A stretch of DNA of 64,000 nucleotides, from the NCBI GenBank assembly GCA_964632315.1, contig CAZWEM010000017.1, forward strand, positions 10,879 to 74,878, read 5' to 3'. The DNA is from an uncultured archaeon (GTDB lineage: Archaea > Asgardarchaeota > Lokiarchaeia > Sigyniarchaeales > SOKP01). Both the position numbers and the translations under genes were made by a program. Each line of letters opens with the position of its first letter. The stretch's first letter is position 1. Positions 1 to 64,000 of the stretch are shown here, in pieces. The notes beneath the pieces were generated by a model. That model saw only the letters and a list, made by a program, of their open reading frames with translations, searched no databases and was not told where the DNA came from.

Positions 1-20
1 GTCTCATAGAGAGGTAAAAA

Positions 21-326
21 ATGAACATCATATTTTTAAGGACCATTTTTGACTTCTTTAATGCTATTTTCTTACTCATACTCATTTTTGCCGTGCTTTT
101 TATTATAATCGTGATCTTGATCGTGTTGAAACTGATGAAAACGAATGTAAATAAGAAGATTAGCAAAAATAAGAAACACCAACGTATTTTAGATGCCAAG
201 ATTGCAAATTTAGAGTCAATTCCTGTAAAAATCGTTTCTGAGAAAAAGACTTGTTCTTATTGTGGTGCCATTATGGATGGAAAAGCAATCTATTGTGAAA
301 ATTGTGGTTCTAAACTGACAGATTAA
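21..326 (+). CDS. Small membrane protein with C-terminal zinc ribbon
   Basis: N-terminal hydrophobic helix (FFNAIFLLILIFAVLFIIIVILIVL); C-terminal CSYC-x10-CENC; GAGGT upstream of ATG. Confidence 0.8.
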   Translation: MNIIFLRTIFDFFNAIFLLILIFAVLFIIIVILIVLKLMKTNVNKKISKNKKHQRILDAKIANLESIPVKIVSEKKTCSYCGAIMDGKAIYCENCGSKLTD

Positions 327-433
327 TCTTCAATCAGACTAAATGTTCCATCATCAGCACCACATTCCGGGCACTCTTGAGGAATGTCTATTATATCAAA
401 TATTGCTCCACAGGTATCACATTTCCACATCAT
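323..433 (-). CDS. 36-aa rubredoxin-like / CPxCG zinc-finger microprotein (not in ORF track)
   Basis: Hand translation MMWKCDTCGAIFDIIDIPQECPECGADDGTFSLIED; WKCxxCG...CPxCG motif; its stop overlaps the stop of the convergent gene at 323-326. Confidence 0.8.
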   Translation of the reverse strand: MMWKCDTCGAIFDIIDIPQECPECGADDGTFSLIED

Positions 434-590
434 ACTTCCAATAAATAATAAAGTTGAAAATATTTAAAAGTAATTTTCCCTTTTTCACGTGAAAAAAAAG
501 AATAGTATAAACTTATTTAAGCCCACTTGACTTAATTAGAATTATTTGTTAATAGCTTAACAAGTCCAATATTGTTCACGTGGTATTCTC

Positions 591-3500
591 ATGAAGAGGG
601 TTGTAATTACTCATTTTAGAAAATTAATTTTAAGTTCAATTTCAGTATTCCTAATCTTAATTTCTTGCTGTTTTATTTTCTCAATACCAGTTAATAATGA
701 CTTTACGAATCTCAATAATAAAAATAGATTAAGCTCTTTAAAAGAAGCTAATTATCCTACTGATATTTCTCCTATAAATATTGACGATAATTGGACTGAA
801 ACTGAAGCATTTTATGATTGGTGTTCTGGTTCGGGTATTTATGGTGATCCTTTTATAATTAAAGATATCAAACTTAACTGTAAAGAAAAGTCATCTGGGC
901 TTTCAATTAATAATTCCGATAAAAATTATTTTGTCATACAAAATTGCACGTTCTACAATTGTTCAAGTTTCCCAGCAATCATATTACAAAATTCTAATAA
1001 TGGAATAATTCACGAATGTAATCTAAGTAGCAATAATCAAATCGGAATTCAATTAGTAAAAACCGATAATTGCTCATTTACTTTCAATACGATAAGTTAT
1101 AATGAAATAGGTATTTTTTTAGAAAAAACAAATGAATGTAATTTCTATAAAAATAACATCACTCATAATAATATCGTGGGTGTAGATATAAGCACTCCTA
1201 ATTCTGATTTAAACCTCTTCTATCATAATAATTTTTCCAATAATGTTCTAAATGTCAACGATGCTGCGGATAATGAATGGGATAATGGTTCAATAGGTAA
1301 TTATTGGGATGATTATGGGGGTCATGATTTAGATGATGATGAGATAGGAGATGATCCTTATATCATTGACAGCGATTCTCAGGATAATTTTCCTATTTGG
1401 AATGATGGAGATGACATAAATCCTACATTAACAGTGTTAGCCCCCTCGAATAATACGACTTGGTCCACTGCCCCTTTAATTAATGTAAGTGCATATGATA
1501 TCAATCTGGATACCATTTGGTATCTCGTTAATGATTCTGCACAAATTACAGAACTTCAAAATGAAACTGCGGAATATTTACCGAGCTCGTTATGGAGTGA
1601 GCTTGGGGAGGGCCCATTCAACATCAGTTTCTATGCTAATGACACCGCTGGAAATGAAAACGATGCTCTCGTAATTGATCTTTATAAGGATACTACTACT
1701 CCCTTCATAAGCATAATATCTCCTATCAATCAAACTTTTTGGAATCATCGACCGACAATTCAAGTTTTAGTATCCGATACTCACTTTCAATCCGTTTGGT
1801 ATGAGATCAATGGTCAAAAAGAAAATTTAACCAATGGAGTAAGTGAAATTCTTAACACTACAATTTGGGAATCTATTCCAGACGAAAGTCCGTTTACAAT
1901 TAATTTCTATGCCAATGATTCTGTGGGAAACATAAATGATTCCTATTCTTTAGCTCTCTATAAAGATATCACTAATCCTACCTTATCTATTGATTTACCT
2001 GCTGATGGTACTTATTGGAATATCAGACCTAATATCCAAGTAACAGCTTCAGATACTAACCTTGATTCTATTTGGTATGAAGTAAATGGGTTGAGTAATT
2101 TATTAGATAATGGCATATCTGAGCTATTAGATCAAGGAATATGGGATTCATTGTTGGATGAAGAGACGTTTACGATTCTTTTCTACGCGAATGATTCGGC
2201 GGGCAATATTAATTCCCTTAACTCAAGAACCATACATAAAGACATATCAGCACCTTCTTTAACAATTAAATCACCGGATGCTGACAGCTATTGGAACGTA
2301 GTACCTGATATTGAAGCAACGGCTAGCGACACTAATTTTGATTCAATCTGGTATGAAGTAGATGGAGTGAAGGTCCCTCTTTCAAATGGCGTTCTTAGTC
2401 CTCTTGATTCAGGGATATGGAGTTCCTTGTCAGACGAAGAAACGTTCACGATTAATTTCTTTGCAAATGACTCCGCTGGAAATGAAAATTCCTACTACTC
2501 AAGGACAATTCACAAGGACATTTTATCACCTACCTTGACAATTGTCTCACCGGATGCTGATAGCTATTGGAACGCAGTACCTAATATTGAAGCAACGGCT
2601 AGCGATACCAATTTTGATTCAATCTGGTATGAAATAGATGGGGTAAAGGTTTCTCTTTCAAATGGGGTAGCTGAGTTATTAGATCTAGCGATTTGGAGTT
2701 CCTTGTCAGATGAAGAAACGTTCACGATTTTCTTTTTTGCGAATGATTCAGCAGGAAACATCAATTCTCTTCACTCAAGAACTATTCATAAGGATATAAC
2801 TGATCCCTCCGTTTCAGTGGATTTACCATTAAATAATACCTATTGGAATGCTCGACCCGATATTCAAGTTACCGTTAGTGATATCAATTTTGAATCTGTA
2901 TGGTATGAAGTTGGAGGAGTCAAAATTATATTAGAAAATGGAGTCTCAAAACTTTTAGATCAAGACATATGGGATGCGTTATTAGTTGAAGAGACATTCA
3001 CGATTGACTTCTTTGCAAACGATTCAGCAGGGAACTTAAATTCTCTTCACTCAATAACCATTCATAAAGACGTTTTAGATCCTAATTTAATAGTTACTTT
3101 GCCTTTAGATGATAGTTATTGGAATACACGACTAGATATTCAAGCAACAGCATCTGATACGAATTTGGTTTCTATATGGTATGAAGTTGATGGATCCAAG
3201 ATATTATTAGAAAATGGCATATCAGCGCTACTAGATCAAGGCATATGGGATTCTCTATCAGACGAAGAAACGTTCACGATTTTTTTCTATGCGAATGATT
3301 CGGCGGGCAATATTAATTCCCTTAACTCAAGAACTATTCACAAAGATATTCTAAATCCTGATTTACTTATTAATTTACCATTAAATAACTCGTATTGGAA
3401 TACCAGACCAAATATTCAAGCTACTGTCAGCGATACCAATCTCGATTCAGTATGGTATGAAATAGGGGGAGTCAAAATTATATTAGAAAATGGTGTCTCA

Positions 3501-6500
3501 AAGCTATTAAATCAAGAGATCTGGGATGCTTTGTCAGCTGAAGAAACCTTCACGATTTATTTCTATGCAAATGACTCAGCAGGTAACGTGAATTCCCTTA
3601 ATTCAAGAACTATTCATAAAGATATTACTGATCCTGCCTTAACAGTGAATTTACCTTTAAACGATACTTATTGGAACTCAAGGCCTTTGATTCAATCAAC
3701 TGCATCGGATACGAATTTAGATTCTATATGGTATGAAGTTGGGGGAGTGAAAATCTTATTGGATAATGGCATTTCAGAGTTGCTTGATCAAGGGATATGG
3801 GATACTTTATCATCTGAAGAAAGCTTCACAATTTACTTCTTTGCTAATGATTCTGCAGGAAACGTGAATTCACTTTACTCAAGAATTATTCATAAAGATA
3901 CCACTGATCCTACTTTAATAGTAAACTTACCTTTTGATAATACATATTGGAACACCCGACCATATATTCAAGCGACAGTTTCAGATACAAACCTCGATTC
4001 TGTCTGGTACATTGTCGATGCAACGAAAATTTTCTTAGAAAATGGGATCTCTGAGTTACTCGATCAAGGGATATGGGATTCCTTATCTACAGAACAAACT
4101 TTTACAATTTCTTTCTATGCCAATGATTCGGCAGGGAATGTCAATTCTCTCTATTCTCAAACAATTCATAAGGATACTATTGACCCCATTTTACTAGTAG
4201 ACTTACCTTTAGAAGATACTTATTGGAATACCCGACCAAATATTCAAGCTACTGCAAGTGATATCAATTTAGATTCTATATGGTATGAAGTTGGGGGTGT
4301 GAAAATCTTATTGGATAATGACATTTCAGAGTTGCTTGATCAAGAGATATGGGATTCTCTATCAGACGAAGAATCCTTCACGATTAATTTCTTTGCAAAT
4401 GATTTTGCAGGGAACATAAATTCACTTCATTCAATAACCATTCATAAAGACATCATTGATCCCACATTGATAATTGATTTACCTATAGATGGTACTTATT
4501 GGAACATTCGACCTTCCATTCAAGCCACTGCATCTGATACGAATTTGGATTCTATATGGTATGAAGTTTCTGGAACAAAAATCATGTTAGAAAATGGACT
4601 CTCAGAATTACTTGATCAGAGTATCTGGGATTCTTTATCTGCAGAACAAACTTTTACAATTTCTTTCTATGCCAATGATTCGGCAGGGAATGTCAATTCT
4701 CTCTATTCTCAAACAATTCATAAGGATACTATTAACCCTACTTTAGTAGTAAACTTGCCTTTAGATGATACTTATTGGAATACCCGACCATATATCCAAG
4801 TCACTGCTAGTGATAGCAATCTCGATTCTGTATGGTATGAAGTAGGCGGAGTGAAAATCTTATTGGATAATGGCATTTCAGAGTTGCTTGATCAAGGGAT
4901 ATGGGATTCTCTAATGGATGAAGAAACATTCACAATTTACTTTTTTGCTAATGATTCTGCTGGCAATGTAAACTCACTTAGTACAAGAACCGTTCACAAA
5001 GATACTCTAAATCCTAATTTGATGATTGACTTACCTTTAAATGATACTTATTGGAACCTAAGACCTACCATTCAAGCAACTGCATCCGATAGGAATTTTG
5101 ATTCTGTCTGGTATTTAGTTGATGGATCCAAAATATTATTGGAAAATGGAGTCTCAGAACTATTAGATCAAGATATCTGGGATGCACTGTTAGCTGAAGA
5201 GACCTTTACAATATTTTTCTATGCAAATGACTCCGCTGGCAATGTAAACTCGCTTAACACAAGAATCGTTCACAAAGATATTCTAAATCCTGATTTAACT
5301 ATTAATTTACCATTAGATGACTCATATTGGAATACAAGACCATATATTCAAGCCACTGCCAGCGATACCAATCTCGATTCAGTATGGTATGAAGTTGACG
5401 GAGTAAAAATTATATTGAATGATGGTATCCCTGAACTACTGGATCAAGTGATATGGAATACATTATTAGCCGAAGAAACCTTTACAATTTATTTCTATGC
5501 CAATGACTCTGCGGGTAACGTGAATTCTCTCTTTTCTCGAACCATCCATAAAGATGTTACAGATCCTGTTTTGACTGTGCATTTACCCTTAGAGGATACT
5601 TATTGGAATACTCGTCCTAACATTCAAGCTACAGCCACCGATATCAATTTAGATTCTGTATGGTATATAATTGATGGAACCAAGGTAATCTTATCAAACG
5701 GAGTGGCAGAACTACTGGATCAAGTGATATGGAATACATTATTAGCCGAAGAAACCTTTACAATTTATTTCTATGCCAATGACTCTGCGGGTAACGTGAA
5801 TTCTCTCTATTCTCGAACGATTCTCAAGGATGTTACCGATCCTGTTTTAACTGTTAATTTACCTCTAAATGATTCTTATTGGAATATACCACCTGATATT
5901 CAAGCCACTGCCAGCGATACCAATCTCGATTCAGTATGGTATCAAGTGAATGGTGTTAAAATCTCGTTAGAAAATGGCATCTCAGAATTACTAGATCAAA
6001 ACATATGGAATGCTTTAGCAGTTGAAGAGAGTTTTACGATTCATTATTACGCAAATGATTCTGCCGGAAACGTGAATTCACTTTATTCTCGAACCATTCA
6101 TAAAGATGTTTTAGATCCTGAAGTAACCATTAATTTGCCTTTTGATGGTACATTCTGGAATACTCGTCCTAATGTTCAAATCACAGTAAGCGATATTAAT
6201 TTCGATTCAGTATGGTATGAAGTCGATAGTTCTAAGATTTTGCGGGAAAATGGCATTTCAGAGTTATTGAATCAGGGTATATGGAATGCGTTATCCGCTG
6301 AGGAGACTTTTACGATTTATTTCTTTGCCAATGATTCAGCTGGAAACGTGAATTCTCTTTATTCTCGAACCATCCATAAAGATATAACAGATCCTGTTTT
6401 AACGGTGAATTTACCCTTAGATGATACTTATTGGAATACCAGACCAAATGTTCAAGCCACAGCAAGCGATATCAATTTCGATTCTATCTGGTATGAAATA

Positions 6501-9500
6501 AATGGGGTTAAAATCTTATTAGAAACTGGTATCTCTGAATTGCTTGATCAAAACGTATGGGACTTTTTAGCAGTTGAGGAGTCGTTTGCCATTTATTTCT
6601 ATGCTAACGATTCTGCAGGAAACGTCAATTCACTTTTTGCACAAACTATTCATAAAGACGTTTTAAATCCTAATTTGATTGTTAATTTGCCTGTAGATAA
6701 TAGTTATTGGAATATGCCAGCTGATATTCAAGCCACAGCAAGCGATACCAATTTTGATTCTGTATGGTATGCGGTCAATGGGGTTAAAATAATTTTGGAG
6801 AATGGATTGTCAGAATTACTCGATTCAAGTATATGGGAAGCACTTTCCGATGAAGAAACATTTACGATTTCTTTCTTTGCCAATGATTCAGCAGGGAATA
6901 TCAATTCTCTTTATTCTCGAACGATTCACAAGGATGTTACCGATCCCGTTTTAACGGTGAATTTACCCTTGAATGATACTTATTGGAATACTCGTCCTAC
7001 CATTCAAACCACTGCATCTGATATAAATTTTGATTCTGTTTGGTATATTGTGAATGGAATTAAGATAATGTTGGAAAATGGAGTATCTGAACAACTTAAT
7101 CTAACTATTTGGAATCTTTTATCACCTGAAGAAACTTTTACTATCTTTTTCTATGCGAATGATTCTGCTGGTAATATTAATTCTCTTTATTCTTGCACCC
7201 TTCATAAAGACACCAAGGGACCTGAAATCACGATTACTAATCCATCTAATCATGATGTATTTGGATTAGTTACTCCAAGTTGTATAGTTAATTTTTACGA
7301 TCTTAATGGAGTGGATGAAAATTGGTATCAATTGTCAAATGGTACTTTTACTACTCCTATTAGATATTGGTCCGGATCAATAAGTGCTGATGATTGGATT
7401 TTAATGGAAAATGGCACGGTTTCAATTATCTTTTATGCTAATGATAGTGTGGGAAATATCGAAATGCTTAGTATTTTTGTTTATAAAGATATTATTTCTC
7501 CTTCAATCATAATTAATACCCCACAACCTTACGATTTATTTGGTACGACTGCTCCAAATATAGACCTTGATATATATGATCCTCACCTCGAAACTGTTTG
7601 GTATCAATTAGAAAATGCGAGTATATCGACTGAATTATTTTTATGGACGGGTTCAATAAACAGTGCTAATTGGAACCTTATAGGGAATGGAACGGTTGAA
7701 ATTCATTTCTTAGCATACGATTCGGTAAATAATATCGCATTAAAAACCCTTAATGTCAGAAAAAATATATTTGATCCAATTATTACAATATTGAATCCAG
7801 CCGATGGGACTGTTATCGGACAAGTTCCTCCTATTATGACCTTATACATTGCTAGCGCAGAAGTTGATTCTATTTGGTATTATTTAAGTAATGGAACTGT
7901 CACCACAAGCAATACAACGTGGACAGGTAGCATTAGTGAAAGCTTATGGAATTTATTTGATGATGGTCATGTTGATGTTTATTTTTATATTAATGATACT
8001 TTAGGAAATTTAGGAAGCGACTCTAAAACCATTATTAAAGATTTAATTGCCCCCACAGTTTTTGTAATCTTCCCCAATAATTATGATGTGTTTGGAAAAG
8101 GTGTCCCCTTGATTTCTATTGATTTCTATGATTTACATGCCATTGATCAAATAATGTACCAGCTTCATCATTCATCTCTTACTACATCATTAAGAAATTG
8201 GGAAGGAATGATCAACTATGATGATTGGAATTTGATGCCTAATGGTACAGTAACTATTGCTTTTTATGTAAATGACACAGCAGGTAATTTAGCTTCTCAA
8301 AATATAACTGTGTATAAGGATAGTATCGATCCATTATTATCGATTAACTTACCGCTCGAAAATACTTATTGGAACACACGCCCTACCATTCAAGCCACTG
8401 CAACTGACCCGAATTTCGATTCAATATGGTACGTTGTGAACGGAATGAAAGTTATTCTTGAGAATGGGTTAGGAGAATTACTGGATCAAGCCATTTGGGA
8501 TGTGTTATCAGCCGAGGAGACCTTCACGATCTATTTTTACGCCAATGATACTGTTGGAAATATCAATTTTCTCAATTCAGTAACATTAAATAAAGATATT
8601 AATGCTCCTGTATTAATAATTGACTTTCCTGGTAAATTCACCTATTGGAATACACCTCCCAATATTCAAGTCACTGCTTTTGATATTAATTTTGATTCAG
8701 TATGGTATTTCATTGACGGAAACAAGGTAATTTTAGAAAATGGGGTTCCACAATTACTCAATCATGATATATGGGATGAAATAGCATTAGAAAGTTCCTT
8801 CTGGATTCATTTTTATGTAAATGATTCCGCTGGGAATATCAATTCTTCAGTTTCAATAATTTTATTTAAAGATACCAGGAGTCCAGAGATAACAATTAGT
8901 AATCCTTCTGAGTTCGATCTTTTTGGAAAGGATGAACCCTTATGTTCTGTAGGTTTTTATGATACTAATGGTATTGATGAAAGATGGTACCAATTAACCA
9001 ATGGAATCACAATTTCACAAATTAGAACATGGACAGGTTCAATTAACGCCGACGATTGGGATCTAATGCCTAACGGTACAGTGATGATCATCTTTTTTGC
9101 GAATGATACGCTAGGTAATATAGCATCTCAAAATATTACTGTATATAAAGATAGCATTGCTCCATCATTAATAATAAATTTACCTCTCGAAAATACCTAT
9201 TGGAATTCGAGACCCCCCATTCAAGCCTTGGCAAGTGATCAGAATTTCGATTCAGTTTGGTATGAAGTTGGTAACATCAAGATAATTCTCGAAAATGCAG
9301 TAGAAGAATTTCTTAATCAGGGTATATGGGATTCGTTAATGGTTGAGGAAAGCTTCACGATCTATTTTTATGCCAATGATACAGTTGGAAATATCAATTC
9401 GCTCAATTCAGTAACATTAAATAAAGATATAAGGCCTCCTAAAATAACTATTAATTTACCTACAAGCAATTCTTATTGGAATACACCTCCCAATATTCAA

Positions 9501-10787
9501 GTTACAACTCTTGATTCTAATTTTGATTCAGTATGGTATGTTCTTGATGGTACTAAAATTATGCTAGAAATTGGCATATCAGAATTACTTGATCAAAGCA
9601 TATGGGATGGATTAGCTTCAGAAACCTCCTTTATAATCCTCTTTTATGCAAATGATTCCGCTGGGAATATTAATTCTTCAGTTTCAGTTAATCTATTTAA
9701 AGATACCAAGAATCCTGAGATAATAATTAATAGTCCTTCTGAGTTCGATCTTTTCGGAAAAAACGAGCCTTCTGTCTCTATAAATTTCTATGATCTTAGT
9801 GGTATTGACGAAAGCTGGTACCAATTAACCAATGGATTTACTACTTCACCAATTAGAATATGGACGGGCTCGATTAACGCCGACGATTGGGATCTAATGC
9901 CCAACGGTACAACAACGATCATCTTTTTTACAAATGATAGTGTGGGGAATGTTGGTATTAAAAACGTTTCTGTCTATAAAGATATTATCGGACCTGAAGT
10001 ATATATATATTATCCAGATGAAGGAGAACTATATGGTTCTGAAGTGCCAAGTGTTTACTTTTATTTAAATGACGGGAATGGAATTTCAATTAGGACTTAT
10101 CAATTGAGTAATGGTACTACTTCAACTCCCAAATATGAATGGACTGGAGAAATTAGTCAAACTGTATGGGATCAAATTAGAAATGGGACATTGTTTATTC
10201 ATATTTATGCTACTGATACGCTTGGGAACGAAGGATCCGATTTCATCTCGATAAGAAAAGATACCATTGCACCCTCTATTGATGTCATCCTACCACAAAA
10301 CTATCAAGAGGTAGGGCGAGATTCGCCATTTTTTGAAGTTAATTTTACTGATGCGAATTTTGCCAACAGTTGGTATAGAATTATTGGTACCGGTTCGAAT
10401 ATCTTCTTTTCGGGTTCTTATGGTAAAATTGATGAAAATTTATGGGAAGAGATATGGGATACGATTGAAGAAAACGAGATCATTACAATTAGGTTCTATT
10501 CCAATGACACTCTCGGAAATCTAAATTATAAAGATCTTAGCTTGGTGAAACCTCTATCTCAAAGTGGAGCAGATGATAATAACCCTCCTCCCGAATTTCC
10601 AATTAAGCTGGTCGAATTCATCCCCCTAACACTTATTATCGGTTTTACTGTAACTCTTACAGCAATTATAAAGAAAAGCCGATTCTACAATATCACAGAC
10701 AAAAAACACCAGAAATTAATTAATAGGATTCTTGTTCTGGTTGCTCTCCTCTCAACGTTGATAACTATTTCAATCTTGATACAGTGA
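591..10787 (+). CDS. Giant membrane-anchored surface glycoprotein: signal/TM, NosD/CASH-like parallel beta-helix, 33 Ig-like repeats, C-terminal TM pair
   Basis: N-terminal hydrophobic segment; Asn-rich beta-helix with WDNGSIGNYWDDY...D.FP motif; 33 F(Y/F)ANDSxGN-type repeats of about 92 aa; two C-terminal hydrophobic helices. Confidence 0.85.
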   Translation: MKRVVITHFRKLILSSISVFLILISCCFIFSIPVNNDFTNLNNKNRLSSLKEANYPTDISPINIDDNWTETEAFYDWCSGSGIYGDPFIIKDIKLNCKEKSSGLSINNSDKNYFVIQNCTFYNCSSFPAIILQNSNNGIIHECNLSSNNQIGIQLVKTDNCSFTFNTISYNEIGIFLEKTNECNFYKNNITHNNIVGVDISTPNSDLNLFYHNNFSNNVLNVNDAADNEWDNGSIGNYWDDYGGHDLDDDEIGDDPYIIDSDSQDNFPIWNDGDDINPTLTVLAPSNNTTWSTAPLINVSAYDINLDTIWYLVNDSAQITELQNETAEYLPSSLWSELGEGPFNISFYANDTAGNENDALVIDLYKDTTTPFISIISPINQTFWNHRPTIQVLVSDTHFQSVWYEINGQKENLTNGVSEILNTTIWESIPDESPFTINFYANDSVGNINDSYSLALYKDITNPTLSIDLPADGTYWNIRPNIQVTASDTNLDSIWYEVNGLSNLLDNGISELLDQGIWDSLLDEETFTILFYANDSAGNINSLNSRTIHKDISAPSLTIKSPDADSYWNVVPDIEATASDTNFDSIWYEVDGVKVPLSNGVLSPLDSGIWSSLSDEETFTINFFANDSAGNENSYYSRTIHKDILSPTLTIVSPDADSYWNAVPNIEATASDTNFDSIWYEIDGVKVSLSNGVAELLDLAIWSSLSDEETFTIFFFANDSAGNINSLHSRTIHKDITDPSVSVDLPLNNTYWNARPDIQVTVSDINFESVWYEVGGVKIILENGVSKLLDQDIWDALLVEETFTIDFFANDSAGNLNSLHSITIHKDVLDPNLIVTLPLDDSYWNTRLDIQATASDTNLVSIWYEVDGSKILLENGISALLDQGIWDSLSDEETFTIFFYANDSAGNINSLNSRTIHKDILNPDLLINLPLNNSYWNTRPNIQATVSDTNLDSVWYEIGGVKIILENGVSKLLNQEIWDALSAEETFTIYFYANDSAGNVNSLNSRTIHKDITDPALTVNLPLNDTYWNSRPLIQSTASDTNLDSIWYEVGGVKILLDNGISELLDQGIWDTLSSEESFTIYFFANDSAGNVNSLYSRIIHKDTTDPTLIVNLPFDNTYWNTRPYIQATVSDTNLDSVWYIVDATKIFLENGISELLDQGIWDSLSTEQTFTISFYANDSAGNVNSLYSQTIHKDTIDPILLVDLPLEDTYWNTRPNIQATASDINLDSIWYEVGGVKILLDNDISELLDQEIWDSLSDEESFTINFFANDFAGNINSLHSITIHKDIIDPTLIIDLPIDGTYWNIRPSIQATASDTNLDSIWYEVSGTKIMLENGLSELLDQSIWDSLSAEQTFTISFYANDSAGNVNSLYSQTIHKDTINPTLVVNLPLDDTYWNTRPYIQVTASDSNLDSVWYEVGGVKILLDNGISELLDQGIWDSLMDEETFTIYFFANDSAGNVNSLSTRTVHKDTLNPNLMIDLPLNDTYWNLRPTIQATASDRNFDSVWYLVDGSKILLENGVSELLDQDIWDALLAEETFTIFFYANDSAGNVNSLNTRIVHKDILNPDLTINLPLDDSYWNTRPYIQATASDTNLDSVWYEVDGVKIILNDGIPELLDQVIWNTLLAEETFTIYFYANDSAGNVNSLFSRTIHKDVTDPVLTVHLPLEDTYWNTRPNIQATATDINLDSVWYIIDGTKVILSNGVAELLDQVIWNTLLAEETFTIYFYANDSAGNVNSLYSRTILKDVTDPVLTVNLPLNDSYWNIPPDIQATASDTNLDSVWYQVNGVKISLENGISELLDQNIWNALAVEESFTIHYYANDSAGNVNSLYSRTIHKDVLDPEVTINLPFDGTFWNTRPNVQITVSDINFDSVWYEVDSSKILRENGISELLNQGIWNALSAEETFTIYFFANDSAGNVNSLYSRTIHKDITDPVLTVNLPLDDTYWNTRPNVQATASDINFDSIWYEINGVKILLETGISELLDQNVWDFLAVEESFAIYFYANDSAGNVNSLFAQTIHKDVLNPNLIVNLPVDNSYWNMPADIQATASDTNFDSVWYAVNGVKIILENGLSELLDSSIWEALSDEETFTISFFANDSAGNINSLYSRTIHKDVTDPVLTVNLPLNDTYWNTRPTIQTTASDINFDSVWYIVNGIKIMLENGVSEQLNLTIWNLLSPEETFTIFFYANDSAGNINSLYSCTLHKDTKGPEITITNPSNHDVFGLVTPSCIVNFYDLNGVDENWYQLSNGTFTTPIRYWSGSISADDWILMENGTVSIIFYANDSVGNIEMLSIFVYKDIISPSIIINTPQPYDLFGTTAPNIDLDIYDPHLETVWYQLENASISTELFLWTGSINSANWNLIGNGTVEIHFLAYDSVNNIALKTLNVRKNIFDPIITILNPADGTVIGQVPPIMTLYIASAEVDSIWYYLSNGTVTTSNTTWTGSISESLWNLFDDGHVDVYFYINDTLGNLGSDSKTIIKDLIAPTVFVIFPNNYDVFGKGVPLISIDFYDLHAIDQIMYQLHHSSLTTSLRNWEGMINYDDWNLMPNGTVTIAFYVNDTAGNLASQNITVYKDSIDPLLSINLPLENTYWNTRPTIQATATDPNFDSIWYVVNGMKVILENGLGELLDQAIWDVLSAEETFTIYFYANDTVGNINFLNSVTLNKDINAPVLIIDFPGKFTYWNTPPNIQVTAFDINFDSVWYFIDGNKVILENGVPQLLNHDIWDEIALESSFWIHFYVNDSAGNINSSVSIILFKDTRSPEITISNPSEFDLFGKDEPLCSVGFYDTNGIDERWYQLTNGITISQIRTWTGSINADDWDLMPNGTVMIIFFANDTLGNIASQNITVYKDSIAPSLIINLPLENTYWNSRPPIQALASDQNFDSVWYEVGNIKIILENAVEEFLNQGIWDSLMVEESFTIYFYANDTVGNINSLNSVTLNKDIRPPKITINLPTSNSYWNTPPNIQVTTLDSNFDSVWYVLDGTKIMLEIGISELLDQSIWDGLASETSFIILFYANDSAGNINSSVSVNLFKDTKNPEIIINSPSEFDLFGKNEPSVSINFYDLSGIDESWYQLTNGFTTSPIRIWTGSINADDWDLMPNGTTTIIFFTNDSVGNVGIKNVSVYKDIIGPEVYIYYPDEGELYGSEVPSVYFYLNDGNGISIRTYQLSNGTTSTPKYEWTGEISQTVWDQIRNGTLFIHIYATDTLGNEGSDFISIRKDTIAPSIDVILPQNYQEVGRDSPFFEVNFTDANFANSWYRIIGTGSNIFFSGSYGKIDENLWEEIWDTIEENEIITIRFYSNDTLGNLNYKDLSLVKPLSQSGADDNNPPPEFPIKLVEFIPLTLIIGFTVTLTAIIKKSRFYNITDKKHQKLINRILVLVALLSTLITISILIQ
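1413..10553 (+). repeat. Intragenic tandem array of about 276-nt coding repeats (33 units, two subtypes)
   Basis: Recurring tattggaa...tggtat...aatgattc motifs at 276-nt period; identical DNA blocks e.g. 5433-5530 vs 5709-5806 and 4091-4181 vs 4643-4733. Confidence 0.9.
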
Positions 10788-11094
10788 GTTTTTTACAAGC
10801 AAAAATATGAATTTAAATCATAATGCAAATCATTGACTACTTTCTAATTTTTCTCAGGATCTTATGCATTAAGTGCTCTTTTTTTGCTTGGGTTGTACTT
10901 TTCTAAGAATTGGAAGAAATGAAAAAATGTTTCCAAATTCGTTTTTAATATTTCATTTTTGCTTTAGAAGAAGATTTCCTTTCTCTAAATAGTCAAAAAT
11001 CTATTTCATTATATGAAATGTATAAAAATTTCTCAACCTTTAGGTTAATCAAGAATTTAAAAAAAAAAAGAGAGCGAAATTCAAATCGTTGCTT

Positions 11095-11817
11095 TTAAAC
11101 TGGCGATGAAATTATTATTTCATGGGAGTTGGGGTCGTCCAGAGGACGATTTATTTTTTGGGTTTGTATTAACCTAAACTGTTGATCTTGATGATCGCAC
11201 CCGGTCCATAGGGTACACCACGAAGCCAGGACTTCTTTGCCTGGGATCTTACAATTATCTTCTACTGGGACTGCACCAGCAGGCCATTGGTTACTATCTA
11301 ATGCTATTGGACAACTTTCATCCTTCAATTTGAAGCTTGCGGTCCAATAATCAACACAATCACACGGATTATCATCAGTGTTAGCCCATTCAATTAAAAC
11401 CTTGCCCTTGAATTCATTCTTTTGATCTAGATAAATATATCCACCTAGAGGTTCATAACCTCCAGTAATCTTAACTGTGACCCAGTATTTATCTAATACT
11501 GATTGAGTGAGACATAATGGTAAATAATCATCAACATAATAATTTTCAATTTCAATGGTACCTTGTGCTGTATCAAATTCTTCACAACCGCATTCGGCTA
11601 CAAACTCGACGAAATCGTCTTCTATTTGTTTCAATTCAGGATTTTCATTACCTGCTTGAAACGGGTATCCTATGAAGTCCCTATCAAAAACTTCATGAGG
11701 ATAGCCTCCAATGTCCCCAATTGCCAATGCAAAACCCACTAGAACTAACGAGATCAACATTAACAGAATTCCCGCAACGAGATAGTAAGGATTCTGGATA
11801 ATCTCATCATTTTTCAT
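11095..11817 (-). CDS. Hypothetical secreted/membrane-anchored Cys-rich acidic protein
   Basis: N-terminal TM (YYLVAGILLMLISLVLVGFALAIG), 9 Cys, no recognised family. Confidence 0.65.
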   Translation of the reverse strand: MKNDEIIQNPYYLVAGILLMLISLVLVGFALAIGDIGGYPHEVFDRDFIGYPFQAGNENPELKQIEDDFVEFVAECGCEEFDTAQGTIEIENYYVDDYLPLCLTQSVLDKYWVTVKITGGYEPLGGYIYLDQKNEFKGKVLIEWANTDDNPCDCVDYWTASFKLKDESCPIALDSNQWPAGAVPVEDNCKIPGKEVLASWCTLWTGCDHQDQQFRLIQTQKINRPLDDPNSHEIIISSPV

Positions 11818-12153
11818 AGGTTATCAATTTTTTTTACTAAACTTGGCTCATCACCTAGATATGAATTTCAATAGTTACTTTGATTTACATGAATATAAAT
11901 CTTATCCTCTATTTTCTAAATCGTAAAGTTATGTTTTTTGAGTGAAAAAGAAAGATTTGTATGGAAAAGTGAATGAAATCCATATTTCTTACCACAAAAG
12001 GAAGAATTAATAACATATAATCCTAATCAAGTTCTTATTTTTACCACAAATGAAATAATACCCAATACATAAATTATAAATTTCCAAATGCATGAATTAA
12101 ATGTAATCCATAATATGAAGTTATTAATATAAAAATAAGGTTAGTGGGTTGGG

Positions 12154-14253
12154 TTGAAATCAAAAGATATTGAGGAATTGGGCAAAAATAACTCAGTGAT
12201 TGACAAATATGTGAACATCGCGGATGGCATTCCTGAAAAAAATAGAACGAATTTTGGTGATGATGAAAATAACGAAGAAAAAAAGCTATTAGACGAAATG
12301 TTCCAAGAAAAATTGAAAAATAATTTGAAAGTATGTGTTACGCTTGATAAAAATTATTCTAATTTTTCTAAAGATTCGAGTATAGAGGATAGTTTGAAGA
12401 AAACGTTGCAAGCTTATTCGGGATTTACAATTGATGAAGAAGGACCAGATTCAACAAAGGTATATTATCAAGAGGATTTGAAAGATAAGGTTAATGTCAA
12501 TCTTAAAACAAGAGGCATTAAACCAACTCTTAAACCAATTACTAATGGAGATCAGAATAATAACCATTTACATAAAGAACCAGCTTTTCCAGATGTCAGA
12601 CAAAAGACTCCTACTCAACCAAAGATAGTCACAAGACCAATCAACAAAGGAGATCGGAATATAAATCGAAAATTTGAAAGTAAATCTTTTTCAAATGGAA
12701 ATGTAAAAACTCAACCAAAACCTATGAGAATATCGAAACCAGTTATTCAAGAAATATCAAAACCTAAACCAAAAGTTAAGGAACCTCCTTTTTCAGATGT
12801 TAGTGAAGTCATCCATCCTCGCCCTAAACCCATTAAAAAGCCAGAAGTTCAAGAAGCACCTAAATTTAAAGAAGAGAGTAAATTTAAACCTAAACTTGAG
12901 AAGTCTCCTTTTTCAAACTTGAGAGAAGTAATTCCCCCGAAGCCTCCTCTTAAAATTAAGGAAAAATTCCAAGAAAAAAAAAAAGATGAAATAAAGAAAA
13001 GCCATAAAGGATCAACTAAAACTTTTTTTTCAGAGGATATAGTGCAAAAGATACGATTCCTTTACCATAAAACGAATAGTTTTGAAAAGATTTTGGAAAA
13101 AAGAGATACAGAATATAACATGGATGATTTACAATTATTACACGAATATGCTAATTTTCTTAACGTCAATTATAAAAGCCAAAGTCAGATAAAGATCATA
13201 AAAGAGTTAGATATAAGCCCAACTTTTTACGATCCAATAGAAAAGAGAGAGATTCCTATTTGGGACTTAATGCTGGAGTGTGGGAGGATTTATTGTATTT
13301 TAGCTAAAGCGTATTCTCAGCTGTCAAAAAGATGCGAGAATCTGAATGATTTCAACAATGCTGTTAACAGAATGGTAAATTCAAGCAAAGCTTATAAAAC
13401 AGCAGCTTATTTTAGTGCTGCTAATACACGTCAGGAAGATATTGGCCAGTTTCTTTCTCCTGATAATCTTGAGCTTAAATCTGAAGAAGCAAGAATCATC
13501 GCTCAGAATCTAGCAATAAAAAAGAGTTCAGATGATCTCTTCCTTTCTTCTAAAATGTATGCAGGATTAGCAGCTTTATTAAATAGATTAAACTATTTGC
13601 AGAATTACCAAGCAGATAAAGAAGATCAAATGAAAGCTTTAGTTAACTATTATAAAGCCAAAAGTTGTCACTTAAAGGCAAAAGCAATGATTTGCTCCTC
13701 TAATAATAATGAGATATATGATAGTGATGATGTGATAAATCTTCAAAAAAAGGCAAATTATTACTTTTTAATTTGTGAAGAGATTTGGGAAAACATACTT
13801 AAAAACCATGAAGGCTTAAGTAAAAAGAGAGTTTTGGAGCTGAAGCGCTATTTAGCTACTGTTAATGAGGAGATAATGGAAAATGATGTTGAGATCATAA
13901 ATTCCAATCAAGCAGAAAAGATTCAAGACCCAGAACCATTTATCGCCATTCCAGAAAACATGTCATACTGCATCCCTAAATTCACAAGATTCCTTACTAA
14001 TTACCCAACTACCATAATTGAAAAGAAATCAATTGATTATGTAGATTCTGAACAATCAAATAAGAAAAATGAAATCAGGGCTTTAAGAGATCAGAAAGCA
14101 GGTATGGGAAGAACACTTAAACAGATAAAACAGCTTTATGAAAGCGGAGATATAGACATTCACCAGTTTTCTGAGCTTTACGAAAAATATTCCACAAGAA
14201 TTAGCTCTATTGAAACGAAAATAACAGAACTAAAAAACATTAGAGGATCATGA
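12154..14253 (+). CDS. Hypothetical protein: Pro/Lys-rich repeat region, helical (TPR-like) domain, C-terminal coiled coil
   Basis: 699-aa ORF from TTG; low-complexity PK-rich N-half; amphipathic helices and heptads in C-half; start uncertain. Confidence 0.75.
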   Translation: MKSKDIEELGKNNSVIDKYVNIADGIPEKNRTNFGDDENNEEKKLLDEMFQEKLKNNLKVCVTLDKNYSNFSKDSSIEDSLKKTLQAYSGFTIDEEGPDSTKVYYQEDLKDKVNVNLKTRGIKPTLKPITNGDQNNNHLHKEPAFPDVRQKTPTQPKIVTRPINKGDRNINRKFESKSFSNGNVKTQPKPMRISKPVIQEISKPKPKVKEPPFSDVSEVIHPRPKPIKKPEVQEAPKFKEESKFKPKLEKSPFSNLREVIPPKPPLKIKEKFQEKKKDEIKKSHKGSTKTFFSEDIVQKIRFLYHKTNSFEKILEKRDTEYNMDDLQLLHEYANFLNVNYKSQSQIKIIKELDISPTFYDPIEKREIPIWDLMLECGRIYCILAKAYSQLSKRCENLNDFNNAVNRMVNSSKAYKTAAYFSAANTRQEDIGQFLSPDNLELKSEEARIIAQNLAIKKSSDDLFLSSKMYAGLAALLNRLNYLQNYQADKEDQMKALVNYYKAKSCHLKAKAMICSSNNNEIYDSDDVINLQKKANYYFLICEEIWENILKNHEGLSKKRVLELKRYLATVNEEIMENDVEIINSNQAEKIQDPEPFIAIPENMSYCIPKFTRFLTNYPTTIIEKKSIDYVDSEQSNKKNEIRALRDQKAGMGRTLKQIKQLYESGDIDIHQFSELYEKYSTRISSIETKITELKNIRGS

Positions 14254-14266
14254 GATTAGTTTTACC

Positions 14267-14830
14267 ATGAAAATAACCGAACTCTTTGAGGAAATGGGAA
14301 AATATATCTTCATTTTTATCAAGAAATATTGGTTTTATTTGAGTTTATTTTTTGTCATTATCATGTTTTTCGTCAACAGTATTGCCTCAATAGTTTCTAT
14401 TTCCGTATTTGCCGTTGGGTTGATTATCTACTATCTAATTACCTCCAATTTAAAATATAAACTGCTTAGATACATGAAAGAATATGATTTAATCGAAGAT
14501 ATCCAAATCTCAGAAGATTTGACAATACCTTTAAAAATAGTTCGAGAAGCGATGAAATCTATCGCTAAGAGACAGAAAAGGAAAGACTGGCTCATTGCCG
14601 TAATAAATAATAGATGCGTGTTCTATAACTCGATTTTTATTACAAAATTCAGAGATCTCTATAACGAAGGATTAAATGAAAAAAGCATCTTTAATGTCAT
14701 TACTGAAACTTATTCAATTCGATCGAGAGCAGAAATCAAAGCAATCGAGGACATTCTAATTAACGAGAATAAGATTGATGAAAGGGACTTTTCTGTAATA
14801 AAATTGCTTACTTTTGAATCCAAATTATAA
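14267..14830 (+). CDS. Hypothetical membrane protein (2 TM plus possible winged-helix domain)
   Basis: Two N-terminal hydrophobic helices; IQISEDLTIPLKIVREAM resembles an HTH; 13 nt after previous gene. Confidence 0.7.
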   Translation: MKITELFEEMGKYIFIFIKKYWFYLSLFFVIIMFFVNSIASIVSISVFAVGLIIYYLITSNLKYKLLRYMKEYDLIEDIQISEDLTIPLKIVREAMKSIAKRQKRKDWLIAVINNRCVFYNSIFITKFRDLYNEGLNEKSIFNVITETYSIRSRAEIKAIEDILINENKIDERDFSVIKLLTFESKL

Positions 14831-14842
14831 GTTTTAGGACTA

Positions 14843-15979
14843 TTAATCCTTTTTAAGTTCTTTAAACTGTAACAAAATCTTTTTCTGTTCTTCTGTAATA
14901 TTCTTTGGAATAATTACACTTACGATAACATATTGATCTCCTTTCCCTTTACCTTGAAGATAAGCTACACCATGGTTTTTAATTCTAAATTCAGTGCCAT
15001 GTTGTGTTCCAGGGGGAATTGTTAGTTCTCTCGTTTTTATCTTACTATTTTTATGATCGAGGGTAGGAACACTCACCTTTCCACCCAAAATTGCGGTCAC
15101 AAAATCAATTTCTAAGGGAGTGTATAGATCATTTCCTCTTCTAATGAAATTTTCATTTGGATTTACTCGTATTCCTAAGATTAAATCTCCTGGTATTGCA
15201 TTGGTCGTTGGGATGTGGCCTGCTCCTTGGACTCTTAAATGTACACCGTTTTCAACTCCTGCTGGAATAGTGACATGAATGGTTTTAGACTCAGGAACGA
15301 CTTTATTTCCATTGCAAACCTTACATTTTTTAGTAATGATTTTACCTGTTCCTCCACAAGCAGAACAATTTGCAGTTCGAATGATCGTGCTAAATCCTTG
15401 ACGATTCATGGTTCGAACTTGTCCACTTCCATCACAAGTAGGACATGTTTTTACACTGGATGGATCTTCTGCTCCGGTTCCTTCACATTCATCACACGGG
15501 GTATATCGACGTATTTTAATTTCCCTTTTAACCCCAAACATCGCTTCTTCAAAACTAATTTCTATATGCTCATCGATATCTTGTCCAACTTCTCTCCTTG
15601 GTGCTGATCTTCGTGCCCTTGAACCTCCACCAAAGAAACTTCCGAATCCAAAATCATTATCTCCAAAAATACCTCCACCGAATATTGATCGCAATAATTC
15701 ATCAATTCCCGGGATACCACCACGGAAAAAGTCACTCATATCGACATCAACTCCACTAAAACCATATCGATCGTAATTGGAACGCTTATTTGAGTCACTT
15801 AAGACCTCATATGCTTCTTGGAGTTCAATGAACTTTTCCTTTGCTTTTGGATCCGTTTTGTTTAAATCAGGATGTAGTTTTCTAGCTAATCGACGGTAAG
15901 CTAGTTTAATGTCATTCTCCGAAGCATCCTTGCTTACCCCTAATACCTCGTAGTAATCCCTTTTTTGTCCAGAATTCAT
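14843..15979 (-). CDS. dnaJ: Chaperone DnaJ
   Basis: J-domain DYYEVLGV...HPD, G/F-rich linker, four CxxCxGxG-type zinc motifs, C-terminal domain. Confidence 0.97.
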
Positions 15980-16166
15980 GCCTTGTCAACATTTAATTTT
16001 TAATAGCTATTCTAGTTTTCTAGCAATTTATTAAAATTATTTGTAAAATTTTAATTTTTAGGTTATTGCGTGTTAAATGAGATTCCTTTGTCATATCAGT
16101 GAATTTATCAATCTCTGTAAAAAATAGATAATTTAATGGACAAAAATTGTAAAATAAAGACTTCTT

Positions 16167-17153
16167 TTATTTTTTAAAAATTTTGTCTAAAATTTTAGGA
16201 GGCTTAAAGTGCTGTTCTAACTTTAAAGGAGGAAGAGTCAGTTTCCGAAATAATGATCCAATAAAATTGTGTAATTCATTCCTCAATCCTAAGTTGCCTT
16301 CAATATGATTCTCGATAAACTGTTCCACTTTTAAGATAAAAATTTCCTTGTCATAATCATCATTAAAATTCATTGAATTAATCTTTCCCAGGTCAAGCGG
16401 TTTCAATTTTTTGGAGATTAGTTCAAACATTAATTTTAAAAAAGCTTTCCTAATTACCCCCTCATCTTTACTATTTAGCTCATAATTGTCATTTGTTGAC
16501 TCAAGTTTTAATTCTTCGACTTTAATCATTGTTTCTTTAAGATCTTCGGATAAATCTAATGATTCAATTTTATAATTCATTCCTTGGGTATTTGTCCATT
16601 CATTCAGTTCTTCACAATATTTATCGAAGTTAGAACAAAACCGTATTAAAAATTTAAATGAATCTATTGAAAAATCACTCATCCATCTTTTATACAGGTT
16701 GCCCCATCTATGGAGCTTTAACTCACTTAAAGCATCAATTATTTCATTCTTGATTGAGTTAAGGTATTTCTCATCATATGTTATTATCTCATCAAACGGT
16801 TTGTCAAGCGATTCTACCTCATATTTAAACCACCTTTGGTTCTCTTTGAACTCCTTCAAGTGGAAAAAAGAACTATCTCCATTTAATAATACTTTTTTAC
16901 TGACTTCTGCTGCAAATCTTAAAATATAATGGCACTTCGGACAGCTGGTTATCCAAGATTTTCGGATTAATTGTTTTGGTTCCAAATTTCCATTCGTTTC
17001 ATTATGCTTTAAAATTCTCAAATTCAAACCATTAATTTCAGATTCATAGTCATTTTTTTCTAAGTGATAATAAGTCGGGATAAACTTGTTATTGCATACC
17101 GGGCACTTTATCTTATCTGCACTCTTGTAGATTGAGGGTTTCATGGTGATCAT
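16167..17153 (-). CDS. Hypothetical protein with N-terminal split zinc-binding motif
   Basis: CPVC ... CPKC; helical C-terminus; 328-aa ORF. Confidence 0.65.
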   Translation of the reverse strand: MITMKPSIYKSADKIKCPVCNNKFIPTYYHLEKNDYESEINGLNLRILKHNETNGNLEPKQLIRKSWITSCPKCHYILRFAAEVSKKVLLNGDSSFFHLKEFKENQRWFKYEVESLDKPFDEIITYDEKYLNSIKNEIIDALSELKLHRWGNLYKRWMSDFSIDSFKFLIRFCSNFDKYCEELNEWTNTQGMNYKIESLDLSEDLKETMIKVEELKLESTNDNYELNSKDEGVIRKAFLKLMFELISKKLKPLDLGKINSMNFNDDYDKEIFILKVEQFIENHIEGNLGLRNELHNFIGSLFRKLTLPPLKLEQHFKPPKILDKIFKK

Positions 17154-17531
17154 ATTTACATGTGTTTCAAAGATCTTTAGGTTTAGAAATGATTAAAGAC
17201 TTAGCATTATTAGAAAAAAGTACTATTACATGAAGCTTTAATTTTTATTTGAAAATTGATTTGCATTTTAATTAATATAGTAAAAACCTCGTTCTTTTTG
17301 GCTATTTGGAGTAAAGATTGAATTCTTGATGGAATATAAAGTTTCTTCTAGTTGTACTCTTAAACTACGTTTCATTTATGGAATACATACATCATATTAA
17401 TGAGAAAGGTTTTTATAAAGTTGAACAGATGCTTAATTAGATATTTTTAGTAAGCTTAGTAGTGCAATAAATAAATTTTATATTTTTTAATATTAGGCAA
17501 TGTATTTTATTGCTTAAGATATAGAAAAATC

Positions 17532-18233
17532 ATGAATTTCGAGTTTAGAATATTTACAATATCAATCGTAGGATCCTTAGGTGTAATTTTAATCATTTTT
17601 AGCATTCGAATTTTTCGAAATACTAGATACTCCTCAAATCGAAGAGTCTATTTTGGAGGAGGTTTTTTATCGTATGGTATTGCTGGTAGCCTTAATGTCA
17701 TATATTACTTAATTAAGATAGGCAATGTAGATTTAATATTTTATTCCTTGACAACTTCTTTCCAACTATTTGGAGCAACGCTATTTAATTTTTTTCTGGT
17801 TTCTCTTTTCTCTCCAAAATTCTACAGGAATATTAAATTACAATATACGCTAATGTTAATAATAACGTTAGTTCTATTCTTTACGATGATCCCGATGGTT
17901 TTTTTCTTTGTAGAGATGGATCCATCAACCGACTGGCATCCCGTATATGAGATTGAATTTAGTTTGTATTATATGGGGATCATACTAATTTTATCTATTT
18001 TTGCTCTCTATAATTCGGTAAAATCATATCGTAATTTAACTGAACAGAAAGCAAAAAAGAAATGGAAATTATTTTCAATTGGATTGATTGGTGGGATTTT
18101 AACATTAGCCATACCATCATTAGTTTACTACTTACCTCCCGAGAACATAATACGAATTAATTTTAATTTTGGTTATTTTTTACTGATTCCGTTCGTATTG
18201 TTAATTTATCTCGGACTTAGAAATAAAAATTAA
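17532..18233 (+). CDS. Stand-alone 7-TM membrane protein (HisKA_7TM-like topology)
   Basis: Seven hydrophobic segments, polar loop EMDPSTDWHPVYE after TM4, basic loop KAKKKWK before TM6; no output domain. Confidence 0.7.
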   Translation: MNFEFRIFTISIVGSLGVILIIFSIRIFRNTRYSSNRRVYFGGGFLSYGIAGSLNVIYYLIKIGNVDLIFYSLTTSFQLFGATLFNFFLVSLFSPKFYRNIKLQYTLMLIITLVLFFTMIPMVFFFVEMDPSTDWHPVYEIEFSLYYMGIILILSIFALYNSVKSYRNLTEQKAKKKWKLFSIGLIGGILTLAIPSLVYYLPPENIIRINFNFGYFLLIPFVLLIYLGLRNKN

Positions 18234-18423
18234 AAAAACAAGAAAAAATTATAGTAAAAAAATGGGACGTTAAAGACAACCAAGATTATATGAATGCTCT
18301 AAACTCTAAGACTGTTCAAATTCTCGAATTGAATTAAATTTTCCACCGCTTTACTTATTCAAGAACCCCTAGTTATTTAAGTATAATTGTATTCTTACTT
18401 ATTATAAGCCATAATTTCTTACT

Positions 18424-18984
18424 ATGTATAAATGTCCGTATGAGAGAAAATGTCAATTTAAAACAGCGGCTTTAGGTTGCCTGTTCGCTGAGGAGTTTGC
18501 CTTAGCTAACATTCATAAGGATAACACACGAGTTAAAAAGTTACTTAAACAGTGTTGCCCTCAAGTGCGCACTGAAATTAGCAAACATGAAGAGAGAGTA
18601 AAAGAAAACACTAAATTTGCCTTAGATTTTTTGAAGAATGGTAGAATTGGAGAAAAAGCATACTGTACGGCGGATATTTCACCTGTCATTCTTATAAGCC
18701 TTCCCGATTATGAGTTTGGGGATTGTGAGTATATGGCCTCTGATGGAGTTGTAAGAAAAGCACCTTTATTTTGTTTTAATGTCATTTCAAAAAGTGAAAA
18801 GTATTTGGATTTTCAAACTAATGATGTTGACTTTTTAGATTCCATTGAACTTATAGTACATCGAATAGGGGCTCGAACTGAAAGAACAACTTCAGATAAC
18901 AAAATCAAAATTCGAATTTTTCACAATAATACAAAATTAGTCCGAAAATTAATTTCAAAACAAAAAAAAGAGCAAAAAAAATAA
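18424..18984 (+). CDS. Hypothetical Cys-rich basic protein
   Basis: 186-aa ORF, 8 Cys mostly in the N-terminal two-thirds; no family recognised. Confidence 0.6.
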   Translation: MYKCPYERKCQFKTAALGCLFAEEFALANIHKDNTRVKKLLKQCCPQVRTEISKHEERVKENTKFALDFLKNGRIGEKAYCTADISPVILISLPDYEFGDCEYMASDGVVRKAPLFCFNVISKSEKYLDFQTNDVDFLDSIELIVHRIGARTERTTSDNKIKIRIFHNNTKLVRKLISKQKKEQKK

Positions 18985-19029
18985 TAAAAATAGTAAGAGT
19001 GTATAGGTAAATAAGAATTCTAAGAGAGT

Positions 19030-21051
19030 TTATTCTTCATCATCATCAGAATCCTCGTCCCACTCCACGTCCACGACTTTCTTCTTTTTATCTTTCTCAT
19101 CCTTCTCGGATTTATATGATGCTCCGCCTGCTCCAGTTCCTGCTTGCCCAGTAGCTCCTGGTGGGACACCACCCATTCCTCCTGGAGGTGCTCCTCCCAT
19201 TCCAGATGCAGCTCTTTGTGCTTGTTCTGCAGCTTGTTGATATACTTGATCTTGTGATTGAGATTGATAGATTCTCTGAGAGAAGCTGTACATAGATTTT
19301 TGAAGGTTTTCAATACCAAGTTTTATCCTTTGAACATCATCGGTTTTAATGTCTTCTTCTAAACTCTTGATTGCGGCTTCAATTTGCGATTTCTCATCTT
19401 CCTGGATTTTATCCTTGTTATCCTCGATCAATTTCCTGGTTTGGTAAATCATAGAATCTGCTTGGTTCTTTACCTCAATGAGTTCTCTAACTTTCTTATC
19501 TTCATCTTCAAATTGTTCAGCATCTCTGACTTTTTGTTTGATTTCATCTTCTGTTAATCCTTTTGCTCCAGTCACAGTAATTCCAGTTTCTTTTCCAGTT
19601 CCTAAATCTTTCGCGGTGACATGAACTATTCCATCGGCATCAATTGAAAATTTAACTTCGATTTGTGGTATTCCACGTGGTGCCGGAGGGATCCCGGTTA
19701 AATGGAACATTCCTAAAGAAATATTATCCTTTGCCATTGCTCTTTCTCCTTGGAGGACGTTGATCGTTACTGCTGGTTGATTATCTGCTGCGGTACTAAA
19801 AATTTGTTGTTTTTCCGTAGGAATTGTTGTATTACGTTCAATTAATTTCGTAAATACTCCACCTAATGTTTCTACACCTAAGGAGAGCGGCGTCACATCG
19901 AGTAGAAGTAAATCCTCCACATCCCCTGCGATGATTCCACCTTGAATTGCAGCTCCAATCGCCACACATTCCATGGGATCCACAGAATGTTCGGGTTCCT
20001 TTCCAAAGAATTTTTTAAAGCGTTCTTGAACAGATGGCATTCTTGTAGGGCCACCCACTAAGATAACTTTATCAACATTTGTAGGGGCCATCTTTGCATC
20101 TCGAACTGCTCGATCCATTATGGGATCTAGTCGTCTTAAGGTTGGTTCAATAAGTTGCTCCAACTTCGCACGAGTTAATTCCACTTCCAAATGTAGTGGA
20201 TTTCCTTCTTTTTGGGTAATGTAAGGTAAATTTATTTGAGTTGAAAGCGTGGTGGAAAGCTCGATTTTTGCTCTTTCCGCTCCATCTTTCAAGCGAATCA
20301 TTGCTTTATTATCGTTGCTAAGATCGACTCCTTCCTTTTTCTTGAAGTCTTCAACCAACCAATCAATAATGGCGTTGTCCATATCGGTACCACCAAGCTG
20401 GGTATCTCCAGCAGTAGAGAGTACCTCCACGACACCCTCCCCATATTCCATAAGCGTAACATCAAATGTTCCTCCGCCCAAATCTAATACAACGATTTTA
20501 AGGAGTTTATTCTTAGTATCCTTATCTAAACCATACGCTAAACAAGCAGCGGTAGGCTCATTTATCATTCGTACTACCTCTAATCCTGCAATTTCTCCTG
20601 CGTTCTTGGTCGAGGTTCTTTGAGCGTCATTGAAATATGCGGGCACCGTTATGACTGCTTTTTTTACTTCTTCTCCTAAATATGCTGATGCATCGTTCTT
20701 GATTTTTTTAAGGATCATCGCAGAAATCTCTTCTGGAGTAAACTCTTTCTGCTCTTTTCCGACTTGTACTTTTGCTTTGTATGAGGTCCCCATTTTTCTT
20801 TTAATAGCATAAACAGTGCCATCGGGATTTGAGACTGCTTGGCGTCTTGCGGGCTCACCAACAATTTTTCTCCCATTTTCATCGAATGCTACATACGAAG
20901 GAAATGCTTTTCCTCCTAATGTACGACCTTCAGCAGCTGGGATTATCTCTGGTTTACCCGTAGCAGATAGAACTGCACACGCACTATTGCTCGTGCCCAA
21001 ATCTATGCCAAGTATGCGTTCTTTTCTTTTAGTTTTAGTTTCTTCACTCAT
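19030..21051 (-). CDS. dnaK: Chaperone DnaK (Hsp70)
   Basis: [49 protein letters not shown] motifs. Confidence 0.98.
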
Positions 21052-21109
21052 GATATTTCTTCACTATTATTGTAATAAGGATTTGTTTATCAATTAATAT
21101 TTTACTTGA

Positions 21110-21155
21110 TTTTAATTAATTAAAACCAAGCTTTAAATTTTTTTCTTTATAAAGA
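21110..21155. promoter_or_regulatory. Candidate bidirectional promoter/operator between divergent dnaK and grpE
   Basis: Perfect palindrome TCTTTATAAAGA (21144-21155, TATA-like on both strands) near the midpoint of the spacer; 16-bp palindrome TTTTAATTAATTAAAA at 21110-21125. Confidence 0.4.
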
Positions 21156-21241
21156 TCTATAAATCACAAAAATTTTATTTTAAGATAATTTATTTCAATT
21201 ACTCTATTAAATACAAATTTGACTTTTAAATTTTTGATATC

Positions 21242-22012
21242 ATGACTGCGAAAAAAGAAGAAAATGAAACTAAAACTCAGAGTAAAGAAAGTAAAGAAAA
21301 ACCTCCCAAAGATCAAGCTTTGCAATCTTTAGGAAAAAATGAGGTAAAACAATTAGAAGGAGAAGAACCAGGCAAATTAGAGTACTTTTCCAAGGATGAA
21401 TTAGTCCAGAATCTGGCAAAATTTGAAGTCGAATTGAAGGCTCTAAAAGAAAAATATGATTCAGTAGAGCAGGAAAAGAATTCATGGAAAAATAAGTACA
21501 CTCGCTTACAGGCTGAATTTGAAAACACTGAAAAAAGATGGAATAAGAGTCGGCAAAATTTGAGGTTAGAATACACTGCTTCTACTATAAAGATGTTCCT
21601 ACCGCTTTATGATTCCTTCAAGAAAGCGTTAGAGCATCAAGATGAAAATAACAAGATTCTTAAGGGTTTTTACGATCAATTCATGAATATCTTAAAATCT
21701 CACAAGGCACATCCTATTGAAGTAAAAGTAAACGATCCTTTTGATTATAACTATCACGAGGCGCTAAGTTCAATCGAGAAAGAAGATGCTCCAGAAAACA
21801 CCATTTTAGATATTATTCAAGATGGTTGGAAATTGGATAATGAAGTAATTCGATATACTAAAGTGATAATTTCTAAAAAACCAAAACCACCAGAGCCAAA
21901 ACCAAAGCCAGAGTCAGAAAAAAAGACGAAAGAAGAAAAAGAGACGAAAGAAGAACTAGTTTCAGAAAAAGAAGAAGAATCTAATTCAAGCGATGCAGAT
22001 TCAGAAGAATAA
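21242..22012 (+). CDS. grpE: Nucleotide exchange factor GrpE
   Basis: RLQAEFEN..KR, FLPLYDSF..AL, FDYNYHEAL, IIQDGWKL...VIR..KV motifs; next to dnaK. Confidence 0.93.
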   Translation: MTAKKEENETKTQSKESKEKPPKDQALQSLGKNEVKQLEGEEPGKLEYFSKDELVQNLAKFEVELKALKEKYDSVEQEKNSWKNKYTRLQAEFENTEKRWNKSRQNLRLEYTASTIKMFLPLYDSFKKALEHQDENNKILKGFYDQFMNILKSHKAHPIEVKVNDPFDYNYHEALSSIEKEDAPENTILDIIQDGWKLDNEVIRYTKVIISKKPKPPEPKPKPESEKKTKEEKETKEELVSEKEEESNSSDADSEE

Positions 22013-22038
22013 GCTATTAAACGCTAATTTTTGACATA

Positions 22039-22075
22039 ATGAAGTTCACTTCATGATTTCTCCTTTATTTTTTCT
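22039..22075 (+). terminator. Possible terminator downstream of grpE
   Basis: Hairpin ATGAAG-TTCA-CTTCAT (22039-22054) followed by a T-rich tract. Confidence 0.3.
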
Positions 22076-22176
22076 TGAACTTTAAATATCTTAAAGACAT
22101 CAACGATATTTGCATTAAAACTCATAATGAGAACATCCAAAGCTAAAGATATCGATGTCTCCAGCATGTTTCACGC

Positions 22177-22809
22177 TTAAAATTTATTCTCCACGAAGCA
22201 ATTAATTATCCTTATTCTTTTTAAAGGATTAAATATGCCACAATATCTTGGTGTCGAGGAACAATATTCTAGATAATCTTTTCCAAATTTCCTTTCTAAA
22301 AATTTCTCTTCAATTAAAATATAAGGGTGATTTAATGAAATCCAAATTATTGCAAGAAAAAGAGCATGGAAGGACCGACCCCATATTCCTAGTGATATTA
22401 AACCTATCGCTCTAGCTACTGATTGAGGATTTCTACTCCTATTAAATATTCCATCAGTGATTAATTTATCAGGAGTACGCCCGATAGCCCTTAAGAATGA
22501 TTCCATATTAAACATGTAGAAAATATAGATAAACATTGCTATCATGCAAATAAAACTACCAAGTGAAAAGAAAAAGAGATGCAAATTAATTAGAATATTT
22601 TCTTTAAAGAAAGGCCACGTGCTAAAGTAAGCACTATAAACGGTAATTCCAACATAAATCTCATGGTAAAATAGACATGCTGCTGAAGTAGCTCTTGAAC
22701 GACATTGAATCTCTTGATAATTCCTTTTAGTTTGAAATAGGATAAATAATCCTAAACCTATCACTATAGGAGAAATAAGAATGGCTAATATGCGATGAAG
22801 TTCGATCAT
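22177..22809 (-). CDS. Isoprenylcysteine carboxylmethyltransferase / PEMT family membrane protein
   Basis: LITDGIFNRSRNP and EEKFLERKFGKDYLEY...TPR motifs; multiple TM. Confidence 0.85.
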   Translation of the reverse strand: MIELHRILAILISPIVIGLGLFILFQTKRNYQEIQCRSRATSAACLFYHEIYVGITVYSAYFSTWPFFKENILINLHLFFFSLGSFICMIAMFIYIFYMFNMESFLRAIGRTPDKLITDGIFNRSRNPQSVARAIGLISLGIWGRSFHALFLAIIWISLNHPYILIEEKFLERKFGKDYLEYCSSTPRYCGIFNPLKRIRIINCFVENKF

Positions 22810-23026
22810 AAATTTTGAATTCCAATGAATTTCTTAAGTATTAATTATATTGATTTAGACTTTAAATCTTATGATAAAAATTAGCTTTTAAAAGAAAAAA
22901 GAATATTAGGGAATAAGTATTATATAATGTATCTGAACTAACGCAAATCTATAGTTCATAATTGAGATTAATTCCTCAATAATAACGCTTGAGAGTAGGA
23001 TTAAAGATAAGGAGGCTGATGTAAGA

Positions 23027-23287
23027 GTGAGTGAAGAACCCCAACTCCCGATGATTCCAGATATAGGGGATATCCTTGACAGGAAGAAGAGAATGGTTGA
23101 AAAAGTTAGTACTGTATTGAAATGCACTAGTTGTAAAGCGAAGTATACTCGAGAATTTAAATCTGGAGATTTTACCTTTAAGAAACTTTCGGACGAGAAA
23201 TGTAATGAATGTGGTCGAAATAACTCATTAGTTATTGAAGAAATTTATTCTGAATGGATTGATCCGAAGAAGAAAAAACAGAAATAG
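23027..23287 (+). CDS. Small archaeal zinc-binding protein
   Basis: CTSC...REFKSGDF...CNECG; GTG start with GGAGG upstream. Confidence 0.75.
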   Translation: MSEEPQLPMIPDIGDILDRKKRMVEKVSTVLKCTSCKAKYTREFKSGDFTFKKLSDEKCNECGRNNSLVIEEIYSEWIDPKKKKQK

Positions 23288-23373
23288 TTTAAAATCTTTT
23301 TTTATAACCCACATTATCCCTTGATAACTGATTATTATCAGAGATAGAAGAATTAATGATTTAAGAAGACGTG

Positions 23374-24375
23374 TTATTCAATACCCAGTAGTTTTATAAT
23401 AAGATTTGCCATTGAATAGGGATCAAGGCTTTTATCCATCACTAATTTAATATATTCATCAATTTTCCCATTTTCTTCAGAATCTGAATGGAGAATGCTC
23501 TCAACTTTCTTAGTTAATTTATGCTTTAAAATTTGAAGTGTTTCGTTTTTAATGCGATTAACTTGGTAATTTTCAATAATACCTGATTCATTCAAAAATT
23601 CTTGGTGTTTTTTAATTATTTCGAGTAACTTTTCGAAATTCTCTCCACTTTTAGAATTTACTTTTATAATTTCAGGTGTCCAGCTTTTTAATTTTTTATA
23701 TTCTCCTTTTTTTTCATAATCATATTTAAAATTCATCTCGAGCTCCAACATTTGCATGATTTCTGATACTTTTCTATCAGCACCATCCAAATCCATCTTG
23801 TTAACGACGAAAATGTCAACTATTTCCATTATTCCCGCTTTGATCGCTTGAATGTCATCTCCTAAACCTGGAACCAATAGAACGATTACGGTTTGTGCAG
23901 ATCTAAAGATATCCACTTCAGATTGTCCTACGCCCACTGTTTCAACGATGATTATATCACAGCCATAAACATCCAAGATCTTTATCATATCCTCAGTAGC
24001 CCTAGCGAGGCCTCCCAGCTGTCCCCGATTCGCACAACTCCTAATAAAGACGTTTTCAAGCGTGAATTGCTTTTTCATGCGAATGCGGTCACCTAAAATC
24101 GCACCTCCTGTAAGAGGACTAGTAGGATCCACGCAAATAATTCCTACTTTTTTTCCCTGTTCAGTGAAAAAGCTTGTTAAGGTCGATATGAAAGTAGATT
24201 TCCCACTTCCAGGAGCTCCCGTAATGCCTAATATGTATGCATTACCCGTGAATTTATAGATTTTATTAATGATCTCTTCAGCAGCAATAATGTCATTTTC
24301 CGCAATTGTGATTAAACGAGCTGCTGCTCTTGTGTCTCCCTTAAGTAGGCGCTCAATCAGTTCATCTTGAGACAT
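23374..24375 (-). CDS. meaB: MeaB/ArgK G-protein chaperone of B12 mutase
   Basis: GITGAPGSGKST, VDPTSP..GGAILGDRIRM, VETVGVGQSE, NKMD; in operon with mutase. Confidence 0.95.
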   Translation of the reverse strand: MSQDELIERLLKGDTRAAARLITIAENDIIAAEEIINKIYKFTGNAYILGITGAPGSGKSTFISTLTSFFTEQGKKVGIICVDPTSPLTGGAILGDRIRMKKQFTLENVFIRSCANRGQLGGLARATEDMIKILDVYGCDIIIVETVGVGQSEVDIFRSAQTVIVLLVPGLGDDIQAIKAGIMEIVDIFVVNKMDLDGADRKVSEIMQMLELEMNFKYDYEKKGEYKKLKSWTPEIIKVNSKSGENFEKLLEIIKKHQEFLNESGIIENYQVNRIKNETLQILKHKLTKKVESILHSDSEENGKIDEYIKLVMDKSLDPYSMANLIIKLLGIE

Positions 24376-24382
24376 TTGTAAT

Positions 24383-24784
24383 TTATCTCTTTAGGTTCTT
24401 CCTCACAAATTCGACGACTTCTTTTAATTCAGTACCGGGTCCATAAAAACCTTTTAAGCCATGACTTTCCAAAAAGGGCTTATCTTCATCAGGGATTATT
24501 CCTCCCACCCCTACCAATACATCATCGATCCCTTTTTCTTTTAACTTTTCCATTATTATGGGACATAACGCATTGTGGGCACCACTTAAAATGCTGAGCA
24601 TTACTGCATCAGGGTCTTCTTGGATAATGGTATTTACCACGTCATCCGGTGTTTGATGAATTCCAGTATATATTACCTCCATTCCAGCATCTCTTAAAGC
24701 TCTCGCAATTACTTTTGCTCCCCTGTCATGACCATCGAGTCCGGGTTTGCATACTAGTACTTTTATCTTTCTTTTTACTGACAT
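24383..24784 (-). CDS. Acyl-CoA mutase small (cobalamin-binding) subunit
   Basis: KPGLDGHDRG (DxHxxG), SILSG, GGIIP. Confidence 0.95.
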   Translation of the reverse strand: MSVKRKIKVLVCKPGLDGHDRGAKVIARALRDAGMEVIYTGIHQTPDDVVNTIIQEDPDAVMLSILSGAHNALCPIIMEKLKEKGIDDVLVGVGGIIPDEDKPFLESHGLKGFYGPGTELKEVVEFVRKNLKR

Positions 24785-24798
24785 TTTATCACCTTTAG

Positions 24799-26433
24799 TT
24801 AAAATATTGAATCTTCTTCATAAGTTCCGAATACTTCTTTTAGAGTTTCGATAATTTCTCCAACAGACGCATATTCTCGTACAGCATCTATTATATAAGG
24901 CATTAAATTTTCGTTTCCTTTTGCGGCTTCTTTAAGGCTTGATAATTTTTGCTTTAATTTCTCATTATCTCTTTCATTCATGATTTTGTGTAAATTATCA
25001 ACTTGCTCTTGCGCAACTTTCTCATCTATTTTCAGAATTGGAGTACTACACGGTTCGCGTATTTTTAAATCATTCACTCCAACGATGATTCTTTCCTTGC
25101 TCTCTATTTCTTTTTGATATTTATACGATGCATTGGCGATTTCTTTTTGAAAGAAGTTAGCTTTAATTGCTGGAATCACTCCTCCTAATTCTTCTATTTG
25201 TTGGAAGTATGCTTCCGCTTCCTCTTCCATTTTGTTAGTCAACGACTCGACATAATATGAACCTGCTAAGGGATCGACCGTATCTGCTACTCCAGATTCA
25301 TATGCGATGATTTGTTGCGTCCGCAAGGCAATTTTTACCGCTTTTTCTGTAGGTAACGCAAGTGCTTCATCAAAACTATTCGTATGAAGAGATTGAGTCC
25401 CACCTAATACGGCTGCTAAACCTTGAAGTGTTACTCTTGCGATATTATTTTCCGGTTCTTGTGCAGATAGGCTTACTCCAGCAGTTTGAGTATGAAATCT
25501 AAGCCTCATTGCTTCTTTCTTTTTCGCACTATATTTATTTTTCATGTGCTTTGCCCAGATTCTTCGTGCTGCTCGATATTTACATACCTCCTCGAAAAAA
25601 TTATTGTGAGCATTAAAGAAGAAGCTCAAGCGCGGTGCAAAGTCATCCACATCTAGCCCTCGTTCCATTGCAGCTTCTACATAAGCAAATCCATCAGCTA
25701 AAGTGAAAGCTAATTCTTGAACTGCCGTAGATCCCGCTTCTCTTATATGATATCCTGAAATCGAGATAGTATACCACTGCGGGACGAATTTATAGCAATA
25801 TTCTATCGTATCAACAATTAAGCGCATTGATGGTTCAGGAGGGAAAATCCATGATTTTTGCGCAATATATTCTTTCAATATATCATTTTGAATGGTACCT
25901 CTAAGTTGATCTGCAGAGTGTCCCTGCTTTTCGGCTGTAACGACATACATTGCAAGTAATATAGATGCTGGTGCATTAATAGTCATTGAAGTGGAGATCT
26001 TGGACAAATCTATATCTTTAAATAAAGTTTCCATGTCTTTTACGGTGTCAATACTGACTCCTTCTTTCCCGATTTCCCCTAAAGCACGTTCATTATCTGC
26101 TTGAATCCCATAAATGGTATGCAAACTAAAAGCAACGCTCAAACCAGTTTGTCCATGCTCGAGTAAAAATTTATATCGTTCATTTGTTTGACTCGCAGTT
26201 CCAAACCCAGCGAACTGGCGCATTGTCCATAATCGTCCCCTATACATATTCTTATAAGGGCCACGAGTAAAAGGATAGCTTCCTGGTTCCCCTAAATCCA
26301 TTTCATAATTAAGATCCTTTATATCTTCGGGAACGTATAAGCGCTTTATTTCAATATCCGATAAATTCTTAAATTTTTCTTGACGTTCTCCTTTTGAAGG
26401 CCGTAATGTTTTTTGTTCATCTATTTCCGTCAT
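24799..26433 (-). CDS. Acyl-CoA mutase large subunit, isobutyryl-CoA-mutase-like (IcmA-type residues)
   Basis: MCM-family motifs (PFTRGPY, QNDILKEY, ISISGYHIREAG, HTNSFDEA); Phe74 and Gln192 at the MCM Tyr89/Arg207 positions. Confidence 0.85.
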   Translation of the reverse strand: MTEIDEQKTLRPSKGERQEKFKNLSDIEIKRLYVPEDIKDLNYEMDLGEPGSYPFTRGPYKNMYRGRLWTMRQFAGFGTASQTNERYKFLLEHGQTGLSVAFSLHTIYGIQADNERALGEIGKEGVSIDTVKDMETLFKDIDLSKISTSMTINAPASILLAMYVVTAEKQGHSADQLRGTIQNDILKEYIAQKSWIFPPEPSMRLIVDTIEYCYKFVPQWYTISISGYHIREAGSTAVQELAFTLADGFAYVEAAMERGLDVDDFAPRLSFFFNAHNNFFEEVCKYRAARRIWAKHMKNKYSAKKKEAMRLRFHTQTAGVSLSAQEPENNIARVTLQGLAAVLGGTQSLHTNSFDEALALPTEKAVKIALRTQQIIAYESGVADTVDPLAGSYYVESLTNKMEEEAEAYFQQIEELGGVIPAIKANFFQKEIANASYKYQKEIESKERIIVGVNDLKIREPCSTPILKIDEKVAQEQVDNLHKIMNERDNEKLKQKLSSLKEAAKGNENLMPYIIDAVREYASVGEIIETLKEVFGTYEEDSIF

Positions 26434-26613
26434 AATTTAAACCCAAGTTAATAAAAATAAAGCCTCAATTCTTTAAACAAATTGAAATGGGCTATTCTAT
26501 GTTTTAATAAATTACGAAATTTAATAATCTTTATTAATTTAAAATCTGGTTCTAAATCCACTCGTTTTAACCTTTATATATCATAAAACCAAATATTAAA
26601 ATAAGGATTTATC

Positions 26614-27876
26614 ATGACAAATGAAAAGTTAACTCGTAATATCTTATCTTCAATAGCTTTAGTCTCTTTAGCGGGAAACATTGCATGGGCCGTAGAGAAC
26701 CAATATTTTAATGTTTTTCTTTTTAATTTTCTTTCACCTAATCCCATCTACATATCTATAATGGTTGCAGTTTCTACCATTGTTGGAACGATTACGACAA
26801 TAATACTCGGTTCTTTTAGTGATGTCAAGGGAAAGAGGAAACCCTTTATATTGTATGGATTAATTTTTTGGGCAATTACAACGGCTATTTTTCCCTTAAG
26901 TGCCTTTTTCTTACCATTTGGGGTAGCATTTGCGGTCTTCATAGCAATCCTTTTTGATTGCATTATGACTTTTTTTGGGGCGACCTCTTTGAATGCTGGG
27001 CTAAACGCATATATTACAGATATTACTACTCTTGAAAATCGAGGAAAGGCTATGGGAATCTCACAGATGATGAATCTTATTGCTTTAATCACCGTTTATG
27101 GTGGTGCCGGTGTAATAATAGATGCATTTGGCTATTATGGATTCTTTTATCTCATTGGTGGATTAGTAGCAGTAATTGGAATTAGTGGAGGTTTAATCGT
27201 GAAAGATTCAAGACTTCTCGAACCATTAGAAGTTGGTACATTTCGAAATATATTAAATACTTTCAAGAGAACTCACTTGAGTACTCATAAGAATTTCTTT
27301 ATCGTATTATTGGTAATTATGGCATGGTCAAGTGGATTCTATGTCTTTTTTCCCTACATTTTAATATATCTCCAACACTACCTTAACTATTCTATATTTA
27401 TTGCATCAGTATTAGTATTAATTCCATTTTTGATTTCAATCATACTGGCTTATCCATTAGGGATGATTACGGATAAGTTGGGACGAAAAACAACCACCCT
27501 CATTTCGACTTTTACATTCTTCATTTTTGCCTTTCTCTTTGGTTTGTTTAAAGATGTTGTAACTATTTCTATTATGGGGTCTCTTTGGTTGCTTTCTTAT
27601 ACTGCAATCTCTGTTGCTACTTTTTCATGGGCAAAAGATTTATATCCCGAAGAAGGTCGAGGACAATTTAGTGGGTATTGGAACTTATTTTCAGGGACAA
27701 TACCAATGATCATCGGACCATTCATTGGTGGATGGTTAGCAACTCAATTCGGACAAGTAAAGGAAATTAATGGCCAACTTGGTTATGTCCCTACACCTAT
27801 TATTTTTTTCATTGGAGCTATCTTGATATTAACTGCTTTAATCCCTCTTTACTTTGCGAGGGAGAAAAAAGAATAA
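26614..27876 (+). CDS. MFS transporter
   Basis: About 12 TM; motif A GSFSDVKGKRKP and GMITDKLGRK. Confidence 0.9.
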   Translation: MTNEKLTRNILSSIALVSLAGNIAWAVENQYFNVFLFNFLSPNPIYISIMVAVSTIVGTITTIILGSFSDVKGKRKPFILYGLIFWAITTAIFPLSAFFLPFGVAFAVFIAILFDCIMTFFGATSLNAGLNAYITDITTLENRGKAMGISQMMNLIALITVYGGAGVIIDAFGYYGFFYLIGGLVAVIGISGGLIVKDSRLLEPLEVGTFRNILNTFKRTHLSTHKNFFIVLLVIMAWSSGFYVFFPYILIYLQHYLNYSIFIASVLVLIPFLISIILAYPLGMITDKLGRKTTTLISTFTFFIFAFLFGLFKDVVTISIMGSLWLLSYTAISVATFSWAKDLYPEEGRGQFSGYWNLFSGTIPMIIGPFIGGWLATQFGQVKEINGQLGYVPTPIIFFIGAILILTALIPLYFAREKKE

Positions 27877-28005
27877 TAAATTTGTTTTTTTCCTTTAATA
27901 TTTTTGTTTTTTTATTAAATTATAAAGGTTTACGATTTGATATTACTTAAATAATAAAAATAGTATTAATTTATCATGTCTATAGAAACTAGTAGGTAGA
28001 TTTTA

Positions 28006-28737
28006 TTGAGTTTAGAATCCTTATCTCAAGTTGAATTGATTCAGGTAACTTTTAGCTTAATATTTGTGGTTGTTTCGCTTATCTTAGGCTTTCGTATATT
28101 ATCAAAATACTTTGGAACTGGAGAAAAGATCTATATTACGGTAGGATTGACTTGGGTTTTTCTTAGCTCTGCATGGTGGGGAAACGCCATTTCATTTTTT
28201 ACATTTCTGCTTATGGATGTAGAAATTCCCGTTTTTTGGGATCTATTTTTAGGTAACATTTTCTTAGCTCCCGCGGTGGTCTTGTGGGTGTATTCTTTTT
28301 GCTACCTAATATATCCCCAATTTAAAAAAAAACTCTTATCGATCTATTTAGTGATTTGTGTTACATATGAAATCTTCTTAATAATATTTTTCTTCATTGA
28401 TCTGGACATTATAGGACAATCAACAGCGCGGTTTAATACAGAACATAATCTTTATCCTTTTATGTTTCAAGTTTTTGCGATCTTGACTGCGTTAATAAGT
28501 GGAATTTTAGTTGCAAAAGCATCAATAAAATCAGACGATAAGAAAGTCAAAGCGAAAGGGTGGTTTTTATTATTAGGTTTTCTTTCATTCACGATTGCAG
28601 CTATTTTTGATGCTGCTATTCCAATGGATGCCTTCACGTTGGTGATAATAAGAACGATCTTGATTTTAAGCGCTTTTGAATATTATTTGGGATTTTTACT
28701 TCCAAAGAAACTGGCAAATTGGATAACAGGATCTTAA
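28006..28737 (+). CDS. Stand-alone 7-TM membrane protein
   Basis: Seven hydrophobic helices, basic loop SDDKKVKAKG before TM6, YYLGF..P C-terminus; TTG start. Confidence 0.7.
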   Translation: MSLESLSQVELIQVTFSLIFVVVSLILGFRILSKYFGTGEKIYITVGLTWVFLSSAWWGNAISFFTFLLMDVEIPVFWDLFLGNIFLAPAVVLWVYSFCYLIYPQFKKKLLSIYLVICVTYEIFLIIFFFIDLDIIGQSTARFNTEHNLYPFMFQVFAILTALISGILVAKASIKSDDKKVKAKGWFLLLGFLSFTIAAIFDAAIPMDAFTLVIIRTILILSAFEYYLGFLLPKKLANWITGS

Positions 28738-28916
28738 AATTTTCTTTTTTATCCATTTTATGATCAGTTCAAAAAAATCTTTTCTTTTTTTAATATTCCA
28801 ATCTAGCATAAAATGATTCATTCACTTCTCGACGAACTTTTACTACCTAATATATAGCTAAGTTTTATATACTCTAATTTTGAAAGAAGAATGAGTTAGG
28901 AAGAATATTAGGGGGT

Positions 28917-29030
28917 ATGGTAAAAATGAAATTTATGAAATTTTATACTTTAATTTTATCTATCATTGGAATTAGTGCGCTTGGAGCGTTAGGATTCATA
29001 ATTGTTTTGCTTGGTAGTCTATTTCTCTAA
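28917..29030 (+). CDS. 34-37-aa single-TM microprotein (not in ORF track)
   Basis: Hand translation MVKMKFMKFYTLILSIIGISALGALGFIIVLLGSLFL; AGGGGGT and TTTTATAT upstream. Confidence 0.5.
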   Translation: MVKMKFMKFYTLILSIIGISALGALGFIIVLLGSLFL

Positions 29031-29071
29031 TTATTTCTCAACATTGAATCCAAATTATATTTCGTAATTCT

Positions 29072-30412
29072 TCAATCGTTCAAATTCGGAAAATTTTCTC
29101 CGGCATCGACCATTTTCTTAGTTAATTTTTGAGTTAATTCAGATTTAATTTCATTATAATCAGGGTAGTCAATCAAATTGTTTCTCTCGTGGGGATCCGA
29201 CTCTAAATCGTATAAATATTGTCCCACGTATTTATCACTTTTAGCATATAAAAAGCCACTTTTCTTAGGTGCTTGCATGGCAAATTTCCATCTTGTGGTT
29301 CGGATTGCTCTTCCAACTTGTGATTCACTAATTTGAATGAAAATTTCATCATCCCACGATGGATCATCTTTCTCAACTAAATTTTGGAGTTTTTTTCCTC
29401 TCATCTCATCTGGAATCGTTATTCCTGCAATCTGCAAAATAGTAGGAGCAACATCAATAAGACTTACTAATTTATTTATTACTTTACCACCACTATAACC
29501 AGGGCCCTTAATGATTAAAGGAATTCTAATAGAAGATTCATGACATGATCGCTTATACTCCCAAGTTCTCGTTCGAAAATGACATCCATGATCACTACAA
29601 AAAATAAAAATAGTGTCTTGAGTAAGTCCTAAATCTGAAATTTTTTCAATTATTTTATGCAAATTAGAGTCAATGCGATTACAACAACCTAAATAATCTG
29701 GATAAAATTCTTTCCAATCTCCTTGAGTGTTGACGAGATCACCTGGGATCTCATAATCACTGAATTTTTCTTTACTTCCTTTTGGTCCTACTACTTTTTC
29801 AAAATCATTTTGTTGATGGGGCTCTAAGAAGGATAAAAATAAGAAAAAAGGTTTTTGTTGGTTATAGGAGTCTAAAAAATCTAATGCAAAATCAGTCAGA
29901 CAATCAACCCTATAACCTTTGAAGTCTATTTTTTCCATATTATGGTTGAAAAGATGTCCCTCATATGGATGAGAAGTAAACTCAAGTAAATCTGATGCTA
30001 GCCAGTAATCCTCATATCCTCCTCTCCTCTCCATTGGAATCGCAGCAGTTGTAAAATCTATTTTAGGCCCTACGTTTTCTTTGGACAATAAAATTGTGCT
30101 TGCTAAATGCCATTTTCCAATATATGCTGTAGTATATCCTGATTCTGAAAGATAATCAGCAATTGTTTTTTCATTTAATGGAAGTGCAATTCCATTTCGA
30201 TAGCACATCGTTTCAGTTGCATATTTTCCAGTTTGAATAATTGATCGTGCTGGACCACAAACTGGTTGATTAGTAAAAGCATACCGAAATAAAACCCCCT
30301 CTTTAGCCAGTTTATCTAAGTTAGGAGTGATATCTAACTTCTGACCATAACATCCGCAAGTATCGAACCGTTGTTGGTCGGTTAAAATAAAAATAATATT
30401 TGGCTTATCCAT
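29072..30412 (-). CDS. Formylglycine-dependent (Cys-type) sulfatase
   Basis: KPNIIFILTDQQR, CGPAR (CxPxR), GKWHL, SDHG, LYDLESDPHE. Confidence 0.93.
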   Translation of the reverse strand: MDKPNIIFILTDQQRFDTCGCYGQKLDITPNLDKLAKEGVLFRYAFTNQPVCGPARSIIQTGKYATETMCYRNGIALPLNEKTIADYLSESGYTTAYIGKWHLASTILLSKENVGPKIDFTTAAIPMERRGGYEDYWLASDLLEFTSHPYEGHLFNHNMEKIDFKGYRVDCLTDFALDFLDSYNQQKPFFLFLSFLEPHQQNDFEKVVGPKGSKEKFSDYEIPGDLVNTQGDWKEFYPDYLGCCNRIDSNLHKIIEKISDLGLTQDTIFIFCSDHGCHFRTRTWEYKRSCHESSIRIPLIIKGPGYSGGKVINKLVSLIDVAPTILQIAGITIPDEMRGKKLQNLVEKDDPSWDDEIFIQISESQVGRAIRTTRWKFAMQAPKKSGFLYAKSDKYVGQYLYDLESDPHERNNLIDYPDYNEIKSELTQKLTKKMVDAGENFPNLND

Positions 30413-30425
30413 TAACTTATATAGT

Positions 30426-31562
30426 TTATACTACTTTATAAGCCTCAGTTATTGCTGAACAACCACCACATTTAACGCAGCCTGCTTTGTGCTCAAGTGG
30501 ATTGACGTCCATTGATTTCATGAATTCTGCTGCTTTGATATATATTTTTTTAAGATCATCAATGTTGCTTCTTGGTAAATCTTTCCTACCAGGAACGGAT
30601 CTCACGGGAGTGATGAATGGAATGACCCCTAATGAAACGATTTTTTCAATTTCTCCCGTTATTTTCTCAACAGATTCCCCAAAACCAGTCAATACAAAAG
30701 TTTCCACTTGGCTTTTTCCAAAAACATCTAAAGCATAGCTCCAATTTTTTTCAAACAGTTTTTTAGATAAATGTGATTTTCCAGGAGTGATTTCCTTTCT
30801 AATTTCTTCATCAAGAATTTCGATGTGAATGCCAATCGTATCTGCTCCGGCTTGTTTCAATTCATCTATATATGATAGATTATCCACTGGTTCGATCTGA
30901 ACGTGTAATGGAAGGCTAGGATTTTCTTTTTTAATGCCTTTTAACATTTCTACATATCTATTTGCTCCCTTATCAGGGTTCTTATCCGTGCCCGAAGTTA
31001 ACGTCATATGGGAGCATCTCCCCTCTTCTTTTGCGACTTTAATCACTTCATTCATTTGTGAGGCTGATTTTTCGAGAATTGTTGAATCATCGTTCAAGCT
31101 TAATTCCAAGCCACAGAACTTACAAGCTTCACCACACGCCCAATAAACACATTTTTGATAAATCGTACTCGCTAAACAATCCACGCCATGAACTAACGCA
31201 ATTTTTTTCATCGGAATTCCGTCTGATGTTACAAAAGTCGGATCATAATAATGAGGGTTGGGAACGAGTTTCAATTTCATTACGGTTTCATTAGTTAAAT
31301 TATCATTGATTGTAAGATATTCTCCTTCTTTTTCGGTCAGTACGAGATTTGTAAGTGTTGGGTTATCCCAAAGTGCGACATTAACTAAACTATTATCTTT
31401 GAAGAGAAAATATCTACCTCCTAATGGTCCAGCACCACCCTTTCTACCAAAATTCAGGTCGATACCTTGTCTTAGATAACTATCCCTCAAATTTTTATTA
31501 AGATATAACCCTTTAACCAAAAGTTCTGTCTTTTTTTCAAAAACAGTTCGGATATCAATCAT
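30426..31562 (-). CDS. Radical SAM protein, MSMEG_0568/NitD-like
   Basis: RKGGAGP, IALVHG.DCLASTI, C-x8-C-x2-C (also contains CGEACKFC), C-terminal AGCVKCGGCS. Confidence 0.8.
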   Translation of the reverse strand: MIDIRTVFEKKTELLVKGLYLNKNLRDSYLRQGIDLNFGRKGGAGPLGGRYFLFKDNSLVNVALWDNPTLTNLVLTEKEGEYLTINDNLTNETVMKLKLVPNPHYYDPTFVTSDGIPMKKIALVHGVDCLASTIYQKCVYWACGEACKFCGLELSLNDDSTILEKSASQMNEVIKVAKEEGRCSHMTLTSGTDKNPDKGANRYVEMLKGIKKENPSLPLHVQIEPVDNLSYIDELKQAGADTIGIHIEILDEEIRKEITPGKSHLSKKLFEKNWSYALDVFGKSQVETFVLTGFGESVEKITGEIEKIVSLGVIPFITPVRSVPGRKDLPRSNIDDLKKIYIKAAEFMKSMDVNPLEHKAGCVKCGGCSAITEAYKVV

Positions 31563-31926
31563 AAAAAGCGTACCATTCCATGTTAAAAACTTTAAACAAC
31601 ATGATAGTAATAATTCTAAAGCTTAAATTTGTATTTTTTATTAATTGTAAGAGGTTGGTTCGATGGATAAAAAAAAATACTATTTTTGTAAAGACAAGAT
31701 GTTAACTTACAAAATAAAGTATCGCTTTCTTACATTCAAAATTGAAAGCAAATCGATCAATAATTACTATAGGGTGAATTTAAATCTATAAGAAGAATTT
31801 TTGAATTAAAGTAATTCTAAATCACCTCTTTAATGCCTTAGGATAAAGTTTATTAAAAATACATCACTTTGACTATTAATTTTAATATTAGGAAACGAGA
31901 ATTATTTAACCTATTAGTGAATTAAA

Positions 31927-32553
31927 ATGGCACATCGTAGACCATGGCATTGTTATTCTTCGTGGAATCGAAGACCTTATCAACATAAACGAAGCGCTAA
32001 TCATCGGAGAGAATATGCTCGAGGAGGTTCTCAATCTAAGATCCAACGTTTTTGGGGTGGAAATAAAGATATTGATTGGAAGGATTGGGAAATCGTTGTT
32101 GGGTTAAAAGTGGATAAACAAGTTCAAGTGTCTTCAAACGCTCTGGAAGCTATAAGAGTAACAGTAAATTCTCCTTTACAGAGAGATTTAGGTAGAAATA
32201 ATTATAGAATGCGTGTTAGATCCAAACCATTTCAAAAGTATAGAGAGAATAGAATGCTCGCGTTTGCTGGAGCGGATCGTGTACAATCGGGAATGAGAAA
32301 TTCCTTCGGCAGATCAACCGGTGTCTGTGCCCGGGTTCGAGCAGGTGCGATAATTCTAGACGTGGGGACACATCTTAGAAATTTACCGCTAATTAGGAAA
32401 AGATTAAAGATAGCAAGCATGAAAATCCCCTGTAGTTGTCAAATTGTGCTGCTACATTACAAATCTCCAGAAATCCTAAAGAGATCTGGATTACCATTAT
32501 ATGATGCGCAAAAAAGGCAAGAAATTCCGGTCTATGAATTGGCAGAAATCTAA
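31927..32553 (+). CDS. rpl10e: 50S ribosomal protein uL16 (archaeal L10e)
   Basis: RRPW.CY, SNALEAIR, RENRML..AGADRVQSGMR.SFG...G.CARV, ASMKIP. Confidence 0.92.
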   Translation: MAHRRPWHCYSSWNRRPYQHKRSANHRREYARGGSQSKIQRFWGGNKDIDWKDWEIVVGLKVDKQVQVSSNALEAIRVTVNSPLQRDLGRNNYRMRVRSKPFQKYRENRMLAFAGADRVQSGMRNSFGRSTGVCARVRAGAIILDVGTHLRNLPLIRKRLKIASMKIPCSCQIVLLHYKSPEILKRSGLPLYDAQKRQEIPVYELAEI

Positions 32554-32669
32554 TTCTCAAGGATCCCATTATTTAACAGAAATTTCGTAATAATCAAGTT
32601 TTTACTTAATTAAATTCTTATAATATTTAGTTAAATTATTACTTCTCAAAATCCGTTTTGTGAGAAAAT

Positions 32670-34061
32670 TTGACATTACTGAAAAATATTGATTTAAATA
32701 AATTTTTTAATCCAAAAAGCATCTTAATCGTGGGAGTTTCACGAAAATCTTATACATTTAGCTTTACTATACTCAAGAATCTCTTGGAAATAATTTATCG
32801 GGGTAAGATTTTTATATTAAATCCCAATGCTGATGAGATTTTGGGGGTTAAGTCTTATCATTCTTTAAAAGAACTCCCTGAAGTTCCCGAGTTAGCCGTG
32901 ATAGTCCTAGGAAAGCATATATCTGAAACTTTTCTGAAATTAGCTAAATTTGGGGTCAAAAATATAGCAATCGAATCAGATTTACGTTCAGAGACGCAAG
33001 ATTTTGAACTTATCCAAAAATTAAATGAAATTAGTGAAGATTACCAAGTATCGTATATGGGTCCTTCAATGATTGGGATCATTAACTTTATTAACAATTT
33101 CACCAGTTCTATCATCCCTGTTCGTCAATATCTAATTCAAAAACATAGGAAAATTAAATCTGGTGTGAGTTTTATAGCACAATCTGGAGGATTAGCAGGA
33201 GCAATGGGCTGGTGGGCACCTCCTCAAGATGTACCTATCTCAAAAGTAATTCATTTAGGATACGGATTTGATATCAATGATGCTGATGTATTAGAATATT
33301 TCATTCAAGATGAAACAACTCAAGTAATCCTTCTTTATTTGAGAGAAATTACTGATGGAATTATTTCAGTTGTTAAGAACCTCGCTCCTTTGAAACCAGT
33401 CTTATTTTTCTACGTTGGAAAAGATTTTGAAAGAGAAAGATTATTAATAGAAGCGGGAGGAATGGAAGTATCAAATTATATAGAATTATTTGAATTCGCA
33501 AAAATCTTTCTTTGGTGTCCTGAACCTCGCGGACCTAATTTGGGAATAGTAGGACCCAGTTCAGGAGCAATTTATATTATCGTGAAAGAAATGAGAAAAC
33601 AAGGATTATCTTTAGCTAAGTTAAGTAACGAGAATAGGGAAAAAATCCTCCAAAAAGTTGGTGGATCTACGTGCAATTTAGGAAATCCCGTTGATTACTG
33701 GCCCCCAGAGAGATTTGTCGGTACAAAGATATGTGGAATTTACAACACTTCATCTAATACTCTATTAAATGATGATTCTGTCGAAGGCCTTATCTTAGCT
33801 TTAGAATTTTTTCATGAAATCGAATTTGATTTTAATATCTTCGAAAAGATTAAACTCACTTATCCAAATAAACCTATCATCACTGTTTTGATTCAAGCTG
33901 AACAAGATGGGGCTAAAAGAGTTTTTAAAACAGCCTCTGATTTGAAGATCCCTGTTTTCAACAACGAAGTTGAGCGTGCGGTCAAGGGTTATAAGTATTT
34001 ATATGATTGGCATTCTAAAATTAAAAATAAAGAGAGAAATATAAAAAGTAATTATAATTAG
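32670..34061 (+). CDS. ADP-forming acyl-CoA synthetase alpha-subunit homolog, probably non-catalytic
   Basis: FFNPKSILIVGVS CoA-binding domain, GPSMIG, AQSGG, GNPVD; SHTG phospho-His loop absent; TTG start. Confidence 0.8.
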   Translation: MTLLKNIDLNKFFNPKSILIVGVSRKSYTFSFTILKNLLEIIYRGKIFILNPNADEILGVKSYHSLKELPEVPELAVIVLGKHISETFLKLAKFGVKNIAIESDLRSETQDFELIQKLNEISEDYQVSYMGPSMIGIINFINNFTSSIIPVRQYLIQKHRKIKSGVSFIAQSGGLAGAMGWWAPPQDVPISKVIHLGYGFDINDADVLEYFIQDETTQVILLYLREITDGIISVVKNLAPLKPVLFFYVGKDFERERLLIEAGGMEVSNYIELFEFAKIFLWCPEPRGPNLGIVGPSSGAIYIIVKEMRKQGLSLAKLSNENREKILQKVGGSTCNLGNPVDYWPPERFVGTKICGIYNTSSNTLLNDDSVEGLILALEFFHEIEFDFNIFEKIKLTYPNKPIITVLIQAEQDGAKRVFKTASDLKIPVFNNEVERAVKGYKYLYDWHSKIKNKERNIKSNYN

Positions 34062-35296
34062 CTTGAAAAGATAGGTTGCAACTGTTCAGGAACTTCAGCA
34101 TTACTATCCATTAATGAAATAGCATATACTTTTTCTCCGCAATTGCATCTTACACCTTCAAAAAGATAGTACTTGAACTTGTTTTTCCACGTGCATTCTT
34201 GAACATTAACAATTTCTGAAATTTCTCCACATTTGCAATAAATAGATAAATCTTTACCGTAATCTGGGATGATTTTTGTGAAGTCTAATTGAACATTTTC
34301 GAATTCAGATTCATTTAACATTGAATTAATATCATCAGCCAATTTATCACGTAAGCTTGGTACAAAACTCGTAATTATACCGTTCTCAGCCTTTAGTTCC
34401 GTTAACACAATGAAATTTTTTTCTGGAGTTTCACTTACCTTGGAAGTGTCTAAATTCCGCAGATTTTCAGGGAGCGGAAGCGGATCCATTCCCGGAGGGT
34501 ATGCAAACGTGTAATAGTATTGAGTTAAACCTCGGTAAGTCTTCTGATTGATTAATTCTAAGTTCTCATATCCACTACTATGAAGAACAAACTTAATTAA
34601 TTGTAATGGGACCTTTAATTCTAAAAGTTTGGTTCTGATGTTATTTAACACATCCCCTACAAAACTCTTTAAAACCATTACATCTTCTCGATTTTGAGTA
34701 TATACTTCTGTTCTGTTTTCCTCCTTGAATCTCGTCCATTTTCTAAGCACGCTACCACGCAATAACTGAGGTAACATGCAAAAAACACATAAAACCGGAA
34801 AAAGAACGTAATAACTTATACCTGGTATAAATGCTAAAACAGCTACTATTGCTAACATTGGTATTGTTGTATATAGACTCAACCTTCTTAATCGTTTGTC
34901 GGCGGAAGTTTTAAAACCTCTTTCAATAGCGATATTTTCTGTTCTGTTTATGATATCTCTAATTAAATTGACAACGTTTTTTTCTTGATAATTCATGCTC
35001 AATAATTTATCTTCTTCATTGCCTTGTTCAAGTTTTGAGATTGTTTCATTGAGTTTATCAATGTATTTTGACACGTTCTTTTCTTTAAATATAAAGTCTA
35101 ACGGCTCATCTGCAAAGTAATCGAGAAATCGCGTGATAAACAATTTATCTTCAACTTCAGCGATATCTTTAGGATCCATGCCAAGTGCTTCTTGAATCAT
35201 TTGAGATTGACTTTTTCTGACATTTTTCCTAGAGCGCTTCTTCTCTTCTTTTTTTGGTTCTGATTGGTTTCCTTGAACTTTTTCTTGTTCATTCAT
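34058..35296 (-). CDS. Hypothetical membrane protein with C-terminal Cys motifs
   Basis: Two central TM helices; CKCG ... CNCG near the C-terminus. Confidence 0.75.
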   Translation of the reverse strand: MNEQEKVQGNQSEPKKEEKKRSRKNVRKSQSQMIQEALGMDPKDIAEVEDKLFITRFLDYFADEPLDFIFKEKNVSKYIDKLNETISKLEQGNEEDKLLSMNYQEKNVVNLIRDIINRTENIAIERGFKTSADKRLRRLSLYTTIPMLAIVAVLAFIPGISYYVLFPVLCVFCMLPQLLRGSVLRKWTRFKEENRTEVYTQNREDVMVLKSFVGDVLNNIRTKLLELKVPLQLIKFVLHSSGYENLELINQKTYRGLTQYYYTFAYPPGMDPLPLPENLRNLDTSKVSETPEKNFIVLTELKAENGIITSFVPSLRDKLADDINSMLNESEFENVQLDFTKIIPDYGKDLSIYCKCGEISEIVNVQECTWKNKFKYYLFEGVRCNCGEKVYAISLMDSNAEVPEQLQPIFSS

Positions 35297-35491
35297 TTTT
35301 TTTCAAGAATTAACTCTGTAATTCTATTTAATTTTACTAATCTAATTAACTTTTTGAAAAAAATAGACCATTAGAATCATAAAACCATCATAAAATTAAT
35401 AGGTTATCATTATTGAAAGTAAGAATTAGTAGAAATCAAATATTAGTTAGATAGTAACTTCTTTTATACTGAGCTAAAAGAGATAAAAAAA

Positions 35492-35725
35492 TTAGTAAGG
35501 TACATTTACAACTGCTTTAACATCTGGAACAAACTTTTTTATAGCTGCTTCTACTCCGTAAGTTAAAGTTTGTTGTGCGTGCATGCAACCTGCACAATGT
35601 CCTAAAAGTCGTACTTTTACAACACCATCATCTTCAATAGAGATTAACTCAATATCTCCTCCATCAGCTTGGAGTTGTGGCCTAATCTTTGAAATGACTT
35701 CTTTTATTTTTTCTTTATCAACCAT
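35492..35725 (-). CDS. NifU C-terminal (Nfu) Fe-S carrier domain protein
   Basis: IRPQLQADGGDIEL...VRLLGHCAGC...TL..GVE. Confidence 0.92.
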   Translation of the reverse strand: MVDKEKIKEVISKIRPQLQADGGDIELISIEDDGVVKVRLLGHCAGCMHAQQTLTYGVEAAIKKFVPDVKAVVNVPY

Positions 35726-35924
35726 GTTAAATCAACTACTTTATTAGTTATAATATAAAATAAAAGTTCCTATATAAAACGTTTCTTAATAAAATATGGG
35801 GGAATTCTCGCCATAAATTATTTTTTCCTAATAATGATTTTAGAATACTAATAAAAAAAAACCACCATTCCTTTTATTATGCAATAATTAAATGTAAATA
35901 ATCAATTTTTTAGGTTAAATTATC

Positions 35925-36308
35925 ATGAATTCCAAAGAATTTTATAATAGATTGATGGAAGCTGAAAATCTGATGATACATGAAAAGTATAAACAAGCAT
36001 TAACTTTATTAGAGGAATTAAAAGAGTTGGAAAAGGAGGGAGATTTTGAATATGAGTTGATCCATCAACTATACCAGTTAATTTCCAATGCTACCTCTTT
36101 TTCCAATCAACAAATAATTCTCAAAATTTTAAATTCAAATGCGTTCCCTCACGATCCAAAATTTATTGATATTCATGAACTAGATGAATACTTGAAAAAA
36201 GAAACAGGTTTGGATTTAGACATAAGTACTTTAAAAAGAGAATTAGAACTCTTAATATTAAGGGATTTAACCACAATTCACATTGAAGGAAATAAAATCA
36301 TATTATAA
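35925..36308 (+). CDS. Hypothetical protein, helical bundle plus winged helix (PCI-like)
   Basis: TPR-like helices then LKRELELLILRDLTTIHIEGNKIIL winged-helix-like end. Confidence 0.55.
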   Translation: MNSKEFYNRLMEAENLMIHEKYKQALTLLEELKELEKEGDFEYELIHQLYQLISNATSFSNQQIILKILNSNAFPHDPKFIDIHELDEYLKKETGLDLDISTLKRELELLILRDLTTIHIEGNKIIL

Positions 36309-36437
36309 CTCTCTCGTGCTTACAAAACAATTTTGAAAAGGATAGGATAGTTTTAAATTAAAAACCCTACTAAAAATGTTGGTTTTTTAAATACTAAATT
36401 AGAAATATTGCAAATAGTTAGTTTGTGCACGTAACTC

Positions 36438-37037
36438 ATGATTATAGATTTTCTTGTAAAAACTATACAATTTAAGATTGTATATTTTGGACCAGCAATG
36501 TCAGGAAAGACCACTTCAATTAAATCTCTTTTTGAGCATTTTGGTAAAAGAGAGGAACTCTCTAGTATTGAAAGTACTGTGAGAAGAACTCTTTTTTTTG
36601 ACTATGGAGTCATCTCATTTAAAAATAAAGAGTGGAGGCTCAAGATAAATCTTTATTCATGTACGGGACAAGATTTTTATATCGTTACTCGCCCCATTAC
36701 GCTAAGGGGCGTAGATGGTATAATTTTCATTGCTGATAGTCAAGAAGTAGCTTGGGAAAGGAATTTGATCTCTTGGAACGAATTAAAGACATATTTTCAT
36801 GATAAAATCGAAAAACTACCATTAGTTATGGCATTTAACAAGCAAGATTTACCTGATAAATTTAGTCCTGAATCTTTTCTTAAAAAAATAGATTATCAAT
36901 TTTATCAAAATAAAGAAGTGAGGTACACCATTGCGCTTAATGGAGAGAACGTTTTAACTTGTTTTGAGGATATCTTGAGGTTGGTTTTAATGAATATGAA
37001 TAAATCTATTATTTTTCCAGTCATAAAGGATTTATAG
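36438..37037 (+). CDS. MglA-family small GTPase
   Basis: KIVYFGPAMSGKTT (G1), RTLFFD (G2), SCTGQ (G3), GIIFIADS, NKQD (G4). Confidence 0.88.
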   Translation: MIIDFLVKTIQFKIVYFGPAMSGKTTSIKSLFEHFGKREELSSIESTVRRTLFFDYGVISFKNKEWRLKINLYSCTGQDFYIVTRPITLRGVDGIIFIADSQEVAWERNLISWNELKTYFHDKIEKLPLVMAFNKQDLPDKFSPESFLKKIDYQFYQNKEVRYTIALNGENVLTCFEDILRLVLMNMNKSIIFPVIKDL

Positions 37038-37039
37038 AT

Positions 37040-37849
37040 TTACTTTAAAGTAATTGGATTAACCGTAGTAGATCTCCCAAAAGTAGGAATCATCCATAGA
37101 TACATGCAATACTTCAAATTCTTGTAAATTGGTCGAGCAAAATTACTATGACCACATTCACCTGGAAAAAAAGCTCCTTCCCCGTTGTTCAAATCATGAC
37201 TAACAGAAATTCCTTCTCTATTTATCAAATATTGAGTCAGTGCATACTTATTATCATCAACACAAGCAATATAAACCTCTGGATTCCCAGGATGAATATG
37301 TGCATAAATCTCCTCATTTCCACTTTGATTTTTCTCAAGATTCACGCTTGTAATAGTTCCCTCTTTCAATGATCTTGATGGAATATTAGTAAATCCTGAC
37401 ATAAAATAACCATTCTTTATTGCGGTCCATACTGTTCGATATGTTGACATCAAATTAGATGAGGAATGTTCACCTCGAGGTAAAAATTTATCAAGATTAA
37501 ACTTTTCGAGTTCGAGTTCTAACTCGGTATTCACTATGGTTTCAACTTCATAACTCATCAAGCATATTTTTGATGAGTTCGAATCTTGGAGATTAATCTT
37601 AATAGACTTTTTTTGAGGAAGGAAGAAAATATCAAATTTATTTATCTCATAAGACCTCTGTTCATAATTTAATGTTCCTTTCCCCTCTAAAAGACACCCA
37701 TTAACAAGTTCTTTCGGCTCAGTCTGAAGAGATAATTCATTCTCAAAAATTAAATATTTAAGCTTAACGTGGTTTAATTCTCTTTCCACCATGTTATCAG
37801 ATGGATTATTAAAGTAATAAGAATTTAACCTTTCTTTTTCGTTTTTCAT
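37040..37849 (-). CDS. Cupin protein, IolB/KduI-like sugar-acid isomerase
   Basis: Bicupin pattern; HIHP..PEVY and GH metal-binding motifs. Confidence 0.6.
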   Translation of the reverse strand: MKNEKERLNSYYFNNPSDNMVERELNHVKLKYLIFENELSLQTEPKELVNGCLLEGKGTLNYEQRSYEINKFDIFFLPQKKSIKINLQDSNSSKICLMSYEVETIVNTELELELEKFNLDKFLPRGEHSSSNLMSTYRTVWTAIKNGYFMSGFTNIPSRSLKEGTITSVNLEKNQSGNEEIYAHIHPGNPEVYIACVDDNKYALTQYLINREGISVSHDLNNGEGAFFPGECGHSNFARPIYKNLKYCMYLWMIPTFGRSTTVNPITLK

Positions 37850-37880
37850 TTTTTAATTCAAGAATTAATTGCCAATTAAA

Positions 37881-39083
37881 TTAAAAGAAATCTGATGAAA
37901 CGGGAGATTGAATCCGTATGTTTTTTTGATCATTATCCTCTAGTAAAGTGATTAAAGCAGAAACATTTTGCTTTGTTTCATAATCAATTTCTTTTTCCTC
38001 TCCAGATTTCCATTTATTAAAACCCTTTAAAACGGGAGTACTTTCAAATAATCCTTCAAGTAAGCCCGAAACCTTAACTGAAACCCCATAGAGAGTATTT
38101 TTTGTTATATTTTTGATTTTTATTCTATATTTGTCCATATCTGAATCGATTGATGCTATTTGAAATACTTTTTGTAATTTTGAGGAAAGCCCTTCGAATA
38201 GAGAGGGCGCGCTCGAACCTTGACTGGCAAATAAATCCTCTCCAATCATCCCCTCTTCAACGGGCTTAGAGACAATAGTTATTGGTACATCGAATTTTAT
38301 TTTTTCTCGTCCAGATGAAAGTTTTCCCATGACTCTTAATGACCATCGGGTGTAATCACCAAACTTAAAACCCCATTGCTCCTTCTCTTGGGCTTCCCAA
38401 ACATAGCTATGGGAGGGCTCAGCGATCTCTGGAACTTTAATTAAGAGGAAACCTTTTTCAACATTGGTAGTCTTTGCATCTCCTGCTATAGCTGGGGGTA
38501 ATTTTTCTACTTTTCTACAATTTTGCCCATAGGCATCACAATAACAGATCAAATTTGCTTCCTGTAACAATCTAATTTCAATCTCTTTTAATTCATCTGA
38601 ACTAAAGTTGACCTTTATAGTCTCTCCAGGTTTGAATATGTCTTTTGAGAGATTGATATTTAAACCTGATAATGAAAAAGATATAGGATTCGACTTTTTT
38701 GTCTGCAATCCGATACCTTTTGCTTTAATTTCAATTCTTTTTGTCTTATTTACGAGTAGATCGTCATCAGGATTTATAGGATGAGGTTGTCTTAATATAA
38801 GCTTAATGTAGTATTCTAAATTACGATTTTTTATCGTGGGTACAACGTTATTTTTAATTAACAGCATTCTGTTTCGTATGTATTCTCCAGATTCAAAAGT
38901 ACCTTTTGAAAAGATTTCCGCTTTTGCAATCTGTAATTCTTTTGCACAAGGTGGATTTGTTAAAAGCTGTAAACCACTCCAGAGTATTTCAGAATCCTCT
39001 TCAAAATTAAACTTGGTTAAGATCCCGAGTTTATCTCCAACGTATACCGAGCCATTGTTTAAGTCTTCTAACTCGATTTTCAT
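37881..39083 (-). CDS. Arrestin-fold protein with extra C-terminal beta domain
   Basis: N-terminal VYVGDKLG strand pattern, VPTI...EYYIK, and INLSKDIFKPGETIKV typical of the start of arrestin-C. Confidence 0.6.
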   Translation of the reverse strand: MKIELEDLNNGSVYVGDKLGILTKFNFEEDSEILWSGLQLLTNPPCAKELQIAKAEIFSKGTFESGEYIRNRMLLIKNNVVPTIKNRNLEYYIKLILRQPHPINPDDDLLVNKTKRIEIKAKGIGLQTKKSNPISFSLSGLNINLSKDIFKPGETIKVNFSSDELKEIEIRLLQEANLICYCDAYGQNCRKVEKLPPAIAGDAKTTNVEKGFLLIKVPEIAEPSHSYVWEAQEKEQWGFKFGDYTRWSLRVMGKLSSGREKIKFDVPITIVSKPVEEGMIGEDLFASQGSSAPSLFEGLSSKLQKVFQIASIDSDMDKYRIKIKNITKNTLYGVSVKVSGLLEGLFESTPVLKGFNKWKSGEEKEIDYETKQNVSALITLLEDNDQKNIRIQSPVSSDFF

Positions 39084-39178
39084 GGTTTTGACGAATGTTG
39101 CTATAAGTATAAATTATTTGATTTTAATAATATTTATTATTGTTCTTTAAATTTTAGAAGGAAAAATTCCACTTTAGA

Positions 39179-39313
39179 ATGAAAAATAAAGAATGTACTA
39201 CTGGACCTAGTTTTTGTCAAATCTGTGGAAAAGAGATGCCTTTTAGTCAAATATGTATTCAATGCAACAAGAAATCAAAAAGAAATAGAAAAAATAAACC
39301 AAAAAATAAGTAG
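39179..39313 (+). CDS. 44-aa zinc-finger microprotein with basic tail (not in ORF track)
   Basis: Hand translation MKNKECTTGPSFCQICGKEMPFSQICIQCNKKSKRNRKNKPKNK; CxxC-x9-CxxC. Confidence 0.65.
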   Translation: MKNKECTTGPSFCQICGKEMPFSQICIQCNKKSKRNRKNKPKNK

Positions 39314-39364
39314 AAGAAATCATTTGAATTAGTATCAATAGGGGAATTATCAGGAATAGTCAAA

Positions 39365-40066
39365 ATGAAATTAAAAAGCATTAAAGCAATTTTATTTGAT
39401 CTTGATGGAACACTAATTAATGTAGATTTAAAAAAATTAATCCCAAACTACATGAAACTTCTTTCGGAGAAATTTAAACATATTATCCGACCAAGTAAAT
39501 TTATTTCTTTATTATTAGAAGCATCAAATAGGATAGATCAAAATGATGGAGGAGTTACAAATGAAAAAATTTTTGAGAAAGTTTTTTTTCCTCTCAATGG
39601 TCGTTCAAGGAAAGATGTCGACCCTCTTTTTGATGAATTTTATGAAAAAGATTTTGTCAAATTAAAAGTACATACCGAAGTTAAGCACGAGGCTCGCTCT
39701 GTAATGTCTAAAGTCTTTGAACAGGGATATGATGTTGTAATTGCTACAACCCCAATAATTCCCTTAACAGCAATCAAACAAAGACTTGATTGGGCTGGTG
39801 TAGGTGATTTTAACTATGCATTTATTACGACGATTGAAAACATGCATGCGAATAAACCTCATGAGAAATACTATGCCCAAATTTTTAACACCTTGAAAGT
39901 CAAACCAAACAATTGTTTGATGGTAGGAGATGAAAATAAGGACATGTTAGCGAAGGAATATGGATGCCTAACTTATTTAGTTCCTAGTACTAATACAAAT
40001 TTAGAACCTACTACTCCAAAACCAACTTTTCGAGGGGAATTAAAGGACTTAGTTTACATATTATAG
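39365..40066 (+). CDS. HAD-superfamily hydrolase
   Basis: FDLDGTL motif I, KPH motif III, MVGD..KD motif IV. Confidence 0.9.
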   Translation: MKLKSIKAILFDLDGTLINVDLKKLIPNYMKLLSEKFKHIIRPSKFISLLLEASNRIDQNDGGVTNEKIFEKVFFPLNGRSRKDVDPLFDEFYEKDFVKLKVHTEVKHEARSVMSKVFEQGYDVVIATTPIIPLTAIKQRLDWAGVGDFNYAFITTIENMHANKPHEKYYAQIFNTLKVKPNNCLMVGDENKDMLAKEYGCLTYLVPSTNTNLEPTTPKPTFRGELKDLVYIL

Positions 40067-40186
40067 CATTTAGGGTAGTTTTATAAAATTATTCTTAACA
40101 ACTTTTATGAGTGAAGATGCTTTTTTGAATCTTTTTTTCTTTTTATTATAATAAAATTCTTAATTATAACTCTTCTATTATAAGTC

Positions 40187-40912
40187 ATGAAATCACCACT
40201 TTTTTCAATTAATGAAGTCTCATTTAAGATTGCTGAAAAGACAATTTTAGATCATATTTCAATCAACATTGCGCAAGATAAAATAACCGGAATAATTGGC
40301 CCTTCTGGCGCGGGAAAGAGTACTTTCTTGCGATTATTAAACAAATTGATTTCCCCTACTGCTGGACAAATTATTTATAGAGATAACGATTTAAAGGAGA
40401 TGCCATCTCAAAATTTAAGAAAAGAAATCGGAATGCTTCAACAACAAGCATTTCTCTTTCCTGGAACTGTAAAAGATAATTTACTATATGGTCCATTAAT
40501 ATGGAATATTGACTATTCAGAAGAAGATTTAATTCAACTTTTAGCAAAGGTTGCATTAGATTCAGGTTACTTGGAGAGGGATATTGAAGGCCTCTCTGGG
40601 GGAGAACAACAAAGAGTTAGTCTTGCCAGAAGTCTTGCAAATCAACCTAGAGTCTTACTTCTAGATGAACCTACTAGTTCCCTAGATATCAGTTCAGAAG
40701 AGATCATAGAACAAACAATTACGAAACTAAATGAAGAGGGAGTCAAGATTATAATTGTATCTCATTCTTTGGAGCAAACTGAGCGTATCACTGATTGTTT
40801 ATTATTTTTGAGACAAGGTAAGATGATTGAAAAGAGTGATACTACAGAATTTTTTTCAAATTATAACCGGAATGAGATTAAATCATTCTTTAAGAAAAAG
40901 GAGGAGAAATAA
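40187..40912 (+). CDS. fetA: ABC ATP-binding protein (FetA/YbbL-like)
   Basis: GPSGAGKST, LSGGEQQR, LLLDEPT, H-loop; next to FetB-like permease. Confidence 0.85.
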   Translation: MKSPLFSINEVSFKIAEKTILDHISINIAQDKITGIIGPSGAGKSTFLRLLNKLISPTAGQIIYRDNDLKEMPSQNLRKEIGMLQQQAFLFPGTVKDNLLYGPLIWNIDYSEEDLIQLLAKVALDSGYLERDIEGLSGGEQQRVSLARSLANQPRVLLLDEPTSSLDISSEEIIEQTITKLNEEGVKIIIVSHSLEQTERITDCLLFLRQGKMIEKSDTTEFFSNYNRNEIKSFFKKKEEK

Positions 40913-40915
40913 ATA

Positions 40916-41788
40916 ATGGCCGTTATAGATGAAATACTTTCTAATTTAACCAACCCAGATTTATGGATTAGGCTTGCATTTGCGAGTCTTTTGGTTATAG
41001 TCTTAATAGGGTTATCTTTATGGAAGGATACTAAACTGGAGAAAAAAATTATATGGAGTTTTGCCAGGGGATTAGTTCAAATTGTCTTATTAGGGTCCAT
41101 CTTAGTCTTAATTTTTGGAATTGAACAACTTTGGATATTATATGGTATCTTATTTTTCATGTGTGTGTTTGCGGCTTACACGAATTATAAGTCTTATCCT
41201 TATCCAAAAACATTTCGGATTAACTTTATTGGAATTACTTTTAGTAGTCTGCTTATAATGACATTTGTAATTTTTTCTGGAGCGATCCCTAACTTTAATG
41301 GAATTGTTTATCAAGCAAGTAATACTCAGTCGACTTTCGGGAGTTTTGTTATTCCGATTGGAAGCATGACGATATTTTTTGCGATGAGACAAACTGGTTT
41401 GACCTTGGAGAGAGCTAAATCAGATATCCTAAAATCAAGAGGTGAAATAGAGGCGGCACTCAGCTTAGGAGCGAGTCCCACTAAAGCTATCAAAAATATT
41501 ACACGAGACGCTTTTCGTGTGAATTTGGTGCCTACCCTCAATCGAGTAGCTGTTTTAGGGGTTGTTAATATCCCAGGACTAATGTCTGGAATGATTGTTG
41601 GTGGAGCCTCTCCCATTGAAGCTGCTGTTTATCAAGTTGTTATCTTCATGATGTTATTGTGTGCTGCTTTTATATCAAGTATTATATGTAGCCATTTTTT
41701 TACCAAGCAATTTTTCACCGCTGATGAACAGTTAAATCTAGAATTCTTCTATAAACTTAGTAATATAGGAAAAGAAAAGAAGAAGTAA
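40916..41788 (+). CDS. fetB: ABC permease FetB/YbbM (UPF0014)
   Basis: RGLVQI.LLG, IEAALSLGASP, GVVNIPGLMSGMIVGGASP..A.YQ. Confidence 0.88.
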   Translation: MAVIDEILSNLTNPDLWIRLAFASLLVIVLIGLSLWKDTKLEKKIIWSFARGLVQIVLLGSILVLIFGIEQLWILYGILFFMCVFAAYTNYKSYPYPKTFRINFIGITFSSLLIMTFVIFSGAIPNFNGIVYQASNTQSTFGSFVIPIGSMTIFFAMRQTGLTLERAKSDILKSRGEIEAALSLGASPTKAIKNITRDAFRVNLVPTLNRVAVLGVVNIPGLMSGMIVGGASPIEAAVYQVVIFMMLLCAAFISSIICSHFFTKQFFTADEQLNLEFFYKLSNIGKEKKK

Positions 41789-41799
41789 AGAATGTTCTA

Positions 41800-42972
41800 T
41801 CAAGAAGCTGGAGGAAGAGGAGGAACTAAATTGTCCCATTCTTGGGAAACTGGGTAATTCCACCAATGTTTTGGAATCATTGAATAATTCCCAAATTTTT
41901 GTAATCCTTTCTCAAAAGCTTTAATATTTTTCCGAGGTGCATTGAGATCTCGTGGAGTAGGATAGAAATAAGCGCCAAATCCACCATATTTCGTACCTAA
42001 ATTCCTCACCATGTGCCACACTTCTCGTTCAACTTCTTCGGGAGTGCCTTGCGTGTAAATTGATTGAATATTCACGCATCCCCAGAACATTATCGTACCC
42101 CGATACTTTGCTAAATCGGTATATCCACTCATTCGTGGACTGTCTAATTCAATAGCATCAAGCCCCCATTTGATAAGTGGTTCAAGTAAAGGGTCGATTT
42201 TTCCGCAACAATGAAGATGGACATCTATACCTAAATCATGAGCACCCTCAATTATGGTACAATATGATTCTTCATAGAATTCCTCAAAAGTTTTAGGACT
42301 GAAGAAAGGACCTGTTTGTTCCCCCAAATCGTCGACTATCCAAATCCCATCGGGATATATTCCATACTTCTTTGCGTATTTAAGAACATCCACGTGATAA
42401 TCCGCAACAGCCTTCAATGCAAGCTTTAATTTATTCGGATGTCTCCTATGGTCTATTAAATAAGTATCAAATCCACGCATGGCTGCAACCACTTGAGAAG
42501 GGCCAAAACTGTTTAATAGTAGTATAGTGTATTTTTCTTCTGTTAAGTTATTTAAAAGGATTTTTGCAGCTTCGTATCTAGTTTTATCGCTCGCATCAGG
42601 CGTATATTTCAATAGATAATCGTCAAGATTATCCCAGTTTAAAAGTGAAGGCCTACCAGGATGTCCCATGTTTTTATCGTTTCCTTGCATCCTCCAAAGA
42701 CAGCCCCATTCATCGATCTCTTCATGAGGGATTTTTTTCCAGTTATTACCTTCATATTTTGGAACTTTCGCCCAATCTGGTCTATTCCAATTATCATAAC
42801 CAGCCCTCAAATGGGGAAATAAACCTTCTTCTCCTTCATTCCAACCAGGGTGCCAATTCTTTGAATGAGTTATAGGAAAAGGATATACATCCCCAGAAAC
42901 TAAATTAAAGGTTGGTACTTTGTCTGGACTTTGAAAATTTAAGGCTGCTTTAACTCTCTCTTTTGAATTCAT
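41800..42972 (-). CDS. Uroporphyrinogen decarboxylase / MtaA-CmuA family protein
   Basis: MNSKERV..AL, DEWG, DDLG.Q.GPFFSP, HLHCCG, GTPEEV. Confidence 0.85.
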   Translation of the reverse strand: MNSKERVKAALNFQSPDKVPTFNLVSGDVYPFPITHSKNWHPGWNEGEEGLFPHLRAGYDNWNRPDWAKVPKYEGNNWKKIPHEEIDEWGCLWRMQGNDKNMGHPGRPSLLNWDNLDDYLLKYTPDASDKTRYEAAKILLNNLTEEKYTILLLNSFGPSQVVAAMRGFDTYLIDHRRHPNKLKLALKAVADYHVDVLKYAKKYGIYPDGIWIVDDLGEQTGPFFSPKTFEEFYEESYCTIIEGAHDLGIDVHLHCCGKIDPLLEPLIKWGLDAIELDSPRMSGYTDLAKYRGTIMFWGCVNIQSIYTQGTPEEVEREVWHMVRNLGTKYGGFGAYFYPTPRDLNAPRKNIKAFEKGLQKFGNYSMIPKHWWNYPVSQEWDNLVPPLPPAS

Positions 42973-43000
42973 AGCGATTCATTTTAAGGTAATATCTATA

Positions 43001-44473
43001 TTAGAATTTATTCAAGTATTCATTAATGTTTCTCTTTTCAACTTTTTTAAGATAAAGATCGATTTTTTTTTCCACTTCCATTGATAATGTATTTGGAACG
43101 TGATTTTTTAATATTTCATCCACCTTTTCATGTGCTTTATCAATAATGTCAAGTGCGCCTTTTTTAATCCAAGTTTTTCTCGAGTTTCGTTCACTTAAAT
43201 TTGGGATAAACAATTCTTTTTTGACATTTTTAGAAGTGTGTTGTAAACCTAAGAAATGTGCCCCCTCATTTATTCCTTTCATCACATTTTTAATTTGATT
43301 TAGAGCAATCGACTCAGGATTGACATCTATGCCTCTTAAGCCGCGTAATACCATCCCCGCCATTTCATTATCGATAGGGAGTAATTCTAAACTTGAGCTA
43401 AGCCCACATTCATAGGTTCCGGCACATGTTATATAATTTATGCCTGCATAAGCTGCTGCTGACAGGGTATTAAACCTTTCAAAACCATTTTGCATGTCAA
43501 AACAATTTGAATTTGTAATGCATCCAGAAGCACGTGAGGGAATTTTATAAAACCGAGCTAGTTGAGCACTCGCAATAGTTATTAAACTGGTTTCTATTGA
43601 ACCCCAAGCAACATTTCCAGTTCTTGGATCTATTGGAGTATTCACAGTTCCATATAACACGGGAGTTCCAGGACTTATTAATTGAGTTAGCATGATTGAA
43701 GATAATACTTCTCCATTAGTTTGGGTTAATAAACCCGCAAGAGTTATAGGTGCATTTAATCCGCCACTTGCTGATGGAGCAATGATCAATGGTTGGTGAT
43801 ATTTGGCAAAGACAGAAAGTCCGCCTAATAATACTCTTGGTAAAGTAAGAGGGCTGAGTGGATTGAAGAAACCGACAATTCGTGGTCTGCTAATTAATTC
43901 CTTTTTACTCCCCACCAAGATTGTGAGAAGCTTCATCACATCTTTAGACATGTATTCTCCTCTGGTTCCTATTCCAAACGGCTTTCTACTATTCCTTGCC
44001 CATTCTTTAATTGCATGACAATGAAGAGTCACATAAGGGATATCAACAGGCCACAGATCTAAATGAGAGGATGAAATATTTTCAAGAGAATCAACAATTT
44101 TCAAAAATTTGATGAAATCTTGGAGAGTAGCATCTCTAGGACTTAGAGGATTTTGAGTATCATATAATTTCGTGGGAGCACCTTGAGTAGTAAAATGAAC
44201 ATTATCCGTAGTAATTTCTATCTTGAAACCACCATCTGGACCATATAACGAAAACTCCTTAGGAACGCGGTTTAAATATTTATTTAAAAGAACTTCTGGT
44301 ATTTTAACTAATTTGGATTTTTCATCTATTTCTGCACCATGATCTTGAAAGAGTTCACGAGCATATTTAGAATCTACAATAACACCAACATTTTCGAGTA
44401 AATACACAGTAGATTCATGAATCTTACTAATTTCTTCTGTATTTAAAACTTCAAGCTTTTTTAACTTAATTAT
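43001..44473 (-). CDS. Trimethylamine:corrinoid methyltransferase (MttB superfamily), non-pyrrolysine type; start uncertain
   Basis: APITLAGLLTQTNGE, PGTPVLYG, DMQNGFE, IDNEM motifs; no in-frame TAG; family-like N-terminus extends upstream of the GTG at 44407 to ATA at 44473. Confidence 0.85.
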   Translation of the reverse strand: MIKLKKLEVLNTEEISKIHESTVYLLENVGVIVDSKYARELFQDHGAEIDEKSKLVKIPEVLLNKYLNRVPKEFSLYGPDGGFKIEITTDNVHFTTQGAPTKLYDTQNPLSPRDATLQDFIKFLKIVDSLENISSSHLDLWPVDIPYVTLHCHAIKEWARNSRKPFGIGTRGEYMSKDVMKLLTILVGSKKELISRPRIVGFFNPLSPLTLPRVLLGGLSVFAKYHQPLIIAPSASGGLNAPITLAGLLTQTNGEVLSSIMLTQLISPGTPVLYGTVNTPIDPRTGNVAWGSIETSLITIASAQLARFYKIPSRASGCITNSNCFDMQNGFERFNTLSAAAYAGINYITCAGTYECGLSSSLELLPIDNEMAGMVLRGLRGIDVNPESIALNQIKNVMKGINEGAHFLGLQHTSKNVKKELFIPNLSERNSRKTWIKKGALDIIDKAHEKVDEILKNHVPNTLSMEVEKKIDLYLKKVEKRNINEYLNKF

Positions 44474-44539
44474 GTTTCACATCCTACATATAGGTAAGAA
44501 AAAAAGAAATTATTATATCTAAAAGTTGCTATACAAGTT

Positions 44540-45940
44540 CTATTTTTTTGATCCGACAAACCGCTCTATGATTAGTATTATAATTACAATGAAGGCGATT
44601 GGAGGAAAAATTAACAGAAATAATCGGAATGCTAAGGATTCTGCAATATGATCTGCCGTAACAAAAATTAACCCGTCAATGAACGTACTTATTAAAGATA
44701 AACAAGTAAATATAAACAAAATATTGTTGATCTTGCTATCACTAATTTCTTGCAACCTCTCTTTACCACGATTGTATAAATATTCGAAAGTGTCTAATTT
44801 ATCAGTGAAAAAATCTTCCATTTGAGAGCTTCTCCAGCTTATGTTTGATTCATTATATACGAAATGTGCGAAGGGAGCGAGATTTTGTAGAAAATTATTT
44901 TTATTCAGGGAATACAACTCCATTTCTATCCTTAGTTTGTTTATCCAATTGACGGATCGTTTGATCCGCTTTTTTTGCAATCCACTATATGAAGCTAACT
45001 GGTTTAATCGTTTATACAATATATCGTTAAAAACCTGAAGTGTTCGATATTCTATTTCCAGGTATCTAAGTGTATCCTTAGCATAATTTAATTCAGTTTC
45101 ATTTAAATCTGCCCATAAACTATTTCCCCATCCGGTATGGACGAATCCCTTGGTTCCTTTAGCAAAGTTAATTCCACCCTCAGGATGACTTACTTCTACT
45201 ACCTTTTTCATCATCTCATCAATTGGTAAGTGTTCCTCGCCATTTGCTTTATTTCGAACGAGTACAATATGACCCCATAAGGGAATTCCCGATTTTTGAT
45301 TACCAAATAAATCATCATAAGTCATGAGAGGTTTTTCAATCTCAAAATCCTCTAAAATCCTATTATATTCTCCTAAAACATTCGAACAAGTGGATTGTGT
45401 TAGTTCTAATAATTCTTCATTTCTTAATATTTGATCAAGCAAGTCTGCCATAATTTTTCTTGGATTTGTATTCATAAAATCTTGGTTAAAAGAGAGATCT
45501 ACCTTGCAATAAAGCATACCTATTCCATATTCATGAAAGCTTAAGTTTTCAACTAAGAGTGAGGGGTTTGAACTAAAGATGTTTACTCCAATTACGTCGT
45601 TAGGTAATTTAATTTCTTCATCCAGTTGAATTGTAATAATGCTTTTATCTCGTTTCATCGCTCCACTTCCTCCAGTTCCCTTGAATAGTAGTTCATCATC
45701 ATAGTGTGTTCGTTCTTTAGCCTTTTCACCCATCCATTTTCTAATGCGTTTAAAGGGGTTTTTTTCATTGGCAAACTGTTCAATAAGGACTTGGTCTGGG
45801 CACGCTTTTTGTAAGTTGGCACACATCAGTTTTCTAAAATCTTCATATTTTCCAATAAGGGACGAATAATCAATGACCATTTTAGAATTAAAAGGAGCAA
45901 TAACGTAGAAAGAATATTTAGGTTTAATTGAATTGATCAT
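44540..45940 (-). CDS. Hypothetical membrane protein, CorA/DUF155-like architecture
   Basis: Large soluble N-domain, long stalk helix, two C-terminal TM; no GMN motif. Confidence 0.6.
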   Translation of the reverse strand: MINSIKPKYSFYVIAPFNSKMVIDYSSLIGKYEDFRKLMCANLQKACPDQVLIEQFANEKNPFKRIRKWMGEKAKERTHYDDELLFKGTGGSGAMKRDKSIITIQLDEEIKLPNDVIGVNIFSSNPSLLVENLSFHEYGIGMLYCKVDLSFNQDFMNTNPRKIMADLLDQILRNEELLELTQSTCSNVLGEYNRILEDFEIEKPLMTYDDLFGNQKSGIPLWGHIVLVRNKANGEEHLPIDEMMKKVVEVSHPEGGINFAKGTKGFVHTGWGNSLWADLNETELNYAKDTLRYLEIEYRTLQVFNDILYKRLNQLASYSGLQKKRIKRSVNWINKLRIEMELYSLNKNNFLQNLAPFAHFVYNESNISWRSSQMEDFFTDKLDTFEYLYNRGKERLQEISDSKINNILFIFTCLSLISTFIDGLIFVTADHIAESLAFRLFLLIFPPIAFIVIIILIIERFVGSKK

Positions 45941-46144
45941 TTATTTTCTCTTTTTTATATTTTAAATTTTAGTAGATAATACAAGATCAATTAAATATTA
46001 AATCATTTAGGGCTTACCTAAGTATTTTATTAAAAAAGGGAGGGATAATTAGAAGTAAATTAGTACTAAATTTGATTGCTCCTCTATATCTACAAAGGTT
46101 TCAAATTTTAGACAGAGGGATAATAAAAAGTAAAAATGAAAAAT

Positions 46145-46861
46145 TTAATTTGCTAGCATTTTTAATGCTAATTCAGTTGATTCTTGAGCTTGTTCAACAG
46201 TTACCAACCCTATTGTCACGCATTTTATATTGTGTTTTGAGATATATTCATAGGCTTTATTAGGCTCAATTTTTCCTGCAGCGATGGTTTTCATTCCCAT
46301 AATTGATAAATCTTTTCGAGAGTCAACAAGTTCTTCCAACTTCTTTTGTTCTCCCATAAAAAGACCAACAGCGTTAAATGGGATTAAAAATGTTCTAACT
46401 TGGGGCGCATTTTCGAATACATAGTTCAAAGTTGAAACTGGATTATGCGCAGCTACACCTGGAATGCACCCTCGAGATTCGATATCATTTAACATCTTGA
46501 GCAATTTTTTGTCTTTTTTATCTGATACCATCCCATGAGCAAAGATGATTTTAGCATCTAATTCAAGAAGCTCATCTATCATTGGATCGGGTCCTGGTGC
46601 TGTAGAACCAGTTATAATAAAATCATCATATGAATCCTTCATTAAATTTGCAGCTTCCGGGATCTTCCCTATTGGAATCAACTCAATTCCTCGCGCACCC
46701 GCACGATATGCTGCCTTTAATATTTCTAACATTGCATTGGCATCATTCATGAATTTTTTACGATATATTCTTGCATTTTTACCAAATTGAGCAGCTCCAA
46801 GAAATGGTGAAGTTCCTACTGAGATCACGGGTATTTTTTGTCCTTCTATTTCACAGAACAT
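46145..46861 (-). CDS. Aldo/keto-reductase-like TIM-barrel protein
   Basis: ISVGTSPF.G, GVAAH.P, PFN..G.FM, MGMKTIAAG..., VTIG. Confidence 0.6.
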   Translation of the reverse strand: MFCEIEGQKIPVISVGTSPFLGAAQFGKNARIYRKKFMNDANAMLEILKAAYRAGARGIELIPIGKIPEAANLMKDSYDDFIITGSTAPGPDPMIDELLELDAKIIFAHGMVSDKKDKKLLKMLNDIESRGCIPGVAAHNPVSTLNYVFENAPQVRTFLIPFNAVGLFMGEQKKLEELVDSRKDLSIMGMKTIAAGKIEPNKAYEYISKHNIKCVTIGLVTVEQAQESTELALKMLAN

Positions 46862-46932
46862 TATTCCTTTAATGATAAAAAATTAAAAATCTTTATGATT
46901 AAAATACTAGTCTAATTATCAGAGATGATACT

Positions 46933-47424
46933 ATGAAAATTATATCATATAATGACGTTTTCAAGACTAAATTAATTCCTTTAATTGCACAGAATGCAAT
47001 TTCGCTTGCTAAATTGAAGAATCGTGAAAAGGAAGTAGATTTCGAAGCTGCTAATGAAGATTTAGAATATTATTTACGAAACAAATTTCCATTCTTTTTA
47101 GCTATTGATGATGATAATAAGATTCTGGGTTTTACAGTATGTCGGATAGACGAGAACGTGGTATGGGATGAATTACTATATGTGATACCTGAAGAAAGAC
47201 GAAAAGGAATTGCTTCTGCATTATTCAAAAGGGCAGAGCAAGTTGCAATTGAACTTGGAGGAGATACATTGTATAATTGGGTACATCCTAATAACGAGAA
47301 GATCATACCCTTTTTAAAAAAACAAGGATATGAGGTATTAAATTTTATAGAGATTCGAAAAAAATATCCTAACGAAACTTTAACTCAAAGAATGAAAGTA
47401 GGAAAACATGAATATAAATATTAA
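46933..47424 (+). CDS. GNAT acetyltransferase
   Basis: LYVIPEERRKGIASALF motif A; N...I.FLKKQGY. Confidence 0.9.
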   Translation: MKIISYNDVFKTKLIPLIAQNAISLAKLKNREKEVDFEAANEDLEYYLRNKFPFFLAIDDDNKILGFTVCRIDENVVWDELLYVIPEERRKGIASALFKRAEQVAIELGGDTLYNWVHPNNEKIIPFLKKQGYEVLNFIEIRKKYPNETLTQRMKVGKHEYKY

Positions 47425-47447
47425 ATTCGAACTTGTCAGCCACAAGA

Positions 47448-48278
47448 TCAGTAATTCCAATTGAATTCGCTAAATAATGGACCTGCTCTTTCTATTATGA
47501 TCTTTTCAATGCCCTTATCTAATTCAAATTTCCATCTTTCATCAAGTTTGATTGATAAAGGATGATCACGATAATAATATTCATTCCTTTTAGTTAATAA
47601 CCACTCTTCCTCATAATTTTTCGCTTTTAAGAGAAGATAATGTGTACCTATATTTCCACCTATAGAATGATGATCTTTGTGATAATAATTTTTCATCTCT
47701 GGTTCATAATTAATTTCTAAGAACGCACAGAGTCTCTCGATTATTTGATCTGGATTTAGGGTTAAATCTTCATAATAAATCTCAATCTTCTTTCCTTTGA
47801 AATCAGTAAACAATTCTTTTGTTTCTCTGATATGTTCATACCAACTATCAATAAGTTCCTCTATAGGTTTATTTGGATATTTACGAGCTAAGGAATTGAT
47901 TACTGCTCTAACATCCCTTTTTAGAAAAATTAGACAAGTATCTAATTTAATATATTCAGCTAATTCCAGTTGTTTGTGTATCCACTCTAAATTTTTGGTG
48001 GAATCAATTATAATAGACTTTTTAGTTAATTCATTTAATTGAAGATATAAATTAGGACCATTTGGATTTACTTTATTCCAAATTCTGCAATCCTTTCCAC
48101 ATAGTCGACAGAATTTTCTTTCCTCCTCAAAATTAGGATCATTGAAGAAGATTACTTTATTCGCTTCACCAGCAAAAAATGCTGTGCTATGACTACCTAA
48201 AATCAATCCAACCAAGGTTGAACCAGAATGTGGTGCTCCGATAATGAAACACAATTTACAGCTTTTTACATCATTCAT
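47448..48278 (-). CDS. Sulfotransferase
   Basis: GAPHSGST (5'-PSB), IIDSTK, RDVRAVINS (3'-PB), YEDL..NP...I..LC.FL. Confidence 0.88.
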   Translation of the reverse strand: MNDVKSCKLCFIIGAPHSGSTLVGLILGSHSTAFFAGEANKVIFFNDPNFEEERKFCRLCGKDCRIWNKVNPNGPNLYLQLNELTKKSIIIDSTKNLEWIHKQLELAEYIKLDTCLIFLKRDVRAVINSLARKYPNKPIEELIDSWYEHIRETKELFTDFKGKKIEIYYEDLTLNPDQIIERLCAFLEINYEPEMKNYYHKDHHSIGGNIGTHYLLLKAKNYEEEWLLTKRNEYYYRDHPLSIKLDERWKFELDKGIEKIIIERAGPLFSEFNWNY

Positions 48279-48315
48279 GATTTCTTTTCTAAAAGATTAC
48301 TTATTATTCTTCCAA

Positions 48316-49704
48316 TCAAAGAAGTTCGAGGAGTTCATCTTCGTTATTAACATGAGGAAATGGTGCATCGAGTGCATTCTTCCCAAAGAAGGGACATAAT
48401 TTCTCCCAACCTTCTCCTTTCGTAATATCAATTACTAATAAATCATCTGTTCTATCCTTAAAGTAGTCTAAGACGTCCTTGTGATACACATCATATACAT
48501 TAGAAAGTCTCTGCTCATTAAACGTATATATGCCATATACTGCAGCCCTAAGGAATCTCCTGATTTTTAGATGGGTTTCCGTTTGTTTTAGATCATCATA
48601 AGGAGGTCTATCTTCCCAATGGCTTCTAAGAGATTCTAGCCACTTTTTCTTTTCTCGAATAGTTAATATAAATTTGCTATTTGGAAATAATTGGTCTAGT
48701 TCTCTGTAATAGGGAGAAACGGTTATATCTGATATTCCATCATAATCTTGCAGAATAGTAAAATTATAATGTCCATGAATTAGTTCATAATGAGTCACTT
48801 TATCTATGGGGTAATGAATTACGTTTGTTCCCAAAATATTTAGTGCTTTTGTAAGACTTTTTGTGCTAGTTCTACTCAATCCCAAGCAAAATACTTTTTG
48901 AGCATCATCTCCAAAAGCGCCCATGATGTTGGCTGCAGCTTTAAGATCCTTTACAAGATCTAACTTTAGAGGTTTTTTTTCCTCTAATCCTAATTCTTGC
49001 ACGATAAATCGAGCTATAGCAGGTAAATTCTCAATAAACTCTGATATTTTCATTGGTGAAGTATCTAGAGGAACCTTCTTTTTAGCGAATTTAATAGCTT
49101 CTAAGGCAACAACAAAATCTTTATCTTCATATTTCCAATTATCGATCGCTGCTTGAAGCTTTGCTTTAGGATACTCCTCTCTACTTCTCAATTCTCTAAT
49201 AGCACATTTAATAAAGACATGTTCGTAATATTGATAAAAATCATGTAAAATCTTAAATCGCTTATATTTCTTTTTAGTTTTTAAATTCTCTAAAGCAACA
49301 TTTCTAATTGCTGTTTCGGGTTTAAGAACATAGAGTAAGTCCTCGTTATTCAAGGATACTTTTTTCATCTCTTCAACGACATCTCTTCTGGTAATGTGAA
49401 CACCCATATGCACGTATCCTCGAAATTTATCAAGAACATAGCAATCAACATATGGAATATCGTTTTCTTCAATAAATGGTCTTAAATCCTCAAAGATCAA
49501 ACAATCAGCATCCATAAACACAACCAGTTCAGTGTCATCGTCGTATTCAATCTTCAATATTTCTTCCATCGCCTTTGAAAAAGGTTTTATTTCTCTTATT
49601 GTGTGAATTTTCCAAGGCTGGATGTTTTGTTTTGCAAATTCAAGTGCGATTTCACTTGTTCTCTCTCCTATAGTTCGATACACTAATTCAACTTTTTTCA
49701 TCAT
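48316..49704 (-). CDS. Glycosyltransferase-A-like / sulfotransferase fusion protein
   Basis: N-terminal VVFMDADC DxD motif; C-terminal GLSRTSTKSL, KFILTIRE...WLES, GWEKLCPF, FPHVN (Sulfotransfer_4-like). Confidence 0.78.
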   Translation of the reverse strand: MMKKVELVYRTIGERTSEIALEFAKQNIQPWKIHTIREIKPFSKAMEEILKIEYDDDTELVVFMDADCLIFEDLRPFIEENDIPYVDCYVLDKFRGYVHMGVHITRRDVVEEMKKVSLNNEDLLYVLKPETAIRNVALENLKTKKKYKRFKILHDFYQYYEHVFIKCAIRELRSREEYPKAKLQAAIDNWKYEDKDFVVALEAIKFAKKKVPLDTSPMKISEFIENLPAIARFIVQELGLEEKKPLKLDLVKDLKAAANIMGAFGDDAQKVFCLGLSRTSTKSLTKALNILGTNVIHYPIDKVTHYELIHGHYNFTILQDYDGISDITVSPYYRELDQLFPNSKFILTIREKKKWLESLRSHWEDRPPYDDLKQTETHLKIRRFLRAAVYGIYTFNEQRLSNVYDVYHKDVLDYFKDRTDDLLVIDITKGEGWEKLCPFFGKNALDAPFPHVNNEDELLELL

Positions 49705-50157
49705 TTCTTCCTTTTTTTAGTATTAGCTTCAAATTTATCAAAATATATCATCAGGTTTAAAAAATCTTCTCAAGAATGGGTAAAATTTTGATTTCAGAGA
49801 AAATTAAAACATTTAAGCTAGTTAAATGGGTAGAATTTTCAGTCATACTATATTTTATGCATTTCCTCTGTACAATATTAATAATTAATACTAAATTTTA
49901 ATCTATTTTTGTTATGAAATTAATTAAAATGTTATACATTATTAAGTCTTCTTGTTTATAAATTTATTGTAAGTCTTTTAGAGAGAAGTAAATGCAAGTA
50001 AATATTATTCTCGTCTATTTTAATTTGATAATTTATTGGTTAAAATCTACGATAAACATCATTAATAATGGGATTTCAATGGGCCTGTTTTAACTCCGCA
50101 TAGTTTACAATTTTTAGTTTATTAGAAATTGATTTATACAATTGATCTTTAAATTTA

Positions 50158-50724
50158 TTGAAGAAAATGGAATGGTTCAGATCCCTCCTTCAAAAAATGT
50201 TAGCTGAGACTTTAGATGATCTCAAAAGTGACTCCGATTACATAAAAATGAAGTTACCAATAGAAAAAATCACCAATCAATTTGAAAAATCTTTAAAGAT
50301 TCGAGCTGAACATGGCATTATTAATGCAAAGATTAGAGAAGCTAAGCTTAGTGATATTGAGATTTTTCAAAAATTACATGAATTAATTTGGCAAAACACG
50401 CATATGCGATATAAACCATTTTCAAGTGATCTTTTAAGAGATCTAATAAAAGATCCAAACATAACATTTTTGATCGCACAAGTTGATGGTATTGACAGCG
50501 GTTTCGGAATCGTATATTTTACGGGAAATAAAAAAGATGTTGGAGTAGTTGCTGCATTAGGAGTTCTCCCGACGCTTCAAGGGAAAGGATTAGGAACCAT
50601 TTTAGGTCTTAAAATATGGGAATTTTTTAAAAATAAGGGTCTTAAAGAATTACATTGTAGGGTTTCAAAAGAAAATAAAAATGGGTATAAATTTATTCGA
50701 AGTCTTGGATTCGAAGAATATTAA
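50158..50724 (+). CDS. GNAT acetyltransferase (tandem paralog 1)
   Basis: LGVLPTLQGKGLG motif A; N..GYKFIRSLGF; TTG start. Confidence 0.88.
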   Translation: MKKMEWFRSLLQKMLAETLDDLKSDSDYIKMKLPIEKITNQFEKSLKIRAEHGIINAKIREAKLSDIEIFQKLHELIWQNTHMRYKPFSSDLLRDLIKDPNITFLIAQVDGIDSGFGIVYFTGNKKDVGVVAALGVLPTLQGKGLGTILGLKIWEFFKNKGLKELHCRVSKENKNGYKFIRSLGFEEY

Positions 50725-50742
50725 ATTAGGTGGATTTTTAAG

Positions 50743-51330
50743 ATGGGAAAATTAAAATCTTTTTTCTTAAAATTTTCGAGGGAATTAATGAGTATAGGAA
50801 ACAAGGATATAAATTATATTCAAATGCGACTTCCTGTATCAATGATAACCCCAGATTATGAACAAAACTTAAAGGATAGAGTTTCACTTGATATTTTAAA
50901 AGCTGAAATTCGAGAAGCAACTATGGATGATTTAGAAAGTCTTATAGTTCTTCATGATTTAGCTTGGCATTCTACTCCAATGCCATATCGACCTTTGGAT
51001 AAAGAATTAATTATTGAGAACATAAAGGATGATGAGATTATCTTTCTCATTGCAAAAGTTAATGGAATAGATAGTGGATTTGCATTGATATATTTCACAG
51101 GTACCGATAAAAAAATTGGAGTAATTGCAGGAATGGGAGTTCTTCCTCGATTACAGAAAAGAGGGTTGGGAACAATGTTAGGTTTAGAGACGTGGAATTA
51201 TTTTAAAACTCGTGGTGTAGTCGAGTTGCGATGTAAAGTATATATTGATAACAAAGCTTCCTATAATTTTATCAGAGGCCTAAAGTTTGAAGAATATGAT
51301 GATGATTTTGTCCAATGGAAAATGCTTTAA
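50743..51330 (+). CDS. GNAT acetyltransferase (tandem paralog 2)
   Basis: MGVLPRLQKRGLG; collinear with upstream paralog over its whole length. Confidence 0.9.
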   Translation: MGKLKSFFLKFSRELMSIGNKDINYIQMRLPVSMITPDYEQNLKDRVSLDILKAEIREATMDDLESLIVLHDLAWHSTPMPYRPLDKELIIENIKDDEIIFLIAKVNGIDSGFALIYFTGTDKKIGVIAGMGVLPRLQKRGLGTMLGLETWNYFKTRGVVELRCKVYIDNKASYNFIRGLKFEEYDDDFVQWKML

Positions 51331-51541
51331 TTACGATTGCATGCTTTTTGAGATAATAGCATCGCTAATTTAATCATGAAAATCAAAAATTAAGGAGCAT
51401 TTTAAGTCCCTTATTTAAATATATGTTTTTTAAAATCTTCTGTTATCAAAATCAATTCATTTTGTCGCTTTGATAAAGTTTAAAACCAATTAACGATGCT
51501 AGTATATCAAATTTAATTATAACCCCTTTTTGGTCTCTAAA

Positions 51542-51673
51542 ATGGAGTATGGGAACTCTGAGAAAAAAACCGAAATTTGGCTAAAGTATTGCGAAGCATG
51601 TGTAACTTCTAAAATCGAGCATGAACATCAAGTTAATTATGATGATCGTTGTTCTGGATGCAAAGAAGAATGA
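51542..51673 (+). CDS. 43-aa CxxC...CxxC microprotein (not in ORF track)
   Basis: Hand translation MEYGNSEKKTEIWLKYCEACVTSKIEHEHQVNYDDRCSGCKEE; followed by pyrimidine/T tract. Confidence 0.55.
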   Translation: MEYGNSEKKTEIWLKYCEACVTSKIEHEHQVNYDDRCSGCKEE

Positions 51674-52104
51674 AAGCTTTGAAAACAACTCAAATTTCTC
51701 CCCTTTCTTTTTTAATTTCCTTATAGATTCAATATTATTTGAATGACATTACCTTTTTAATTTGGCTTATGGTCATGTCAATTTAGATATATGCTCTTAT
51801 TTCAAAAGAAGCAAAAGAAAATTATCTATTACATAAAATTGGAATTTAATAAGATAGGAATTCCAAAACAGTTGTTCAAAGCCTACATGAGGTATTGGAA
51901 AAAAAAATATTTTTAGATTTCAAATTTATTCATGAATATTAATAAGATATACTACTAATATAAATTCTTAAAATTAAAACGGATAATGATTTTAAATTGA
52001 TATTTCAATGAATTTCATCGAAAAATGATCTTCCTGTTTGATGTTATAATAAAATTGATAAGAGACTTGAAAAAAAATAGAGGAAAAAATTTATAATTAG
52101 AATT

Positions 52105-52923
52105 TTAGGAAATTTTTGAACCACAATCAGGACAATACTTACCTTCACCCTTTAATTCAGAACCACAGTTAGGACAAAATTTTGGGCGGGTCCCAACCAC
52201 CTTTTCTTCAACAGCATACGGAGATTTCGTGGGTTGACTAACTGGTGCTACAGGAGTTACGGGTGGTTGTGGAGCTTTAGGGGCATTAGGCATTGGGGGT
52301 TTTGCGACAGTAGGCATGCTATATCTATTTTCGAGTTTAGCAAGTTTAAAGAACCCTATAACTTGGAGAATGAATCCGATTATAGCAGTAATGATAAGGA
52401 ACCCAAGAGCATAAAGCAAGGCTCCTGTTCTTAGCTTTTCTGCACCATCAATAGTCTCTCGAGCAATATGTTCCGGAAACATAGATCTGTTTTCTTCTAA
52501 AAAATATTTCAAGTTATCCCATGCTTTCATTTCAATTGAATAAGAAATGATGAAAAGAATGAAGGAAATTACTACAGGAACAATACCAATTAGAAGATTA
52601 AACCAATAATAACTGGGAATATAACCCATACCCATAGGTAAGGCTCCAAACGGGAATACCAATAAAACAATACCTACTATAAGAAATGGGATACACACAA
52701 ATTTCAATACGAAAGCGGTGATATATTTCGACCGGAATTCATCTAAATATTGGCTATTTAACCTATAGTTTATCATTTTAATGTTTCCAAGGGCCATAAA
52801 TAGAAAAATTGCAGCTATAATACCAGTAATGCCAGTAACTATCGTTAAAACTGTCATAATGGCTACGAGATTCATATTCTTTCCGAAGTCACGCCATAGA
52901 GACTCTAATTCTTCATCTGACAA
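52105..52923 (-). CDS. Multi-TM protein with Pro-rich linker and C-terminal zinc ribbon (DUF973-like)
   Basis: Several TM helices, PTVAKPPMPNAPKAPQPP linker, CPNC-x10-CPDC; TTG start preceded by AGGTGA. Confidence 0.8.
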   Translation of the reverse strand: MSDEELESLWRDFGKNMNLVAIMTVLTIVTGITGIIAAIFLFMALGNIKMINYRLNSQYLDEFRSKYITAFVLKFVCIPFLIVGIVLLVFPFGALPMGMGYIPSYYWFNLLIGIVPVVISFILFIISYSIEMKAWDNLKYFLEENRSMFPEHIARETIDGAEKLRTGALLYALGFLIITAIIGFILQVIGFFKLAKLENRYSMPTVAKPPMPNAPKAPQPPVTPVAPVSQPTKSPYAVEEKVVGTRPKFCPNCGSELKGEGKYCPDCGSKIS

Positions 52924-53132
52924 TTATTTCACCTTTTTATTATATTTTTAATATTAATCGTTATTATAGATTCATTAAAAGAGATTTAAATAATTATTAT
53001 GGTCCAATTTTTAATCTAAATCAATTTATTAATTAAATTGAAAGAACGATTGAATTTTATGATTATGAATTTCTCATTAAAGGGTTTATTATTTAAAGCA
53101 TATCCTCTTATCTCTCTAAGTAAAAAGTAATT

Positions 53133-53636
53133 ATGTGGATGAATTTGGATATTCATATTAGACTTGCTAGCTTAAAAGATATCTCGACTATATTACAAAT
53201 TGAGAAAGATTGTTTTGAGGAGCCTTGGACAAAACCCATTTTCAAAATGATGTTGAAACGTACTTCTTTGAATGATGAAGGTCAGGGATCTCATAATTTT
53301 TATGTTTCTGAATTATTGGATGAAATTGTGGGGTATATTATATGGGAAAACGAGTATATTTATAGGAATGATGATGATAGCATGAGCTTTATCGGTCATA
53401 TTATGAATCTTGCCATAGCATCTAAACAGAGGAGACGCGGTTTTGGAAGATTGCTTATAGAATTTGCATTTAATAAGATGAGAGCTGGAGGTATAAATAA
53501 CTGCTATTTAGAAGTAAGAGAGAGTAATCTTCCTGCTATATGTTTGTATGAAAGTGTTGGAATGTCGTATAATAAGAGATTAAAAAATTATTATTTCAGC
53601 GAAGATGGTTTAACTTATTTTAAAAAGCTGCAATAA
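53133..53636 (+). CDS. rimI: RimI-like N-acetyltransferase
   Basis: IEKDCFEEPW, GHIMNLAI...RRRGFG, LEVRESN..AI.LYE, NYY.SEDG. Confidence 0.85.
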   Translation: MWMNLDIHIRLASLKDISTILQIEKDCFEEPWTKPIFKMMLKRTSLNDEGQGSHNFYVSELLDEIVGYIIWENEYIYRNDDDSMSFIGHIMNLAIASKQRRRGFGRLLIEFAFNKMRAGGINNCYLEVRESNLPAICLYESVGMSYNKRLKNYYFSEDGLTYFKKLQ

Positions 53637-53805
53637 ATCTTTTCAAGAAAATTTTCAGAAAATACATGTGTAAATATTAATAGCATTGGCTGAAAACTAA
53701 ATAAGATTAAATAGCTAAAATTTGTCCTTTAAATTATAGAATCTATCCATTTATTAGCACCCAATCTTAATATTTAGTTTAAACCGATTAAAAGGATGTA
53801 AAGTA

Positions 53806-54435
53806 ATGGTTAATTATAAAAGTGTGGTAAAAAAGCTACAAAAGCACTATCCTGATGCTCAAGAAGTAGCAATTCTCTCCAAAAATGGAAAAATCTTATT
53901 TTCAACTCCAAAATGGAATATCAAGGGAGACATAAAACCATTTCTTAAAAATTGGCACAGTGGGAGTGCTCAATCTGTCGAACTCGATGGAGTTAGATAT
54001 TCCATACTTCAGATGGAACCAGAACGGTTTATTGGTACTAATCGCCACAAGAAGGGACATTTAGTCGGTGCTGGGACTCCGGATAATGAAAAATTAATGA
54101 TTGCACATATTAAACCGAAAGCGGAAGGTTGGTTTCATATGGCTTATCCAGCTATAGCTAGAGCAGCAGCAATGATGGATAAGGGTAGTAATTCTGAGTT
54201 TATTGAAACTGAGGTAGATTTAAAAGAAAAACAAGTAATTAGTGAAATCTCTAAGCCCTCCTATCCTTCAATAGATCCTTATCTTAAAGCAGAAATTGAG
54301 GGATTACTCGAATGGATAAGAAATCGTGAAGGCCTATTTAGTTATATCTACTATGCTTTAGAACAAAATGATGTTGAAAAGATCTCAAGATTGGCTAAAA
54401 TCTATCATGAACTTTATCATTTATTCTATGGTTAA
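53806..54435 (+). CDS. Profilin-like protein with C-terminal helical extension
   Basis: AILSKNGKILFSTPKWNI...LDGVRYSILQMEPERFIGTN...GHLVG matches my recollection of the Asgard profilin pattern; about 85 extra C-terminal residues. Confidence 0.7.
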   Translation: MVNYKSVVKKLQKHYPDAQEVAILSKNGKILFSTPKWNIKGDIKPFLKNWHSGSAQSVELDGVRYSILQMEPERFIGTNRHKKGHLVGAGTPDNEKLMIAHIKPKAEGWFHMAYPAIARAAAMMDKGSNSEFIETEVDLKEKQVISEISKPSYPSIDPYLKAEIEGLLEWIRNREGLFSYIYYALEQNDVEKISRLAKIYHELYHLFYG

Positions 54436-54586
54436 GCGTTACATTTTAAAAAGAAGAATATTTTTTACATTAAAGTGAAAAATTCTATAGCCAAAAGCTT
54501 TTCTGGTCATTTATAAACATAGCTTATATTTAAAAATAATCAGTTTAATTATTATTAAAACTGACTCTAATCAAGGGTTAAAATCT

Positions 54587-56929
54587 ATGTATAAGAATTT
54601 AGACAATTTATTAAAGAAAATTGTGCTAATTGTTTGTCTTCTATTACCATTCGTTAATTTGTTGGTTAATTCTATTCCCATAATTATTATGAGTGATCTA
54701 GAAGATAAACCACTGGAAATGAATGAACTAAGAAACGAGATACCATTTTCTTCCGCCGAATTAGTTTCTAAAACCGGATATGCTATTATTGTTGGTATTT
54801 CGGATTACCCCGGGACAAGCTCTGATCTATCATATTGTGATGATGATGCCCTGGCAATTTATTCGATTTTGCTTGATGAGTTTAACTTTAAATCTGAAAA
54901 TGTTTATTATTTACAAGATTCTGAAGCGTCTTTACAAGGAATAAGTAACGCCTTTGATGAAGTTGCCAATCAAATTGGACCAGATGATGTTTTTTTCTTT
55001 TATTATTCGGGTCATGGAGGGGCTTCTACAACTAATGGTGGTGTACATTCTTATTCAATCGACTCACCTCATCCCTATAGTAATTACTATGACCACATGT
55101 GGAGTATTTATCATGAAGATGCTGCATATATGAGAGTGCATTTTGATGCCTTAAGTTTAGAATATGGATGTGATTATGTATATCTTGGTGATACTGACTT
55201 AGCAGATGGATGGTATTATGAAGATTATACTGGATCTCAAGGGGCTTTCTGGTCCGGATGGATACCACTTCTTTCTGATAATAGAATCTATATTCGAATG
55301 ATAACTGATTATTCAATTACAGCCAATGGTTTCAGCATAGACCAATATGAAGTAGAAGTCTATAATGGCACGCATTTTTTATGTTCTTATGATTCTATTC
55401 CTTACGATCCTGAATACTTCTATTTGGATACTCTGTTAGACTCTAAATTGGATTCATTAAACTGTGACGAAACATATGTTGTTCTTGATGCTTGTAATAC
55501 AGGCGGAATGATTAATGAAATTCAGCAAAATGATAGATACATAATGACAGCATGCACGGATGAGGAATCTAGTCTTGAATCATCTAACTTAGGTCATGGC
55601 GTCTTTACAAATTACTTTTTAAACTCTCTTGAATATTCAGTTGATGGAAATGACGATGGGGCTAAATCTTTTGAAGAAATGTATACTTATACCTACTCAA
55701 ATGCAGTTTCCTATTCGACATCTTTAGGCTATACACATCATCCGCAAGAATCTGATGGAATTTCAGGAGAAGCTGTTTTAGAAACAGCAATAGGTGGATT
55801 ATATCTGAATAAAACTGCAAATTCTCTAAATTACTCCTTCTCTCTTTATGGTACTGGAGAGATTGAAGAACTCTATCTTTGCATATGCGAAGTTACTGAT
55901 TCAGTGCTTTATCAAACTCATGATTTAATGGAAGACTCCATTTCAAACACGGGATTTGAAAATTATTCGGGTATCATGACTTTATCGGGGGCTTCTGATC
56001 TTACTGGATATGGTTTATTTGCAAGGATTGAAGGAAATAATGTAATTATATGGAATTACACAGATTCAGCAGATTATGATGGTGACTCGTTGTCTGATGT
56101 TGTTGAAGTTTCAAAGGGCTTAAACCCTAGAACTGGAGATACTGATTCGGATGGTTTAGGGGATGAGGAAGAGTACTTTGGTCTTACGAATCCTCTCGAT
56201 CCTGATTGTGATAACGACGATTTGACAGATGGACAAGAAATAAACATATATTATACTGATCCACTTAATCCAGATTCTGATGGAGATAATATCAATGATG
56301 GATTGGAAGTTATGCTAGGATTAGATCCTTTAGACTCGCATATAAACTTGCTGACGTTTATCTTAAATATAGCTGGATTTGTAATAATCATATCCACTGC
56401 GGGTTATGCAATTGTAAAAACTATCAAGACAACTAAGAAAAAATCAATGAAGAGTATCCCTAAGAAATTTATTGAGGGATCATATAATACTCAAAATGTT
56501 TTAATGGTAGAAAAAAAGGATAGACCCGTATCCAGGTATTCAAGTTATTATACTAGATCACCAGTTCAACAGATGGAAGTAACAACTAATGAAATCCGGA
56601 ATATTATTTTATATAAGACTCCCCTACCTAAACAACATGATTCAAATGAAGGAAAATATGCAATATTCGTTTCTAATCAAGCATTTTTAGCATTAAAACA
56701 AGGAAAAGCCAATGAAGCGCTAAATTTATTTGTAAAATCATTAATGTTAGGAGTTCCCGAACCGTACAATACCCAAATTAAAAATATGCTTTTACAGACT
56801 TTAGATCAAGTTCCTACTAGTAATCAAACTTTAGTACAAGACGGTCAAAAGCTAAAATTTTGTACTTATTGCGGTGCACAAAATCTTATTACTAGTAAAT
56901 TTTGCAGAAAATGTGGGAGGGGGATGTAA
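54587..56929 (+). CDS. Membrane-anchored caspase-family (C14) protease with CUB-like insert, Ca-binding repeats and cytoplasmic zinc ribbon
   Basis: YAIIVGISDY, FFYYSGHG (His143), VLDAC (Cys303), HGVFT; DxDxDG-like repeats; TM; CTYC-x10-CRKC. Confidence 0.85.
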   Translation: MYKNLDNLLKKIVLIVCLLLPFVNLLVNSIPIIIMSDLEDKPLEMNELRNEIPFSSAELVSKTGYAIIVGISDYPGTSSDLSYCDDDALAIYSILLDEFNFKSENVYYLQDSEASLQGISNAFDEVANQIGPDDVFFFYYSGHGGASTTNGGVHSYSIDSPHPYSNYYDHMWSIYHEDAAYMRVHFDALSLEYGCDYVYLGDTDLADGWYYEDYTGSQGAFWSGWIPLLSDNRIYIRMITDYSITANGFSIDQYEVEVYNGTHFLCSYDSIPYDPEYFYLDTLLDSKLDSLNCDETYVVLDACNTGGMINEIQQNDRYIMTACTDEESSLESSNLGHGVFTNYFLNSLEYSVDGNDDGAKSFEEMYTYTYSNAVSYSTSLGYTHHPQESDGISGEAVLETAIGGLYLNKTANSLNYSFSLYGTGEIEELYLCICEVTDSVLYQTHDLMEDSISNTGFENYSGIMTLSGASDLTGYGLFARIEGNNVIIWNYTDSADYDGDSLSDVVEVSKGLNPRTGDTDSDGLGDEEEYFGLTNPLDPDCDNDDLTDGQEINIYYTDPLNPDSDGDNINDGLEVMLGLDPLDSHINLLTFILNIAGFVIIISTAGYAIVKTIKTTKKKSMKSIPKKFIEGSYNTQNVLMVEKKDRPVSRYSSYYTRSPVQQMEVTTNEIRNIILYKTPLPKQHDSNEGKYAIFVSNQAFLALKQGKANEALNLFVKSLMLGVPEPYNTQIKNMLLQTLDQVPTSNQTLVQDGQKLKFCTYCGAQNLITSKFCRKCGRGM

Positions 56930-56974
56930 ATTACTATTAAAAGTTATGCAGATACAATAAAAAGAGATAAATAC

Positions 56975-57640
56975 GTGCTAGAGTTTTCCCAACCAACTGA
57001 AATTTATTTTCCCGATAAGTGTATTATTTGTTTTAACAAGGCAGATGATAAAATTCACCGTGCATATTATGGAAGATTTCTTCCAAACACTAATTATAAG
57101 TATGATTATAAATTAGAACTACCAGTATGTCATTCTTGTAAAGCTAAATTAGAGATGAAAAGAGGATTACAGAGTAAATCCGGGAAAATTTTATGTTTTA
57201 GCTTGATTTTAGGTCTTATATCCTTTATGATTCTTACTTTTACCTTTTATTCTCCCATTTTTGGCTTGGCACTTTTATTCGTTTTATTTGCATTTCCCTA
57301 TTTGGCTCACCACTTAAAAATGAAAAATCATATCAAACTAGACGAACATATAGGCATCAATTTCTTCCCAGGTGAAAAGAATGTTTTAAAATTTGTTTTC
57401 ACGAACGCAAGATTCGCTAAAGAATTGGAAAGCATAAATCTTAAAGTTCTCGAGCAAAAAATAATTACACAACCAGAACCAGAAATAATCACTACACAAC
57501 TAGAACCAGAAACAATAAAAGAACTCCCAATAGAAGCACAAGCTGAGAAAAAATATATAATTTGTCCATCTTGCTTGAGTTCTGTGGAAGCTCATCATAA
57601 ATTTTGTACTAATTGCGGGAGTGTATTAAGATCTGATTGA
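56975..57640 (+). CDS. 2-TM protein with N-terminal CxxC pair and C-terminal zinc ribbon
   Basis: FPDKCIIC...LPVCHSC, two TM, CPSC-x10-CTNC; GTG start. Confidence 0.75.
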   Translation: MLEFSQPTEIYFPDKCIICFNKADDKIHRAYYGRFLPNTNYKYDYKLELPVCHSCKAKLEMKRGLQSKSGKILCFSLILGLISFMILTFTFYSPIFGLALLFVLFAFPYLAHHLKMKNHIKLDEHIGINFFPGEKNVLKFVFTNARFAKELESINLKVLEQKIITQPEPEIITTQLEPETIKELPIEAQAEKKYIICPSCLSSVEAHHKFCTNCGSVLRSD

Positions 57641-57771
57641 ATCTCAAAAATTAATTAATTCTTTTTTTTATTTATGAATACTATCATAATTCTTAATCAT
57701 TATTCATTATGGAGTAATGAATATAAGCGGTAGGTTCTTATTTTTAGTAATTTTTCTATTTTCAAATTCAA

Positions 57772-59148
57772 ATGTTAAAATCTGAAAAAAGTGATTTTAT
57801 GGTAGAACCAATAAACCTGTACGAAAAATATTTCAAGGATCCAACAAGGGAACCAGTGTTGATTGATTATGTTCGAACTCCTATCGGTAAAAAAAGGGGG
57901 ACTATCGTGCGCCATCGCGGTGATGATTTGGTGGTCCATTGTTATCGGACCATTTTAGAACGAAACGAATTCGATCCAAACTTAATTGAAGATTCAATAG
58001 TATCTTGTAATAGTCAGATAGGAGATTGCGCCTTGGATATAGGCAGAACTGCTGCTTTAGCTGCCCATTTGCCCGTAAGCGTTCCTGGAATGTCAATTAA
58101 TCGACAATGCGCTAGTGGCTCTCAGACTGCATTGTCCGCATGGCAAGCTATCGCAAGTGGTATTCACGATTGTGTTATTTGTGGGGGCGTTGAAGTCCAA
58201 AATCGTTATCCTATCATGTCAGATTCTTATGTTTTTGATGACAAGCAGGGAAAGCCTGTGATGATTGCTCCAAATAAAAAAATCTTAAGCAATCCAGAAG
58301 TAGATGAGAAGCTTAAGGAATATAAAACCTCATTTGCTGGTCAAATCAATTCTGCACATGTGATTGGACAAGTGTATATGAAAAAGTATGGGCAATCTCT
58401 CGATGAGTATAGACATGAAGTTGATAGTTTATCATTATTATCACATCAGAAAGCAAATAAAGCGTGGGATCTGAGGGGAAAAGAGATTGAACCTATTTGG
58501 TGCCCAAAATTAGATGAAGCTACAGGAGAACCTTTACTTGACGAGAATAATAATATTGTTCAAGATTCAAGTTTATCCGTCTTAACTGAGAGAGATGAGA
58601 CACCAAGACCAAATACTACAATGGAAAAACTTGCGAGTTTGAGAACTATTATAGGGAGGAAGAGCCAAGCATTTTTAACAGCAGGTAATAGCTGTCCTAC
58701 GAGCGATGGTGCAGCAGCACAACTATGGATGACTCGAGCTTTAGCAGAAGAGCTAGGGTTAAAACCAAGAGCGTCTATAGTTGATTGTGCAATAATTGGC
58801 TCTGATCCCGTCTTACAACTTACTGGCCCTATTATTGCAATGCCAAAAGCCTTGAAGCGAGCTGGAATGACGTTTGATGATATGTCTTTCATTGAAATAA
58901 ATGAGGCATTCAGCCCTGTAATTCACGCTTGTTGCCGAGATATGGGATTAGATTGGAAAGATCCTAGATTCAATCCTTGGGGGGGCGCAATTGCACTTGG
59001 ACATCCAACTGGTGCAACTGGAAGTAGATTAATCGGATCCAATTTGCATCAATTAGAAGAAAGCGGTAAAGAATTTGCTATATCTTCGATGTGCGTTGGA
59101 TTAGGGATGTCTATCGCAACAATCATAAGAAATGAAAATTCCAAATAA
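57772..59148 (+). CDS. Thiolase (acetyl-CoA C-acyltransferase); start may be 57799
   Basis: RTPIG, NRQCASG, TAGNS...DGAAA, EINEAF, GGAIALGHP, MCVGLG. Confidence 0.95.
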   Translation: MLKSEKSDFMVEPINLYEKYFKDPTREPVLIDYVRTPIGKKRGTIVRHRGDDLVVHCYRTILERNEFDPNLIEDSIVSCNSQIGDCALDIGRTAALAAHLPVSVPGMSINRQCASGSQTALSAWQAIASGIHDCVICGGVEVQNRYPIMSDSYVFDDKQGKPVMIAPNKKILSNPEVDEKLKEYKTSFAGQINSAHVIGQVYMKKYGQSLDEYRHEVDSLSLLSHQKANKAWDLRGKEIEPIWCPKLDEATGEPLLDENNNIVQDSSLSVLTERDETPRPNTTMEKLASLRTIIGRKSQAFLTAGNSCPTSDGAAAQLWMTRALAEELGLKPRASIVDCAIIGSDPVLQLTGPIIAMPKALKRAGMTFDDMSFIEINEAFSPVIHACCRDMGLDWKDPRFNPWGGAIALGHPTGATGSRLIGSNLHQLEESGKEFAISSMCVGLGMSIATIIRNENSK

Positions 59149-59158
59149 TTTTATCTTT

Positions 59159-59911
59159 CTATTTTTTTAAAAGGTGTAGAATTTCATTATAGGAACTCAA
59201 CGATTTTAGAACACTTTCATCTTGTAAACCTTCTTGAGGAGATCCCTCAAAAATTACGTGTCCGTCGTCTATAAATACCATTTTATCTGCCCAATTTTCT
59301 ACAAAAAACATGTTATGGGTTGTGAATATAATGGTGAGATCTTGATCTTTTCTTAAATTTTCTAAGATCTCTAAATGATTATAAATTGATTTAAAATCCA
59401 GGTTAGCAAATGGTTCATCAAGAATTAACAGTCTTGGTTTCATGACCAAAAGTCCAGCAAGAGCTACTCTTTTTTTTTGACCCCAGGATAATTCAAATGG
59501 TGAATAGTTCTTATATTCAGTTAGGTTTACGGCACTTAAAGCCCATTCGACTCGATCTTTAACTTTTTCTTCTGTTAATTTTAGGTTTCTAGCCCCAAAT
59601 GCTACGTCTTCTCCGACTGTTGGCGCAAAAAGTTGATCGTCAGGGTTTTGAAATAAAAATCCAATTTGCTTTCTTATTTCCCATAATTTCATCTTGTTTT
59701 TTGATAAGTGTTCTTCAAAAATCTTGATGTTTCCGGAAATTGGCCATATCAAACCAACTAAAAGCCGGAGTATTGTAGTTTTTCCCGACCCATTATTCCC
59801 TATTAAAGCGTAAATTGAATTCCTGTCCACTTCAAACGATACGTTTTCCAAATGGAACCCTGAGTCATATTGGAAATTAATAGTATCTACTTCTATTGCT
59901 GGTTTAATCAC
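59159..59911 (-). CDS. cbiO: ECF Ni/Co transporter ATPase (CbiO/NikO)
   Basis: GNNGSGKTT, FQNPDDQLF..TV.EDVAFG, LSWGQKKR, LDEP. Confidence 0.9.
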   Translation of the reverse strand: MIKPAIEVDTINFQYDSGFHLENVSFEVDRNSIYALIGNNGSGKTTILRLLVGLIWPISGNIKIFEEHLSKNKMKLWEIRKQIGFLFQNPDDQLFAPTVGEDVAFGARNLKLTEEKVKDRVEWALSAVNLTEYKNYSPFELSWGQKKRVALAGLLVMKPRLLILDEPFANLDFKSIYNHLEILENLRKDQDLTIIFTTHNMFFVENWADKMVFIDDGHVIFEGSPQEGLQDESVLKSLSSYNEILHLLKK

Positions 59912-60699
59912 ATAACACCTAAAATTATTGATTCAATATCTACAAAATAGACTAAAAAAACCATTATTAAAAGAAAAATGAGAAGCATGATGTAATCTAA
60001 GAGTTTCAGATTCTTAGAAGCGAATGAAATCTCACCGCTAAAACCCCGCATCTTCAAACTATCATACAATTTTTCACTTCTATCCATGTTATTTACAATA
60101 TTTTTACCCATGATATATGCATGAGTTTTAAGCCTAGCCCTGTATTTTATTGTATTCTTACCTCTTAATTCTTGAGCTTCTAAAACTTTCTTATTTGAAC
60201 TTGCGAGGATTGGAATATAATGAAGCATGATAACAATACTCCCTACTAAGAATGAGGGGATAACGCGTATTTTTGTTAAGGATTCAATATATTCAGAATA
60301 GGTTAATGAAGAGAAGAAAGACAAAAAAGTAAAAGCTGCCAAGACTATTCTTAGAAAAATTATTAAACCCATCCTCAAACCTTCAGCATACACTTTGATC
60401 GGAGCCAGAAAATAAAATTGATAAATAACCGTGCTTCCATAATAAAATGGAATGAAAACTGTTAAGATAAAAACAAAAGGTATTATTAATTTTAGTCTCG
60501 ATAAGGTCTGAATAAATTTTAAGCGAAAGATAATGTTCAAAATACCTACGATGAGAATTATGGTAATAATTAGATAAAGATCGGCGAGTATTAAACAAGG
60601 AATAACCAAAATGAATGGGAGGATAAACCTTACAATAGGATGGATATTATTAAAAAGGTTTTTGTCATTTTCTTGTCTAAATGGTAGTTCTGTTTTCAT
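59908..60699 (-). CDS. cbiQ: ECF transmembrane T component (CbiQ/NikQ)
   Basis: TM helices, AQELRG and LKMRGF Arg motifs; 4-nt overlap with ATPase gene. Confidence 0.88.
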   Translation of the reverse strand: MKTELPFRQENDKNLFNNIHPIVRFILPFILVIPCLILADLYLIITIILIVGILNIIFRLKFIQTLSRLKLIIPFVFILTVFIPFYYGSTVIYQFYFLAPIKVYAEGLRMGLIIFLRIVLAAFTFLSFFSSLTYSEYIESLTKIRVIPSFLVGSIVIMLHYIPILASSNKKVLEAQELRGKNTIKYRARLKTHAYIMGKNIVNNMDRSEKLYDSLKMRGFSGEISFASKNLKLLDYIMLLIFLLIMVFLVYFVDIESIILGVM

Positions 60700-60758
60700 C
60701 TGATCATCAAAATGTTTTTTCCCCTATTATTTTTAAGAAAAATTGATTTTCCTAAGAT

Positions 60759-60835
60759 TTCATACTAACTTATAAATTTATCACATTCTTTAAAAATAAT
60801 ACTAAATTATAATTTAATAATACTCAATAATATTA
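60759..60835. promoter_or_regulatory. Candidate metal-regulator (NikR-like) sites in divergent ECF promoter
   Basis: AATAATACT at 60795-60803 and 60816-60824 (21-nt spacing), AATAATATT at 60826-60834, TCATAC at 60760-60765. Confidence 0.3.
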
Positions 60836-60867
60836 AAACTAGCATTTAATAATTTAGAGGATATAAA

Positions 60868-61536
60868 ATGCACATACCAGATGGGCTTTTAGACCCAATA
60901 ACGATTATAGTATTATGGGGAGTAACAATTGGCTTCATGGTGTTAGCTTATTATAGGATAAGTAATCTTTTTAAAAGCACTGAATCTGACAAGATGATCC
61001 CTTATATAGGAGTCTTGGCAGCTGTCATCTTTGCTTTTCAATTCGTAAACTATCCTATACCAGGGGGAACTTCAGGACATTTAATTGGTGGTACATTAGT
61101 TGCAGTAATATTAGGTCCCTGGGCGTCTTTAATTGTCATTTTTCTCATACTAGTTATCCAAAGTTTATTTGGAGATGGAGGAATCACAGCTTTAGGTGCG
61201 AACACGTTTAATATGGGTGTGATATGTGGTATTGTTGGATTTTATATAGTAGTCTTTCTTGTACGATTACTTAACCATAGCTCCATGAAGAAGGAGATAA
61301 AGGTAGCAATAGCCACTGCAATTGGAGCATATATTTCTGTAGTTTTAGCAGCGTTTTTAGCTGGAATTGAGATCTCTATAGGAGGGATCATTCCAATTCA
61401 GGTTTCCGTTCCAGCAATGGTCTTTTGGCATTTATTTATTGCTATTGGAGAAGCAATTATCTCTGCTTTAATTGTTTATTATATTTATAAGGTAAAACCC
61501 GATCTAATTACAACAGAATCAATTATGGGGGTATAA
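60868..61536 (+). CDS. cbiM: ECF Ni/Co substrate-binding S component (NikM/CbiM)
   Basis: N-terminal MHIPDG metal-binding motif, GTSGHLIGG, GDGGITALGAN; GAGG upstream. Confidence 0.93.
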   Translation: MHIPDGLLDPITIIVLWGVTIGFMVLAYYRISNLFKSTESDKMIPYIGVLAAVIFAFQFVNYPIPGGTSGHLIGGTLVAVILGPWASLIVIFLILVIQSLFGDGGITALGANTFNMGVICGIVGFYIVVFLVRLLNHSSMKKEIKVAIATAIGAYISVVLAAFLAGIEISIGGIIPIQVSVPAMVFWHLFIAIGEAIISALIVYYIYKVKPDLITTESIMGV

Positions 61537-61541
61537 AAAAA

Positions 61542-61871
61542 ATGATGGATTTCTTCAAAAATCATAAAAAACCACTCATCTATGCGTTAATCATAATTGC
61601 TATCTTTATCGTTGTATTTGCCATAGGCTTTCCTTTAGGATTTCTTACTCAAGATCCTGATGGTCTTGAAAGAGTTATTATCGATTTTCGGGGAGAAACT
61701 TGGTTAGAAAACTTGGAAAGCGTTTGGTTTCCAATACTGAGCTGGATACAGAATGAGTATGTCGCTGGGATTCTTGGAATTGTAATTACATTAATCATAA
61801 CAATTGGAGCATTTAAATTGTTAAAATTTGCGAGATCTAAAAAAGAAAAGGTTAATTCTTTGCCAGAATAA
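61542..61871 (+). CDS. PDGLE-domain accessory subunit (NikN-like)
   Basis: Two TM flanking DPDGLER; 5 nt after the S component gene. Confidence 0.85.
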   Translation: MMDFFKNHKKPLIYALIIIAIFIVVFAIGFPLGFLTQDPDGLERVIIDFRGETWLENLESVWFPILSWIQNEYVAGILGIVITLIITIGAFKLLKFARSKKEKVNSLPE

Positions 61872-62001
61872 CTCTTTTTACTGTAACTCTTTATCTTTCT
61901 TTTCTTCTTTAAAGGATTCTAAAAAACTATTAATAAATCTATTGATTTGAACATTTGTATCTCGACCCTTCGAGTTATTTAGGCGCTTAAACTTTAAGAT
62001 T

Positions 62002-62376
62002 TTACCTGCTTCTTAAATAATTATTTTGGGATCTAAAAGGAACACATGTAGGAAAGCCTCGAATAAATTCTCTATATGCTTCACTTTCTTTTCCTTGGTT
62101 TAGCAATCGCCAAACTCTTTCCAAGTCATCTCTCTGTTTCTCTAATATTTCTAACCGCCTAATTTTTATCAGATCTCTATTTTGTTCCTTAAATTGGTTT
62201 AAATTACTGAAGTATGGCATTTGTAAGGAATACTTGAAAAAATCATCAGGATTATCTTTAAAATCTCTAAAATCTTTAAAACAACCTTCTATAAAAACTC
62301 CATTTCTTGGATCTCGAGGATTCTTTGGAGTAGAAATGCTTTTGCTTCTTGTTTTTAATCTAAAAATTCTTGACAC
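62002..62376 (-). CDS. Hypothetical basic protein
   Basis: 124-aa ORF from GTG; no motif recognised. Confidence 0.45.
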   Translation of the reverse strand: MSRIFRLKTRSKSISTPKNPRDPRNGVFIEGCFKDFRDFKDNPDDFFKYSLQMPYFSNLNQFKEQNRDLIKIRRLEILEKQRDDLERVWRLLNQGKESEAYREFIRGFPTCVPFRSQNNYLRSR

Positions 62377-62477
62377 CGGAATCTATTGGATTAAAAAATA
62401 TAGTAATTTCACGCATAAAAGTATAATTGTGATATATCCAAAGCAAAAAATTTTGTTAATTGAGAATTACAGAGTAG

Positions 62478-62939
62478 TTATTCAATCTTTTCGATTTTCT
62501 TTCCGCAATCAGGACAATAAACTGCATCTGGAGATAGATTAGATCCACAATAACTACAATAGCGAATTTTAACTCTATTTCTTATAAAAGATTCAGCTTT
62601 GTAAGGATCCGATTCATTTTCTTCATATCTCATTTCTTTTTCAACTTTCTTATTAATCATATGGTGCATTTGATTATTATATTGGTACGGGTAGGGTCTT
62701 CGATTAAATCTTTCAGACTTGACAGAGAAAGCTAATACAACTATAAAGGCAATGAAAAAAACAATGATAGTTCCAAATATAATGGATATGCGAAAATTAG
62801 CAAACCAATTGAATATGCCAAATTGCGAAACTAAAATCATAATACTCAATAACACTAAAACGATTAATGCAATTATTATTCCCTTTTTACGATGATTGTA
62901 ATTTCCACCTTGTGATGCTACTACTGGAATCCAAGCCAT
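62478..62939 (-). CDS. 2-TM protein with C-terminal zinc ribbon
   Basis: Two TM; YCSYCG-x9-CPDCG; GAGGTTGA upstream. Confidence 0.8.
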   Translation of the reverse strand: MAWIPVVASQGGNYNHRKKGIIIALIVLVLLSIMILVSQFGIFNWFANFRISIIFGTIIVFFIAFIVVLAFSVKSERFNRRPYPYQYNNQMHHMINKKVEKEMRYEENESDPYKAESFIRNRVKIRYCSYCGSNLSPDAVYCPDCGKKIEKIE

Positions 62940-63114
62940 TTTTTTATTTTATCAACCTCTTATATTTTTTATAATATTTTAATATATGCATATATAAATC
63001 AATATATAAATATTAATACAAGAATTATGTATTGGAAAACACGTGATTCAAAATATATTATAAGTATATATAAATATATATTGTGAAATTGAGTCCTTTC
63101 AATTTAGAAACTTA

Positions 63115-63260
63115 TTATTTCTCTTGAAGTTGTTGTTTAATTAAATCGAATAACTCGTTTTCACTGTATTCTTCGTCCTTAATTGATAATTTAATTAGAC
63201 TTCTTGATATACCGATCTTTTTCGAAAGAAGTTCTCCTAAATAAAAATAAAAAAAATCAT
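63115..63260 (-). pseudogene. Possible short gene or remnant frameshifted in a T homopolymer
   Basis: Protein-like 41-codon frame LGELLSKKIGISRSLIKLSIKDEEYSENELFDLIKQQLQEK ending TAA-TAA; ATG at 63260 is one base out of frame across a T8 run. Confidence 0.3.
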
Positions 63261-63274
63261 AAAAAAAAATATGA

Positions 63275-64000
63275 TTAATCTGAATGCGCACTAATAATTA
63301 AGTCAGCAAATAATTTCATATCATTTAATAAAGTATTGAGCTTTTCCTGTGATACTGCTTCAAGTTCTCCTGATTTCATGACAAGCACTGAAATAATATA
63401 CTTGAAGATATATAGCTCTATCTCTTTTCCATCCTCATTTTGGCCACTAAACGAAGCTGAATCTGACATGAAAATGTTTTCTCTTACTGTATTACATGCA
63501 TTAATAAAATCTCGAAGATCTCCTCTTAGAGTCAATCCACTGCTCACTCCCTGAACATTATGAACAATCACGTTTCCAGATACATCAGAAATAATTATTT
63601 TTGCTTTAACTTCTTCTAATTGCTTTTCTGCTTTTTCAACATGTGCTTTTAACTCCGTGTATGAGGAAATTAAAATATCTCTAAATGTTTTAGCTAATTC
63701 ATCTTGTTGATAAATACTAGTTAATCTATAATTAAATTCATAATCCTTGAAAATGTCTAAAAAGATTTCCTTTGCTTTATTAACGTTAGTATCAAGGAGT
63801 TCCTTCTGATACTTTTCTGTATCGTACTTGTGAAGGAATAAAAATACCTTGGGTTTCTCGTTATTTTTTCTATAAATATCTAATAATCCTATAAAATATT
63901 CTTTAGCTTGCTCAAAATTGTTGGGATCATGGAGATCTACAATTGGGATGAGAATATCAGTACCCTTAAATATCTCTGGCTTCTCCATGTATTCTTTTCT
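63275..64000 (-). CDS. Rag/Gtr-like small GTPase with C-terminal roadblock-like domain (5'-truncated by window edge)
   Basis: EIFKGTDILIPIVD, FLFLHKYD (HKxD G4), TSIY (G5), then IIISDVSGNVIV roadblock-like; frame open to 64000. Confidence 0.75.
   Translation of the reverse strand, partial: RKEYMEKPEIFKGTDILIPIVDLHDPNNFEQAKEYFIGLLDIYRKNNEKPKVFLFLHKYDTEKYQKELLDTNVNKAKEIFLDIFKDYEFNYRLTSIYQQDELAKTFRDILISSYTELKAHVEKAEKQLEEVKAKIIISDVSGNVIVHNVQGVSSGLTLRGDLRDFINACNTVRENIFMSDSASFSGQNEDGKEIELYIFKYIISVLVMKSGELEAVSQEKLNTLLNDMKLFADLIISAHSD

Follow-up and report, generated by a model that had tools for sequence, protein, structure and literature searches.

An Asgard archaeal caspase-family protease with a CUB domain nested in its catalytic domain, and its conserved two-transmembrane partner

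In this work, we describe P0001, an archaeal protein predicted to face outward, in which a caspase fold and a CUB domain are joined in one chain with the CUB nested in an active-site loop, and whose gene forms a conserved pair with a neighbouring gene; the two products are predicted to meet in a membrane complex, and one natural fusion of them occurs. Caspase-family proteases have mostly been studied as cytoplasmic enzymes of cell death and immunity, and CUB domains as extracellular recognition modules of animals. We think it somewhat probable that P0001 supplies the catalytic activity of a Ca-dependent, two-protein complex at the cell surface, one nearly confined to Asgard archaea (Promethearchaeota/Lokiarchaeia-type). 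If surface proteolysis were indeed coupled to the cytoplasm, archaea would have a new way of sensing or processing at their surface, with a bearing on how Asgard archaea interact with partner cells and with surrounding proteins; were P0001 instead a feeding protease, its nested-domain design and the presence of Ca-binding-type CUB domains in archaea would still be unusual.

The window, that is, the whole 64,000-nucleotide stretch of DNA that was analysed, carries the protease ORF as an earlier, sequence-only reading had described it, and no C14 gene other than P0001 turned up in the genome of 4.45 Mb. The features discussed below are the following (window coordinates, strand, description and basis):

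54587..56929, +, protease gene P0001, 780 aa, membrane-anchored C14 protease (ORF list and translation)
54617..54691, +, N-terminal hydrophobic segment, aa 11-35, preceded by KK (Kyte-Doolittle scan)
54770..55042, +, C14 fold part 1, aa 62-152, with Asp87 and His143 (Pfam PF00656 at aa 64-151; AtMC4/AtMC9 alignment)
55043..55363, +, CUB domain insert, aa 153-259, 107 aa, in loop L3 (Pfam, VIA, profile, conservation counts)
55364..55786, +, C14 fold part 2, aa 260-400, with Asp301 and Cys303 (structural alignment across both insert flanks)
55787..56068, +, Ig-like beta-sandwich, aa 401-494 (AF2 strands at 362-455 in model numbering, pLDDT ~90)
56069..56344, +, stalk of four TSP3-type Ca-binding repeats, aa 495-586 (motif positions)
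56348..56416, +, predicted transmembrane (TM) helix, aa 588-610, followed by KTIKTTKKK (hydropathy and flanking charges)
56417..56929, +, predicted cytoplasmic tail, aa 611-780, conserved and K-rich (tail alignments)
56930..57640 (GTG 56975 as read), +, partner gene P0121, 2-TM zinc-finger protein (alignments, co-occurrence, fusions, AF2)

A CUB domain inside a C14 protease fold

The sequence-only reading had proposed a C14 fold with an intact His143/Cys303 dyad, and both the fold and the dyad are borne out. Pfam Peptidase_C14 matches at 62.7 bits (cut-off 21.4), and the AF2 model of the protease (pLDDT 92.1) finds the metacaspase AtMC4 (6w8r_A) with a VIA Z of 25.0 over 217 residues at an rmsd of 2.2, in a model range (23-365) that includes the insert. 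His143 (in YSGHG, codon 55013) and Cys303 (in LDAC, codon 55493) align with the catalytic His and Cys139 of AtMC4, the Ala of the C139A entry 6w8r lying opposite Cys303. Caspase p20 (large-subunit) chains align with model residues 22-265, covering both catalytic residues, and the low rmsd of this alignment (1.9-2.1) lends indirect support to the modelled dyad geometry. The NCBIfam model caspase_w_EACC1 (NF047832) reaches 49 bits, under its curated cut-off of 140.

Among 120 aligned relatives, whose overall identity is 40-70%, H143, G144, D301 and C303 are essentially invariant, with H143 kept in 119 rows and C303 and D301 in all 120, while D87 is conserved in 114/114 non-gap rows and E331 in at least 90% of relatives. 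D87 and D301 align with the S1-pocket Asp residues of metacaspases, so that the S1 pocket appears acidic and P1 is probably Arg or Lys. An EF-hand-like loop, Dx[DN]xDG (aa 353-364, 55643-55678), which falls between two predicted helices of the AF2 model, is likewise made of residues that are invariant or nearly so. We infer from these sequences that the protease is catalytically active.

The insert itself passes the Pfam threshold for CUB (PF00431, 23.2 bits against a cut-off of 21.4, aa 154-251), and its part of the model (residues 114-220) matches 2wno_A at a VIA Z of 12.1 (101 aligned residues, rmsd 2.8). About 20 further VIA matches over the insert, with Z down to 10.7, are exclusively CUB domains, those at Z ~12 including the CUBs of TSG-6, neuropilin, cubilin, C1s, MASP and enteropeptidase, and a sequence profile of the insert hits cubilin at 8.7e-12. 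The distance between the catalytic residues, 160 aa, exceeds the usual C14 range of ~40-55 residues because the CUB is inserted directly after the catalytic His, the fold itself being kept. Spacings of 150-169 aa recur in 109/120 aligned relatives, and ten others lack the insert and have spacings of only 43-50 aa. The insert is a genuine domain insertion, not a chance resemblance, and the CUB-like domain between His and Cys and the much shorter spacing usual elsewhere both stand as the sequence-only reading had them. In a FastTree phylogeny of the C14 core, one branch (support 0.48) separates the ten insert-less proteins from the rest, and the insertion likely happened once.

Three acidic residues of the insert are nearly invariant (E192 in 95/98 relatives, D196 in 98/98, D241 in 97/98), S243 is kept in 72/98, and all four positions align with the matching residues of cubilin and enteropeptidase. 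E192, D196 and D241 are candidate CUB Ca ligands, in the arrangement with a Tyr before the first Asp and a Ser after the second; position 195, just before D196, is Tyr in 81/98 relatives and Cys in P0001, a rare variant. The insert lacks the cysteines that form the disulfides of animal CUBs, and no Cys is conserved across its columns. The insert would be a CUB of the Ca-binding type, and the protease may depend on Ca2+.

Membrane topology, tail and family distribution

The segment at aa 11-35 could be a signal peptide, or it could stay uncleaved as a signal anchor, and most full-length homologues have one like it. Charge distribution and hydropathy together would place the C14 domain outside the cell and the tail in the cytoplasm, since KK precedes the first hydrophobic segment, a K-rich stretch follows the TM helix and the ectodomain is poor in K and R. 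The protease loop contains 18.5% D+E and only 1.3% each of K and R; across 85 homologues, K+R has a median of 2.5% in the ectodomain versus 18% in the tail, and it amounts to 12% in ORFs of the window. An outside location is also favoured because related proteins with CUB, PPC and C14 domains in tandem carry classical signal peptides and no TM. The N-terminal hydrophobic signal, the extracellular caspase-fold protease and the single TM helix, all claimed from the sequence alone, agree with this analysis. The sequence-only premise that characterised caspases and metacaspases are mostly cytoplasmic calls for a correction in prokaryotes, where homologues predicted to be extracellular or membrane-bound are not rare: 135 of 671 prokaryotic C14 homologues were classed as membrane and/or extracellular (PMC3501461).

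Between the Ig-like domain and the membrane, the four regular Dx[DN]xD repeats (aa 496-571) uphold the Ca-repeat stalk of the earlier description, although P0001 itself scores 16.6 bits with Pfam TSP3_bac, under the cut-off of 25. Most homologues carry precomputed PF18884 (TSP3_bac) matches, and repeat number, which varies from 4 to 20 among orthologues, accounts for most of their length differences. On the other side of the membrane, the tail contains the predicted docking motif discussed below (aa 633-646, 56483-56524), PxPK and LGVPEPxN (56747-56776), and ends in a C4 Zn ribbon (aa 759-776, 56861-56914). The CxxC-x10-CxxC pattern noted before is thereby given an identity, matching Zn_Ribbon_1 (PF13240) at 27.4 bits (cut-off 25, aa 758-778) with all four Cys invariant in 55 tails; the TPR-like hairpin proposed for the same tail is not corroborated, Pfam giving no TPR match at E ≤ 1. 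Many archaeal membrane proteins have a Zn ribbon at the C-terminus, including the products of two neighbouring genes, so the ribbon alone is no sign of signalling.

The protease family comprises more than 100 clusters, nearly all from Asgard archaea and labelled only 'caspase family' or 'hypothetical'. It is patchy, with members in 8/40 sampled genomes of the window's own family, which fits an accessory role. The insert-less relatives end straight after a C-terminal TM anchor. The tandem CUB-PPC-C14 proteins (L003-L007) occur in other Asgard families and are secreted, with a signal peptide; their CUBs are 37-45% identical to the insert, and related Asgard CUBs score 30-36 bits with Pfam. Because such secreted tandem relatives exist, CUB plus C14 appears to be a recurrent extracellular pairing, of which P0001 would be the inserted version. 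Searches of the literature on caspases, metacaspases, orthocaspases and CUB domains in Asgard archaea, Lokiarchaeota and Promethearchaeota returned no account of the family, in keeping with the earlier view that the architecture is undescribed; coverage of the searchable literature is incomplete, and this is no proof.

A conserved partner gene

Directly downstream lies P0121, which encodes an N-terminal C4 zinc finger, two TM helices and a C-terminal Zn ribbon. The sequence-only reading, confined to the protease ORF, had not taken in this gene, nor the secreted tandem relatives described above. Fifteen codons from ATT 56930, right after the protease stop, are homologous to the N-terminus of its orthologues, and comparison of the junctions reveals a conserved GGGAGG 9 nt upstream. 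A partner homologue sits immediately 3' of the protease in 6/6 loci (the window and five homologue loci), where the other neighbours differ. Across 201 genomes of the phylum, strong partner matches (E < 1e-48) come from the same nine genomes that carry an insert-bearing protease, namely G000 and eight others, all of the window's own family, and for 10/11 copies the partner is on the contig and strand of the protease, 2-2.6 kb downstream. A tenth protease carrier, G094, which belongs to another family and whose genome is 87% complete, has no partner match. In P0099 and G159, protease and partner are fused into one ORF. P0121 is a conserved, co-occurring partner of the protease.

The AF2 model of the partner reaches a pLDDT of 90.2. 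For the complex of the two proteins, the median ipSAE over three runs is 0.70, and the best control scores 0.00; the mark was reached by 58/80 solved complexes and 2/110 mismatched pairs, counts that apply only roughly here, where our own alignments were used. The runs share at least 90% of contacts, with a partner pLDDT of at least 87. In the predicted interface, the protease TM helix packs on TM2 of the partner and tail residues 633-646 dock onto it, so the model supports binding of the partner to both the TM helix and the tail.

A word-indexed search with the partner gave just two proteins, and an exhaustive profile search brought the family out; an Atlas feature search with the partner returned a single Promethearchaeota cluster and nothing else. 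A VIA search with the whole partner model returned generic helical-hairpin matches only (Z ≤ 6.8), in a search that barely probed the cytoplasmic beta domain.

Wider flanking genes carry housekeeping Pfam names, including GNAT acetyltransferases, a thiolase and a cobalt ABC transporter. A profilin-like upstream gene, considered as a module member, was rejected, as it is not conserved at the five homologue loci inspected. MoxR-type AAA and VWA_CoxE genes lie near the protease in two distinct neighbourhoods of those inspected, too few for a linkage.

Proposed working and comparison with known systems

In the surface complex that we favour, the ectodomain would stand outside the cell as a metacaspase-like C14 protease cutting after Arg or Lys, and the CUB in L3 would set a protein-recognition module, in effect an exosite, beside the substrate cleft. 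Ca2+ would stiffen the TSP3 stalk and fill the CUB site. The CUB might then catch a protein ligand or gate the cleft, and the protease would cut the ligand after a basic residue. On the inner side, the TM helix and the tail motif (aa 633-646) would bind the dedicated 2-TM zinc-finger partner, which may be translationally coupled to the protease gene. TM helix, tail and partner would link the ectodomain with the cytoplasm, with the tail as a possible signalling element, and the coupling could run in either direction, outside events being reported inward or the protease being controlled from inside. A bolder version, which we put forward tentatively and hold to be possible but on the whole unlikely, is an archaeal protease-receptor in which CUB-gated cleavage or capture outside is relayed through the TM helix and tail motif to the zinc-finger partner. 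The archaea most closely related to eukaryotes would then signal across the membrane by proteolysis, with caspase-Ig, Ca-binding CUB and TSP3 modules that are otherwise known from animal extracellular and immune signalling.

Rather unlikely in our estimate is a nutritional role, in which a surface protease would break down proteins of the surroundings and supply the peptides to an archaeon that ferments amino acids. The modules CUB, Ig and TSP3 would then only bind and hold substrate, and tail and partner would serve anchoring, export or assembly rather than signalling. Sediment archaea are reported to apply extracellular clan CD peptidases to detrital protein, and several features of the family are congenial to this: the tandem CUB-PPC-C14 relatives, with their signal peptide and PPC domain, resemble ordinary secreted proteases, the insert-less relatives stop right after their membrane anchor, and the distribution is patchy and accessory. 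Yet a tail of ~170 aa with invariant motifs and a partner that is kept 1:1, fused in one lineage and predicted to dock exceeds what anchoring needs, and the partner gene is absent at both loci of insert-less relatives inspected (n = 2).

A doubtful reading, rated a little lower again, makes the CUB an autoinhibitory, Ca-switched lid that holds the protease inactive and is moved aside by Ca2+ or a ligand. The insertion begins at most ten residues from His143, in the loop L3 that in clan CD enzymes contributes to the S1 site, and Ca activation is common among metacaspases (PMC4357240). Conservation of the CUB Ca-ligand acids would suit such a switch; the confident single-state model, however, fits active-form caspase folds. 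Known Ca-binding CUB domains, moreover, serve as ligand binders. A lid is compatible with the surface complex and is a variant of it.

It is very improbable that P0001 is a non-catalytic adhesin or receptor on a caspase-like scaffold, a pseudoprotease, for all that it has several adhesion-type modules (CUB, Ig-like, TSP3) and that some caspase-like domains of the periplasm, such as that of DdvA (PMC11506125), lack a complete active site. Its active-site His, Gly, Asp and Cys are kept in 119-120 of 120 relatives despite their divergence, and an ectodomain poor in K and R is as expected for one resisting its own Arg/Lys-directed activity. We give next to no credence to a cytoplasmic cell-death or antiviral-defence caspase of reversed topology: defence roles are frequent among prokaryotic C14/CHAT proteins and the generic PADLOC 'caspase' model matches the protease at 45 bits, but charge distribution and hydropathy put the protease outside, its CUB, TSP3 and EF-like Ca sites are extracellular-type modules, and the Zn ribbons are across the membrane from them. 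PADLOC matched the protease with no system-specific model and gave no match for the partner or the upstream gene, and a defence system was rejected, with this generic match standing alone and the remaining neighbours being housekeeping genes.

Among known systems, metacaspases and orthocaspases (MEROPS C14B; AtMC4 and AtMC9) are the best structural matches (Z 25.0 and 24.7, rmsd ~2.1-2.2). P0001 shares their SGHG and D-x-C motifs and, by alignment, their acidic S1 residues, which would imply a basic P1, and a Ca dependence like theirs is plausible. Unlike them, it is membrane-anchored and predicted to face outward, has a 107-aa CUB in L3 and a His-Cys spacing of 160 versus ~45-55, and lacks a type I prodomain or type II linker, with Ig-like, TSP3, TM and Zn-ribbon parts added. 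The top Foldseek matches are caspase-Ig3 chains of the paracaspase MALT1 (E 7.9e-12), in which a caspase domain is likewise followed by an Ig-like sandwich and an Asp likewise stands two residues before the catalytic Cys; the domain arrangement differs, as the rmsd of ~19 Å shows, and MALT1 is cytoplasmic, with N-terminal death and Ig domains and neither CUB, stalk nor TM.

As in C1r/C1s, the MASPs and enteropeptidase, P0001 pairs a CUB with an extracellular protease, and its insert adopts the fold of CUBs (Z 10.7-12.1), among them the Ca-binding ones of cubilin, TSG-6 and neuropilin, with the Glu/Asp/Asp positions conserved. Whereas the CUBs of the animal proteins are separate tandem modules on serine proteases, that of P0001 is single, has none of the usual disulfides and is nested in the catalytic domain of an archaeal cysteine protease. 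L003-L007 share its CUB and C14 families and an extracellular location, but their domains are serial (CUB, PPC, then C14) behind a signal peptide of cleavable type, and TM, tail and Zn ribbon are all missing from the five secreted forms inspected that bear C14 or are full-length. A prokaryotic protease with a Pfam CUB is also known from Bdellovibrio, a subtilisin-CUB described along with the statement that the role of prokaryotic CUBs is unclear (PMC2605481); it differs from P0001 in being a bacterial serine protease with a C-terminal tandem CUB.

Myxococcus DdvA (PDB 8rot) is an anti-sigma factor that spans the membrane and has a TPR-CHAT domain in the periplasm (PMC11506125). Like P0001, it combines an extracytoplasmic caspase fold (Z 11.8), one TM helix, a zinc-bound cytoplasmic domain and a dedicated partner. 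DdvA, however, is oriented N-in, contains TPRs, lacks a complete active site and has a soluble sigma factor as its partner, whereas in P0001 the dyad is intact, a CUB is inserted and the partner has two TM helices; archaea are not known to have sigma factors. Of the systems compared here, DdvA comes closest as a precedent for coupling a caspase-fold module to the other side of a membrane.

Catalytic core and the CUB insertion

The reading frame at 54587-56929 (+) is open and encodes the 780-aa protease (P0001; ORF list and translation). The sequence-only reading had assigned it a C14 fold with a His/Cys dyad, an assignment upheld by the Peptidase_C14 match (62.7 bits) and by a PDB sequence search in which YSGHG and DAC align with the catalytic motifs of Arabidopsis metacaspases; the codon positions it gave for His143 and Cys303 are correct. 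Opposite Cys303 in 6w8r, a C139A entry, stands the mutated residue 139.

Pfam matches of the protease
C14 fold: Peptidase_C14, 62.7 bits (cut-off 21.4)
Second half of the C14 fold: Peptidase_C13-like
aa 154-251: CUB, 23.2 bits (cut-off 21.4)
Repeat region: TSP3_bac, 16.6 bits (under the cut-off of 25)
aa 758-778: Zn_Ribbon_1, 27.4 bits (cut-off 25)

A MAFFT alignment of 120 relatives shows His143, Gly144, Asp301 and Cys303 to be essentially invariant, and a pseudoprotease is an unlikely explanation of the protein. D87 and D301 are likewise invariant and correspond to the S1 acids of metacaspases and paracaspases, which suggests a P1 preference for Arg/Lys. A Dx[DN]xDG loop (aa 353-364), flanked by two predicted helices, is nearly invariant.

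The insert is genuinely a nested domain. His and Cys are 150-169 aa apart in 109 of the 120 relatives and 43-50 aa apart in 10 (the insert-less P0110-P0120), the latter being the normal clan CD value; for comparison, the pairs are His144/Cys186 in caspase-7 and His133/Cys179 in PmC11 (PMC4357240). In clan CD the catalytic His lies on loop L3, which is also part of the S1 site, and the Cys on L4 (PMC4357240), so that the CUB insertion falls in L3, starting less than about 10 residues from the catalytic His. In a tree of the C14 core, all insert-less proteins lie on one side of a single branch, with weak support (0.48).

That a CUB domain sits between the catalytic His and Cys, as the earlier reading proposed, is confirmed by the Pfam match and by both structure and profile searches. 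Against 48,161 PDB representatives, the only matches to model residues 114-220 (protein aa 153-259) are CUB domains, namely those of TSG-6, neuropilins, cubilin, C1s, MASPs, enteropeptidase, PCPE-1 and Kremen (Z 12.1-10.7, about 100 residues, 19-24% identity), and a sequence profile built from 54 inserts matches cubilin at 8.7e-12 and the CUBs of enteropeptidase, neuropilin and MASP-2 at 1e-4 to 1e-5. Candidate calcium positions are kept (E192 in 95/98, D196 in 98/98, D241 in 97/98 and S243 in 72/98), and E192, D196 and D241 align with the Glu/Asp/Asp positions that hold calcium in CUBs of the Ca-binding type. The aromatic position before D196 is Tyr in 81 of 98 relatives and Cys in the window protease. 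The cysteines that usually form CUB disulfides are missing.

The AF2 model of aa 40-500, built from an alignment of 108 sequences, is confident (pLDDT 92.1, pTM 0.87). Metacaspase 4 (Z 25.0, 217 residues, rmsd 2.2) and metacaspase 9 (Z 24.7) are its closest matches, followed at Z of about 22 by MALT1, legumain and caspases, and all these alignments cover both sides of the CUB insert. Caspase large-subunit chains superpose on model residues 22-265 at an rmsd of 1.9-2.1, which indirectly supports a canonical dyad geometry in the model. In Foldseek, MALT1 caspase-Ig3 chains come out on top (E 7.9e-12), in keeping with the Ig-like sandwich that comes after the protease domain; the order of domains is shared, but their arrangement differs, as the rmsd of about 19 Å shows. 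After the Ig-like region come four TSP3-type repeats, and the DxDxD-type repeats read earlier from the sequence are present, as Dx[DN]xD motifs, although TSP3_bac scores below its cut-off. Orthologues have 4 to 20 repeats, which accounts for most of their range in length (770-1200 aa).

Topology, family and distribution

A hydrophobic stretch (aa 11-35) preceded by KK is followed by a 550-aa loop with 18.5% D+E, 1.3% K and 1.3% R, then by a TM segment (aa 588-610), KTIKTTKKK and a tail with 16% K+R. Across 85 homologues the median K+R content is 2.5% in ectodomains versus 18% in tails, and 12% in window ORFs. Hydropathy and K+R distribution support the predicted outward-facing protease with a single TM and a cytoplasmic tail; a death or defence caspase acting in the cytoplasm is an improbable reading. 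The low K+R of the ectodomain fits an external, Ca-binding domain, and also an enzyme that has to withstand its own Arg/Lys-directed activity.

At least 180 clusters match the protease family. The best 120 carry the names 'caspase family protein' or 'hypothetical'. Those with a named source are almost all Asgard (given as Lokiarchaeota, Promethearchaeota, Thor-, Hermod- and Hodarchaeota), and one short contig is labelled bacterial. The window genome has one copy of the nested protease, and no further C14 gene was found in it. In a sample of 201 genomes from the phylum, 8 of the 40 from the window's own family carry the nested form, as does one from a sister family.

The CUB by itself matches proteins of other Asgard families at 37-45% identity; these are secreted enzymes in which CUB, PPC and C14 follow one another in tandem, each with a classical signal peptide and no TM (loci L003-L007). 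The pairing of CUB with C14 outside the cell thus recurs in Asgard archaea, and the protease family is its nested, membrane-anchored version. At L003 (509-3304 (-)) two CUB-PPC paralogues adjoin, one with C14 and the other with a C-terminal TM in its place.

A linked zinc-finger membrane partner

Directly after the protease gene lies that of the partner, P0121.

Partner gene and protein
56975-57640 (+), from a GTG: partner gene
N terminus: FPxxCxxC...LPxCxxC zinc finger, then a two-helix membrane hairpin
Remainder: small conserved domain, variable linker and usually a C-terminal Zn ribbon

Its AF2 model has a pLDDT of 90.2, and an exhaustive profile search gave 43 representatives at E<=1e-30, with about 55 listed rows counted as core matches. 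Partner homologues lie directly 3' of the protease in all five other loci inspected, where the remaining neighbours differ. Across the 201 genomes, strong partner matches (E<1e-48) occur in the same nine own-family genomes as the nested protease (the window's own and eight others), and for 10 of 11 copies the partner match shares contig and strand with the protease, 2-2.6 kb downstream of it. No partner match was found in the sister-family genome that has the nested protease (G094, 87% complete), and none next to insert-less relatives at two inspected loci. Two family members are fused to the partner core and have lost the distal tail and Zn ribbon: in P0099 (1036 aa), itself one of the representatives from the partner profile search, the core follows a shortened tail at aa 878-1036 (hhalign probability 99.8%), and in genome G159 the match lies within the same 1054-aa open frame (G159:C64:6779-9454 (-)).

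In six of six junctions the last protease codons (TGT GGG AGG, or TGT GGA GGT in one locus) form a GGAGG-type Shine-Dalgarno-like sequence. The partner ATG immediately follows the protease stop in three of five orthologous loci, so this sequence stands about 9 nt upstream of the start; in the other two the start overlaps or lies 14 nt downstream. At the window junction (56921-56977) both genes share a frame with one stop codon between them, ATT 56930 follows the protease TAA with GGGAGG 9 nt upstream, and homology to the N-termini of orthologous partners extends over the 15 codons that precede GTG 56975. The window partner seems, from this comparison, to start at ATT 56930.

Folding the protease TM and tail with the partner, each given as an alignment, yielded an ipSAE of 0.70 (runs 0.67, 0.74 and 0.70), the best of three controls reaching 0.00; among 80 solved complexes 58 reach the ipSAE mark, as against 2 among 110 mismatched pairs, counts that are rough here, with our own alignments used. 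Contacts agree to at least 90% among the three runs, with partner pLDDT of at least 87, and the prediction supports a putative binding between the two proteins. In it, the protease TM (aa 586-615) packs against the partner's second helix, and aa 633-646 of the tail, a conserved motif with the family form YNxLxVEKKxKP, pair with strands in the partner's N-terminal zinc-finger domain. PxPK, LGVPEPxN and the Zn ribbon are further invariant motifs of the tail.

Other neighbours vary. Upstream, P0122 (53806-54435 (+), 209 aa) matches Asgard profilin-type chains over its first ~125 residues (5zza, E 8.4e-10; 5yed, 4.2e-9) and the eukaryote-type 'Profilin' 7pbh (1.8e-4), followed by a C-terminal extension of about 85 aa; it has no Pfam match and is not kept next to protease homologues at the loci inspected. 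Three GNAT acetyltransferase genes lie at most 3.5 kb upstream of it (50158-51330 (+) and 53133-53636 (+)). A 272-aa multi-pass membrane protein (52105-52923 (-); weak matches to DUF973/DUF996) likewise has a C4 Zn ribbon at its C-terminus, making three C-terminal Zn-ribbon membrane proteins within 6 kb. In two separate neighbourhoods (L010 10143-12381 (-) and L015 5722-8063 (-)) the protease locus is closely followed by a VWA_CoxE and a MoxR-type AAA gene; one of these loci holds a nested protease, the other an insert-less relative. The two genes are absent from the window.

Proposed function and known systems

The best reading is of a Ca-dependent, Arg/Lys-directed surface cysteine protease on a variable stalk, with a putative ligand-binding CUB beside its cleft, whose TM and tail would couple the ectodomain to a dedicated zinc-finger membrane partner. 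A purely nutritional enzyme is a serious rival to this coupled surface protease.

Neither a C14 domain with a nested CUB nor the partner is described in the literature that we searched. Predictions of prokaryotic C14 homologues outside the cell or in the membrane date back to 2012 (PMC3501461). A prokaryotic subtilisin-CUB, noted in Bdellovibrio in 2008, places a CUB on a protease, its role there being unclear (PMC2605481). For coupling of a caspase-fold domain across a membrane, the nearest precedent is DdvA of Myxococcus (PMC11506125; Z 11.8), in which a periplasmic TPR-CHAT domain is joined by one TM to a zinc-bound cytoplasmic domain that grips a partner, although orientation, active site and partner type all differ from those of the protease.
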